Of a DNA stretch of 43,489 bases, positions 1 to 43,489 are shown in pieces. The notes under the pieces were generated by a model. The model was not told the origin of the DNA, did not search any database, and saw only the letters and a program-made list of their open reading frames with translations. Positions within the stretch are counted from its first letter, which is position 1; each line of letters begins with the position of its first letter. The DNA is taken from NCBI GenBank assembly GCA_031399805.1, contig JANNPG010000523.1, positions 1 through 43,489 on the forward strand. The letters are read 5' to 3'. Origin of the DNA: Betaproteobacteria bacterium (GTDB taxonomy: Bacteria; Pseudomonadota; Gammaproteobacteria; Burkholderiales; SG8-41). Both the position numbers and the translations under genes were made by a program.

Positions 1-38
1 CCCTATCCGTGAGTGCCATGTTCTATATCGCCCGTGTT

Positions 39-68
39 TTTATCGGCGTTAATCGGCGTTCATCTGCG
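39..68. repeat. Three tandem 10-mers TTNATCGGCG (tttatcggcg / ttaatcggcg / ttcatctgcg). This is one arm of an intergenic repeat element cut by the window edge.
   Basis: Direct reading. The same 10-mer unit recurs in the same orientation at 28502-28532 and inverted at 28351-28380. The array ends about 35 nt before the thiL ATG. Confidence 0.6.
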
Positions 69-103
69 GCTAAAAAGATTTTGGGTTTTCCCGACCGGGT
101 TTG

Positions 104-1072
104 ATGACCTCCGAATTCGAGCTGATCCGGCGTTATTTCACCCACCGCGCGCGGCACGCGGTGCTCGGTGTCGGCGACGATGCCGCGCTCGTCACGGTGC
201 GCCGCGGCTGCGACCTCGTCGTGTCGGCCGATATGCTGGTGGCCGGCCGGCATTTTCTGCGCACGGCCGACCCGCGTGAGCTCGGCCACAAATCGCTTGC
301 AGTCAATCTCTCGGATATGGCGGCGATGGGCGCAACCCCGCGCTGGGCGACGCTAGCACTCGCGTTGCCGGCGGCGGATGCGCGCTGGGTGAAGGCGTTT
401 TCGCGCGGCTTCATGGCGCTCGCGCGGCGATTCGACGTCGATCTGATCGGCGGCGATACCACGCGCGGGCCACTGAACATCTGCGTGCAGATCATGGGTG
501 AGGTAGCGCACGGCAAGGCGTTGCGGCGTGATCGCGCGCGCAGCGGCGACGACATCTGGGTGTCGGGCACGCTGGGTGACGCGGCACTCGCACTTGCAGC
601 ACTCAAGCGGCGGATCCGGCTTGCGCCGGCCGAGCTGGCGCGTTGCGCGTTGCGCTTGCACCGGCCGCAGCCGCGCGTCGCGCTGGGCCTCGCGTTGCGG
701 GGGGTCGCGCACAGCGCGATCGATATCTCGGACGGTCTGCTGGCGGATCTCGGTCATATTCTCGAGCGTTCGGATGTCGCAGCCGAGATCGGGTTCGCGG
801 CATTGCCGGCGTCGACCGTTTTGCAGCGCTATCTCGATCGCGTTGTCGCCTGCCGTGCGCTCCTCGCAGGCGGTGACGATTACGAACTGTGTTTTACCGC
901 GCCGCGCGCGGCGCGCGAGCGTATCCTGCGCATCGGCCGCCGCCTCGGTGTACGCGTAACCCCCATCGGGCGCGTGCGCGCGCGTGAGCGCGGCGCGCCG
1001 CGGCTGATCGTGCGCGCGCCCGACGGTGCGGCGCTGCGCGTGGTGCGCGGAGGTTACGATCATTTTGCCTGA
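104..1072 (+). CDS. thiL: Thiamine-monophosphate kinase
   Basis: The N-terminus '[10 protein letters not shown]...[10 protein letters not shown]' and the 'GGDDYEL' motif are typical of the ThiL/AIR-synthase-related fold. The thiL-pgpA order is conserved. The ORF opens at TTG 101; ATG 104 is taken as the start. Confidence 0.9.
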
Positions 1073-1100
1073 CGGTGCGCCGCGGCCGACTTGGCGTTTT

Positions 1101-1559
1101 ATGCTGCGTCATCCGGCGCACGTCATCGCGTTAGGCGCGGGCGCGGGATTGGTGCCGGTGGCGCCGGGGACCGCCGGCACGTTGCTGGCGTTTCCCATCT
1201 ACTGGGCGCTCGCGTCCTGGTATACAGAGCCGACCGTGCTCGCGTTGATCGCGCTGGGATTTGTGCTCGGCGTGTGGGCATGCGGGACCACGGGGCGCGC
1301 GCTCGGCGTTGCCGATGATGGCGCCATGGTGTGGGACGAAATCGTGGCGTTTGCACTGGTGCTCGTCTTCGCGCCGGGCGGATGGGTGTGGCAGGCGGGC
1401 GCGTTCCTGCTGTTCCGGCTTTTTGATATCCTGAAGCCGCCGCCGATCCGCTATTTCGACCGCACGCTGAAAAGCGGCTTCGGCGTGATGTTCGACGATC
1501 TGCTGGCTGCGGGCTACACTTTGCTTTTCCTGGCTGTATTCAAGCTGATATTTGGATAA
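1101..1559 (+). CDS. pgpA: Phosphatidylglycerophosphatase A
   Basis: 'HPAHVIALGAGAGL..PGTAGTL', 'VWDEIVAF' and 'FRLFDILKPPPI' match PgpA family signatures. The ATG is at 1101, inside the longer track ORF 1026..1559. Confidence 0.88.
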   Translation: MLRHPAHVIALGAGAGLVPVAPGTAGTLLAFPIYWALASWYTEPTVLALIALGFVLGVWACGTTGRALGVADDGAMVWDEIVAFALVLVFAPGGWVWQAGAFLLFRLFDILKPPPIRYFDRTLKSGFGVMFDDLLAAGYTLLFLAVFKLIFG

Positions 1560-1603
1560 AGAATGACTGACAGCCCCGCTTATCAGCATAAGTCCGCGTC
1601 TGA

Positions 1604-1801
1604 GACCAGTCCTATGCCGCAATCGGGTACAGCACGTTGCTCAAGAAGGCAATGGACTCGATTGCCGCCACGTTCCGCAAACGCAGTGCCGCCGCCTAAT
1701 TGCCAAGCCGCGGCCGCGTGCTGCCGGAACTCGCCAAGCAGGCGACCGCGACTTCCGACTTCGAGCTGGTGACCTGGCTTGTTGTCCACGCGCCGGATTG
1801 A
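1604..1801 (+). pseudogene. Possible gene remnant: a protein-like reading frame with no start codon and an in-frame TAA at 1697
   Basis: The frame reads 'DQSYAAIGYSTLLKKAMDSIAATFRKRSAAA*LPSRGRVLPELAKQATATSDFELVTWLVVHAPD*'. Its composition is unlike the Arg/Pro/Ala-rich shadow ORFs nearby. No family was recognised. Confidence 0.2.
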
Positions 1802-1827
1802 CCGCAACCCATATTTATGGGTATGAT
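1798..1827 (+). promoter_or_regulatory. Sigma70-like promoter for vapBC (TTGACC, 18-nt spacer, TATGAT)
   Basis: The -35 TTGACC is at 1798-1803 and the -10 TATGAT at 1822-1827, 32 nt upstream of the vapB ATG. A GTTAAC-centred partial palindrome follows. Confidence 0.4.
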
Positions 1828-1858
1828 GGTTCATTTAGTTAACCTAGCCCGGTGATCC

Positions 1859-2131
1859 ATGAAAACCACCCTGGAAATGCCTAATGAACTGTTTCGCCGC
1901 GCCAAGGCGACGGCGGCGCAGCGGGGGCAATCATTGAAGCAATTGGTTACTGTCGCGCTCGAGCGCGAACTAGCGGCGCCTGCGCCCGGGACCAAGACCT
2001 CCAAACGCAAGCGGGCCGAAGTCGAGGCATCCCTGCGCGAACTCGAAAGGATAACCAAAGCGATCAGCGCAGTCTGGCCCAAGGGCGTCAGCGCCGTCGA
2101 AGCGATTCGCGAGCAGCGGCGCGATCTGTGA
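1859..2131 (+). CDS. vapB: Type II antitoxin, ribbon-helix-helix / VapB-like
   Basis: 90 aa. The N-terminus 'TTLEMPNELFRRAKATAAQRGQSLKQLV' is RHH-like. Its stop overlaps the start of the downstream PIN gene (GTGA). Confidence 0.8.
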   Translation: MKTTLEMPNELFRRAKATAAQRGQSLKQLVTVALERELAAPAPGTKTSKRKRAEVEASLRELERITKAISAVWPKGVSAVEAIREQRRDL

Positions 2132-2568
2132 TCGTCGCCGATGCTTCATTCTGGGTAGCCGCCTTTCTCGCGCAGGACGCGCATCACGACCAGTCCGCAC
2201 GGTTGTTGCGACGGATGGTCACCGATGACATCCCGGTAGCCTCGCCAACGCTTGCGTTGGTGGAAGTGGCGGGTGCCCTCGCGCGCCGGACCGGCAGCCA
2301 ACCGCTCGCCGAGTCAGCGATTCGATACCTTCAGGGGCAGCCGTGGCTGACGCTGTTGCCGCTTTCCATTGCCTTTTCGGAGACCGCCGCCCGTGTCGCC
2401 CTCACGTGCTCCCTGCGCGGCGCCGATGCCGTCTATGTCGCGCTTGCGCGCCAGGAAAGCGCTCTTCTAATTACGCTTGACGATGAGATTCTGAAACGCG
2501 GTGTGCCGGCAATCTTGGCGATGACGCCGGGCGACTGGCTGCTTCAGAACCCCAGTGACCGCACATGA
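2128..2568 (+). CDS. vapC: PIN-domain ribonuclease toxin VapC
   Basis: 146 aa with the conserved acidic residues ('VADAS', 'LVEVAG', 'GADAVY', 'TLDDE'). The GTG start has a 4-nt overlap with vapB. Confidence 0.85.
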   Translation: MIVADASFWVAAFLAQDAHHDQSARLLRRMVTDDIPVASPTLALVEVAGALARRTGSQPLAESAIRYLQGQPWLTLLPLSIAFSETAARVALTCSLRGADAVYVALARQESALLITLDDEILKRGVPAILAMTPGDWLLQNPSDRT

Positions 2569-2741
2569 GTGACGCCGAATCGAAGCGCGCAATCGAGCAG
2601 GCGCTGCGGGCGTTCGCCGTTCACCCGCTCAAGGCCGCTGCGACCGGGTTGTTCAATGCCCTCGGCTACGCCAGCAAGAAAACCCTCGAAGAAATAGCTG
2701 AAACGCCGCAATCACGCTCGGCGAAAGAAAGTCATGTCTGA
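2565..2741 (+). CDS. 58-aa ORF absent from the track. It may be the N-terminal remnant of a larger gene, or it may be translated as a coupling ORF.
   Basis: ATG 2565 overlaps the vapC stop (ATGA). Its TGA at 2739-2741 overlaps the pncC ATG at 2734 (ATGTCTGA). It encodes 'MSDAESKRAIEQALRAFAVHPLKAAATGLFNALGYASKKTLEEIAETPQSRSAKESHV'. Confidence 0.35.
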   Translation: MSDAESKRAIEQALRAFAVHPLKAAATGLFNALGYASKKTLEEIAETPQSRSAKESHV

Positions 2742-3228
2742 CAAAAAACTGTATCAACTGGCGCAACAGGTCGGGGTGGCGCTCAAGGCGCGCGCACTGA
2801 CGCTCGCGACCGCCGAATCCTGCACTGGCGGCTGGATCGGCGAAGCGGTGACCATGGTGCCCGGCAGTTCGGCGTGGTACGAGCGCGGGTTCATCACCTA
2901 TACCAACGTGGCGAAACACGAAATGCTCGGCGTCGTGCTCGCCACGCTGGATGAATTCGGCGCGGTTTCGGAGCAGACCGTACGAGCGATGGCGGCCGGT
3001 GCGCTTGCCAACAGTCGCGCGCAGGTTGCGGTTGCGGTGAGCGGGGTCGCCGGTCCGTCGGGCGGCACGCCGGGTAAGCCGGTCGGCACGGTATGTCTTG
3101 CGTGGGCGCGCGGTGACGGCGAACCCATCGCGGAGACGCGGCATTTTGCGGGCGATCGCGAGGCGGTGCGCAAACAGTCGGTCGAGCGCGCTCTCGCCGG
3201 CGTGCTTGAACTAGTACTAAAGTCATAG
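2734..3228 (+). CDS. pncC: Nicotinamide-nucleotide amidohydrolase (CinA C-terminal domain protein)
   Basis: 'LATAESCTGGWIGEAVTMVPGSS..GFITYTN..K' is the CinA/PncC signature. The position immediately upstream of recA is conserved. Confidence 0.9.
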   Translation: MSDKKLYQLAQQVGVALKARALTLATAESCTGGWIGEAVTMVPGSSAWYERGFITYTNVAKHEMLGVVLATLDEFGAVSEQTVRAMAAGALANSRAQVAVAVSGVAGPSGGTPGKPVGTVCLAWARGDGEPIAETRHFAGDREAVRKQSVERALAGVLELVLKS

Positions 3229-3388
3229 CCGTCATCCGGCGCGTTTCCCACCGCGTTATTCGCCTCACAGGGAGCGAGAGGCAGGCGGCAACCGCCGCGT
3301 GCGCCTCGCTCACAGCGGGGAAGCTCCGGCGGGCATGCAGACAGCCTGAGAGCTTCCATCAGAGTGTGCGATAATTCGGGAGGCTCAA

Positions 3389-4432
3389 ATGGGACAAATC
3401 ATGGACGAAAACAAGGCAAAAGCACTCGCGGCAGCTCTGTCGCAAATCGAAAAGCAGTTCGGCAAAGGCTCCATCATGCGGCTGGGTGAGGCGGATGTCG
3501 CAAAGGACATTGAAGCGGTCTCGACCGGCTCGCTCGGGCTCGATATCGCGCTGGGCATCGGCGGTTTTCCGCGCGGCCGCGTGATCGAAATCTACGGCCC
3601 CGAATCTTCGGGAAAAACGACGCTGACGCTGTCGTTGATCGCGCAGATGCAGAAAGTGGGCGGCACCGCGGCGTTCATCGATGCCGAGCACGCGCTTGAC
3701 CCGCAATACGCGCAGAAGCTCGGCGTCAACGTCCAGGACCTTTTGATTTCGCAGCCGGACAACGGCGAGCAGGCGCTCGAAATCGCCGACATGCTGGTGC
3801 GTTCGGCTTCGGTCGACGTGGTGGTGATCGACTCGGTGGCGGCGCTGACGCCGAAGGCCGAAATCGAGGGCGAAATGGGCGAGCCGCAGATGGGATTGCA
3901 GGCGCGCCTGATGTCGCAGGCGCTGCGCAAACTCACGGGCAACATCAAGCGCTCCAACACGATGGTGATATTCATCAACCAGATCCGCATGAAGATCGGC
4001 GTCATGTTCGGCAATCCCGAGACGACGACCGGCGGCAACGCGTTGAAGTTCTACGCCTCGGTGCGCATCGACATTCGCCGCACCGGCGCCATCAAGAAGG
4101 GTGACGAAGTCATCGGCTCGGAAACACGCGCCAAAGTGGTCAAGAACAAGGTCGCGCCGCCGTTCCGGGTGGCGGATTTCGATATTCTCTACGGCGAAGG
4201 CATTTCGCGCGAGGGCGAAATCATCGAACTGGGCGTGCTGCACAAGATCGTCGACAAATCGGGCGCGTGGTACACCTACGGCAAGGAGCGCATCGGCCAG
4301 GGCAAGGACAATACGCGCGATTACCTCAAAGAACATCCCGATATGGCGCAGGAAATCGAAGCGAAGATCCGCGCCGCGATAGGCGTCGGTGGCGGACCCA
4401 AGCTCGCCGAACCCGCGGTCGCGGCAAAGTAG
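3389..4432 (+). CDS. recA: Recombinase A
   Basis: Walker A '[12 protein letters not shown]', plus '[19 protein letters not shown]' and '[32 protein letters not shown]'. A GGGAGG Shine-Dalgarno lies 5 nt before ATG 3389. Confidence 0.98.
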
Positions 4433-4877
4433 ACCCGCGCGCAGCCTGCGTTCGCGGGCGCTCGCACTGCTCGCGCGGCGCGAGTATTCGCGGCACGAGC
4501 TCGCGAAGAGGCTTGCCCCGTTCACCGAGAACCCCGCGGAAATACCCGAGCTGCTCGATGACTTCGAGCGCAGCGGGTGGCTGTCGGAGGCGCGCGTGGT
4601 CGAGCAGGTCGTTGCTTCGCGGCGCCGTCGGTTCGGCGCGAGCCGCATTTCGTTCGAACTGCGCGAGAAGGGCATATCGGAGTCGGCGATCGCCGGCGCG
4701 CAAGCGCAGCTGAAGGAAAGTGAGCTCGACGCCGCGCGCGCCGTGTGGCAACGTAAATTTGGCAAGCGGGCGGGCAGCGCCGCCGAACGCGCGCGCCAGA
4801 TCAGGTTTTTGCAGGGCCGCGGGTTTGCGCTTGAAACGGCGCTGCGGATTATTAAACATGCGGGGGATGACGATTAA
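4389..4877 (+). CDS. recX: RecA regulator RecX
   Basis: '[22 protein letters not shown]' and the repeated helical motifs are RecX-like, and the gene follows recA. The only plausible start is GTG 4389, 44 nt inside recA. There is no in-frame ATG. Confidence 0.85.
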
Positions 4878-5028
4878 TAGGCCATACGCTTATACGGCGG
4901 CCGCGGTGCTGGTGGCGGCAATTCGTGCGGGTTGCGATTATCTGCCGTTCGGCTATACGCCGATCAGGGAAATCAAGCGCCTGCGCGTAGCGCACACGGG
5001 ATACGTATAGAGAAACCAGGGCCGAACC

Positions 5029-7644
5029 ATGAATAGCAGCGAAATCCGCCAGCAGTTTCTCGATTACTTCAAAAGCAAGGGGCACGCCATCGTTGCCTCC
5101 AGCCCGCTCGTGCCGGGCAACGATCCGACGCTGCTCTTCACCAATTCCGGCATGGTCCAGTTCAAAGACGTTTTTCTCGGCCACGAGCAGCGCGCCTACA
5201 AACGCGCCACCACTTCGCAGCGCTGTGTGCGCGCCGGCGGCAAGCATAATGATCTGGAAAATGTCGGCTATACCGCGCGCCACCACACTTTTTTCGAGAT
5301 GCTCGGCAATTTTTCGTTCGGCGATTACTTCAAGCACGATGCGATTCACTACGCGTGGGAATTGCTGACCGATGTCTACAAGCTGCCCAAGGACAAGTTG
5401 TGGGTTACGGTCTACGCGACCGACGACGAGGCCTACAACCTGTGGGCCAACGAGATCCGTGTCCCGCGCGACCGCATTACGCGCATCGGCGACAAGCCGG
5501 GCGGCGGCTCGGACAACTTCTGGCAGATGGGCGAAACCGGCCCCTGCGGTCCGTGCAGCGAAATTTTCTACGATCACGGCCCCGACGTCGCCGGCGGTCC
5601 GCCGGGCACGCCGGAGGCCGACGGCGACCGCTATATCGAAATCTGGAATCTCGTGTTCATGCAGTTCGATCGACAAAAAAACGGCGACGATTACGTATTG
5701 CATCCGCTGCCCAAACCGTCGGTCGATACCGGCATGGGCCTGGAGCGCATGGCCGCGGTGCTGCAAAACGTGCATTCGAACTACGAGATCGATCTGTTTC
5801 AGGATTTGATCAAGGCGGCGGCGCGCGAAACGCAGTGCAAAGACCGGCACAACAATTCGTTGAAGGTGATCGCCGATCATATCCGCGCATGCGCGTTCCT
5901 GATCGTCGACGGCGTGATTCCCGGCAATGAAGGCCGCGGCTACGTGCTGCGGCGCATCGTGCGCCGCGCGATCCGTCACGGCTACAAGCTAACGCAAAAG
6001 CAACCGTTCTTTTTCAAGCTCGTACCCGATCTCGTCAAGGCGATGGGCGCGGCGTACCCAGAACTGGCCGCCGCACGCGAGCGCGTCGCGCAGGTGCTGA
6101 AACAGGAAGAAGAGCGTTTCGCCGAGACTCTGGAAAACGGCATGGTGGTGCTTGAAAGTGCATTGCAGTCCGAAGACAAAATGCTCGACGGCGACACGGT
6201 GTTCCGGCTTTACGATACCTTCGGTTTCCCGCTCGATCTCACCGCCGACATCGCGCGCGAACGCAATATCACCGTCGATTTCGCCGGGTTCGAAGCCGCG
6301 ATGGGCCAGCAGCGCGAACGCGCGCGCGCGGCGTCCAAGTTCGGCACCCAGAGCGCAGTCGAATACAGGGGACAGAAAACCGAATTCCACGGCTACGACA
6401 CGCTGACGCTGGCCGGCAAGGTGATCGCGATCTACAAGGGCGGGAGTGCTGTGCCCGCGATTGAGGCCGGCGACAGTGCGGTGATCGTACTCGACAGAAC
6501 GCCTTTCTATGCCGAATCCGGCGGGCAGGTTGGCGATCGGGGACAGTTCGTGTCGAGCCGCGGAACTTTTCACGTAGCCGACACGCAGAAAATTCAATCC
6601 GAGGTCTACGGCCACCATGGCGTGTTGCACACCGGCACGCTCGCCGTCGGCGACACGGTCGAAGCGAAAGTCGATACGGCGGCGCGGTCGCGCGCGGCGT
6701 ACAATCATTCGGCGACGCATCTGATGCACGCGGCGCTGCGCAAGGTGCTCGGGCCGCATGTGCAGCAAAAAGGCTCGCTCGTGGACCCGGACCGCACACG
6801 CTTTGACTATTCGCACAACGAGCCCCTGACCGAGCAGCAGATTCGCGAGATCGAACAGCTCGTCAACCAGGAAATCCGCCGCAACGAGGTGGTCGAGGCG
6901 CGCATCATGAAATATGACGACGCGATCAAGACCGGCGCGATGGCGCTGTTCGGCGAAAAGTACGGCGATGAAGTTCGCGTGCTGAGCATGGGGGATTTTT
7001 CGACCGAGTTATGCGGCGGCACGCACGTCAGCCGCACCGGGGACATCGGGTTCTTCAAGGTGGTATCGGAGTCCGGCATTGCCGCCGGCGTGCGCCGCAT
7101 CGAAGCCGTGACGGCCGAGGGCGCATTGTCGTGGGTGCAGCAGCAGGAAGCGTGCCTGCAGCAGGCAGCAGATGCATTGAAAGCGCCGGTGCAGGAGGTG
7201 ACGCAGAAGATCGGCCAGATCGTCGAGAACGTGAAGAGCCTCGAGAAAGAACTCGCGCGCCTCAAATCCAAACTCGCGTCGTCGCAGGGCGACGACGTGG
7301 CCGCGCAGGCGGTGGAGATCAAAGGTGCGAAAGTGCTGGCGGCGGTGATAGACGGCGCCGACTCGAAAGCGCTGCGCGAAGCGATGGATAAACTCAAGGA
7401 CAAGTTGAAGTCGTGCGCGGTGGTGCTGGCGGCGGTCGAGGGCGGCAAAGTCACGCTGATCGCCGGCGTCAGCGCGGACCTGACGGCGAAAGTCAAGGCC
7501 GGCGAACTCGTCAATTTCGTCGCGCAGCAAGTCGGCGGCAAGGGCGGCGGCCGGCAAGATATGGCTCAAGCGGGCGGGACTGATCCTTCGAAGTTGCCGC
7601 AGGCGCTCGCATCAGTCGGGGCGTGGGTGGCGGAGCGCCTGTAA
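5029..7644 (+). CDS. alaS: Alanine--tRNA ligase
   Basis: 871 aa. '[10 protein letters not shown]' and '[18 protein letters not shown]' are present, together with the editing-domain 'HSATHLMH' and the C-terminal '[15 protein letters not shown]'. Confidence 0.98.
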
Positions 7645-7731
7645 GGGGTCGTGATCGGCTTAGCCGGAGTATGTTCGCTATCGACCCGTTGCAGACATAG
7701 CCAATGCTCCGCAGTGGTCATTCACTCAAGA

Positions 7732-8724
7732 TTATTCGATCACCCGAGTCGCCTGCACCAGAATTGAGTTGGAAATCTCCAGGCCGAGCGCCTTGGCGGT
7801 TTTGCCATTGATGAAAAGCTCGAACTTCGTGGGTTGCTCGACTGGCAGATCGCCGGGCTTGGCGCCCTTTAGGATTTTGTCCACGTGGGTTGCGCTACGG
7901 CGGAATTGGTCACTGAGATTCGTTCCATAGCTGATCAGGCCGCCTGCCTCCACATGTTCCCGAATCCCCGCGACCGACGGCAGCCGATTTTTCGCTGCCA
8001 ATTCCGCGATCTGATGCGCTTGCTGGTTAAATAACCCATCACGTCCCACGATCACGGCACCGGCGAGTTCTAACGATGTCACGGAAAACGCGCGCTCGAT
8101 CTCCTGGGTAGTCTGCGCCTTTACAGGCACGATCTTGATGTTGACCTTGGGCGCCGCGGCCTGAATGTTCTTCAGAAGGGTCGCATGGCCCGAGTTGGAC
8201 GGATTCACCAGGACAGCTACGCGAGACAGCGTCGGCACCATGCTGAGCAACATTTCCAAGTGCTTGGGACCGATGTCGCCAGCAAGGTTTGATAGCCCCG
8301 TAGTGTTGCCGCCGGGATGCGCGAGGCTTTTGACGAACCCGCTGGCGACCGGATCGGTGATGCCCACCATGACGATGGGGATCGTGGCGGTTGCTTTCTG
8401 CGCCGCGGCTGTTGCGGGCGTGCCTCCTGCTACGATGACGTCCACTTTGAGATTTGCCAACTCCGTCGCCAACCTCGGCAGGCGCTGGGATTCGCCGTCG
8501 GCGGAGCGCCATTCAATCAGCAGGTTCTTGCCCTCAACATAGCCGAGCTCGCGCATGCCTCCCCGGAACGGCCCGTATTGATAGTCGGATTCGAGAATAG
8601 CCACACGACGCAGTGCCAGGAACCCGACGCGCCAGATTTTGCCCTGTTGTTGCGCGAAGGAAGAGAACGGAACTGTGAGCCCGCCCGCACCAAGTGCGAT
8701 GACCAGTTTGCGGCGATTGTTCAT
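7732..8724 (-). CDS. Periplasmic ABC-type substrate-binding protein (ABC_sub_bind / PF04392-like), orphan
   Basis: Signal peptide 'MNNRRKLVIALGAGGLTVPFSSFAQQ', then 'RVGFL...GYVEGKN..IEWR...VDVIVAGGTPATAAA'. A GGGAAGGGAAG Shine-Dalgarno precedes ATG 8724. No permease or ATPase gene is adjacent. Confidence 0.8.
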   Translation of the reverse strand: MNNRRKLVIALGAGGLTVPFSSFAQQQGKIWRVGFLALRRVAILESDYQYGPFRGGMRELGYVEGKNLLIEWRSADGESQRLPRLATELANLKVDVIVAGGTPATAAAQKATATIPIVMVGITDPVASGFVKSLAHPGGNTTGLSNLAGDIGPKHLEMLLSMVPTLSRVAVLVNPSNSGHATLLKNIQAAAPKVNIKIVPVKAQTTQEIERAFSVTSLELAGAVIVGRDGLFNQQAHQIAELAAKNRLPSVAGIREHVEAGGLISYGTNLSDQFRRSATHVDKILKGAKPGDLPVEQPTKFELFINGKTAKALGLEISNSILVQATRVIE

Positions 8725-8920
8725 CTTCCCTTCCCTGACAATCTGCACGCCTATTATGCGCGCATATGCCAAGGGCAGGAGACGGGCGACATTTTAGTGG
8801 CAGGCAGTTGCAGGGCGTCGATCAAACGTCATTTTGAAAGAATAGCGACTGTATTATGGAAGGTCTGATTAAGTTCGTCACACCGGCGCAATCTGGTGTC
8901 CAGGTGATCGAATGCACTGG

Positions 8921-8940
8921 ATTCCGGCGTGCGCCGGAAT
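8921..8940. repeat. REP-like GC hairpin ATTCCGGC-gtgc-GCCGGAAT followed by GACGA
   Basis: Perfect 8-bp stem. From memory, the sequence type 'CTGGATTCCGGCGTGCGCCGGAATGACG' is a widespread intergenic hairpin repeat in proteobacteria. Only one copy is present in this window. Confidence 0.5.
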
Positions 8941-9053
8941 GACGAATTTAGACTTGTACAGGATTTCATTAGTTACGGCGTCAGCACCACAACCCCAACC
9001 GAAGCACCGATGTTGAGGCCCGAAACCACGCCGGAGGTCCTGAATCAGCGCCT

Positions 9054-10430
9054 TTAGAACGGCAGCCGGGCATCCGGTTTGGCGGCGAGTAGCACGCGCC
9101 TGAAATCCTGCTGGATCCGTTTCAGCGCCGCGTCATTATCGGCTTCGAAGCGCAGAACGAGCACGGGTGTCGTGTTCGACGCGCGCGCAAGGCCGAAGCC
9201 GTCGGCGTACTCGACGCGCAACCCGTCGATGGTGATCACTTCGCGCGGATTATCGAAGCGCGCGGTTTTTTGAAGCTCCTCGATTAATGCGTAGTTCTCG
9301 CCTTCGTGCAACGCGATATGCAATTCCGGCGTGCTGACCGCATCGGGCAGCGCGGCAAGCATTGCGTTCAAGTCATCCGCGCGGCTCAGGATTTCCAGCA
9401 GCCGCGCGCCGGCATATATACCGTCATCGAAGCCGTACCAGCGTTCCTTGAAGAAGATGTGTCCGCTCATCTCGCCGGCGAGCGGCGCGTCCATTTCCTT
9501 CATCTTGCGCTTGATGAAGGAGTGACCGGTTTTCCATAGCACCGGCTGGCCGCCGTGACGCGTGATCCAGCCAAAGAGATTGCGCGTCGATTTGACGTCG
9601 AATATCACCGGCGCGCCCGGCACGCGCGACAGCACGTCGGCGGCGAACAGCATGAGCTGGCGGTCCGGAAAGATGATGCCGCCCGCTTTGGTGACGACGC
9701 CGAGGCGGTCGCCGTCGCCGTCGAATGCGAGGCCGATCTCCGCGTCGGAATCGCGCAGCGCTGCGATCAGGTCGCACAGATTGTCCGGCACCGATGGATC
9801 GGGATGGTGGTTCGGAAAGTTACCGTCGACTTCGCAGAATAGTTCGGTGACTTCGCAGCCGAGCCGGCGGTAAAGCGCCGGCGCGGTGGCGCCAGCCACA
9901 CCGTTGCCGCAATCGACGGCGATTTTCATCGGCCGCGCGAGCTTGATGTCGCCGCTGATTCGGTCGAGATACTGCGCCGCGATGCTTTCCTGGCGGTAGC
10001 TGCCGGCGCCGCGCGCGAACCTGCCGGCTTCGGCGCGTGCGCGAAGATCCTGGATCGCTTCGCCCGACAATGTTTCGCCGGCAAGCACGATCTTCAGCCC
10101 GTTGTAATCCGGCGGATTGTGCGATCCGGTAAGCATTACGCCGGACTGTGTATCGAAGTGGTGCGCGGCGAAGTACAGCATCGGTGTGGCGACCTGGCCG
10201 ACATCGATGACGCCGACGCCGGCGGCGCGCAAACCGCGGGTGAGCGCCGCCGACAGATCCGGTCCCGACAGGCGCCCATCGCGGCCGATTGCGATGTCGT
10301 GCCCGTTGCGCTCGAGCAACTCGCTGCCGATGGCGCGGCCTATCGTTTCAACGATCGACGGCGTCAGTGTTTTGCCGACGATGCCGCGGATGTCGTAGGC
10401 CTTGAAGATTTCGGGGGGCAGGGTGGTCAT
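9054..10430 (-). CDS. Phosphomannomutase / phosphoglucomutase (AlgC/ManB-type)
   Basis: 'FKAYDIRGIVGKTLT', the phosphoserine loop 'TGSHNPPDYNGLK', and 'GIAFDGDGDR'-like 'GLAFDGDGDRLG'. Confidence 0.93.
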   Translation of the reverse strand: MTTLPPEIFKAYDIRGIVGKTLTPSIVETIGRAIGSELLERNGHDIAIGRDGRLSGPDLSAALTRGLRAAGVGVIDVGQVATPMLYFAAHHFDTQSGVMLTGSHNPPDYNGLKIVLAGETLSGEAIQDLRARAEAGRFARGAGSYRQESIAAQYLDRISGDIKLARPMKIAVDCGNGVAGATAPALYRRLGCEVTELFCEVDGNFPNHHPDPSVPDNLCDLIAALRDSDAEIGLAFDGDGDRLGVVTKAGGIIFPDRQLMLFAADVLSRVPGAPVIFDVKSTRNLFGWITRHGGQPVLWKTGHSFIKRKMKEMDAPLAGEMSGHIFFKERWYGFDDGIYAGARLLEILSRADDLNAMLAALPDAVSTPELHIALHEGENYALIEELQKTARFDNPREVITIDGLRVEYADGFGLARASNTTPVLVLRFEADNDAALKRIQQDFRRVLLAAKPDARLPF

Positions 10431-10465
10431 GGGTCGTTGCGTGATTTCATCAGCGCGAAATTATC

Positions 10466-11476
10466 TCACGGCAAGGCGACGATTCCGCGGAAAAAATCCA
10501 ATACGCGCTGCGGCAGCCAGTCGAGCCGGCCCGGAAAAGCGCCGGACACAAAACCGGCATGACCGCCGGTGGCGGGAAAGTCGGTGCACACCGCGTCCGA
10601 TACTTCGTGCGCAAGCGGCAATGCGCGCGCGGGCAGGAACGGATCGTTGCGCGCATTGATCATGAGCGTGGGCGTGGCGATATGGCGCAGCCACGGCTTG
10701 GCGCTCGCGCGTGTCCAGTAATCGTCGGTGTCGCGAAAACCGTGCAGTGGAGCAGTTACTGCGTTGTCGAAATCACGCAGCGTGCGCGAGGCCAGCAGGC
10801 GCTCGCGGTTGCACAGGTCGGGATAAATCGCCAGCTTGGCGAGTGTCTTCTTGCGCATGGTGACGAGAAAATTGCGCGTGTAAATCATATTCAGGCCGCT
10901 GCCGAGGGCGTCGCCCGCCGCCATCAGGTCGATTGGTGCGGAGACGGCCGCCGCGCCTGCGACCACCTCGCACGCATCAGCGCGCTGCTCGCCGAGCCAC
11001 TTTAAGAGCGCATTGCCGCCTAGCGAGACACCGACCGCGCATAAACCCGAAGCCGGGTTCTGTTGCTTCAACCGGCGCAAAATCCAGTCGATTTCAGCGC
11101 TGTCGCCCGAATGATAGGCGCGCGGCAGACGATTGAGTTCGCCGCCGCATCCGCGGAAGTGCACGACGACGCCCGGCCAGCCGCGGTCGCATGCGGCCGC
11201 CATCAGCGCCGCGGCGTAGTGGCTGCGGGACCCGCCCTCGAGTCCGTGAAAGAGCGCGACCAGCGGACGTGTACCGGCTGAATCCTGGGCCCCTCGCTGC
11301 GCTCTCCCCACTCCTGAATCCCGGGTTTGCATCCAGTCGAGATCGATGAAGTCACCATCGGGCGTCTCCCAGCGCTCGCGGCGGAACGCCATGCGCGCGG
11401 GACTTGCGATCAAGGGCGCGTACAGCGTTTGCAGATGGCCGCCCGGCAGCCACACCGGCGCACGATAGGATGACAT
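10466..11476 (-). CDS. Alpha/beta-fold hydrolase, YheT-like
   Basis: 'LPGGHLQTLY', 'LFHGLEGGSRSHY', the nucleophile elbow 'GVSLGGN', and C-terminal 'GGHAGF'. Confidence 0.8.
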   Translation of the reverse strand: MSSYRAPVWLPGGHLQTLYAPLIASPARMAFRRERWETPDGDFIDLDWMQTRDSGVGRAQRGAQDSAGTRPLVALFHGLEGGSRSHYAAALMAAACDRGWPGVVVHFRGCGGELNRLPRAYHSGDSAEIDWILRRLKQQNPASGLCAVGVSLGGNALLKWLGEQRADACEVVAGAAAVSAPIDLMAAGDALGSGLNMIYTRNFLVTMRKKTLAKLAIYPDLCNRERLLASRTLRDFDNAVTAPLHGFRDTDDYWTRASAKPWLRHIATPTLMINARNDPFLPARALPLAHEVSDAVCTDFPATGGHAGFVSGAFPGRLDWLPQRVLDFFRGIVALP

Positions 11477-11570
11477 GTGGATGGTGTGCGCCCGCTGAAG
11501 AACGCGCTAATGCCGGTGCGCGCCGCGCCGGCCAACGCGATGCGGATTCAGCACGGGAAAATTGCGGAAA

Positions 11571-11599
11571 TAAAAAAGCGGACCCGGCAGGAGTCCGCT
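11571..11599 (-). terminator. Rho-independent terminator downstream of the aldolase-family gene
   Basis: On the - strand: AGCGGAC, a 9-nt loop, GUCCGCU, then UUUUUUA. It begins about 35 nt after the stop at 11633. Confidence 0.75.
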
Positions 11600-11632
11600 C
11601 CGTGTGCTAACTGAATGCAATGAACGAAAATA

Positions 11633-12412
11633 TCAGTCGCGGTATGACGGATCGATTTTGTCGAGCTTGCGCAGCAGCGAAGGCCATTCGATTAATCCCC
11701 AGCGCCGGCGCACGCCCGGCTTGAAGCCGTCCTGGGTTTCTTTCACAACTTCCGCGGGCGGCAGGCGAATTTCCGTATTGCATGACAGCGTAGTGACCTG
11801 CAGCTGGCACGCGCGTTCGAGCCGGAACATGTTGTTGAAACATTCGGGAATGGACGGCCCGACGGTCAGCAGCCCGTGGTTGCGCAGGATCATGGTTTCG
11901 CGGTCGCCAAGATCCTTGACCAGGCGCTCGCGCTCGTCGAGATTTAACGCGGGGCCTTCGTAGTCGTGATAGGCGACGTCGCCAAAGCGCATTGCCGTCT
12001 GCGCGAGCGGCAGCAGTCCCGTTTTCATTGCCGACACCGCCATGCCGGCGAGCGTGTGGGTGTGGATCACGCAATCGACGTCGTGGCGCGCCGCGTGGAC
12101 CGCGCTGTGGATCACGTAACCGGCTTTGTTGATGCCGAATTCCGTCGCGTTGAAGAGTATGTTGCCGTCGATGTCGATTTTGATCATGCTGGAGGCCGTC
12201 ATTTCCTCATACAGCATGCCGTAGGCATTGATCAGAAACTGGTCATGCGTGCCGGGCACGCGCGCCGAGATGTGGTTGGCGATCATTTCGGTCATGCCGT
12301 ACTCGTGCATGAGCCGGTAGCAGGCGGCGAGGTTGACGCGTGTTTCCCACTCCTCGGCGCTGACTTGCTCGCGCACCGACTGATTGGTTTTTTTGAGTTG
12401 CGTGACGGTCAT
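11633..12412 (-). CDS. Class II aldolase / adducin N-terminal domain family protein
   Basis: 259 aa. 'VNLAACYRL...GMTEMIANHISARVPG', 'HSAVHAARHDVDCVIHTHT' (metal-binding His cluster) and 'ILRNHGLLTVG'. Confidence 0.8.
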   Translation of the reverse strand: MTVTQLKKTNQSVREQVSAEEWETRVNLAACYRLMHEYGMTEMIANHISARVPGTHDQFLINAYGMLYEEMTASSMIKIDIDGNILFNATEFGINKAGYVIHSAVHAARHDVDCVIHTHTLAGMAVSAMKTGLLPLAQTAMRFGDVAYHDYEGPALNLDERERLVKDLGDRETMILRNHGLLTVGPSIPECFNNMFRLERACQLQVTTLSCNTEIRLPPAEVVKETQDGFKPGVRRRWGLIEWPSLLRKLDKIDPSYRD

Positions 12413-12568
12413 GATGGGGGTCTCCTCCGGAACAAGTAGCGCAAGATTAACAGGCTTGCCGTGGCTTGCCTAGACGGAAAACCGGAACGTGGTGACGGCT
12501 CGCCATCCTAAATCCCGCAAGGCGCGTAAGCAATGGCGCGGTCGCCCAGTGCCGGGTATACGGTGGCG

Positions 12569-14065
12569 TTACGGTTTCACGACCGCGCCGGCGCCGTTGC
12601 CGGCCAGCCTGCCGAAGACCGATCCGGATACGAGGCCGCTGCCGCCCGCGTAGTTATGGTAGAACAGCCCGCCGACGAGTTCACCGGCTGCGAACAGGCC
12701 GGGGATCGGCTTGCCGGCGGTGTCTTCGACCTGGCCGTTGGCGGGATCGATCTTGACGCCGCCGAAGGTGAAGGTGACGCCGCAAGTGATTGCGTAGGCT
12801 TCGAACGGCGGCGTGTCGAGCACATTCGCCCAGTTGGTCTTGGGCACCGTCAGACCGAGCGTGCCGCGGCCGTCCTTGATGGCGGGGTTGAACGGGACGT
12901 CGGTTTGCACCGCCTTGTTGTACGCCTTCAGCGTTTCCAGACAGCGCCTGGCGTCCACGCCCTCGAGCTTGGTAACGAGTTCCTCCAGCGTGTTGGCGCT
13001 TACCTTGGTCATCTGCTTGATGCGGTATTCGTCGCGCAGTATGTGCAGTACTTTCTTGTCGAAAATCTGCCACGCGAACATGTTGGGCTGCTCCATGATC
13101 ACCTTGCCGTACTTGGCGTAGGTGTAATTGCGAAAGTCGGCGCCCTCATCAACGAAGCGCTCGCCAGTGGCATTGATCATGATGCCCAGCGGGTAGCTGT
13201 GCTTCTGGAAGTTGTCGCCGACCGCGAGATCGCCGAACGGCGGCGCGTTCTGATCCCAGCCTACCGCGTGGCAGCCGGACCAGTGTCCGTGGGGTATTGC
13301 GCCCGCCGCGATGGCGGCGGTGATGCCCACACCGGTGTTGTAGCGCGTGCCGCGCACCTTGGCGAGATCCCAGTTGGGGCCGAGGTAACGCGCGCGCATC
13401 TCGGCATTCGATTCGAATCCGCCGCAGGCGAGAACCACCGCCTTGGCGCGGATGTCGACCGTGCGGCCCTGACTGCGGGCGCGCACGCCCTTGACGCCGC
13501 TGTCGTCGGTAATCAGGCCGATGGCCGGGGTCTGATAGTGAATCGGGATGCCTTCGCGCGCGCACGCCTTGTGCTCGAGTTCGATGAGGCCTGGCCCGCC
13601 GCCCCATGTCTCGACCGCAAGACCACCCCAGAACTTGAAGCGGCCGTCGACCTTGAACGCCTGGCGCCCGTAGGGCGGCTGAAACTTCACGCCCTTCTTG
13701 CGCATCCAGACCATGGTCTCGAAGCTTTTCTTGACCAGGATCTCGCACAGATCGGGGTCGGTGCGGAAATTGGTGATACGTCCCATGTCGTCGAAGTAAT
13801 CGTCCTCGGTGTAGGTGCCGAAGTCCGAGTTTTTCTTCTCGTCGTCGGTCAGGTCGTAGAGTTGAACGAGGTCGTCAACGCCGTTGAAAACGATGCGCAC
13901 GGCGCCTGCGGTGTAGCGGCTGTTGCCGCCGCAGTCATCAATCGGCGCGGCCTCGAGCATGATTACTTTCGCGCCGGATTCGCGCGCCGCCAGCGCCGCG
14001 CAACACGCGGCATTGCCGGCGCCGATCACGATAACGTCCGGATTTCCGAAATCAGTATTGCTCAT
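12569..14065 (-). CDS. FAD-binding flavoprotein of the fumarate-reductase / TcuA (CobZ)-like family
   Basis: Rossmann motif 'DVIVIGAGNAACCAALAARESGAKV', 'GGNSRYTAG', and C-terminal 'GLFAAGELVGG.FYHNYAGGSGL'. The + strand ORF 12533..14104 is its antisense shadow. Confidence 0.8.
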   Translation of the reverse strand: MSNTDFGNPDVIVIGAGNAACCAALAARESGAKVIMLEAAPIDDCGGNSRYTAGAVRIVFNGVDDLVQLYDLTDDEKKNSDFGTYTEDDYFDDMGRITNFRTDPDLCEILVKKSFETMVWMRKKGVKFQPPYGRQAFKVDGRFKFWGGLAVETWGGGPGLIELEHKACAREGIPIHYQTPAIGLITDDSGVKGVRARSQGRTVDIRAKAVVLACGGFESNAEMRARYLGPNWDLAKVRGTRYNTGVGITAAIAAGAIPHGHWSGCHAVGWDQNAPPFGDLAVGDNFQKHSYPLGIMINATGERFVDEGADFRNYTYAKYGKVIMEQPNMFAWQIFDKKVLHILRDEYRIKQMTKVSANTLEELVTKLEGVDARRCLETLKAYNKAVQTDVPFNPAIKDGRGTLGLTVPKTNWANVLDTPPFEAYAITCGVTFTFGGVKIDPANGQVEDTAGKPIPGLFAAGELVGGLFYHNYAGGSGLVSGSVFGRLAGNGAGAVVKP

Positions 14066-14144
14066 CGCTTTCCTCGGTGTGATGTTCTATCGAGCTTTAC
14101 GTAACTGCGTTACATCGCTCGACCCTCCCTTGCAGGGCGCGCAT

Positions 14145-14189
14145 CGGCTTGCAAGCCGGTGCCGCTCGAACGGCACGGGCCATGGCCCG
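14145..14189. repeat. Three abutting GC-rich palindromes or hairpins
   Basis: CGGCTTGCAAGCCG at 14145-14158. GTGCCG-ctcgaa-CGGCAC at 14159-14176. CGGGCCATGGCCCG at 14176-14189. Confidence 0.6.
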
Positions 14190-14406
14190 CGAATTCCCGT
14201 TCGCGCCCCCCAACCCCTCTCCCGGAGGGCGAGGGGAGCGTCGAGCAAAACCGAACCTGTCGCCCGGTTTCGTAATTTTCAATTGCAGGTCTTCAGCAAC
14301 GAATAACGCGTGAATTGTTTATCGCCGCAACGCGGCGGCGGTACTCGAATAGGGTAATTGATGCGGGTTTGCAGTGGAATCGCACAATTATACCGCCAGC
14401 CGGGCC

Positions 14407-14838
14407 CTAATGCAGCGTCTTGGGCGTGCGTTTGCGTTCCGCTTCGGCCACGGCCGGTGCCGGGGACGCATGATGCACCACCATGCGCCAACCGTTTTGG
14501 GTGCGCATGTAAATGTTGGTCGCGATTACCGGCTGGCGCGCGCGCGCTTCGCCCGCAACCGAAATCTGCTCGTATACACTGTGCACAACCAGTGTCATCC
14601 CATTGACCGCGTGTTGCTGACGCAGCCTGAAACGCAGCGTCTGGCCGCTGGCGAATATCTGGCGCCACGCGTCGCGCACCTGTTCGGCGCCGGCCAGTCG
14701 CGGTCCGCCCGGATGCACGCAAACGATGTCGTCGTCATCCGCCCACACGCCCATCATCGCGTCAAGGTCGCCTTTCTCGAACGCTTCGTAAAAAGCCGCC
14801 TCGGCGTCCTGCGGCGTAGGGTATAGCGCGCGTTTCAT
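14407..14838 (-). CDS. NTF2-fold (SnoaL/DUF4440-like) protein
   Basis: 143 aa. 'AFYEAFEKGDLDAMMGVWADDDDIVCVHPGGP...G.EQVRDAWRQIF' is typical of this fold. Its ATG overlaps the waaF stop (ATGA), so the two genes are translationally coupled. Confidence 0.7.
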   Translation of the reverse strand: MKRALYPTPQDAEAAFYEAFEKGDLDAMMGVWADDDDIVCVHPGGPRLAGAEQVRDAWRQIFASGQTLRFRLRQQHAVNGMTLVVHSVYEQISVAGEARARQPVIATNIYMRTQNGWRMVVHHASPAPAVAEAERKRTPKTLH

Positions 14839-15854
14839 GGCGGCCGCGTTTTAGCAAAATCGATGTGCTGCCAGACCTTATCGGGCGTAAGTTTGCGCAT
14901 GCAGTCGAAATGACCGAGTGGACATTCGCGCTTGAAGCACGGACTGCACGCGAGGTCGAGCCTGACGATTTTTGCCTGCGGACTTGAAGGCGGGGTGAAT
15001 GCCGGGCTGCTCGACCCGAACAGCGCGACGAGCGGTTTGTCGAGCGCCGCTGCAATATGCATCAGTCCCGAATCGTTGCTGACGACGAGTGCCGCGCACG
15101 ACAGAATATCGATGGCTTCCGCGAGCGTGGTTTTGCCGCAGAGATTGATGCCGGCGCCCGCGCTCGATTGCGCGATCTCCTCGCCAATCGCGGCATCCCG
15201 CGTTGATCCGGCAAGCCATACCGCGTATCCGGCGTTAGCGAGTTTGCACGCGAGTTGCGCGAAATACTCCGCCGGCCAGCGCTTGGCGGGACCATATTCG
15301 GCACCGGGACATAGCACGGCGACTGCGCGGTCCGAGTGCAGGCCGAGGCGCGCGAGCGTGGCCGCGCGTTGTGTGGCATCGACGACCAGCGTCGCCGCGG
15401 CCAGCGGGCGCTCAAGTGCATGTCCCGCGGGTTCGGCAAGGGCGGCGAAGCGCTCGACCATCAGCGGCAACGCCCGTTTATCGAGATTGCGCGCATCATT
15501 GAGCAGGCCCCAGCGCGCCTCGCCGACGAAGCCGGTGCGCAGCGGAATACCCGCGAGAAACGGCACCAGCGCGGATTTGAATGAGTTGGGCAGTAGGATC
15601 GCCTGGACGTAGTCGCGCGCCGCGAGCTCGCGCGCAAGCCGGTAGCGGCGTTTGAGCGCGAGTTCGCCGTGACCGAACGGGCTCGTCAGAGTCGCATTGA
15701 TTTCCGGCATGCGCGCGAACAGCGCGTGCGTCCACGCCGGCGCCAGGATGTCGAGCGTGAGATCCGGGTGACGTTCATGCAAGCGCCTGAACAGCGGTTG
15801 CGCGAGTACCGCATCGCCGACCCAGGCGGGGGCTATGACGAGTATCCCCGTCAT
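14835..15854 (-). CDS. waaF: ADP-heptose--LPS heptosyltransferase II (GT9)
   Basis: 'ILVIAPAWVGDAVLAQPLF', 'VLCPGAEYGPAKRWP' and 'VSNDSGLMHIAAAL'. Confidence 0.9.
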   Translation of the reverse strand: MTGILVIAPAWVGDAVLAQPLFRRLHERHPDLTLDILAPAWTHALFARMPEINATLTSPFGHGELALKRRYRLARELAARDYVQAILLPNSFKSALVPFLAGIPLRTGFVGEARWGLLNDARNLDKRALPLMVERFAALAEPAGHALERPLAAATLVVDATQRAATLARLGLHSDRAVAVLCPGAEYGPAKRWPAEYFAQLACKLANAGYAVWLAGSTRDAAIGEEIAQSSAGAGINLCGKTTLAEAIDILSCAALVVSNDSGLMHIAAALDKPLVALFGSSSPAFTPPSSPQAKIVRLDLACSPCFKRECPLGHFDCMRKLTPDKVWQHIDFAKTRPP

Positions 15855-15941
15855 AAGGATGAGGGCGGAAGGCGAAAGGCGGAAGGAGATAAACGGCGCG
15901 CGCTGCGCGCCCTTTCATCCTTCATCCTTCATCCTTCATCC
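15855..15941. repeat. Inverted arrays of tandem heptamers around a GC hairpin
   Basis: Five AAGGNNN units lie at 15855-15889 (aaggatg agggcgg aaggcga aaggcgg aaggaga). The hairpin GGCGCGC-gct-GCGCGCC is at 15895-15911. Four TTCATCC units lie at 15914-15941. The element directly abuts the waaF start codon. Confidence 0.8.
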
Positions 15942-15950
15942 TCAAGCCGG

Positions 15951-16148
15951 CTAATGGCCGGCGGTGGGGCCGCCACGGAGCGTATATTTCGTTCCGCAAT
16001 ACGGACACAGCGCGGAGCCGGTTTTCCCGATCGGCAGAAACACGCGCGGGTGCGCGTTCCACAACAGCATCGACGGCGTTGGGCAATGCAACGGCAGGTC
16101 TTGCGCCGTTACTTCGATTTGACGCTGCTTGTTTTCAGTCTGGGTCAC
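15951..16148 (-). CDS. Small zinc-finger (zf-CHCC-like) protein
   Basis: 65 aa with 'LHCP...CPYCGTKY', a Cys/His zinc-ribbon pattern. From memory, its position between ilvE and waaF is conserved in Betaproteobacteria. Confidence 0.7.
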   Translation of the reverse strand: MTQTENKQRQIEVTAQDLPLHCPTPSMLLWNAHPRVFLPIGKTGSALCPYCGTKYTLRGGPTAGH

Positions 16149-16154
16149 GGTGCT

Positions 16155-17081
16155 TCACGCGGCGACAGGCGCGAGCCAATCGCGGTATTTGTCATTCTTG
16201 CCGTTAACGACGTCGAAAAAGGCTTTCTGCAGCCTGGCCGTAACCGGCCCGGTTTTGCCGGTGCCGATGGTGCGGCTGTCGACTTCGCGGATGGGGGTTA
16301 CCTCGGCGGCGGTGCCGGTGAAGAAAGCTTCGTCGGCAATATACAGATCATCACGCGTGATGCGTCGGGCGGCGACCGTGTAGCCCATTTCTTCCGCGAG
16401 CGCGATGATCGACTGGCGGGTGATGCCGATCAACGCGCTGGTGAGTTCGGGCTCATAGATTTTGCCGCCTTTCACCATGAACAGGTTTTCGCCCGAGCCC
16501 TCGGCGACGAAACCGTCAACATCGAGCAGCAGCCCTTCATCGTAGCCGTGCTCGGTGGCTTCAAGGTTGGCGAGGATCGAATTCGCATAGGTGCCCGAAT
16601 ATTTCGCCCGGCACATCGACACGTTGACGTGATGCCGCGCGAAGGATGACGTCTTGACGCGGATACCTTTTTCAAGCGCTTCCGTGCCAAGGTAGGCGCC
16701 CCACGGCCATGCGGCGATCGCCACGTGCACCGTCGCGCCTTTCGGCGACACGCCCATTTTCTCGGAGCCGTAAAATGCGATAGGGCGGATGTAGCACGAT
16801 TCGAGTTTGTTCGCGCGCACCACCTCTTTGTGTGCCGCCATGATGGTCTCCCGGTCGTACGGAATTTTCATCATGTAGATGTGCGCGGAGTTAAAGAGGC
16901 GCTCGGTATGCTCATTAAGACGGAAAATCGCTGTGCCACGCGCCGTATCGTAGGCGCGCAAGCCTTCGAATACCGCGAGTCCGTAATGCAGTGAATGGGT
17001 CAGGACATGGGTATTCGCGTCGCGCCAGGGCACGAGTCTTCCGTCATACCAGATATGCCCGTCACGATCAGCCATCGACAT
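16155..17081 (-). CDS. ilvE: Branched-chain amino acid aminotransferase
   Basis: 'IWYDGRLVPWRDANTHVLTHSLHYGLAVFEGLRAY', 'EGSGENLFMVK' and 'GITRQSII'. A GGAG Shine-Dalgarno lies 10 nt upstream. Confidence 0.95.
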   Translation of the reverse strand: MSMADRDGHIWYDGRLVPWRDANTHVLTHSLHYGLAVFEGLRAYDTARGTAIFRLNEHTERLFNSAHIYMMKIPYDRETIMAAHKEVVRANKLESCYIRPIAFYGSEKMGVSPKGATVHVAIAAWPWGAYLGTEALEKGIRVKTSSFARHHVNVSMCRAKYSGTYANSILANLEATEHGYDEGLLLDVDGFVAEGSGENLFMVKGGKIYEPELTSALIGITRQSIIALAEEMGYTVAARRITRDDLYIADEAFFTGTAAEVTPIREVDSRTIGTGKTGPVTARLQKAFFDVVNGKNDKYRDWLAPVAA

Positions 17082-17213
17082 GGGTTAATTGCTCCGCCAA
17101 AAGAGCGGATTCTAGCGTATTTCTTCCTGCGCTGCCCCGTGCGGGAGGGGCGGATGCGCTTCGGTCCACGCGGAGCGGGGCGTATAAAACGCGGTTCGGC
17201 GCAGTGACTTTCC

Positions 17214-17242
17214 TTGACCGTAAATTTGATTGATGTGAATAT
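17214..17242 (+). promoter_or_regulatory. Candidate sigma70 promoter for the cyclase gene (TTGACC, 17 nt, tgtGAATAT)
   Basis: The -35 is a 5/6 match. The -10 is weak but carries an upstream TG. It lies 87 nt upstream of ATG 17329. Confidence 0.25.
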
Positions 17243-17328
17243 CACGGGTATTGTCCAAATCACCGTGTGACAAAAGTCGCATTCCTGTAACCTGCTGGAA
17301 TTGAACGATAAAGCGGAGTCAGTCGGTA

Positions 17329-18627
17329 ATGCCCAATCCGATCAGCGGACTGCTTAACCGGTTAAGCAGCCGCATCATCACGCCCAGCGACACGGAAGAG
17401 CAGAAGCTGCAAAAGACGCTGCTGATCTTCGCCTGCGGACTGATGGGATTCGCGGCCATGCTGTGGCTTATGATCTACCACGCGATGGGGATCAAATATT
17501 CGGCCACCGTGCCGCTGGTTTATCTGACGGTGTCGGCGGCCACGCTGGGAATATATGTGTGGAACCTCAACTTCGATTTCTTCCGTTTCGCGCAGACCAG
17601 CCTGTACCTGTTCGTGCCATTTATCATGCAGTGGTCGATCGGCAGCTATGTGACTTCGTCCGGCGTCATGCTGTGGGCACTACTGGCCCCGGTAGGCGTG
17701 ATGGTGTTTCAGGGACCCAGGGAGTCCGTGCCGTGGTTCTTCGCCTACCTCGTCCTGACCGCGGTGTCGGGTTTCTTCGACTACTACCTCGCCTACGGGA
17801 CGGAGAGAACCACGGGGCTGCCGCTGCAGACCATCGCCGTGTTTTTCGCGCTCAATTTCGCCGCGATGTCGACCATCGTCTATCTGCTGGTGGTTTACTT
17901 CGTGCGCCAGAAGGATCGCTTGAAGCTCGCGCTCGATCAGCAACACAGCCTGTTGCAGCTTGAGCAGGAACGCTCGGAGCGCCTGCTGCTCAACGTGTTG
18001 CCGGGACACATCGCGGAGCGCCTGAAGCGCGATCCCAGCGTCATTGCCGACGGGCTGGCTGATTGTACCGTGATGTTCGCCGACCTGACCGACTTCACGC
18101 GTCTCTCGCGGGAACTGCCGCCGCGCGATATGGTGGCGCTGCTGAACGAAGTTTTTTCCTGGTTTGACGGACTCGCCGAGAAATACCACCTGGAAAAAAT
18201 AAAGACCATCGGCGATGCCTACATGGTTGCCGGCGGCCTGCTCGATCACGACGCCAAGTATACGGATGCGATCATCAACATGGCGATTGACGTGCGCGAC
18301 AGGATCGGCGAGCGCAAAACCCGCACCGGCGAGTCCCTCGGTATACACATCGGCATCGGCAGCGGCCCGGTCGTGGCCGGCGTGATCGGCGTCAAGAAAT
18401 TCATCTACGACCTGTGGGGCAATACGGTCAATATCGCAAGCCGGCTGTCATCGGAGGCGACAACGGGCGGCATATTGGTTGACGCCACGACCTATCGCCG
18501 GTTACGCGGGCTCTATCAGTTCGAAGGCCCCGAATCGCTGAACGTCAAGGGCCAGCGCCAGCTCGCCTCCTACCGGCTGATAGCGAAATTGCCGCAATCC
18601 TCCGTGACCCGCGTGGAAGTCGCGTAA
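17329..18627 (+). CDS. Membrane-anchored class III adenylate cyclase (about six predicted TM helices plus a CHD domain)
   Basis: 'VMFADLTDFTRLS', 'EKIKTIGDAYMVAGG' and 'YDLWGNTVNIASRL'. The Lys (KTIGD) and Asp (YDLWG) residues favour ATP over GTP. The N-terminal 190 aa are hydrophobic. Confidence 0.85.
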   Translation: MPNPISGLLNRLSSRIITPSDTEEQKLQKTLLIFACGLMGFAAMLWLMIYHAMGIKYSATVPLVYLTVSAATLGIYVWNLNFDFFRFAQTSLYLFVPFIMQWSIGSYVTSSGVMLWALLAPVGVMVFQGPRESVPWFFAYLVLTAVSGFFDYYLAYGTERTTGLPLQTIAVFFALNFAAMSTIVYLLVVYFVRQKDRLKLALDQQHSLLQLEQERSERLLLNVLPGHIAERLKRDPSVIADGLADCTVMFADLTDFTRLSRELPPRDMVALLNEVFSWFDGLAEKYHLEKIKTIGDAYMVAGGLLDHDAKYTDAIINMAIDVRDRIGERKTRTGESLGIHIGIGSGPVVAGVIGVKKFIYDLWGNTVNIASRLSSEATTGGILVDATTYRRLRGLYQFEGPESLNVKGQRQLASYRLIAKLPQSSVTRVEVA

Positions 18628-18633
18628 CGACGG

Positions 18634-21342
18634 TCAATTCCGCGGGGGCGCCGCCTCCAGCACGCCGGCCCACAATTTTTTGACGGCAGCGATTTCCTGC
18701 GCAAGCGTGCCGGCCTCGACGCGCGCGTATTTGTCGCCCTGCAGGCGCAGGGCATGCTGCAGCTGGCGCAAGCGCCGGTAGGCATCGTGCACCGCAAGGG
18801 CTGCGCTTTGCGCGATCAACCCGAGGTGTGCCGCGAGCTTGAGCAGGGCGAGGTTGCCGATGTTGCCGACGAGTTGCGGATACTGGTGGGAGTATCCCAG
18901 CACCAGGTATTGCACGATGAATTCAACGTCTATCAGTCCGCCGCGGTCATGCTTGATGTCGAATTCGCCGCTGGCATTGGGGTGCGCCGCCAGCATCTTC
19001 TCGCGCATGGCGACGACCTCGTCGCGCAACGCCGCCAGCGCGCGCGGGTTACGCAGCACCTCGCTGCGAATTTTTTCGAAGCTTAAGGCAATGCCGGCGT
19101 CGCCGGCGACGCAACGCGCGCGCGTCAGCGCCTGGTGCTCCCATACCCAGGCGTGCGCGCGCTGATAATCCGCAAATCCGTCGAGGGAGCTGACCAGCAG
19201 TCCGCTGGCGCCGTCCGGGCGCAGACGCAAGTCGGTTTCGTACAGCACCCCTGCCGCCGTCGTGCTCGTCATCCACTGATTAATGCGCTGGGCGAGGCGC
19301 GCATAATTTTCGGCCGCTTCGGGCGCTGCGTCATGGTAGACGAAAATCAGGTCCAGATCGGACGCGTAGCCGAGTTCTTTGCCGCCGAGTTTGCCGTACG
19401 CAATGATGGCGAAGCGCGGCTCGTCGCAATGGCGGGTGCGCACTGCGTGCCAGGTAACGCGCAGTACTTCCGACAGGATCAGATCGGCGAGATCGGAGAG
19501 GTGATCGGACAGTTTTTCCAGCGGCAGTTCGCCGGCGAGATCCTGCGCGAGCAAATGCAGGGTCTGGGCGTGCTTGAAGTGGCGTAACACGTCCATCTGG
19601 CGCTCGCTGTCCGCCACCGCCTCATCGAGCCGGTTGCGCAGCAGCGCCTTCAATTGCGCCCACACCGGCGGCGCGTGGAGCGTGCGCGCGTCCAGCAACT
19701 CGTCGAGCAGTATCGGGTAGCGTGCCAGATACTCCGCGGCCCACGGGCTGGCGCTGGCAAGTCGTGCGCCGCGTTCTATGGTTTGCGGATACTGCAAGAG
19801 GAGCGCGAGGTACGCTTCGCGCCGGCTGATGCTTTCAAGCAACGTCAGCATGCGTTCGAGCGTCGCATTCGGATTCGGCAGTTTGGCCGCGCTGTCGATG
19901 ACCAGTGGCACCAAATGTTCCATGCGTGCGTGGCTGGCCTGCGGCATCTGGCGCACGCGGCTGCTATTGCGCAACGCAAGGATCCGCTCGAGCGCGCGCT
20001 GCGGATCCGTGTAGCCCAGTTTGCGCAGCAATTCGAGCGGCGCGTCGAGTCCGTCACCGTGCCACAGCCCGGCGAGCGGATGGGCATGGTTTTCCGCTGT
20101 GGTGAAGATGCTCTCGAAGTGGCGCGTCACGTGCCCGCGATGAAGATCGAGTCGTGCGCGCAGCGCGCCGTAGGCGGGATAGCCCATCGCCGCTGCGATC
20201 AGCGCCTGGTCTGCCTCCGCGGCCGGCAAAGTCTGCGTTTGTTTGTCGTCGAGGTACTGCAGTCGATGCTCGAGATTGCGCAGGAACACGTAGGCGTCCG
20301 TGAGTTCCTGCACCGCGGCCGCCGGCAGGAGCTTGCGCGCGGCGAGCACGGGCAGCACGGCGAGCGTGGGAGGCTGGCGCAACTGGGGATCATGCCCGCC
20401 GCGAACGAGCTGAAACAATTGCGCGATGAATTCAATTTCGCGGATGCCGCCAGGCCCGAGTTTGATGTTGTCCAGAATGTCGCGGCGCTCGACCTCGCGC
20501 CGCACTTCGCGATGCAGCCCGCGCATGGATTCGAACGCGCTGTAGTCGAGATGGCGGCGAAACACGAACGGCCGTACCAAGTCGGCGAGTTCCTGCGCGC
20601 GGTCGCCGCACACCACGCGCGCCTTGATCCATGCATAGCGTTCCCATTCGCGGCCTTGCGTGATGAAATAGTTCTCGAGCATGCCGAAGCTCACCGCAAG
20701 GGGCCCGTCGCTGCCCAGCGGCCGCAGCCGCATATCGACGCGGAATACGAAGCCGTCTGCCGTCAATTCGTTGAGCAGAGCGATCAGCCGGCGCGCGAAG
20801 CGTATGAAATATTCATGATTGCTCAGCACGCGCGGGCCGCGGGTTTCGCCGTCTTCGGGATAGACGAAGACGAGATCGATGTCGGAGGATACGTTGAGTT
20901 CAGTCCCGCCAAGCTTGCCCATGCCGACGACATGCAATCGTTGCACGAGGCCGCCGTTTGCCGAGGTCGGCTCGCCGTATTCCAGCGCAAACTGGCGCTC
21001 GAGATGGGCGGTTGCGGTTGCAATGGCGATATCGGCGAGCGCTGTCACTGTGGCGATGACTTCGTCGAGCGTCGCGAGCCGGCCGAGGTCGCGCGCGATG
21101 ACGCGCAGCATTACGCGTTTGCGCAGGTCGCGCAGGGCACGCATCAGCGCGGCGTCGTCGCGGCTGTCCGCGGCGGCGAGCTGCGCGCGCATCTCGTCGG
21201 CGCCGAACGGCGAGGAAAGGCTCGTTGCGGGCAGCAGGTCCGGTTCCACATCGAGCAAGCGCCGCGCGTAGCGCGACAACTGCGCCGCCTGCCGGATTAG
21301 CGTGTCCGCGTTCGCCGCCGCGCGGGCGTTAGGTACACTCAT
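18634..21342 (-). CDS. glnE: Bifunctional glutamine synthetase adenylyltransferase / adenylyl-removing enzyme
   Basis: 902 aa with two nucleotidyltransferase modules ('GKLGGTELNVSSDIDLVFVY' and 'GKLGGKELGYASDLDLIFVY'). Confidence 0.95.
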   Translation of the reverse strand: MSVPNARAAANADTLIRQAAQLSRYARRLLDVEPDLLPATSLSSPFGADEMRAQLAAADSRDDAALMRALRDLRKRVMLRVIARDLGRLATLDEVIATVTALADIAIATATAHLERQFALEYGEPTSANGGLVQRLHVVGMGKLGGTELNVSSDIDLVFVYPEDGETRGPRVLSNHEYFIRFARRLIALLNELTADGFVFRVDMRLRPLGSDGPLAVSFGMLENYFITQGREWERYAWIKARVVCGDRAQELADLVRPFVFRRHLDYSAFESMRGLHREVRREVERRDILDNIKLGPGGIREIEFIAQLFQLVRGGHDPQLRQPPTLAVLPVLAARKLLPAAAVQELTDAYVFLRNLEHRLQYLDDKQTQTLPAAEADQALIAAAMGYPAYGALRARLDLHRGHVTRHFESIFTTAENHAHPLAGLWHGDGLDAPLELLRKLGYTDPQRALERILALRNSSRVRQMPQASHARMEHLVPLVIDSAAKLPNPNATLERMLTLLESISRREAYLALLLQYPQTIERGARLASASPWAAEYLARYPILLDELLDARTLHAPPVWAQLKALLRNRLDEAVADSERQMDVLRHFKHAQTLHLLAQDLAGELPLEKLSDHLSDLADLILSEVLRVTWHAVRTRHCDEPRFAIIAYGKLGGKELGYASDLDLIFVYHDAAPEAAENYARLAQRINQWMTSTTAAGVLYETDLRLRPDGASGLLVSSLDGFADYQRAHAWVWEHQALTRARCVAGDAGIALSFEKIRSEVLRNPRALAALRDEVVAMREKMLAAHPNASGEFDIKHDRGGLIDVEFIVQYLVLGYSHQYPQLVGNIGNLALLKLAAHLGLIAQSAALAVHDAYRRLRQLQHALRLQGDKYARVEAGTLAQEIAAVKKLWAGVLEAAPPRN

Positions 21343-21352
21343 GTCGTTCGGG

Positions 21353-21380
21353 TTACAATTGATTTAGAAATCATTATGTT
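21353..21380 (+). promoter_or_regulatory. Candidate sigma70 promoter (TTACAA, 16 nt, TATGTT) facing the structured element and the yhdP-like gene
   Basis: It sits in the AT-rich patch between the glnE start and the left inverted repeat. The predicted transcription start is near 21387, at the 5' end of the left repeat. Confidence 0.3.
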
Positions 21381-21382
21381 GC

Positions 21383-21933
21383 TAAGAGTCTGTCTCATCA
21401 ATATCCGCGTGGGCGACGGAGGTCATTTTCGCCCAGTTCTAGGAGAACGACTGCAGCAATATGTCAATATTGCAAAGGAGGCCGACACCGAAATGGGCGA
21501 AAATGGCCCCGTCCCGAAGGGTTGTCGCCAGGAAAGCCGGCGCACCGCAGCGTGGAGCAGGGATCGGCGCAACGCGGAGCAGGGGCCCCGCGTGCGGGGA
21601 TGCGACGGTGGAGCCGATCATGGGCGCGTACACGCCGATCCCTTTGCGCGTCTGCGGGGTCAGATCCCAGAGGGGACCCTCTTCCGCCCTCCGACGCGCC
21701 CCGCCGGCGGGGATGCGACCGCGCAGGTGCGTGTGAATCGCGTGCATCGGTGCGCCCATTGTCGCGCTGCGGGGTCGCATCCAAGCATAATGCGCTTGGA
21801 ACCTGCTCCGCCCTCCACGCGACGCAGCGTTGCTCGTCTTGGCAATAGAGTGACTATTGCCTTCACCGGGCGCCTTGCACTCGACTTTTCTGGCGACAAC
21901 GCATCACGTGGATATTGATGAGACAGGCTCTGA
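21383..21933 (+). other. GC-rich non-coding element closed by 29-nt inverted repeats, with nested helices. It is a candidate structured RNA or leader; a MITE is the alternative.
   Basis: The outer helix 21383-21411 / 21905-21933 has 26 Watson-Crick pairs, 2 G-U pairs and 1 mismatch. Nested helices are 21421-21434/21495-21508, 21456-21462/21467-21473, 21521-21530/21891-21900 (perfect 10 bp), 21552-21561/21802-21811, 21562-21569/21633-21640, 21711-21726/21767-21782 and 21841-21848/21854-21861. The ORFs inside are Arg/Gly/Pro-rich junk. Confidence 0.5.
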
Positions 21934-21957
21934 ATTCTATGACTTTTCACTCCAATC

Positions 21958-24900
21958 GTGCCCGCCATTTCCATTTTTAAGTGGCTGCATGTCAGCACAC
22001 TCCGGGTTTACCGTGCGATAACCTGGGCAGTGCTGGCGTGCGCATTCGTGTTCGCGCTCGCCATCGTCGGGGTCCGGTTCTGGCTGCTGCCGAATATGGA
22101 GAGCTACCGCGAGCCGATCGAGCGCGAACTGAGCGAGGCGATCAAACAGCGCATTACGATCGGCAAGCTCGACGGGCGCTGGAGCGGGCTTAACCTTCAG
22201 TTGACGCTGGGAGACGTCGTCGTTTTCGACCGCGCCGACCAGCCGGCGCTCAAACTTGCGCGCGTCGACAGCACGCTGTCGTGGTGGTCGCTCATACTTT
22301 GGGAGCCGCGTTTCGATTCGATAGAGATTGAACGGCCGGATCTCAACATCAAGCGCAATACGCGCGGCATTGTGTCAGTCGCCGGTATCGAATTGAGCGA
22401 TAGTGCCGATGGCGGCGGCCTGTCTGACTGGTTGTTGCGGCAGGAAGTGATCGGCATTCGTGGCGCCGCGATTACCTGGCACGACGAGATGCGCGGCGCA
22501 CCGAAGCTGGCGCTGCAGGACGTTGATTTTCGCCTTGAGAACGACGGCCGGCAGCACCGCTTCGGTCTGCGCGCAGTGCCCCCAGCGTCGCTCGCCACCC
22601 CGCTCGACGTGCGCGGTGAATTTACCGGCCGGACGGTGACCGATCTCACGCAATGGAACGGTCAGCTGTTCGCGCAACTCGAATACACGAATATCGCCGC
22701 GTGGCGCACATGGGTACCGTTCCCGGTTTATTTTCCGCACGGCGCGGGGGCCGTGCGCATGTGGGTCGGCCTGAAAAAAGGCGAGCTTGCCGACATCAAG
22801 GCCGACGTGCAGTTGTCGCAGGTCAAGACGCGCCTCGGCAAGGAGCTGCCTGAGCTCGATCTCGAAGCGCTCAAGGGACGCGTGGGATGGAAGCTGCTCA
22901 ACGATGGATTCGAAGTGTCGACCACCAGGCTCAGCATGTCGACGCGCAGCTATACGCTGCAGCCGACTGATTTTTTCCTGCGCTATCATCACGCCAGCAA
23001 TGGGCGACCGCCGCGCGGGGAAATGCAGGCCACGGCGCTTGATATCGAGCCGCTCGTGGCGCTCGCCGATCATCTGCCGTTCGAACCGGAACTGCGCAAG
23101 GAACTCGAGAGCTACGCGCCGCGCGGCAGCTTATATGACGTGGCGGTGAAGTGGGCCGGGACGTGGCCGCGGCCGCAGCAATACGGCGTCAAGGCGAGAT
23201 TCGTCAATCTCGGGTTGAATCCGGTGGGCCGGTTGCCGGGGTTTGGCGGCGTCAGCGGCAGTGTCGACGGCAGCGAGCGCGGCGGCACGCTCTTTCTCAA
23301 TACGCAGAATGCGGCAGTCGAACTGCCGCTTGTTTTTCGTGAGAAGCTCGTGTTCGACACGCTCACCGCACAGGCCGGCTGGCAGCGCAACGGCGAACAA
23401 TACGATATCCGGCTCAAAGATATTTCGTTTTCCAACCGGGATCTCGCGGGCAGTGTATCGGGGGCCTATCAAACTGCCGCCGACGGTCAAGGCGTGATCG
23501 ATCTGACAGGCAATGCGACGCGCGCCGATGCGCGCAGTGTCGGGCGCTATATTCCGTTACGCATCGGCGAGCGCGGCCGGCAGTGGATGGAAAATGCGTT
23601 TCTGGGCGGCACCTCGAACGATGTGAAACTCCGGTTGAAGGGCAAATTGAATGGCTTTCCGTTCCCCGAGGGCAAAGGCGGCTTGTTCCAGGTGACCGCG
23701 CGCGTAACCGATGGTGTGCTCGATTACGCCAACGGCTGGCCGAAAATCGACAATATCGACGGCGATCTTACTTTTCGCGGCCGGCGCATGGATGTGCTCG
23801 TGCGCGACGCGTCGATTCTGGGCGTGAAGCTCGCGCGCGTGCGCGCGGAAATTCCGGACGTCGTCATCGCGGACCGCATGCTGACGGTAAGCGGAGAGGC
23901 CGAGGGTCCGACCGGCGAGTTTCTGAGCTTCATCGGCCGCAGTCCGCTGCTCGAAACGACTGACCATTTTACCGACAGCGTGCGCGCGGAAGGCCGCGGC
24001 AAGCTGGCGTTGAAGCTCGGCATTCCGATCAGCAATATCAAGGAGACCAGGGTCGCGGGAGCTTACCAGTTCCTCGACAACAGGATCGAGAGCGACGAGG
24101 TGTTTTTTCCGTTCGAGCAGGTCAACGCACGCATGGAGTTCACCGAATCGAGCGTTCGGGTGCCGGCGGCGACCATGACGATACTGGGCGGACCGGCAAC
24201 GCTCTCCGGCGGCACCCAGCGCGAGGGTGGCGTGCGTATGAACCTCGCCGGGCGCGTCAATATGGACAATTTTCGCCGCTCGACCAGTTCCCCGTTGGCA
24301 CAGGGATTACGCGGATCGACGGACTGGAAAACCACGGTGAATTTGCACAAACGTCTTGCCGACGTTGTGTTTGAATCGGCGATGCAGGGTATGGTTTCGG
24401 ATCTGCCGGCGCCGCTCGCCAAGAGCGCGGCCGACAGCCTGCCGCTTAAAATTGAGCGGCAAGTCACAAGTGCACAGCAGGACCGTATCATCTTGACGCT
24501 CGGTAATGTGGTGTCCGCGCAACTGCTACGGCGGATGGACGGCAGGCTGTCCGTTATCGAGCGCGGTACCATCAATCTCGGCGGCAACGCAGCGGAGCCA
24601 GAGCGCAAAGGGATTTGGATCAGCGGCGGGTTGAAGAGCCTCGATCTTGATCAGTGGCTGGCATTACTTAAAGCCGGTATCGGTGACGGCGGGCGGACAC
24701 AGCTTGCGGGACTGGACGTAAAATTCGGCGCCCTGGACGCGTTCGGCCGCCGCTTCAACGACCTTGCGATCAGCGGCAGCGCGCAGGCGGGCGTGTGGCA
24801 AACCACGCTGATCGGTCGCGAACTCGTCGGCGAGGTGACGTGGCGGTCGCAAGGCAAGGGTAAAGTCACCGCGCGCATGAAAAACCTGGTCATTCCGGCG

Positions 24901-25806
24901 GCAACGCCGGATCGTGCGCCGGTTGCGGCGGACAAAGGCAAAGAGCAGCCGCTCGAGTTGCCGGCACTCGATATTTATGCCGATAACTTTCAACTCCGGC
25001 AATTGAGCCTCGGCAAGCTCGAAGTCACCGCGGTTCCCGACGGGCGCGACTGGAAACTCGAACGACTGCATATTACCAATCCGGACGCGACACTGACTGT
25101 GGAAGGCGTGTGGCAAGGCTGGCTGACGCAGCCGCGCACGATGGTTAATGTCCGCCTCGACGTCAACGATATCGGCAAGCTGCTGGTGAGGCTCGGCCAG
25201 CCCGAGGGCGTCAAACGCGGCACGGCCAAGCTCGAAGGACCGCTGTCATGGGCCGGCAATCCGAGCGAGCTTGATTATGCGACACTGTCAGGCAATTTTG
25301 TCCTCGAAGCGAACAAGGGACAGTTCGTCAAGCTCGACCCCGGCATCGGCAAGCTGTTGGGCGTGTTAAGCCTGCAGTCGTTGCCGCGGCGGCTCTCGCT
25401 CGATTTTCGCGACATTTTCAGCGACGGGCTGGCCTTCGATGAAATCGTCAGCACGGTCAAGGTCAACCGCGGCATCGCCAACACCGAAAATTTCCGTATC
25501 CAGGGGCCGGCCGTGCGCATCCAGATGAGCGGGGATGTCGATCTGGCGCGGGAAACACAAAAATTGCGCGTCAAGGTATATCCCAGCATGAGCGACAGCC
25601 TGTCGGTGGCCGGTGCGCTGATCGGCGGTCCCATCGCGGGCATTGCCACGTTTCTCGCGCAAAAGCTGCTCAAGGACCCGATCGACAAGTTCGCCGCCTA
25701 TGAATACGACGTCACCGGAACCTGGGCTGACCCGCAGGTGTCGAAAGTCGAGTCTGCGCAGTCGAAAGAGGACTACATTCCGGCAGGCACGGGGAGATCG
25801 GATTGA
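21958..25806 (+). CDS. YhdP-family (AsmA-like, TIGR02099-type) large envelope protein
   Basis: 1282 aa with an N-terminal TM helix ('ITWAVLACAFVFALAIVGVRFWLLPNMESYR'). The body is long and beta-rich, and the C-terminus has an amphipathic segment. It is adjacent to tldD, as yhdP is in E. coli. GTG 21958 is the first start in the open frame. Confidence 0.8.
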   Translation: MPAISIFKWLHVSTLRVYRAITWAVLACAFVFALAIVGVRFWLLPNMESYREPIERELSEAIKQRITIGKLDGRWSGLNLQLTLGDVVVFDRADQPALKLARVDSTLSWWSLILWEPRFDSIEIERPDLNIKRNTRGIVSVAGIELSDSADGGGLSDWLLRQEVIGIRGAAITWHDEMRGAPKLALQDVDFRLENDGRQHRFGLRAVPPASLATPLDVRGEFTGRTVTDLTQWNGQLFAQLEYTNIAAWRTWVPFPVYFPHGAGAVRMWVGLKKGELADIKADVQLSQVKTRLGKELPELDLEALKGRVGWKLLNDGFEVSTTRLSMSTRSYTLQPTDFFLRYHHASNGRPPRGEMQATALDIEPLVALADHLPFEPELRKELESYAPRGSLYDVAVKWAGTWPRPQQYGVKARFVNLGLNPVGRLPGFGGVSGSVDGSERGGTLFLNTQNAAVELPLVFREKLVFDTLTAQAGWQRNGEQYDIRLKDISFSNRDLAGSVSGAYQTAADGQGVIDLTGNATRADARSVGRYIPLRIGERGRQWMENAFLGGTSNDVKLRLKGKLNGFPFPEGKGGLFQVTARVTDGVLDYANGWPKIDNIDGDLTFRGRRMDVLVRDASILGVKLARVRAEIPDVVIADRMLTVSGEAEGPTGEFLSFIGRSPLLETTDHFTDSVRAEGRGKLALKLGIPISNIKETRVAGAYQFLDNRIESDEVFFPFEQVNARMEFTESSVRVPAATMTILGGPATLSGGTQREGGVRMNLAGRVNMDNFRRSTSSPLAQGLRGSTDWKTTVNLHKRLADVVFESAMQGMVSDLPAPLAKSAADSLPLKIERQVTSAQQDRIILTLGNVVSAQLLRRMDGRLSVIERGTINLGGNAAEPERKGIWISGGLKSLDLDQWLALLKAGIGDGGRTQLAGLDVKFGALDAFGRRFNDLAISGSAQAGVWQTTLIGRELVGEVTWRSQGKGKVTARMKNLVIPAATPDRAPVAADKGKEQPLELPALDIYADNFQLRQLSLGKLEVTAVPDGRDWKLERLHITNPDATLTVEGVWQGWLTQPRTMVNVRLDVNDIGKLLVRLGQPEGVKRGTAKLEGPLSWAGNPSELDYATLSGNFVLEANKGQFVKLDPGIGKLLGVLSLQSLPRRLSLDFRDIFSDGLAFDEIVSTVKVNRGIANTENFRIQGPAVRIQMSGDVDLARETQKLRVKVYPSMSDSLSVAGALIGGPIAGIATFLAQKLLKDPIDKFAAYEYDVTGTWADPQVSKVESAQSKEDYIPAGTGRSD

Positions 25807-25905
25807 CTCGCGTGTTAGCATTGGCGCTGTTGTGCGCGGCGGCGCGCGCATCGCGCTGATCAATGACGTAAGACCGAACGAACCGTTGAAACTAGAAATC
25901 GTGAA

Positions 25906-26790
25906 ATGAGCCCCAAATTCGCATCGTCATTCGGCCGCACGCGGCCGCACGCCGGCCGGTCTGGCAAGGCCGAATCGCCGGCGGTCGTGCGCATCGCCGC
26001 CGTGCAACTTGCTTCCGGTCCCAGCGTGGCGGCCAATTTGAACGAGGCGCGCCGGTTGATCGGCATGGCGGTCGCGCAGGGCGCCAAGCTGGTTGCGTTG
26101 CCCGAGTATTTCGCTATCATGGGCATGCAGGATCACGACAAAGTCAGGGTGCGCGAAGCCGAAGGCAAGGGTCCGATCCAGGCCTTTCTCGCGGAGACCG
26201 CAAAGAAGCACCGGATCTGGCTGGTGGGCGGCTCGGTTCCACTGGTGTCTGACCACGAAAACAAAGTGCGCAACAGTTGCCTCGTGTATGACGACAAGGG
26301 CAAACTCGTCGCGCGCTACGACAAGATCCATTTGTTTGGTTTCGAGATGGGCAAGGAACAATATTCGGAGGAGCGCACCATCGAGCCGGGGCGCGACGTC
26401 AAGGTCATCGACTCGCCGTTCGGCCGCCTCGGCCTGTCGATCTGTTACGATCTGCGCTTTCCGGAACTGTACCGCGCCATGAAAGATGTCGATATCATTC
26501 TCGTGCCATCGGCGTTTACCGAGACAACCGGCAAGGCGCATTGGGAAACACTCATCCGCGCGCGTGCGATCGAAAATCTCGCCTACGTGCTGGCGCCCGC
26601 GCAGGGCGGTTACCATCTTAACGGTCGCGAGACGCATGGCGACAGCATGATCGTCGACCCGTGGGGCGTGGTGCTCGACCGCCTGCCGCGCGGTTCCGGC
26701 GTGGTGGTGGCGGGCATCAACCCGGAATACTTGCAGCGCCTGCGCAAGAGCCTGCCCGCGCTCGATCATCGTACCCTGCATCGCGTGTAG
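25906..26790 (+). CDS. Carbon-nitrogen hydrolase family protein (Nit / omega-amidase-like)
   Basis: Catalytic triad context: 'LPEYF' (Glu), 'YDKIHLF' (Lys) and '[12 protein letters not shown]' (Cys). The start is uncertain: ATG 25906, or GTG 25987 just before 'VRIAAVQL'. Confidence 0.85.
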
Positions 26791-26866
26791 AAATTTCTGC
26801 GCCGGCGCCGGGACGCCGCCGCATCACCCCGAACCCCTAATCCTTGTTGTTGCCACCGGACCCTTG

Positions 26867-28336
26867 ATGACAAACCAGACAGATATCCGCAGTGCCGGGC
26901 CCGCAGCCGCGTTCGCTACCGCGCAGGCGACGCTGCTCGCGCCCTATGCGCTTGACCACCACGCACTTGAACAGGTATTCGGGCAGATTCTCGCGCACAA
27001 GATCGATTACGCCGATCTTTATTTTCAATACAGCCGCAGCGAAGGCTGGAGCCTCGAAGAGGGCATCGTCAAGTCCGGGAGTTTCAACATCGACCAGGGC
27101 GTCGGCGTGCGCACGGTGTCGGGCGAGAAGACGGCATTTGCGTATTCGGATGACATCAGTCTCACTGCGTTGACTGCAGCCGCGCAGGCGACGCGCGCGA
27201 TTGCCCGGCAGGGCACGGGCGGCAAGACGCAGGTCGCCAGACGCGGCGAGGGGCGCAACCTTTACATACCGCATGATCCGCTCGCGAGCCTTGCGGATGC
27301 GGCCAAGGTCGCGCTGCTCGAGAGGATCGAGCGCTACGCGCGCAGCCTCGACGCGCGCGTGACCCAGGTCATGGCTCATCTCGGCGGCGAATACGAAGTC
27401 GTGCTGGTCACGCGCAGCGACGGCGTGACGGCGGCCGACGTGCGGCCGTTGGTGCGCATATCGGTGCAGGTGATCGTCGAGCAGGATGGACGCCGCGAGC
27501 AGGGCAGCGCCGGCGGTGGCGGGCGCAGCGATTACGCCTATTTCACGGACGCGATCGTGCAGGACTACGCGCAAAAAGCGGTCGCGCAGGCGCTCACCAA
27601 CCTTGACGCGCGCCCGGCGCCGGCCGGCACCATGACCGTCGTGCTGGGCCCCGGCTGGCCCGGCATCCTCCTGCACGAAGCGATCGGCCACGGCCTGGAG
27701 GGGGACTTCAACCGCAAGGGCAGTTCGGCCTTCAGCGGCCGCATCGGCGAGCGCGTTGCGGCGCCCGGCGTGACGGTGGTTGACGATGGAACGATTGCGC
27801 ACCGTCGCGGCTCGCTCAATATCGATGACGAGGGCAACACGACCCAGCGTAATGTGTTGATCGAAGACGGCGTGTTGAAGGGCTATATGCAGGACAGCCT
27901 GAATGCCAGGCTGATGGGTGTGGCGGCGACCGGCAACGGGCGGCGCGAATCTTTCGCCCACATCCCGATGCCGCGCATGACCAACACCTACATGCTGAAC
28001 GGCGACAGGGATGCGCAGGAGATTATCCAGTCCGTCAAGCACGGATTGTATGCGGTGAATTTCGGTGGCGGCCAGGTCGACATCACGAGCGGAAAATTCG
28101 TGTTCTCGGCGTCCGAGGCGTACATGATCGAAGACGGCAAGGTCACTTATCCGGTCAAGGGCGCGACGTTGATCGGCAACGGCCCCGACGTACTGACGCG
28201 CGTGGCCATGATCGGCAACGACATGGCGCTCGACAGCGGTGTCGGCACCTGCGGCAAGGAAGGGCAGAGCGTGCCGGTCGGCGTCGGCCAGCCGACGTTG
28301 CGTATCGACGGCCTGACTGTCGGCGGAACTGCGTAA
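26867..28336 (+). CDS. tldD: Metalloprotease TldD
   Basis: '[13 protein letters not shown]' (HExxxH) and the C-terminal '[21 protein letters not shown]'. ATG 26867 is taken as the start; the track ORF opens at TTG 26864. Confidence 0.95.
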
Positions 28337-28350
28337 GAATATATTGAAAA

Positions 28351-28532
28351 CGCCGATAGACGCCGATGAAAGCCGATAAGATCACAGAAAAAGCCTTAGC
28401 CACAGATGGCATGGCTAACACGAAGACACGAAGACAACACGAAGACTCCTAACTATTGTCTCTATTGCCCCAATGTTTTTTGCGGCAAGGGAAACGTAGT
28501 TTTCTATCCGCGTTCATCGGCGTTTATCGGCG
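28351..28532. repeat. Intergenic element: inverted triple 10-mer arrays flanking a ~120-bp core
   Basis: The left arm is cgccgataga cgccgatgaa agccgataag (28351-28380). The right arm is ttctatccgcg ttcatcggcg tttatcggcg (28502-28532). The two distal units pair 9/10 and 10/10. The core holds the hairpin TTAGCCA-9 nt-TGGCTAA (28396-28418) and three near-tandem CACGAAGA units (28420-28445; the first two are contiguous and the third follows a 2-nt gap). Confidence 0.8.
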
Positions 28533-28565
28533 GTTAACTGATAGCCCTTTTTGTTTGGCACGCAA

Positions 28566-29129
28566 ATGCGCAAACTGGCCGACATCGAGCGCGATCGGGC
28601 GCAGCAACACGACGGCGACGACGAAGATCAATCGACGCTGCCGCCCGGCGCCAAGAATTACATCACGCCGCAGGGCTATGCGCGGCTCAAGAGCGAACTG
28701 CAACTGCTGCTCGACAAGGAACGGCCCGCGCTCGTTAAAGTCATCGCGTGGGCGGCTTCCAACGGCGACCGTTCGGAAAACGCCGATTACATCTACGGCA
28801 AGCGCCGCCTGCGCGAAATCGACCGCCGCATCCGGTTCCTCAACAAGCGTCTCGAAATCGCCGAAGTCATAGATCCCGCACGACCCGGCGTCGAGCAGGT
28901 GTTCTTCGGCGCGACCGTCACTTACCGCGACGGCAAGGCAGTTGAGCGCACGATTAGCATCGTCGGTCAGGATGAGGTCGATCCTGCGCGCGGGCGTATC
29001 AGCTGGATTTCGCCGGTGGCGCGCGCGCTGACCAAGGCGCGCGCGGGCGACAGCGTGACGCTCAGAACGCCGGCCGGCGTCGAGGAGCTCGAAATTATCG
29101 CGATTCGCTATACCGTGTTGCCGGCCTGA
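28566..29129 (+). CDS. greB: Transcription elongation factor GreB
   Basis: 'NYITPQGYARLKSEL', 'GDRSENADY' and 'ISWISPVARAL'. The acidic N-terminal extension is, from memory, common in betaproteobacterial GreB. Confidence 0.88.
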   Translation: MRKLADIERDRAQQHDGDDEDQSTLPPGAKNYITPQGYARLKSELQLLLDKERPALVKVIAWAASNGDRSENADYIYGKRRLREIDRRIRFLNKRLEIAEVIDPARPGVEQVFFGATVTYRDGKAVERTISIVGQDEVDPARGRISWISPVARALTKARAGDSVTLRTPAGVEELEIIAIRYTVLPA

Positions 29130-29131
29130 CC

Positions 29132-30727
29132 ATGCTGGCGAAGCTGGTCAGGAATTTGTTTCGACCGCGCGGGCGGCGGCCGATTGGCGCGGGCGGATCG
29201 AATGGCAGTCCGCTCGCAAAGACGCCGGAATTGAAGGACGATAATGGCGGCGCGAAAACCGGCGGCACCTGCGCGGAGCTCCTGCAGCATGCGGCATCGA
29301 TGGCGACGGCGGGCCAGCTCAACGCCGCGCTCGCCAGTTACCGCGCATGCCTGCTGGCTTATCCGCAATCCCTCGATGCGTGTCTCGGCGCGGCGGGCGT
29401 GCTGGTCGATTTATGCTCGATGGATGAAGCGGTCGTCGTCTACGCGCGTGCGTTGCAACTCGCGCCGGCCTCCGGTGCGATTTTTTCGGCACTGCTTTTC
29501 CACCGGCATTATCTGTCGCCCGTCGACGCGCGGCGGATGTTCGACGCGCACCGGCGTTTCGGCGCGATGATGCGGCAGGTGCTACCGCCGGCGCGCGAGG
29601 TTTTCGCGCAGACGCCGGAGCCTCAACGCCGGCTGCGCATCGGCTACGTGTCGCCCAACTTCTCGCGGCATTCGGTCGGTTATTTCATCGAGCCGGTCAT
29701 CCGCTGTCACGAGCGTCAACAGTATGAGGTTTTTTGTTACTACTCACATCACTTGTCGGATGACACCACGCAGCGCATACGCGGGCTGGCGGATCGCTGG
29801 CGTGATGTGGCCGGCGTCGACGATGCGGCGGTCGAGCGCATGATACGTGAGGACAAAATTGATATTTTGATCGATCTGGCGGGACATTCGAAAGGCAATC
29901 AGCTCGGCGTGTTTGCGCGCCGCCCCGCGCCGGTGCAGATGACCTGGCTCGGGTATCCGGACACCACCGGGCTCGCCGCCATCGATTACCGCATCACCGA
30001 TACCACGTCCGACCCCGCGCCCGCTGCCGAAGAGCGGCATACCGAGCGTCTGCTTCGCATCGACGATTGCTTTCTGTGTTACCAGCCGCCGCGGGACGCA
30101 CCGCCGGTCGCGGCGCGCGAGCCCGGGTCGGCCGTGGTATTTTCATCGTTCAACAGTGTTGCCAAGCTTAATGACGAAATCCTCCGGACGTGGGCAAATA
30201 TTCTCGCCGCGGTAGCGGGATCACGCCTCGCGTTGAAGGCGTCATCGCTCAATTTTCCGGATACCGTCGACCGGCTGGTGGATAGCTGCGAGCGCGCTGG
30301 TATCGACCCGGCGCGCATCGAATTGCAGGGGTGGGTTGCAGACCGCCGGCAGCATCTCGCACACTACGGTCGGATCGACATCGCGCTCGACACCTTCCCG
30401 TACAACGGGACGACGACAACCTGCGAGGCGCTGTGGATGGGCGTGCCCGTGATCACGCTGGCCGGGGAAGTCCATATGTCGCGCGTTGGCGCAACGATCT
30501 TGCATTGCGCGGGACTCGATGCACTGGTGGCGCACGATGCAGCGGACTACGTGAAACTTGCCACCGCGCTTGCCAATGATCCGGATCGGCGCAATTCGCT
30601 GCGCGCGGGGTTGCGCACGCGGCTGCTCGCGTCGCCGCTGCTCGATCACGCGGGCTTTACCCGCAAGCTCGAAGCGCATTGCCGGCGGGCCTGGGTAGCG
30701 TGGTGCGCCGGCCCGCGTGGCGCATGA
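29132..30727 (+). CDS. TPR-repeat protein with a C-terminal GT41 / SPINDLY-like (O-GlcNAc-transferase-like) domain
   Basis: 'RLRIGYVSPNFSRHSVGYF', 'DILIDLAGHSKGN', 'MTWLGYPDTTGL..IDYRITD' and 'DTFPYNGTTTTCEALWMGVPVITL'. Its start is 2 nt after the greB stop. Confidence 0.8.
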   Translation: MLAKLVRNLFRPRGRRPIGAGGSNGSPLAKTPELKDDNGGAKTGGTCAELLQHAASMATAGQLNAALASYRACLLAYPQSLDACLGAAGVLVDLCSMDEAVVVYARALQLAPASGAIFSALLFHRHYLSPVDARRMFDAHRRFGAMMRQVLPPAREVFAQTPEPQRRLRIGYVSPNFSRHSVGYFIEPVIRCHERQQYEVFCYYSHHLSDDTTQRIRGLADRWRDVAGVDDAAVERMIREDKIDILIDLAGHSKGNQLGVFARRPAPVQMTWLGYPDTTGLAAIDYRITDTTSDPAPAAEERHTERLLRIDDCFLCYQPPRDAPPVAAREPGSAVVFSSFNSVAKLNDEILRTWANILAAVAGSRLALKASSLNFPDTVDRLVDSCERAGIDPARIELQGWVADRRQHLAHYGRIDIALDTFPYNGTTTTCEALWMGVPVITLAGEVHMSRVGATILHCAGLDALVAHDAADYVKLATALANDPDRRNSLRAGLRTRLLASPLLDHAGFTRKLEAHCRRAWVAWCAGPRGA

Positions 30728-30758
30728 CCGCGCCCCGGTATTTGCCTGGCGGCAGCCG

Positions 30759-31343
30759 TCAGGCGGGCGGGGGCTTGCGTGCGGCTACGTTCAGGCTGAT
30801 CGGCCGGTCCCTGAACACCAGATTGCTGGTGTCGTCGAACAGGCCGAATTTGTCCTTGCGCGCGATGTCGACGAACCCGGCATCGCGCAGATAGTCGCGC
30901 AGAAATTCTTCGTTCAGTCCGGCGTAATGAAAGTCCGCCTTGTCGAACTGGCCGCCGAACATCATGCGCATGACGTGAAATCGTTCCGCAAAATCGAGCG
31001 TGGGATCGGTGAACAATTCGCACAACGCGGCGAGGTCGGGAACGCTGATGCGCAGAGTGCCGCCAGGCGCCAATACGCGGTGGAACTCGCGCAGGGCCAG
31101 CGGCAGTTCTTTCACATAACCGAGGTGCTCGAGTACGTGCGACGCGTAGATTTCGAGAATACTGTCGTCGTCGAATGCGGACAAGTCGCCGCAGTGGCCG
31201 ACGTAATCAACGTGCGGTCCGCGCTGGACGTCAAGGATTTTCCAGTCGGCATGCGGGACTTGCCCGCCGATATGCAGCCTGAGCGGGGAGGCGTGCTGTT
31301 TAATGCGCGGGCGGACGAGGTTTTTGATCAGTGACAGCAGCAT
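30759..31343 (-). CDS. Class I SAM-dependent methyltransferase (Methyltransf_11-like)
   Basis: 'SILEIYASHVLEHL' and 'LAPGGTLRISVPD'. It is convergent with the GT41-like gene. Confidence 0.7.
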   Translation of the reverse strand: MLLSLIKNLVRPRIKQHASPLRLHIGGQVPHADWKILDVQRGPHVDYVGHCGDLSAFDDDSILEIYASHVLEHLGYVKELPLALREFHRVLAPGGTLRISVPDLAALCELFTDPTLDFAERFHVMRMMFGGQFDKADFHYAGLNEEFLRDYLRDAGFVDIARKDKFGLFDDTSNLVFRDRPISLNVAARKPPPA

Positions 31344-31459
31344 GCGGGCGCCTGTTGGCGGAACACCGGAAAACGGATTTCAGAAGCCGCCGCCAGCTTA
31401 GCAGATAATGCCGCGCGCAAAGGAAAGCCGCCAACGGCGCGACGGGCGGGCCCCGCGGA

Positions 31460-31897
31460 TCAACTGCCTTTGCCCGTTACGTCATCGAGAAAGGGCTGGC
31501 AGGTTCTACCTTGCGGTGCCGCGCGCAGTCGATACACGCGATTGGCGTTCAGTGTCGCGTGAACGACGCTCTCGTTTGAAAACACACGGTAGTCGATGTA
31601 GAGGCCGCAGGAAATCGTCAGTTCGTATTCTCCGGGCGGCACGCGCGCGATGTTCTCGCCGGACGAAATTTTCTGCGTGTTGGCCCTCGACACGAAAAGG
31701 CTGCTGACGCGGGTGCCTTTCTCCGGCGTGAGAGCGGCGCGCGCATTTTCGGCGGCGGTGTTGCCCCAGCCGATGATTACCGCGCGGCCCGGTTCGGGTG
31801 CGGTGGTTACGGCGTCCGGATCGGTCGCAACCGTCGTGCACCCGGCAAGCGCGGCGAGCGCCGCCGCGCGCACCAGACGATGGCCGGTGCTTAACAT
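31460..31897 (-). CDS. Hypothetical lipoprotein
   Basis: The signal peptide 'MLSTGHRLVRAAALAALAGC' carries a lipobox (LAGC). The ORF could extend to GTG 31954, which would give an implausibly long signal peptide. Confidence 0.55.
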   Translation of the reverse strand: MLSTGHRLVRAAALAALAGCTTVATDPDAVTTAPEPGRAVIIGWGNTAAENARAALTPEKGTRVSSLFVSRANTQKISSGENIARVPPGEYELTISCGLYIDYRVFSNESVVHATLNANRVYRLRAAPQGRTCQPFLDDVTGKGS

Positions 31898-32079
31898 GCG
31901 TTGCCGGAGCGAGGGCGGTACGTGGCGCGACGGAGAAATTACTTTTTTGTTCACAATCGTGGCGAATCGGCGAGTTGAGGCAGACCAGATTACACCATCG
32001 TTGTGCGCGTGCTGTCATCCCTTGGCGCAAGCAGCGCCCGCACGCTGCCCGCATTAATTTGTGGCAGGCGGTCTTGAGC

Positions 32080-32085
32080 TATAAT
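32080..32085 (+). promoter_or_regulatory. Perfect -10 hexamer TATAAT upstream of the DAHP synthase gene
   Basis: It lies 32 nt before ATG 32117. No good -35 was found. Confidence 0.3.
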
Positions 32086-32116
32086 GTTCTGATTTTGTTG
32101 GATTTGAGTGGATATC

Positions 32117-33187
32117 ATGCAGAAAACCGACGACTTACGGATCAGGGAGATCAGGGAACTGGTGCCGCCCGCGCACGTGCTGCGCGAGTTCACGCTTTCC
32201 GAGAAGGCCGCGCAGGTCACGTTCGACGCGCGCCAGGCCATACACCGGATTTTGCACGGTGCCGACGACCGTCTGTTGGTGATCGCGGGGCCATGCTCGA
32301 TCCACGACGTGAAAGCGGCGAAGGAATATGCCGCCCGGTTAAAGGAGGTCAAGGACAAGCTCGCCGATGACCTGTTGATCGTAATGCGCGTGTATTTCGA
32401 AAAGCCGCGCACGACCGTCGGCTGGAAAGGACTCATTAACGATCCCAAACTCGACGGCAGCTTCAGCATTAACGAAGGCATCCGTATCGCCCGCGGACTG
32501 CTGCTCGAAATCAACGACCTCGGCGTGCCAGCGGGTTGCGAATTTCTCGACATGATCACACCGCAATATATCGCCGACCTCGTGTCGTGGGGCGCGATCG
32601 GCGCGCGTACGACCGAGAGCCAGATTCACCGCGAACTTGCGTCGGGCCTGTCGTGCCCGGTCGGCTTCAAGAACGGCACGGATGGCAACATTAAAATCGC
32701 GGTCGACGCCATACGCGCCGCGCAGTCGCCGCATCATTTCCTGTCGGTGACCAAGGCCGGCCACTCGGCGATAGTCTCGACCGCGGGCAACGAGGACTGC
32801 CACATAATTCTGCGCGGCGGCAAGGCGCCGAACTACGATGCGGGCAGCGTGGATGCCGCGGCGAAAGGGCTGGCGGAGGCGGGGCTCGCGCAGCGCTTGA
32901 TGATCGACTTCAGCCACGCGAATTCGAGCAAGAATCCCCAGAAGCAGGTTGATGTCGGCGAGGACGTAGCGCGCCAACTCGGCGGCGGCGACGACCGCAT
33001 TTTCGGTATCATGGTCGAAAGCCATCTCAAGGCTGGCCGCCAGGACCTGGTACCGGGCAAGCCGCTCGTTTACGGGCAGAGCATCACCGACGGCTGCATT
33101 GGCTGGGAGGACGGCCGCAAACTTCTGGACACGCTTGCGGAAGGCGTGCGCAAGCGTCGCGTCAAGTTGCTGGAAACTGAACAATAG
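32117..33187 (+). CDS. aroG: 3-deoxy-7-phosphoheptulonate (DAHP) synthase, class I
   Basis: 'TDDLRI', 'LLVIAGPCSIHD', 'KPRTTVGWKGLINDP' and 'GARTTESQIHRELASGLSCPVGFKNGT'. The isozyme specificity (G, F or H) cannot be determined from the sequence. Confidence 0.93.
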   Translation: MQKTDDLRIREIRELVPPAHVLREFTLSEKAAQVTFDARQAIHRILHGADDRLLVIAGPCSIHDVKAAKEYAARLKEVKDKLADDLLIVMRVYFEKPRTTVGWKGLINDPKLDGSFSINEGIRIARGLLLEINDLGVPAGCEFLDMITPQYIADLVSWGAIGARTTESQIHRELASGLSCPVGFKNGTDGNIKIAVDAIRAAQSPHHFLSVTKAGHSAIVSTAGNEDCHIILRGGKAPNYDAGSVDAAAKGLAEAGLAQRLMIDFSHANSSKNPQKQVDVGEDVARQLGGGDDRIFGIMVESHLKAGRQDLVPGKPLVYGQSITDGCIGWEDGRKLLDTLAEGVRKRRVKLLETEQ

Positions 33188-33232
33188 TCGCGGCGTACCG
33201 GCGCGCCGCACGCGGTAAACGACGGAGCAACC

Positions 33233-33769
33233 ATGGCAGAGGATGCGAACATCGATTCCGGTCGAAAGTTGCTAGCGGGGCTTGAGGACCTCGGCGCCGG
33301 CACCGCGTTTGCGGACCAGATCTTCAGCCTGGTCGGCCGCTCGCAGTTTTTTGCTGAATTCAATCGCGACGATGTCGATTTGCTGGCCGGCTATATGCGC
33401 ATCTATCATGCGCCGCCCGAGCAGACCATCATCCGCGAAGGCGACATCGGCGACTACATGCTGTTGATCATCCGCGGCGAAGTCGATATCTACAAGACAA
33501 ATCTGATGGGCGAACAGCAACTCATGACTTCGGTCACACCCGGCATGACCCTCGGCGAGATGTCGATGATCGACGGCGAGCCGCGTTTTGCCACCTGCAT
33601 TGCCCTCAAGGAAACCACGTTCGCCGTGCTCACGCGCGACACCATGGTCAAGATCATTCTCGAGAAGCCCAGTCTCGGCGCCAAGATCCTGATCAAACTC
33701 GTCACCATGCTGTCGCAGCGGCTGCGCCACACCAGCGCGACTCTGCTGCAGTATATGGGCAATCACTAG
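33233..33769 (+). CDS. Stand-alone cyclic-nucleotide-binding domain protein
   Basis: 'IIREGDIGDYMLLIIRGEV' and 'LGEMSMIDGEPRFATCIA' form a phosphate-binding-cassette-like motif. No HTH or other output domain is present. A GGAG Shine-Dalgarno is present. Confidence 0.8.
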   Translation: MAEDANIDSGRKLLAGLEDLGAGTAFADQIFSLVGRSQFFAEFNRDDVDLLAGYMRIYHAPPEQTIIREGDIGDYMLLIIRGEVDIYKTNLMGEQQLMTSVTPGMTLGEMSMIDGEPRFATCIALKETTFAVLTRDTMVKIILEKPSLGAKILIKLVTMLSQRLRHTSATLLQYMGNH

Positions 33770-33799
33770 TTCTCTCCCCCGGCGCAGTCGGAAAATGGC

Positions 33800-34738
33800 A
33801 TGGTGAGTTCGCAGCGCTTGTGGGTTCCCGTATTGTTTTTCGTCGCATTGCTCGTGGCTGGTCCCGGCGCGATTAGCGCGGCGCACTCAGCCGCGGTCAG
33901 TGTGATTGACGACCGGGGTGCCCGCGTGGATCTGCCGGTTGCCGCGCGGCGGATTGTGGCCCTGGCGCCTTCGATCACTGAACTCGTTTTTGCGGCAGGC
34001 GCCGGCGAACAATTGATCGGCGTCCCGCGTTTCAGCGATTATCCCGCCGCGGCGAAAGCGATCCCGCAAATCGGCGACGCGTCGCGTATCGATCTGGAAC
34101 GCGTCCTGAGCCTCAAGCCTGATCTTGTCATTGGCTGGCAGACCGGCAACCACGCCGCCGATATCGAGCGACTCGAACAGCTTGGCTTCACGGTCTACGT
34201 CGCGGAGCCTGCCACGCTGGCGGCGATTCCCCGCTTGCTGCGCGCGTTTGGAGCCATGGCGAATACAACTGCGGTCGCGGAGCGTGCGGCGGCAGATTTC
34301 GCGGCGGGGATTGCCGCGTTGCGCGAGCGTTACGCGGCGCAGGGCAACGTGCGCGTGTTCTACGAAATCTGGCACCAGCCGCTGATGACGGTCAATGGGC
34401 GGCACCTGATTAACGACGTGATCCGGCTGTGCGGCGGCAGCAACGTGTTCGCGAATGTGCCCAGTCTAGCCCCGCTGGTATCGCTCGAAAGCGTGATCGC
34501 GGCGCAGCCGGAGGTCGTGCTCGGCGGCAGTTCGGCGACAACGCCGGAAGAGTTCGCCGCGCAATGGAGTACCTACGCGGATTTCTCAGGACTGCGGCAG
34601 GTGCGGGCGATGTACATAGACCCCGATCACATTCAACGCCAGACGCCGCGCATCCTGCAGGGTGCGCAGACCGTGTGCGAGCATCTTGACAAGGTGCGCT
34701 CGACGCGGCGTGCGCATCAGGTCAGGCAGGTCCGCTGA
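33800..34738 (+). CDS. Periplasmic cobalamin/siderophore-type binding protein (BtuF-like, Peripla_BP_2)
   Basis: Signal peptide, then 'RIVALAPSITELVFAAGAGEQLIGV' and 'LKPDLVIGW'. No btuCD genes are adjacent. Confidence 0.8.
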   Translation: MVSSQRLWVPVLFFVALLVAGPGAISAAHSAAVSVIDDRGARVDLPVAARRIVALAPSITELVFAAGAGEQLIGVPRFSDYPAAAKAIPQIGDASRIDLERVLSLKPDLVIGWQTGNHAADIERLEQLGFTVYVAEPATLAAIPRLLRAFGAMANTTAVAERAAADFAAGIAALRERYAAQGNVRVFYEIWHQPLMTVNGRHLINDVIRLCGGSNVFANVPSLAPLVSLESVIAAQPEVVLGGSSATTPEEFAAQWSTYADFSGLRQVRAMYIDPDHIQRQTPRILQGAQTVCEHLDKVRSTRRAHQVRQVR

Positions 34739-34801
34739 GTGCCGCCGGTTGCATGCTGAGTCCCGGTTTCCGCCGCGCAGAGCAATCGCCGGCAGCCACT
34801 A

Positions 34802-35356
34802 TCAACCGCGGTTCTTGCCCTGCTGCCAGTAGTTATCGTCGCCGCCCGCATGCCGGTTGAGAATCCGCGCAAGCACGAACAGCAGGTCGGAGAGGCGATT
34901 GAGGTACTGCAGCATGGGCGGTGCAACGGGTTCGGCACGGTTAAGCGCGACAAGGGTGCGCTCGGCGCGCCGGCAGACCGTGCGCGCGACGTGGGCGACG
35001 CTGGCCGCGCGCGAGCCGGCGGGAAGTATGAAGTCCTTGAGCGCGGGAAGTTTTGCGTTGAACGCGTCGAGTGCCTGCTCTAGCCGCTTGCTGTGCGCTT
35101 CGTTCACAATGGCGTGGCCCGGCACGCTCAATTCGCCGCCGAGGTCGAATAAGTCGTGCTGTACGCCGTCGAGGCAATCGCGAACGGCGGCGGGCAGGTC
35201 CTCGGCGAGCAGCATGCCGATTACGCTGTTCAACTCATCGACGGTGCCGATGGCCTCGATGCGCGGCGCGTCCTTTGCCACGCGCGAGCCGTCGGCAAGT
35301 CCGGTGGTGCCGGCGTCGCCGGTGCGCGTGTAAATTTTGGTCAGACGGTTGGCCAT
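34802..35356 (-). CDS. PduO-type ATP:cob(I)alamin adenosyltransferase
   Basis: 'LTKIYTRTGDAGTTGL' and 'GGELS'. ATG 35356 is preferred over GTG 35365. Confidence 0.9.
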   Translation of the reverse strand: MANRLTKIYTRTGDAGTTGLADGSRVAKDAPRIEAIGTVDELNSVIGMLLAEDLPAAVRDCLDGVQHDLFDLGGELSVPGHAIVNEAHSKRLEQALDAFNAKLPALKDFILPAGSRAASVAHVARTVCRRAERTLVALNRAEPVAPPMLQYLNRLSDLLFVLARILNRHAGGDDNYWQQGKNRG

Positions 35357-35381
35357 GGGTCGCACAGCGTAAGGTAATTAA

Positions 35382-35404
35382 GCAACGCTTGCAATAAGCG
35401 TTGC
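35382..35404 (-). terminator. Candidate terminator hairpin between SulP-2 and the adenosyltransferase gene
   Basis: GCAACGCTT-5 nt-AAGCGTTGC is a perfect 9-bp stem. On the - strand it is followed by UUAAUUACCUU, which is only partly U-rich. Confidence 0.35.
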
Positions 35405-35424
35405 CCGTGTTAACGACAACGCGC

Positions 35425-37626
35425 TCAGGCGTTCAGGCGCCGCAGCGGGCAAGCGGCGGGATCGAAGCCGGGATCGTCGATACGCCCGAACAATGCATCG
35501 ATGGCGTTGTCCTCGGTGCGGAACATGTTGTCCTCGCCGATGTAGTCGTAAAGGCCGGTGTTGCGCATCACCTGCAGCGCCTGCTGCTTGAGTCCGCTGA
35601 AGACTACGCTGACGCCGTTGGCGCGCAGCCGCTCAACCAGATGGCGGAGCATTGCTTCGCCTGATGCGTCGATCTGATTGATGCCGTCGCCGATGATCAG
35701 CAGATGTCGCGCGCGCGGATGCGCGGCGACGGCGGCGAGCAGCGCATCCTCGAAGTAGGGCACGTTGGCGAAATAAAGCTGGCCGTCGAAGCGCAACGCG
35801 ATGATGTGCTCGGACAGCGGCAGGCCGTGCAGCTCGGCGTCGCGCAGCGTGCCGTCGGCGTGGCGGCTCAGGATCGCCACGCGCGGCGTCATGGTGCGAT
35901 AGAGATAGAGCACGATCGCCAGCCCGGCACCGGCGAGGATGCCGGCATCGAGGTGCGGCGCGAAGCCGAGCGTGGCGATGAATGTCGCGACTGCGGCGAT
36001 CCCGTCGTGACGATGCGCCTGCCACGCGTGATGGATCGCTTCAAGGTTGATGAGGTTAATCACCGCCATCAGTATGATGGCCGCGAGCACCGCCTGTGGC
36101 AGATGATAGAGCAGCGGTGTCAGGAACATGAGTGTCACCAGCACCAGCAGCCAGGCGAATACCGACGACATACCGCTCGTTGCACCGGCGCTCAAATTGA
36201 CCGCCGAGCGCGAGAACGAGCCGCTGACCGGAAACGACTGGGTGAAGCTGCCGGCGATGTTGGCAAGCCCCTGGCCGATCAGTTCCTGGTTGGGGTCGAT
36301 GCGCTGCTTGGTCCGCGTTGCCATGGCCTTTGCCATCGACACGGCTTCCATGAATCCGACCAGCGTGATCACGAATGCGGTCGACAGCAGCGTGACGATC
36401 ATGTCCCAGCTGAGCTGCGGCAGCCTGAATGACGGCAGCCCCGGCGGGATGCTGCCGACCACCTGCCCGCCGCCGGCGAGACGTAGTTCGCCGTCGACGA
36501 TGCGCTGAATCCGCCAGCGGTGGCTGTCGCTGACGGCGCCCTGCGGCGCGCCGCCGGCGCGGTAAAGCCGGGTTGTCCCATCGGCAACGGCGGCGCGCTC
36601 GAACGCAAATTTACGCAGTGCGCGGTTGCGGATCCGGTTCTCGCGCTCGATGTCACGCACTTCCAGGCGCAGCACGTCGATTTCGTAGGTCAGCGCCAGC
36701 GCGCTGCGGGCTTCCTGTCGCTGTTTCTTCTCAATCGCTTTGAGTTGCCCGGACTTGTCGCCGATCTGGGACTTGAGCAGTGCTTGCCGCGCTTCGGCGG
36801 CGACCGTTTGCGTGGCGAGCGTGCGTATCTCGACATCGTCGATGGCGTCGACCGCGGCGCTGCCGATGCGCTCGAACCCGATCGCCCAGCTGATGATCGT
36901 GGTCACTACGACCGCGACCAGCACGCCCGGCCACTTCGGACTTAGTTTTTTCATTGCGAGCATGACCGCGAGCGCGGCAAGCGCCATCATTAGTGTCGGC
37001 AGGTGGGTGTCGCCGGCCTGCTGCATAACGCCCCAGATGTCGCCGATGAAGCTGTCGCTGCGCGATGACGCCACGCCGAGTATGCCGCTCAACTGCGACA
37101 GCGCGATGATGATCGCCGCGGCGTTGGTGAAGCCGACGATGACCGGATGCGACAGGAAGCTCACGATTGCGCCGAGCTTGAAGACACCCATTGCGAGTTC
37201 GAAAATCCCGACCATCAGCGTGAGCAGCACCGCCAGCACGATGTATTGCTCCGCGGACGGCGCCGCGAATTGGGCCAGCGTCGCGCCGGTCAGCAGCGAC
37301 ACCATGGCGACCGGGCCGGTCGCGAGCTGGCGTGACGAGCCCCACAGCGCGCCGATGAGCACCGGCATAAATGCGGCGTAAAGGCCGTAATAAGCGGGCA
37401 TGCCCGCGAGCTGGGCATACGCCATGGATTGCGGAATCAGGATCAGCCCGACGCTGATGCCGGCGAAGAGATCGCTGCGCAGCGCGTCGCGGGAAAGCGG
37501 AAACCAGCCGATGAATGGAAAGAATTGGCGCACGTGGAATAGGAATAGGGTTTGCGGTTGCCGATTGAGCGATTCTAGCGTGCGGACGGTGCGCGCGGCT
37601 CGCCGTTCGGCAACGCGATGTGGCAT
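35425..37626 (-). CDS. SulP-family anion permease with a C-terminal STAS domain and a ~133-aa internal insertion (SulP-2)
   Basis: 'LRSDLFAGISVGLILIPQSMAYAQLAGMPAYYGLYAA' and 'QELIGQGLANIAGSF', with STAS 'ALRFDGQLYFAN'. 733 aa. The start is uncertain: ATG 37626 overlaps SulP-1 by 52 nt, and GTG 37533 is the alternative. Confidence 0.85.
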   Translation of the reverse strand: MPHRVAERRAARTVRTLESLNRQPQTLFLFHVRQFFPFIGWFPLSRDALRSDLFAGISVGLILIPQSMAYAQLAGMPAYYGLYAAFMPVLIGALWGSSRQLATGPVAMVSLLTGATLAQFAAPSAEQYIVLAVLLTLMVGIFELAMGVFKLGAIVSFLSHPVIVGFTNAAAIIIALSQLSGILGVASSRSDSFIGDIWGVMQQAGDTHLPTLMMALAALAVMLAMKKLSPKWPGVLVAVVVTTIISWAIGFERIGSAAVDAIDDVEIRTLATQTVAAEARQALLKSQIGDKSGQLKAIEKKQRQEARSALALTYEIDVLRLEVRDIERENRIRNRALRKFAFERAAVADGTTRLYRAGGAPQGAVSDSHRWRIQRIVDGELRLAGGGQVVGSIPPGLPSFRLPQLSWDMIVTLLSTAFVITLVGFMEAVSMAKAMATRTKQRIDPNQELIGQGLANIAGSFTQSFPVSGSFSRSAVNLSAGATSGMSSVFAWLLVLVTLMFLTPLLYHLPQAVLAAIILMAVINLINLEAIHHAWQAHRHDGIAAVATFIATLGFAPHLDAGILAGAGLAIVLYLYRTMTPRVAILSRHADGTLRDAELHGLPLSEHIIALRFDGQLYFANVPYFEDALLAAVAAHPRARHLLIIGDGINQIDASGEAMLRHLVERLRANGVSVVFSGLKQQALQVMRNTGLYDYIGEDNMFRTEDNAIDALFGRIDDPGFDPAACPLRRLNA

Positions 37627-39419
37627 TGCTTGAAGATGCGCGCGTGGCAGGCGCGGCAGAGTTCCGGATCGAGCCGCGGATAGATCGTTTCAAGCGGATG
37701 CGTTTTCACCGCAAACAGATTCTGCTCGCCAATCCCGGCGAGATATCCACCGCGTTGCAGCAACGCACGCACCGCGTCTTTGACACGATAAAAGTAAAGC
37801 CCGCCGCCCAGCGCGCGCCGCCGCCGCGCCTCCTGGGCCAGCATCTCCGCTCCCGCCATATCGACGAAATTGATGCCGCTCGCGACGATCAGCACGTGCT
37901 TCTGCTGCGGATTGTACTCGTCGATTTCCTGCAGGTGCCGCTGCACGTGGTCGACGGCGCCGAAGAAGAGCGAGCCGTTGATGCGCACCATCTTCAGTTG
38001 CGGGCAGTCGGGAAGCCCGCTGTCAGCGGTGTAGTGGTAGCTGTCGGGGGCCGGGTCAGGCTTGACGTCCAGCACCAGCGGCTGTGAGGTGCGCGACAGG
38101 TAAATCAGCAGCGACAGGATGACGCCGGCATAGATCGCGAATTCGAGTTCGGCAAACAATGCGGCGCAGAAGGTCAGCAGCAGCACGGCAGTTTCGCGGC
38201 GGCTCGTGCGCAGGATGTTGCGGATGTGATGGATGTCGATCAGGCCCCACGCGACGATGAACAGGACCGCTGCCATCACCGCGTGCGGCAGGTGGGCGGC
38301 CAGCGGCGCAACCAGCGCGATTATCGGCACCAGCAGCACGGCCGCCGCTACGGCGGACAGCGGTGTTTTCGCGCCCGCCTCGTAATTGACGCCGCTGCGG
38401 TTGAACGAGCCGCTGCTCGCATAAGACGAGAAAAAACTGCCGACGATATTGGACAGGCCCTGTCCGATGAACTCCTGACTGCCGTCTATGCGCTGACCGC
38501 TCTTGACTGCAATGGCGCGCGCAATCGACACCGCCTCGGTCAGCCCCAGGATTGTTATCGCAAGCGCGATCGGCAGCGTCTTGCGGATCGCGTCGAACGA
38601 TAAATCGGGCGCCGACAGCAGCGGCAGCGCCTGCGGCAGCGCGCCGAGCGTGGTGATGCCGGTCATCGCCGCGCCGAAATGGGCGTTGAGCACGGCGGCA
38701 AACGCGCTGCCTGCCAGCATCGCGACGATCATGTAGGGAAATCCGGGCCAATAGCGACGCACTGCCATGGCGCTCAACAGGGTCACCGCGCTGACCGCGG
38801 TGACGTACAGGCTGATATCGTCGACATGCACGATGAACTGGTGCAGGGTCTCGGCGAACGATGCGCCGCGCGCGATGGGCACGCCGAAGAAGTTCCTGAT
38901 CTGCGCGGCAAAAATCAGCATCGCGGCGCCCGCGGTAAACCCGATCACGACTGTGTGCGAGATGAAGTTGACGAGCGCGCCCATGCGCGCAAGCCCCATT
39001 GCGAGCTGCAGCACACCGGTCAGCAGCGTCAGCGTCAGCACCAGTTTGATGTAGACGGCGCTGCCCGGTTCGGCCAGCGCGCTCATGCTCGCGAACACCA
39101 CGATCGAAATCGCGTTGGTCGGCCCGGAGATCAGGTGCCATGACGAGCCGAACAGCGCCGCGATCACCGCCGGCACCATCGCCGCGTAAAGCCCGTACTG
39201 CGGCGGCATGCCGGCCAGCATGGCAAACGCCACGCCCTGCGGCAGCACTACGATAGCGCCGATCAGGCCGGCGATAAGATCGGCGCGCAGCGTGTCGCGG
39301 GTCACGCGCCGGCGCCAGCGCAAAAAGGGCAGGTAGCGGTCGAATTGCGCGGCGGCGCGCGAGCCGGATAGGGAGTGCACGAATTGCTTATTGGAGGGCG
39401 AGATCCGATTATCTGGCAA
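37575..39419 (-). CDS. SulP-family anion permease with a C-terminal STAS domain (SulP-1)
   Basis: 'LRADLIAGLIGAIVVLPQGVAFAMLAGMPPQYGLYAA' and 'QEFIGQGLSNIVGSF', with STAS 'MVRINGSLFFGAVD'. The Cys-rich tail reads 'CRACHARIFKQCH'. The start is TTG 39419 or GTG 39380. Confidence 0.85.
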   Translation of the reverse strand: MPDNRISPSNKQFVHSLSGSRAAAQFDRYLPFLRWRRRVTRDTLRADLIAGLIGAIVVLPQGVAFAMLAGMPPQYGLYAAMVPAVIAALFGSSWHLISGPTNAISIVVFASMSALAEPGSAVYIKLVLTLTLLTGVLQLAMGLARMGALVNFISHTVVIGFTAGAAMLIFAAQIRNFFGVPIARGASFAETLHQFIVHVDDISLYVTAVSAVTLLSAMAVRRYWPGFPYMIVAMLAGSAFAAVLNAHFGAAMTGITTLGALPQALPLLSAPDLSFDAIRKTLPIALAITILGLTEAVSIARAIAVKSGQRIDGSQEFIGQGLSNIVGSFFSSYASSGSFNRSGVNYEAGAKTPLSAVAAAVLLVPIIALVAPLAAHLPHAVMAAVLFIVAWGLIDIHHIRNILRTSRRETAVLLLTFCAALFAELEFAIYAGVILSLLIYLSRTSQPLVLDVKPDPAPDSYHYTADSGLPDCPQLKMVRINGSLFFGAVDHVQRHLQEIDEYNPQQKHVLIVASGINFVDMAGAEMLAQEARRRRALGGGLYFYRVKDAVRALLQRGGYLAGIGEQNLFAVKTHPLETIYPRLDPELCRACHARIFKQCHIALPNGEPRAPSAR

Positions 39420-39511
39420 CGCCGGTGCCGGCGCAACGAGGCGGCGCGCCAGCGGAACGTTTTCGGTATAATCAACGTGTTTTTTTTGCGACTTCAGGGA
39501 AGATTAAACCA

Positions 39512-39856
39512 ATGAAAGTGCACAGCGTGATCGCAGCGGTGGCGGCTGGGGTCTTGCTCGCGGCGTCTGCCGCGGCGTTGGCCGATGGCGATGCTGCCGC
39601 CGGCAAGCAAAAGACGGCAACGTGCCAGGGCTGCCACGGCATCCCGGGCTACAAGACGGCGTTTCCGGCGGTATACAAAGTGCCCAAGCTTGGCGGCCAG
39701 CATGCCGGTTATATGGTCAAGGCGCTGCAGGGCTACAAATCCGGCGAGCGCAGCCATCCGACGATGCGTGCGATTGCGGCGGGGCTCAGCGACAAGGACA
39801 TGGCCGATCTCGCGGCGTACTACGCTGCCGACAACACCCAGACAGCCGGTAAATAA
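39512..39856 (+). CDS. Monoheme class I cytochrome c (resembles a c4 half-domain)
   Basis: Signal peptide, haem site 'CQGCHG', and 'PKLGGQHAGYMVKAL..YKSGER.HPTM'. Confidence 0.85.
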   Translation: MKVHSVIAAVAAGVLLAASAAALADGDAAAGKQKTATCQGCHGIPGYKTAFPAVYKVPKLGGQHAGYMVKALQGYKSGERSHPTMRAIAAGLSDKDMADLAAYYAADNTQTAGK

Positions 39857-39859
39857 AAG

Positions 39860-40183
39860 ATGACGACCCTGATGAAATCTCTGATTATCGCGGCGGCACT
39901 GGCGGTGGGTACGCTTGCGCATGCCGCCGACCTGGCCGCCGGCCGGGAAAAAGCGAAAGTGTGCGCGGCGTGCCACGGTGAGAACGGCGTCAGTCAGGTG
40001 CCCGACTTTCCGAAGCTCGCGGGCCAGTACAACGACTATCTGGTGCGTACGTTGAACGACTATAAATCGGGGGTGCGCAAGAACCCGATCATGGCGGGAC
40101 AGGTCGCCAACCTGAAGAAAGAAGATATCGCCGATCTGGCGGCGTTTTTCTCGAGCCAGCAGGCGCTCGTCACGAAATACTGA
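39860..40183 (+). CDS. Monoheme class I cytochrome c (resembles a c4 half-domain)
   Basis: Signal peptide, haem site 'CAACHG', and 'PKLAGQYNDYLVRTLNDYKSGVRKNPIM'. It starts 3 nt after the upstream cytochrome gene. Confidence 0.85.
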   Translation: MTTLMKSLIIAAALAVGTLAHAADLAAGREKAKVCAACHGENGVSQVPDFPKLAGQYNDYLVRTLNDYKSGVRKNPIMAGQVANLKKEDIADLAAFFSSQQALVTKY

Positions 40184-40207
40184 ACTGCACGGACGTAACG
40201 CGACCAC

Positions 40208-40240
40208 AGGCCGGACTGCATGGTTGTCCGGCCTTTTTTC
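40208..40240 (+). terminator. Rho-independent terminator after the cytochrome c pair
   Basis: AGGCCGGAC, a 9-nt loop, GTCCGGCCT, then TTTTTT. Confidence 0.85.
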
Positions 40241-40313
40241 TTCCGGTGCCGCTATTTCCAGGTCTCGAATAAGAACAGGCGCGCCTGGTCGCGGGACGGG
40301 CTCAACATTGAAT

Positions 40314-40486
40314 GGTGAGGCGTGAGGGGTGAGGGGTGAGGGGTGAGGAGTGAGGCGTAAAAGCGACGCCACCTCGCGCGCGATCCGGTCCACGCGCGAG
40401 CCATCCGAACCGCTTTGTTGTTCAACCCAACGTCCATCTGTAAAGGTTGCGCCTCACGCCTCACGCCTTACACCTCACGCTTCACC
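40314..40486. repeat. Inverted arrays of tandem heptamers (six NGTGAGG units and five CCTCACN-type units) around a GC hairpin
   Basis: The left array is at 40314-40355: ggtgagg cgtgagg ggtgagg ggtgagg ggtgagg agtgagg. The right array is at 40452-40486: cctcacg cctcacg ccttaca cctcacg cttcacc. The central hairpin is CTCGCGCG-12 nt-CGCGCGAG at 40373-40400. The right array overlaps the last 6 codons and the stop of nth. Confidence 0.85.
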
Positions 40487-41109
40487 TTGTGTTTGTACTC
40501 GCACAGATCATTGATCAAACATGCCGGGCAGTCCGGCTTGCGCGCCATGCAGACATAACGCCCGTGCAGGATCAGCCAGTGGTGCGCGTGCAGTTTGAAT
40601 TCGTCGGGCACAAATTTAAGCAGCTTCTGTTCGACGGTGACGACATTCTTGCCCGGCGCGATACCGGTGCGGTTGGCGACGCGAAAGATATGCGTGTCGA
40701 CTGCGATGGTGGGCTGCCCGAATGCAACGTTGAGTATTACGTTGGCGGTTTTGCGCCCCACACCCGGCAACTCCTCGAGCGCCTCGCGCGTATGCGGAAC
40801 CTCGCCGTCGTGGCGCTCGATCAGCAGTTTGCAGGTCGCCAGAATGTTTTTTGCCTTGGTGCGATAGAGTCCGATGCGCTTGATGTATTTTTCCAGACCG
40901 GCAGTGCCGAGTTCGAGCAGCGTCGCCGGCGTGTTGGCCGCGCCGTACAGTTCGCGCGTCGCCAGATTGACGCTCTTGTCGGTGGCCTGCGCCGACAGCA
41001 CGACGGCGACCAGCAACTCGAAAGGGGAGCGGTAGACGAGCTCGCTGCGCGGTTCCGCCGCGGCGGCGCGCAGGCGCCTGAAAATTTCGACACGTTTGGA
41101 CGGATTCAT
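40468..41109 (-). CDS. nth: Endonuclease III
   Basis: 'PFELLVAVVLSAQATD', HhH 'LPGVGRKTANVIL', and the [4Fe-4S] loop 'CMARKPDCPACLINDLC'. ATG 41109 is the start. Confidence 0.95.
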   Translation of the reverse strand: MNPSKRVEIFRRLRAAAAEPRSELVYRSPFELLVAVVLSAQATDKSVNLATRELYGAANTPATLLELGTAGLEKYIKRIGLYRTKAKNILATCKLLIERHDGEVPHTREALEELPGVGRKTANVILNVAFGQPTIAVDTHIFRVANRTGIAPGKNVVTVEQKLLKFVPDEFKLHAHHWLILHGRYVCMARKPDCPACLINDLCEYKHKVKREV

Positions 41110-41138
41110 GCGTTTTGGCAGTGATAGGCGAGGCGCCA

Positions 41139-41190
41139 AGAGTGCCTGACATTATGCAACGCACACGTGTTTCATTGTGTTAGGCACTCT
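41139..41190. promoter_or_regulatory. 13-bp stem hairpin whose loop carries an ACACGTGT palindrome, in the divergent nth / GGDEF control region
   Basis: AGAGTGCCTGACA (41139-41151) pairs with TGTTAGGCACTCT (41178-41190): 12 Watson-Crick pairs and 1 G-U. The loop contains acacgtgt at 41162-41169. Confidence 0.4.
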
Positions 41191-41550
41191 AAGGGTAGTC
41201 GGGTGCCGCGCGGTTGACAACTGCAGCCCGCGCACGACGCGAAGTTGGCGTGCACCGCTCAAGGTGGGCGGCAGCGCGGGCGGGACCGGACTCCGGCGGT
41301 CGCCGCGTAGTGCGAAGTCCATCGCGACCGCGGTGATGAAAGGCCGGGGAGCAAGGTCTGATTCTCCCCGCTTATGCGCCAGTGAGGGTGCCAACAATTT
41401 CACAGACAATAAGCCAATTGCCGATTTGCGCTTAGGCAGATGGCAAATTAGTCAGCACTATGACACGGTTTGAAACGTATGGCATGCTAGTTGCAGAACG
41501 CATGGCAGAGGCGACCGGTTGATGCGCGGTTTGCCAACGAAAGCACGAAC

Positions 41551-42420
41551 ATGGGAAACAGGGCGCGCGCAAAATCCGAAGTCGGTTCGTTTTTCGTGAA
41601 CCAGCACCGCGGGCGGTGGCTCGCGGCCGCTCTGATCTTGCTGCTGCTGGTCGCCGCCGTCGATTACGCGACCGGCTACAAGCTGCGCCTGATTATTCTG
41701 TATCTCGTGCCGGTGCTGATTTTTACGTGGGCCATGGGCCGGCTGGCCGGTATTTTGCTGTCGATCGTGGCGTGCACCTTGTGGGCCTATGTTGATGCAG
41801 TCGACGGCCGCTACGTCGACCATCCATCGCTGCTCTACTGGGATTGGGGCACGCTGCTGTTCGGATTCGCAGTCATGGTGCTTGGCGTGACCCAACTGCG
41901 CAAGGCGCTCGAGGATGCCCACTTCCAGTCACGCAAGGACTCTCTTACGGGGCTGGTCAACAAAGGCGGGTTCTATCAGGTCGTCGGTTCGGAAATCGAG
42001 ATGTGCCGGCGCTACAAGCGCACGCTGTCGATCGCGTATATCGACTGCGATAACTTCAAGATGGTCAATGACAAGTTCGGCCACCACGTCGGCGACGAAT
42101 TGCTGCGCGTGATCTCGAAGACCATGCTGCGCAAGCTGCGCTCTTCCGACCTGCCAGGAAGGCTCGGCGGCGACGAATTCGCAGTCATGTTGCCGGAGAC
42201 CAATGCTGAAGCGTGTCGCATGGTCGTCGAGATGCTGCAGCAGCGGTTGTTGCACGAGATGAAGGAGCATAACTGGCCCGTTACCTTCAGCATCGGCATC
42301 GCGACTTTCTTGAGCATGCCGAACTCGATCGAGGAGATGATCCACCAGGCCGATAAACTGATGTATGCGGTAAAGCACACCAGCAAAGGCGCGATCAAGC
42401 AGGAAGTCTTCCACGCCTGA
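41551..42420 (+). CDS. Membrane-anchored diguanylate cyclase (GGDEF domain)
   Basis: Four predicted TM helices, then 'DSLTGLVNKGGF', 'DCDNFKMVNDKFGHHVGDELL' and 'RLGGDEFAVML'. ATG 41551 is taken as the start; the ORF opens at TTG 41491. Confidence 0.85.
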   Translation: MGNRARAKSEVGSFFVNQHRGRWLAAALILLLLVAAVDYATGYKLRLIILYLVPVLIFTWAMGRLAGILLSIVACTLWAYVDAVDGRYVDHPSLLYWDWGTLLFGFAVMVLGVTQLRKALEDAHFQSRKDSLTGLVNKGGFYQVVGSEIEMCRRYKRTLSIAYIDCDNFKMVNDKFGHHVGDELLRVISKTMLRKLRSSDLPGRLGGDEFAVMLPETNAEACRMVVEMLQQRLLHEMKEHNWPVTFSIGIATFLSMPNSIEEMIHQADKLMYAVKHTSKGAIKQEVFHA

Positions 42421-42448
42421 TCTGCGACGAGTGACGCGGCTGCGCGTG

Positions 42449-43072
42449 CTATTTTTCTGATCGGCCGCGCGGCGCCAGTCGCTGCCGTGCCCGCTCTATC
42501 GCGCGCTCGACGATCCGCTGATTTACGCGGGTGTCGGTGGCGCGCCCGGCCACGCGCCCGGCGCGTTGATCGCGTTCGCGGCGTGCCGTGCGCCGTTCAA
42601 ATCGCACGCGTGCCCGTGCCGCCGCCATGCGCCGCTCTGTGCGCCCGGGTTGCGCGCCGGTTGCAAGCATCGTGATGCAATCGACCGGGCACGGCGGTAT
42701 GCACAACTCGCAGCCGGTGCAATCGCGCGCGACCACTGTGTGCATCAACCCGGCTGCGCCGACAATCGCATCGACCGGGCACGCCTCGATGCACAAGGTG
42801 CAGCCGATGCACAGCGTCTCGTCGATGACCGCCGTTGCCGGCGGCTTGGTGACGCCGAAACGCGTATCAACCGGCCGCCAGGCGACGCCGAGCAGCGCGG
42901 CCAATTCGCGCGCGCCGTCATCGCCGCCGGGCGGACACTGATTGATGCCGGCGCATCCCGCGGCAATTGCTTCGGCATACGGGCGGCAGCCCGCATATCC
43001 GCACAGCCGGCATTGCGTCTGCGGCAGCAGCGCGTCGATCCATTCGACCAGTTTTGTCGCGACGCGTGTCAA
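42449..43072 (-). CDS. RnfB-like ferredoxin (N-terminal Cys cluster plus two 4Fe-4S motifs)
   Basis: '[23 protein letters not shown]', '[12 protein letters not shown]' and '[12 protein letters not shown]'. The TTG start overlaps the ald stop (TTGA). Confidence 0.8.
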
Positions 43073-43489
43073 GCCAGCGCCTCGGTCGCCGGCACATAGG
43101 GCCGCTTGACATCGATTGCCAGATCGCGATGCGTCACCTGTCCGGCATGTAGCTGGAGGCCGCAGCGCAGTCCCTCGTCGGCGGCAATTGCCGCGCGCAA
43201 CCCTTGGGCCGCGAGCGCGAGTGCATACGGCAGCGTGGCTTGCGTGAGGGCCAGAGTCGCGGTGCGCGCGACTGCCGAGGGCATGTTGGGAACGCAGTAA
43301 TGAATGACACCTGCTTCGACGTAAATGGGGTCCGCGTGAGAAGTGGGGCGCGCAGTCTCGGTGATGCCGCCCTGATCGATACCGACATCGACAATGACAG
43401 AACCCGGCCGCATCGCTGCCACATCGTCGCAGTGGATGAGTTTGGGCGACAGTTTGCCCGGCTGCAGCACGGCGCCGACGATCAGGTCG
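43069..43489 (-). CDS. ald: Alanine dehydrogenase, C-terminal part (5' end beyond the window)
   Basis: '[17 protein letters not shown]', '[21 protein letters not shown]' and '[18 protein letters not shown]'. The frame is open to the window edge. Confidence 0.85.

Follow-up and report, generated by a model that had tools for sequence, protein, structure and literature searches.

The window analysed here, 43,489 nucleotides of contig JANNPG010000523.1 from a Betaproteobacteria bacterium, carries glnE and a yhdP-like gene (yhdP) in divergent orientation. The spacer between them measures 615 nt, compared with 64, 68 or 88 nt for orthologous spacers, which bears out the remark of a first-pass annotation that it is unusually long. 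It holds an element with long terminal inverted repeats, two arms (P2 and P3) and a GC-rich core. The parts are listed in Table 1, together with a promoter-like site of the spacer and a second member of the same family elsewhere in the window.

Table 1. Coordinates of the spacer element, its parts and associated features in the window
Feature	Position	Strand	Remarks
Promoter-like TTACAA-16-TATGTT	21353..21380	+	native glnE-yhdP spacer, outside the element
Whole element, long form	21383..21933	+	AGAG...CTCT, 547 nt (21385-21931), with 2 junction nt at either end
Left terminal inverted repeat, helix P1 5' arm	21385..21411	+	common to all type I copies
Arm P2	21412..21515	+	hairpin 21421-39/21490-508, tip 21456-73, then a small CCC-GAA-GGG hairpin
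Arm P3 base, 5' side	21516..21539	+	pairs with 21882-905
GC-rich core module, ~285 nt	21540..21824	+	missing from 266-nt short forms (alignment)
Arm P3 tip, conserved	21825..21881	+	includes hairpin 21841-21861; also in the diverged paralogue L005b
Arm P3 base, 3' side	21882..21904	+	inverted-repeat search
Right terminal inverted repeat, helix P1 3' arm	21905..21931	+	inverted-repeat search
Second family member, 52-nt palindrome	41139..41190		type II terminal repeats only

Architecture of the spacer element

In an inverted-repeat search the terminal arms are 27 nt long and 93% complementary. Counted by hand over 21383-21411/21905-21933, they form 26 Watson-Crick pairs, 2 G-U pairs and 1 A-G mismatch, the same tally as at first pass. 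The 21-nt core of the terminal arm occurs window-wide only at the two arm sites (shuffle expectation 0.00), and comparison with empty sites shows that the two junction nucleotides on each side are missing there. The nested helices listed earlier are all present. The search also recovered 21421-39/21490-508, the long-range helix 21516-39/21882-905, 21549-61/21802-14, the perfect helix 21559-69/21633-43 and 21711-26/21767-82 (15/16), and the hairpins 21456-73 and 21841-61 are seen in the minimum-free-energy fold. A ~112-nt tandem duplication had also been proposed for the core; it can be traced as degenerate pieces of 16-29 nt (83-88% identity, spacing 113-124 nt), but Tandem Repeats Finder reported no internal duplication in the element. 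The direct heptamer GCAGCGT stands at both borders of the core, and arm P2 of copies L054 and L055 contains a further insert of ~128 nt.

In the architecture we propose, hairpins are nested: the 27-29-nt terminal inverted repeats (AGAG...CTCT) close a junction of the hairpin arms P2 and P3, and the repeats with both arms make up a 266-nt 'shell' that also circulates alone. The ~285-nt GC-rich core is seated in an internal loop of P3, where it may either insert as a separate module or be lost repeatedly between the flanking GCAGCGT repeats.

Empty sites and dispersed copies

The element is missing from the glnE-yhdP spacer of 19 related contigs that retain both genes and have spacers of 64-88 nt. 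A 64-nt spacer is found in 16 contigs and is identical in 15 of them, the remaining one (L047) having a single downstream substitution that falls outside the empty-site stretch ATTTTATGG. Spacers of 68, 64 and 88 nt are found in L026, L029 and L033, respectively, and in L030 the called glnE and yhdP genes are spaced exactly as in L029, a comparison of gene calls and not of spacer sequence. The 64-nt spacers read ...ATGTTGC followed directly by ATTTTATGG, and L026 reads ...ATGTTGC-CGGT-ATTCTATG; in the window, ...ATGTTGC is followed by the element (TAAGAG...CTCTGA) and then by ATTCTATG. The CGGT of L026 and 24 nt in the spacer of L033 may represent footprints. Elsewhere, the 615-nt form was seen only in L025, a 99.7% identical relative. 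The 615-bp spacer is thus a normal glnE-yhdP spacer of ~64 nt plus an inserted element of 547-551 nt.

In L005 and L007 the 266-nt form sits at the very nucleotide of this spacer where the window carries the long form. Of the lineages compared in a neighbor-joining tree, no two are further apart than the two with filled sites (75%), and each of these has an empty-site sister. Between the window and L005 the flanking genes are 75-78% identical and the element 95-97%; for orthologous copies at glnE-yhdP and at phd-parE the flanks are 76-89% identical and the element 95-96%. Purifying selection on a functional sequence could also explain this difference between element and flanks.

Further copies were found by scanning genomes and metagenomes for the inverted-repeat pattern and by blastn, reading the loci rather than whole genomes. 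The 266-nt form, which lacks the GC-rich core, recurs with ~95% identity. Its contexts number at least four, among them, besides the glnE-yhdP spacer of L005 and L007, the spacer between a CDP-alcohol phosphatidyltransferase gene and a racemase gene (L001, L008-L010), the region between phd and parE genes (L006, L002) and the interior of a HigB/RelE-like toxin gene (L058-L060). Every pair of these copies differs at 9-17 of the 266 nt, in a star-like pattern. Toxin-antitoxin loci are occupied repeatedly by the family. Orientation relative to local genes varies, the phd-parE copy (L006) being sense and L005b and the toxin-gene copies (L058) antisense.

The copies fall into two subfamilies, types I and II, each with at least five distinct contexts. 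Identity between types is 90.2-91.5% in the core against 64-68% in the shell, a range that widens to 57-68% where the P3 tip is compared as well. Within the shell, the P3 tip (element positions 443-500; 76-91% between types) is the best conserved. L056 and L057, long forms of type II, match the window element exactly in length (547 nt). A type II copy, L005b, lies in the tldD-greB spacer of L005, and the site is empty in L007, although the two are 99.42% identical over 7,779 nt; the family is therefore polymorphic for presence and absence between near-identical strains. The repeat-only member in the window has arms (41139-60/41169-90) that are 82% complementary and shares a 37-nt match with the end of L005b, and a palindrome at L003 7547-7596 has the same architecture.

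Across 0.7 Mb of related loci a profile search turned up no further diverged copies, and a plasmid BLAST with the whole region and both repeat types gave chance-level matches only. Viral contigs yielded either nothing or 13 isolated 17-nt matches; as no contig holds more than one, these are probably due to chance. Matches to the repeat pattern at L004, within a coding region, and at L011 were likewise set aside as chance.

Stability and compensatory change of the fold

Folded as RNA, the + strand of the element has a predicted free energy of -313.9 kcal/mol (z = -12.2 against shuffles) and the - strand -291.8 kcal/mol (z = -8.6); with DNA parameters the z-score is -11.0. Since the GC-rich core folded alone reaches only z = -2.9 and -2.7, the outer part supplies most of the excess stability. 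The consensus fold comprises 205 pairs, with 96.4% of cells paired. Between the subfamilies, 27 consensus pairs are changed on both sides, compared with 8.4 +/- 2.3 in shuffles and 0-7 in slid controls. Such changes affect 14 of the 29 pairs of helix P1, nine pairs in the helices of arm P2 and three in the base helix of P3, where compensatory changes are also found in L005b. The core contributes a single covarying pair, and its fold thus rests on prediction. The fold is maintained by compensatory changes between the two subfamilies, as the helices proposed at first pass would lead one to expect, chiefly in the outer helices.

The first-pass annotation had also read the wobble pairs as a sign of selection on a + strand RNA. 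In all ten copies the + strand does fold at least as well as the - strand, the consensus fold scores -270 kcal/mol on + against -251 on -, and the consensus has 88 G-U cells on + and 51 on -. However, wobble positions are numerous on both strands, and the strand bias is modest. In view of the slight advantage of the + strand, an intermediate of RNA or single-stranded DNA may be involved. A core and P3 tip conserved above a covarying shell, together with a strand bias, form a pattern also expected of a functional RNA.

An Rfam covariance-model search (release 15), proposed at first pass, returned nothing at gathering score in the window and, at permissive thresholds, only chance-level matches (E = 0.7-10) for the window region and one short form; nothing at E <= 1 was found for five other copies. 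This agrees with the initial impression that the element belongs to no known RNA family.

Nature and probable mobility of the element

The evidence above leads us to conclude, with a probability of about 80%, that the element is a nested, non-autonomous, non-coding mobile repeat of MITE- or REPIN-like kind, which now forms a putative long structured leader of yhdP. A non-autonomous mobile element was among the options considered at first pass, and it is favored by the empty orthologous spacers, the ~95% identical copies at unrelated loci and the polymorphism between strains. Hairpin-forming bacterial MITEs include Correia/NEMIS, ERIC, Nezha and Chunjie (Delihas 2011, PMC3184786). Like them, the family has terminal inverted repeats around a non-coding core that lacks a transposase gene, forms a very stable stem-loop, is dispersed in multiple copies between and sometimes inside genes, shows filled and empty orthologous sites and can join neighboring transcripts (PMC3184786). 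It differs in being 547 nt long instead of the usual <200-400 nt, in having a branched, three-level nested fold instead of one palindrome, in occupying the same nucleotide position in separate lineages, and in lacking the consistent flanking target-site duplication of a classical MITE; nor did searches for exact 20-22-nt matches find an insertion sequence that shares its terminal repeats.

REPINs, which are mobilized by RAYTs, transposases of the Y1 type related to those of IS200/IS605 (Bertels and Rainey 2011, PMC3116915), resemble the family in other ways. They are non-autonomous hairpin repeats that insert without target duplication, leave repeat-only remnants and occupy orthologous positions in related genomes, and a single-stranded, strand-asymmetric intermediate has been proposed for them (PMC3116915). 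However, REPINs are ~100 nt long and consist of two REPs, short GC-rich palindromes in inverted orientation, whereas here arms of 27-29 nt that are not palindromic in themselves (AGAGYCTGTCTCATCAATATCC...) surround 210-620 nt of conserved branched sequence. No RAYT gene lies among the ORFs scanned in the 43-kb window. The Betaproteobacterial repeat element BRE (~90 nt, T-tract flanked, GGCCGCGGGCCGCCCAAGGC...; Hot et al. 2011, PMC3110155) is likewise GC-rich, variable in tandem number and found in spacers and ORFs of Betaproteobacteria, and to judge from translated read-throughs the core module of the present family, too, may be present in multiples. The two appear unrelated in sequence, however, and BRE has no enclosing inverted repeats; we rejected the GC-rich unit as a BRE, the two core motifs searched for, GGGATGCG and CCGCCCTCC, being missing from the listed BRE sequences.

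At first pass, copies nearly identical to one another, scattered over unrelated loci and bordered by direct duplications, had been named as the mark of a MITE. The copies exist, at ~95% identity, but no consistent duplication of 2 to 9 nt was found at the 13 junction pairs inspected, and two empty/filled comparisons revealed no duplicated target bases. A TA (IS630-like) or other 2-nt duplication was rejected, with a match in only 1 of 12 pairs. All copies terminate in GAG...CTC. Elements of the IS1031 group of the IS5 family have GAG ends and generate a 3-bp TNA duplication. The family could accordingly be a classical MITE of a DDE transposase, derived from an IS1031-type element, in which the A/T next to GAG...CTC and the flanking T..A are decayed TNA duplications and do not belong to the repeat. 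The terminal repeats, at 27-29 nt, are of typical length, and all five long forms have TNA on both sides (window TAA/TGA, L054 TAA/TTA, L055 TAA/TAA, L056 TTA/TTA and L057 TTA/TTA), identical in three of the five. These identities are at chance level, though, because N is mostly A or T, and the A/T beside GAG/CTC behaves as part of the repeat, being invariant at those positions. The two sides are alike in none of the seven short or repeat-only forms (CTA/TTA, CGA/TAA, TCA/TAC, CTA/TGG, CTG/TGA, CTA/TAT and CAA/TAA). Moreover, the empty sites have no TNA at the junction (TTGC/ATTT and TTGC-CGGT-ATTC), and the filled L005/L007 junction holds one T too many for a TTA duplication. No insertion sequence with matching ends was found in the window or in genome, metagenome and plasmid searches requiring exact 20-22-nt matches. 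We consider an origin of this kind unlikely.

As a mobile repeat, the element would presumably be moved in trans by an enzyme encoded elsewhere, which would recognize the folded ends. The window ORFs scanned include no transposase, RAYT or IS110-type ORF, and genome and metagenome scans for exact 20-22-nt matches found no pair of these repeats enclosing a gene. We regard a single-stranded, IS200/REPIN-like route as somewhat likelier than DDE cut-and-paste, given that the hairpin runs the whole length of the element, that the strands differ mildly in folding and that duplications are lacking.

A less probable alternative sees in the family a mobile gene specifying a structured RNA or single-stranded DNA that is functional. 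The core and the P3 tip would be the active part, acting perhaps as guide, ribozyme or protein-binding scaffold, the shell would be scaffolding, and the molecule itself would take part in site-specific insertion. The repeated occupation of one position in separate lineages without duplication, the lineages being split by empty-site relatives, would be explicable if an RNA or single-stranded DNA guides insertion. Such a gene would also suit the conservation of the core (~90%) and P3 tip above the shell, the helices preserved by paired changes, the common 547-nt length of long forms in both subfamilies and the preference for the + strand (~20 kcal/mol in the consensus, with more G-U pairs). It is at odds with the short form, which, though core-less, is the more widely dispersed and most uniform form; the core is thus unneeded in cis for spread. 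The copies also lie in both orientations relative to local transcription, and no promoter or terminator of the element's own was found by scanning. The core alone is barely more stable than shuffles, with one covarying pair, the strand bias is modest amid many wobbles on both strands, and Rfam yielded no ribozyme or guide-RNA match. Equally doubtful, in our estimation, is a new class of bacterial mobile element, for which a folded single-stranded RNA or DNA would mediate site-specific insertion that leaves the target unduplicated, with the core and P3 tip as functional parts and with modules nesting at fixed internal sites (the core in P3, a third module in P2 of L054 and L055).

A riboswitch-like leader or unique large ncRNA that evolved in place for yhdP is very improbable. 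The very stable fold does lie between the promoter-like site and the yhdP start, a GTG that lacks a Shine-Dalgarno sequence. However, the 19 related contigs have yhdP and the promoter-like site but not the element, which is thus not conserved upstream of yhdP in related genomes. The same sequence occurs upstream of, between or inside unrelated genes, and Rfam offers no match. The earlier suggestion of a dedicated regulatory leader for this envelope lipid-transport gene is not supported, because the element is an insertion there and its copies sit in both orientations.

That the element is a protein-coding gene is highly improbable: a 180-aa ORF (21376-21918) spans the entire element and its open frame is matched by 41 database 'proteins', and a 106-aa ORF on the other strand was annotated by the gene caller in L025 and has eight database matches, but the 180-aa ORF matches no Pfam family, variable sites fall 17/18/13 over the codon phases, without periodicity, and the 'proteins' that match it are other copies read through in shifting frames, some beginning at an ATG inside a type II repeat and others fused to a truncated toxin. 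The first-pass verdict that the region holds no credible ORF is thereby upheld. In the short form an AAGGAGG precedes a 24-aa ORF, which was rejected as coding because neither the ORF nor its Shine-Dalgarno sequence is conserved in L005b.

Taken as a mobile repeat, the element was inserted 2-4 nt downstream of the -10-like TATGTT. The promoter-like TTACAA-16-TATGTT reported at first pass is present at 21353-21380; it fails the criteria of a consensus promoter scan, and its retention in the 64- and 68-nt empty spacers marks it as native rather than belonging to the element. Given that distance, a yhdP transcript from this promoter would start in the left repeat, and here the position agrees with the earlier proposal. 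Such a transcript would carry a very stable 5' leader of ~575 nt instead of ~25 nt, whose closing helix would end 24 nt before the yhdP GTG.

As far as Rfam 15 and the literature searched show, the family is undescribed. For annotation, its recognition keeps an envelope lipid-transport gene from being credited with a riboswitch-like leader or a new large ncRNA in this spacer. The family unites features that are rarely combined: long terminal repeats without target duplication and a branched fold kept by compensatory change; a length of exactly 547 nt across subfamilies despite ~35% shell divergence; and modules nested at fixed internal points, one nucleotide position reoccupied and toxin-antitoxin loci repeatedly hit. 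The mobilizing enzyme, if found, could reveal a mechanism of structure-guided insertion. Finally, the insertion in the window is a natural experiment on promoter-proximal insertions in the divergent glnE/yhdP control region.

The insertion between glnE and yhdP

We compared the spacer between glnE and the YhdP-family gene, 615 nt in the window, with the orthologous chromosomal region of relatives, which was retrieved via TldD homologues (Table). The window junction reads TTGC, then the element (TAAGAG...CTCTGA), then ATTCTATG, and its comparison with the empty-site junctions indicates that the element is a 551-nt insertion with unduplicated target bases. The TTACAA-16-TATGTT promoter-like site proposed in the first-pass annotation is part of the conserved native spacer, and the element follows its -10-like hexamer at a distance of 2-4 nt. 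The extra bases found at the same junction (TTGC^ATT) in L026 and L033 could be excision footprints, or independent indels may have arisen here if this promoter-proximal site is unstable.

The terminal inverted repeats pair as helix P1, which encloses two hairpin arms, P2 and P3. These form a 266-nt shell (the short form), and a GC-rich core of ~285 nt lies inside P3 in the 547-nt long form. The 29-nt repeats described earlier were borne out by a repeat finder (27 nt, 93% complementary), and the pair count read off the sequence over 29 nt was reproduced at 26 Watson-Crick, 2 G-U and 1 A-G mismatch. The 21-nt arm core has no further occurrence in the window, and none is expected in shuffles. 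All of the nested helices proposed were likewise recovered, via the repeat finder or the minimum-free-energy fold. As RNA, the whole 551-nt element gave -313.9 kcal/mol on the + strand (z = -12.2 versus shuffles) and -291.8 kcal/mol on the - strand (z = -8.6), and z was -11.0 with DNA parameters; the GC-rich core alone gave z = -2.9 (+) and -2.7 (-). An internal duplication of ~112 nt was seen only as short pieces by the repeat finder and went undetected by Tandem Repeats Finder.

RNAalifold, applied to an alignment of five long forms, returned a consensus of 205 pairs. In an independent count, 96.4% of cells were paired, and 27 pairs changed on both sides versus 8.4 +/- 2.3 in shuffles, a count reached in 0/500 shuffles, while slid partners gave 0-7. 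Almost all of these changes fall in the shell helices (P1 14/29, P2 6/22, P3 base 3/17); the core is nearly invariant across the long forms and is therefore uninformative for covariation. The preference for a + strand fold held: in 10/10 copies + is at least as stable as -, and the consensus reaches -270 kcal/mol on + versus -251 on -, with 88 and 51 G-U cells, respectively. The bias is real but modest, and the copies examined are related; it would fit a single-stranded intermediate of one polarity.

The region had been thought to hold no credible ORF. A 180-aa ORF does span the element, but it has no Pfam match. Variable core sites are evenly spread over the codon phases (17/18/13), and the 24-aa ORF of the short form, with its AAGGAGG, is not preserved in L005b, a copy of the diverged-shell subfamily (type II) in L005. 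Judged by sequence, the element is not coding. An Rfam search of the window and the element gave no match.

Table. Features of the window and of the contigs compared with it (L numbers: relatives or other genomes and metagenomes).
Feature	Contig	Position	Strand	Remarks
glnE	window	18634-21342	-	Pfam-confirmed
Element	window	21383-21933	+	long form, type I
Terminal repeats (repeat finder)	window	21385-21411 / 21905-21931		
Core	window	21540-21824		
Hybrid promoter-like site	window	21373-21401	-	
YhdP-family gene	window	21958-25806	+	Pfam-confirmed
Unrelated small element, tldD-greB spacer	window	28337-28550		arms 28348-28378 / 28505-28535; 31-nt repeats from CGCCGAT-like motifs
52-nt palindrome	window	41139-41190		type II terminal repeats only; AGAGTGCCTGACATTATGCAAC...GTTTCATTGTGTTAGGCACTCT
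90-aa ORF	window	1859-2131		
PIN-domain (VapC-like) ORF	window	2128-2568		
glnE-yhdP spacer	16 contigs			64 nt; junction ...TTACAATTGGTTTAGAAATCATTATGTTGC / ATTTTATGG...
glnE-yhdP spacer	L029			64 nt; sequence read
glnE-yhdP spacer	L030			64 nt, inferred from glnE and yhdP gene calls spaced as in L029
glnE-yhdP spacer	L026	4858-4861 (extra bases)		68 nt; TTGC-CGGT-ATTCTATG; flanks otherwise the window's
glnE-yhdP spacer	L033	4800-4823 (extra bases)		88 nt; 24 additional nt, TTGTATTTTATGCGTCTTGCTCGA
glnE-yhdP spacer	L025			615 nt; window's element present; 99.7% identical over 6.4 kb
Short form, glnE-yhdP spacer	L005, L007			nucleotide position same as window's
Short form, divergent CDP-alcohol phosphatidyltransferase / Asp/Glu racemase spacer	L001, L008-L010			
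Short form, between Phd/YefM antitoxin and ParE toxin genes	L006, L002	560-825 (L006)		
Short form, within HigB/RelE-like toxin gene	L058, L059, L060	313-579, 385-651, 450-715		...ELRID / element / GPGYRVYF...
Repeat-only copy, 50 nt	L003	7547-7596		two repeats back to back, inside toxin gene homologous to that of L058-L060
Type II long forms	L056, L057			exactly 547 nt, equal to window copy
Type II long form	L054	184-858		675 nt; ~128-nt further insert in P2
Type II long form	L055	47-720		674 nt; ~128-nt further insert in P2

Copies elsewhere and evidence of movement

The repeat core was scanned in one genome per species and in JGI metagenomes, followed by blastn and flank comparison. These scans found the short form, which lacks the core, in several contexts (Table), to which the toxin-gene copies of L058-L060 were added later. 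All short forms differ pairwise at 9-17 of 266 positions, and copies at different loci are at least as close to each other as orthologous copies. Host backbones are far more diverged than the element: glnE and yhdP are 75-78% identical between the window and L005 and the element 95-97%, and the corresponding values for L006 and L002 are 76-89% for the flanks and 96% for the element. The type II copy L005b lies between tldD and greB, a site that is empty in L007, and the two contigs are 99.42% identical over 7,779 ungapped nt.

In a neighbour-joining tree built on the yhdP-tldD segment, the filled-site lineages, window/L025 and L005/L007, lie farther apart than any other pair (75%), and each has an empty-site sister (L026 at 84% and L033 at 81.5%). 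Shared occupation of the site therefore calls for two independent insertions at the same nucleotide, or else for a minimum of three precise losses. Because the copies are 95% identical, we favour independent, fairly recent insertions, which would imply a strong site preference.

Toxin-antitoxin loci are repeated targets, with the short form in the HigB/RelE-like gene and between phd and parE, and the repeat-only palindrome in L003. The window's PIN-domain ORF and the 90-aa ORF upstream of it are probably another toxin-antitoxin pair; no element copy adjoins the PIN-domain ORF.

Type II copies and nested modules

A 106-aa ORF annotated by a gene caller in L025 served as bait. The "proteins" that it retrieved are read-throughs of other element copies, and their contigs carry type II long forms. 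The third-level P2 insert in L054 and L055 indicates that the nesting of modules in this family extends to at least two fixed internal points. Window (type I) and type II copies are 57-68% identical in the shell, 90.2-91.5% in the core and 76-91% at the P3 tip; within type II, the core is about as similar as the shell. Forms with and without the core occur in both subfamilies with identical core borders. In the short ones, 3-4 different bases (ATT, CTAT) stand in place of the core, and a direct heptamer, GCAGCGT, flanks the core on both sides. The core may thus be a module that inserts independently into a fixed P3 point, or one that has been recurrently lost; the data fit both. The 180-aa ORF had 41 matches among 1.84 billion representative proteins, and among these the core motif recurs within individual ORFs and is linked to other ends, which suggests, on the basis of translations only, that core-like modules occur in multiples elsewhere.

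The second family member in the window, the 52-nt palindrome, lies between a GGDEF gene and the start of a - strand gene that is likely of the endonuclease III type, by position from the gene calls of L044, another contig.

Junctions, relation to known elements and consequence for the locus

At the ends GAG...CTC, A always precedes GAG and T always follows CTC, so that both act like bases of the repeat itself. The two bases beyond them differ between the sides in 11/12 pairs. The five long forms can be read as having a 3-nt TNA, with identical sides in 3/5, but this reading fails in every short and repeat-only form and at empty sites. Given these failures and the mismatched flanks, the family is treated here as lacking target duplication. 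The element's likeness to the IS5/IS1031 group, which has GAG ends and TNA, is a lead only. The window ORFs that were scanned include no transposase, RAYT or IS110-type ORF, and a plasmid search gave no matches to the element or its repeats.

Besides this family, only one clear repeat-bounded element is present in the window (28348-28535), and it is unrelated. Its tldD-greB spacer measures 61-337 nt in relatives; L026 holds a related element there, L005 the type II copy and L007 none. This pattern suggests a hot spot for small insertions.

In its anatomy and behaviour the element matches a MITE, but it differs from the definition in showing no duplication, in having no partner IS found, and in size (PMC3184786). 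Like REPINs, which are proposed to move via an asymmetric single-stranded intermediate, it is a hairpin repeat without duplication (PMC3116915); unlike them, it does not have arms made of REP palindromes. The search for RAYT covered the window ORFs scanned. It is not a BRE (PMC3110155). We file it as a hairpin-forming non-autonomous element outside every named family.

At its glnE-yhdP location, the insertion creates a hybrid promoter-like site directed at glnE, a consensus match only, with a -35-like TTGATG in the left repeat and a -10-like CATAAT in the native flank. A transcript from the native TTACAA-16-TATGTT site would begin in the left repeat and have the whole element as its leader, and the closing helix would end 24 nt upstream of the GTG, leaving the start region free.
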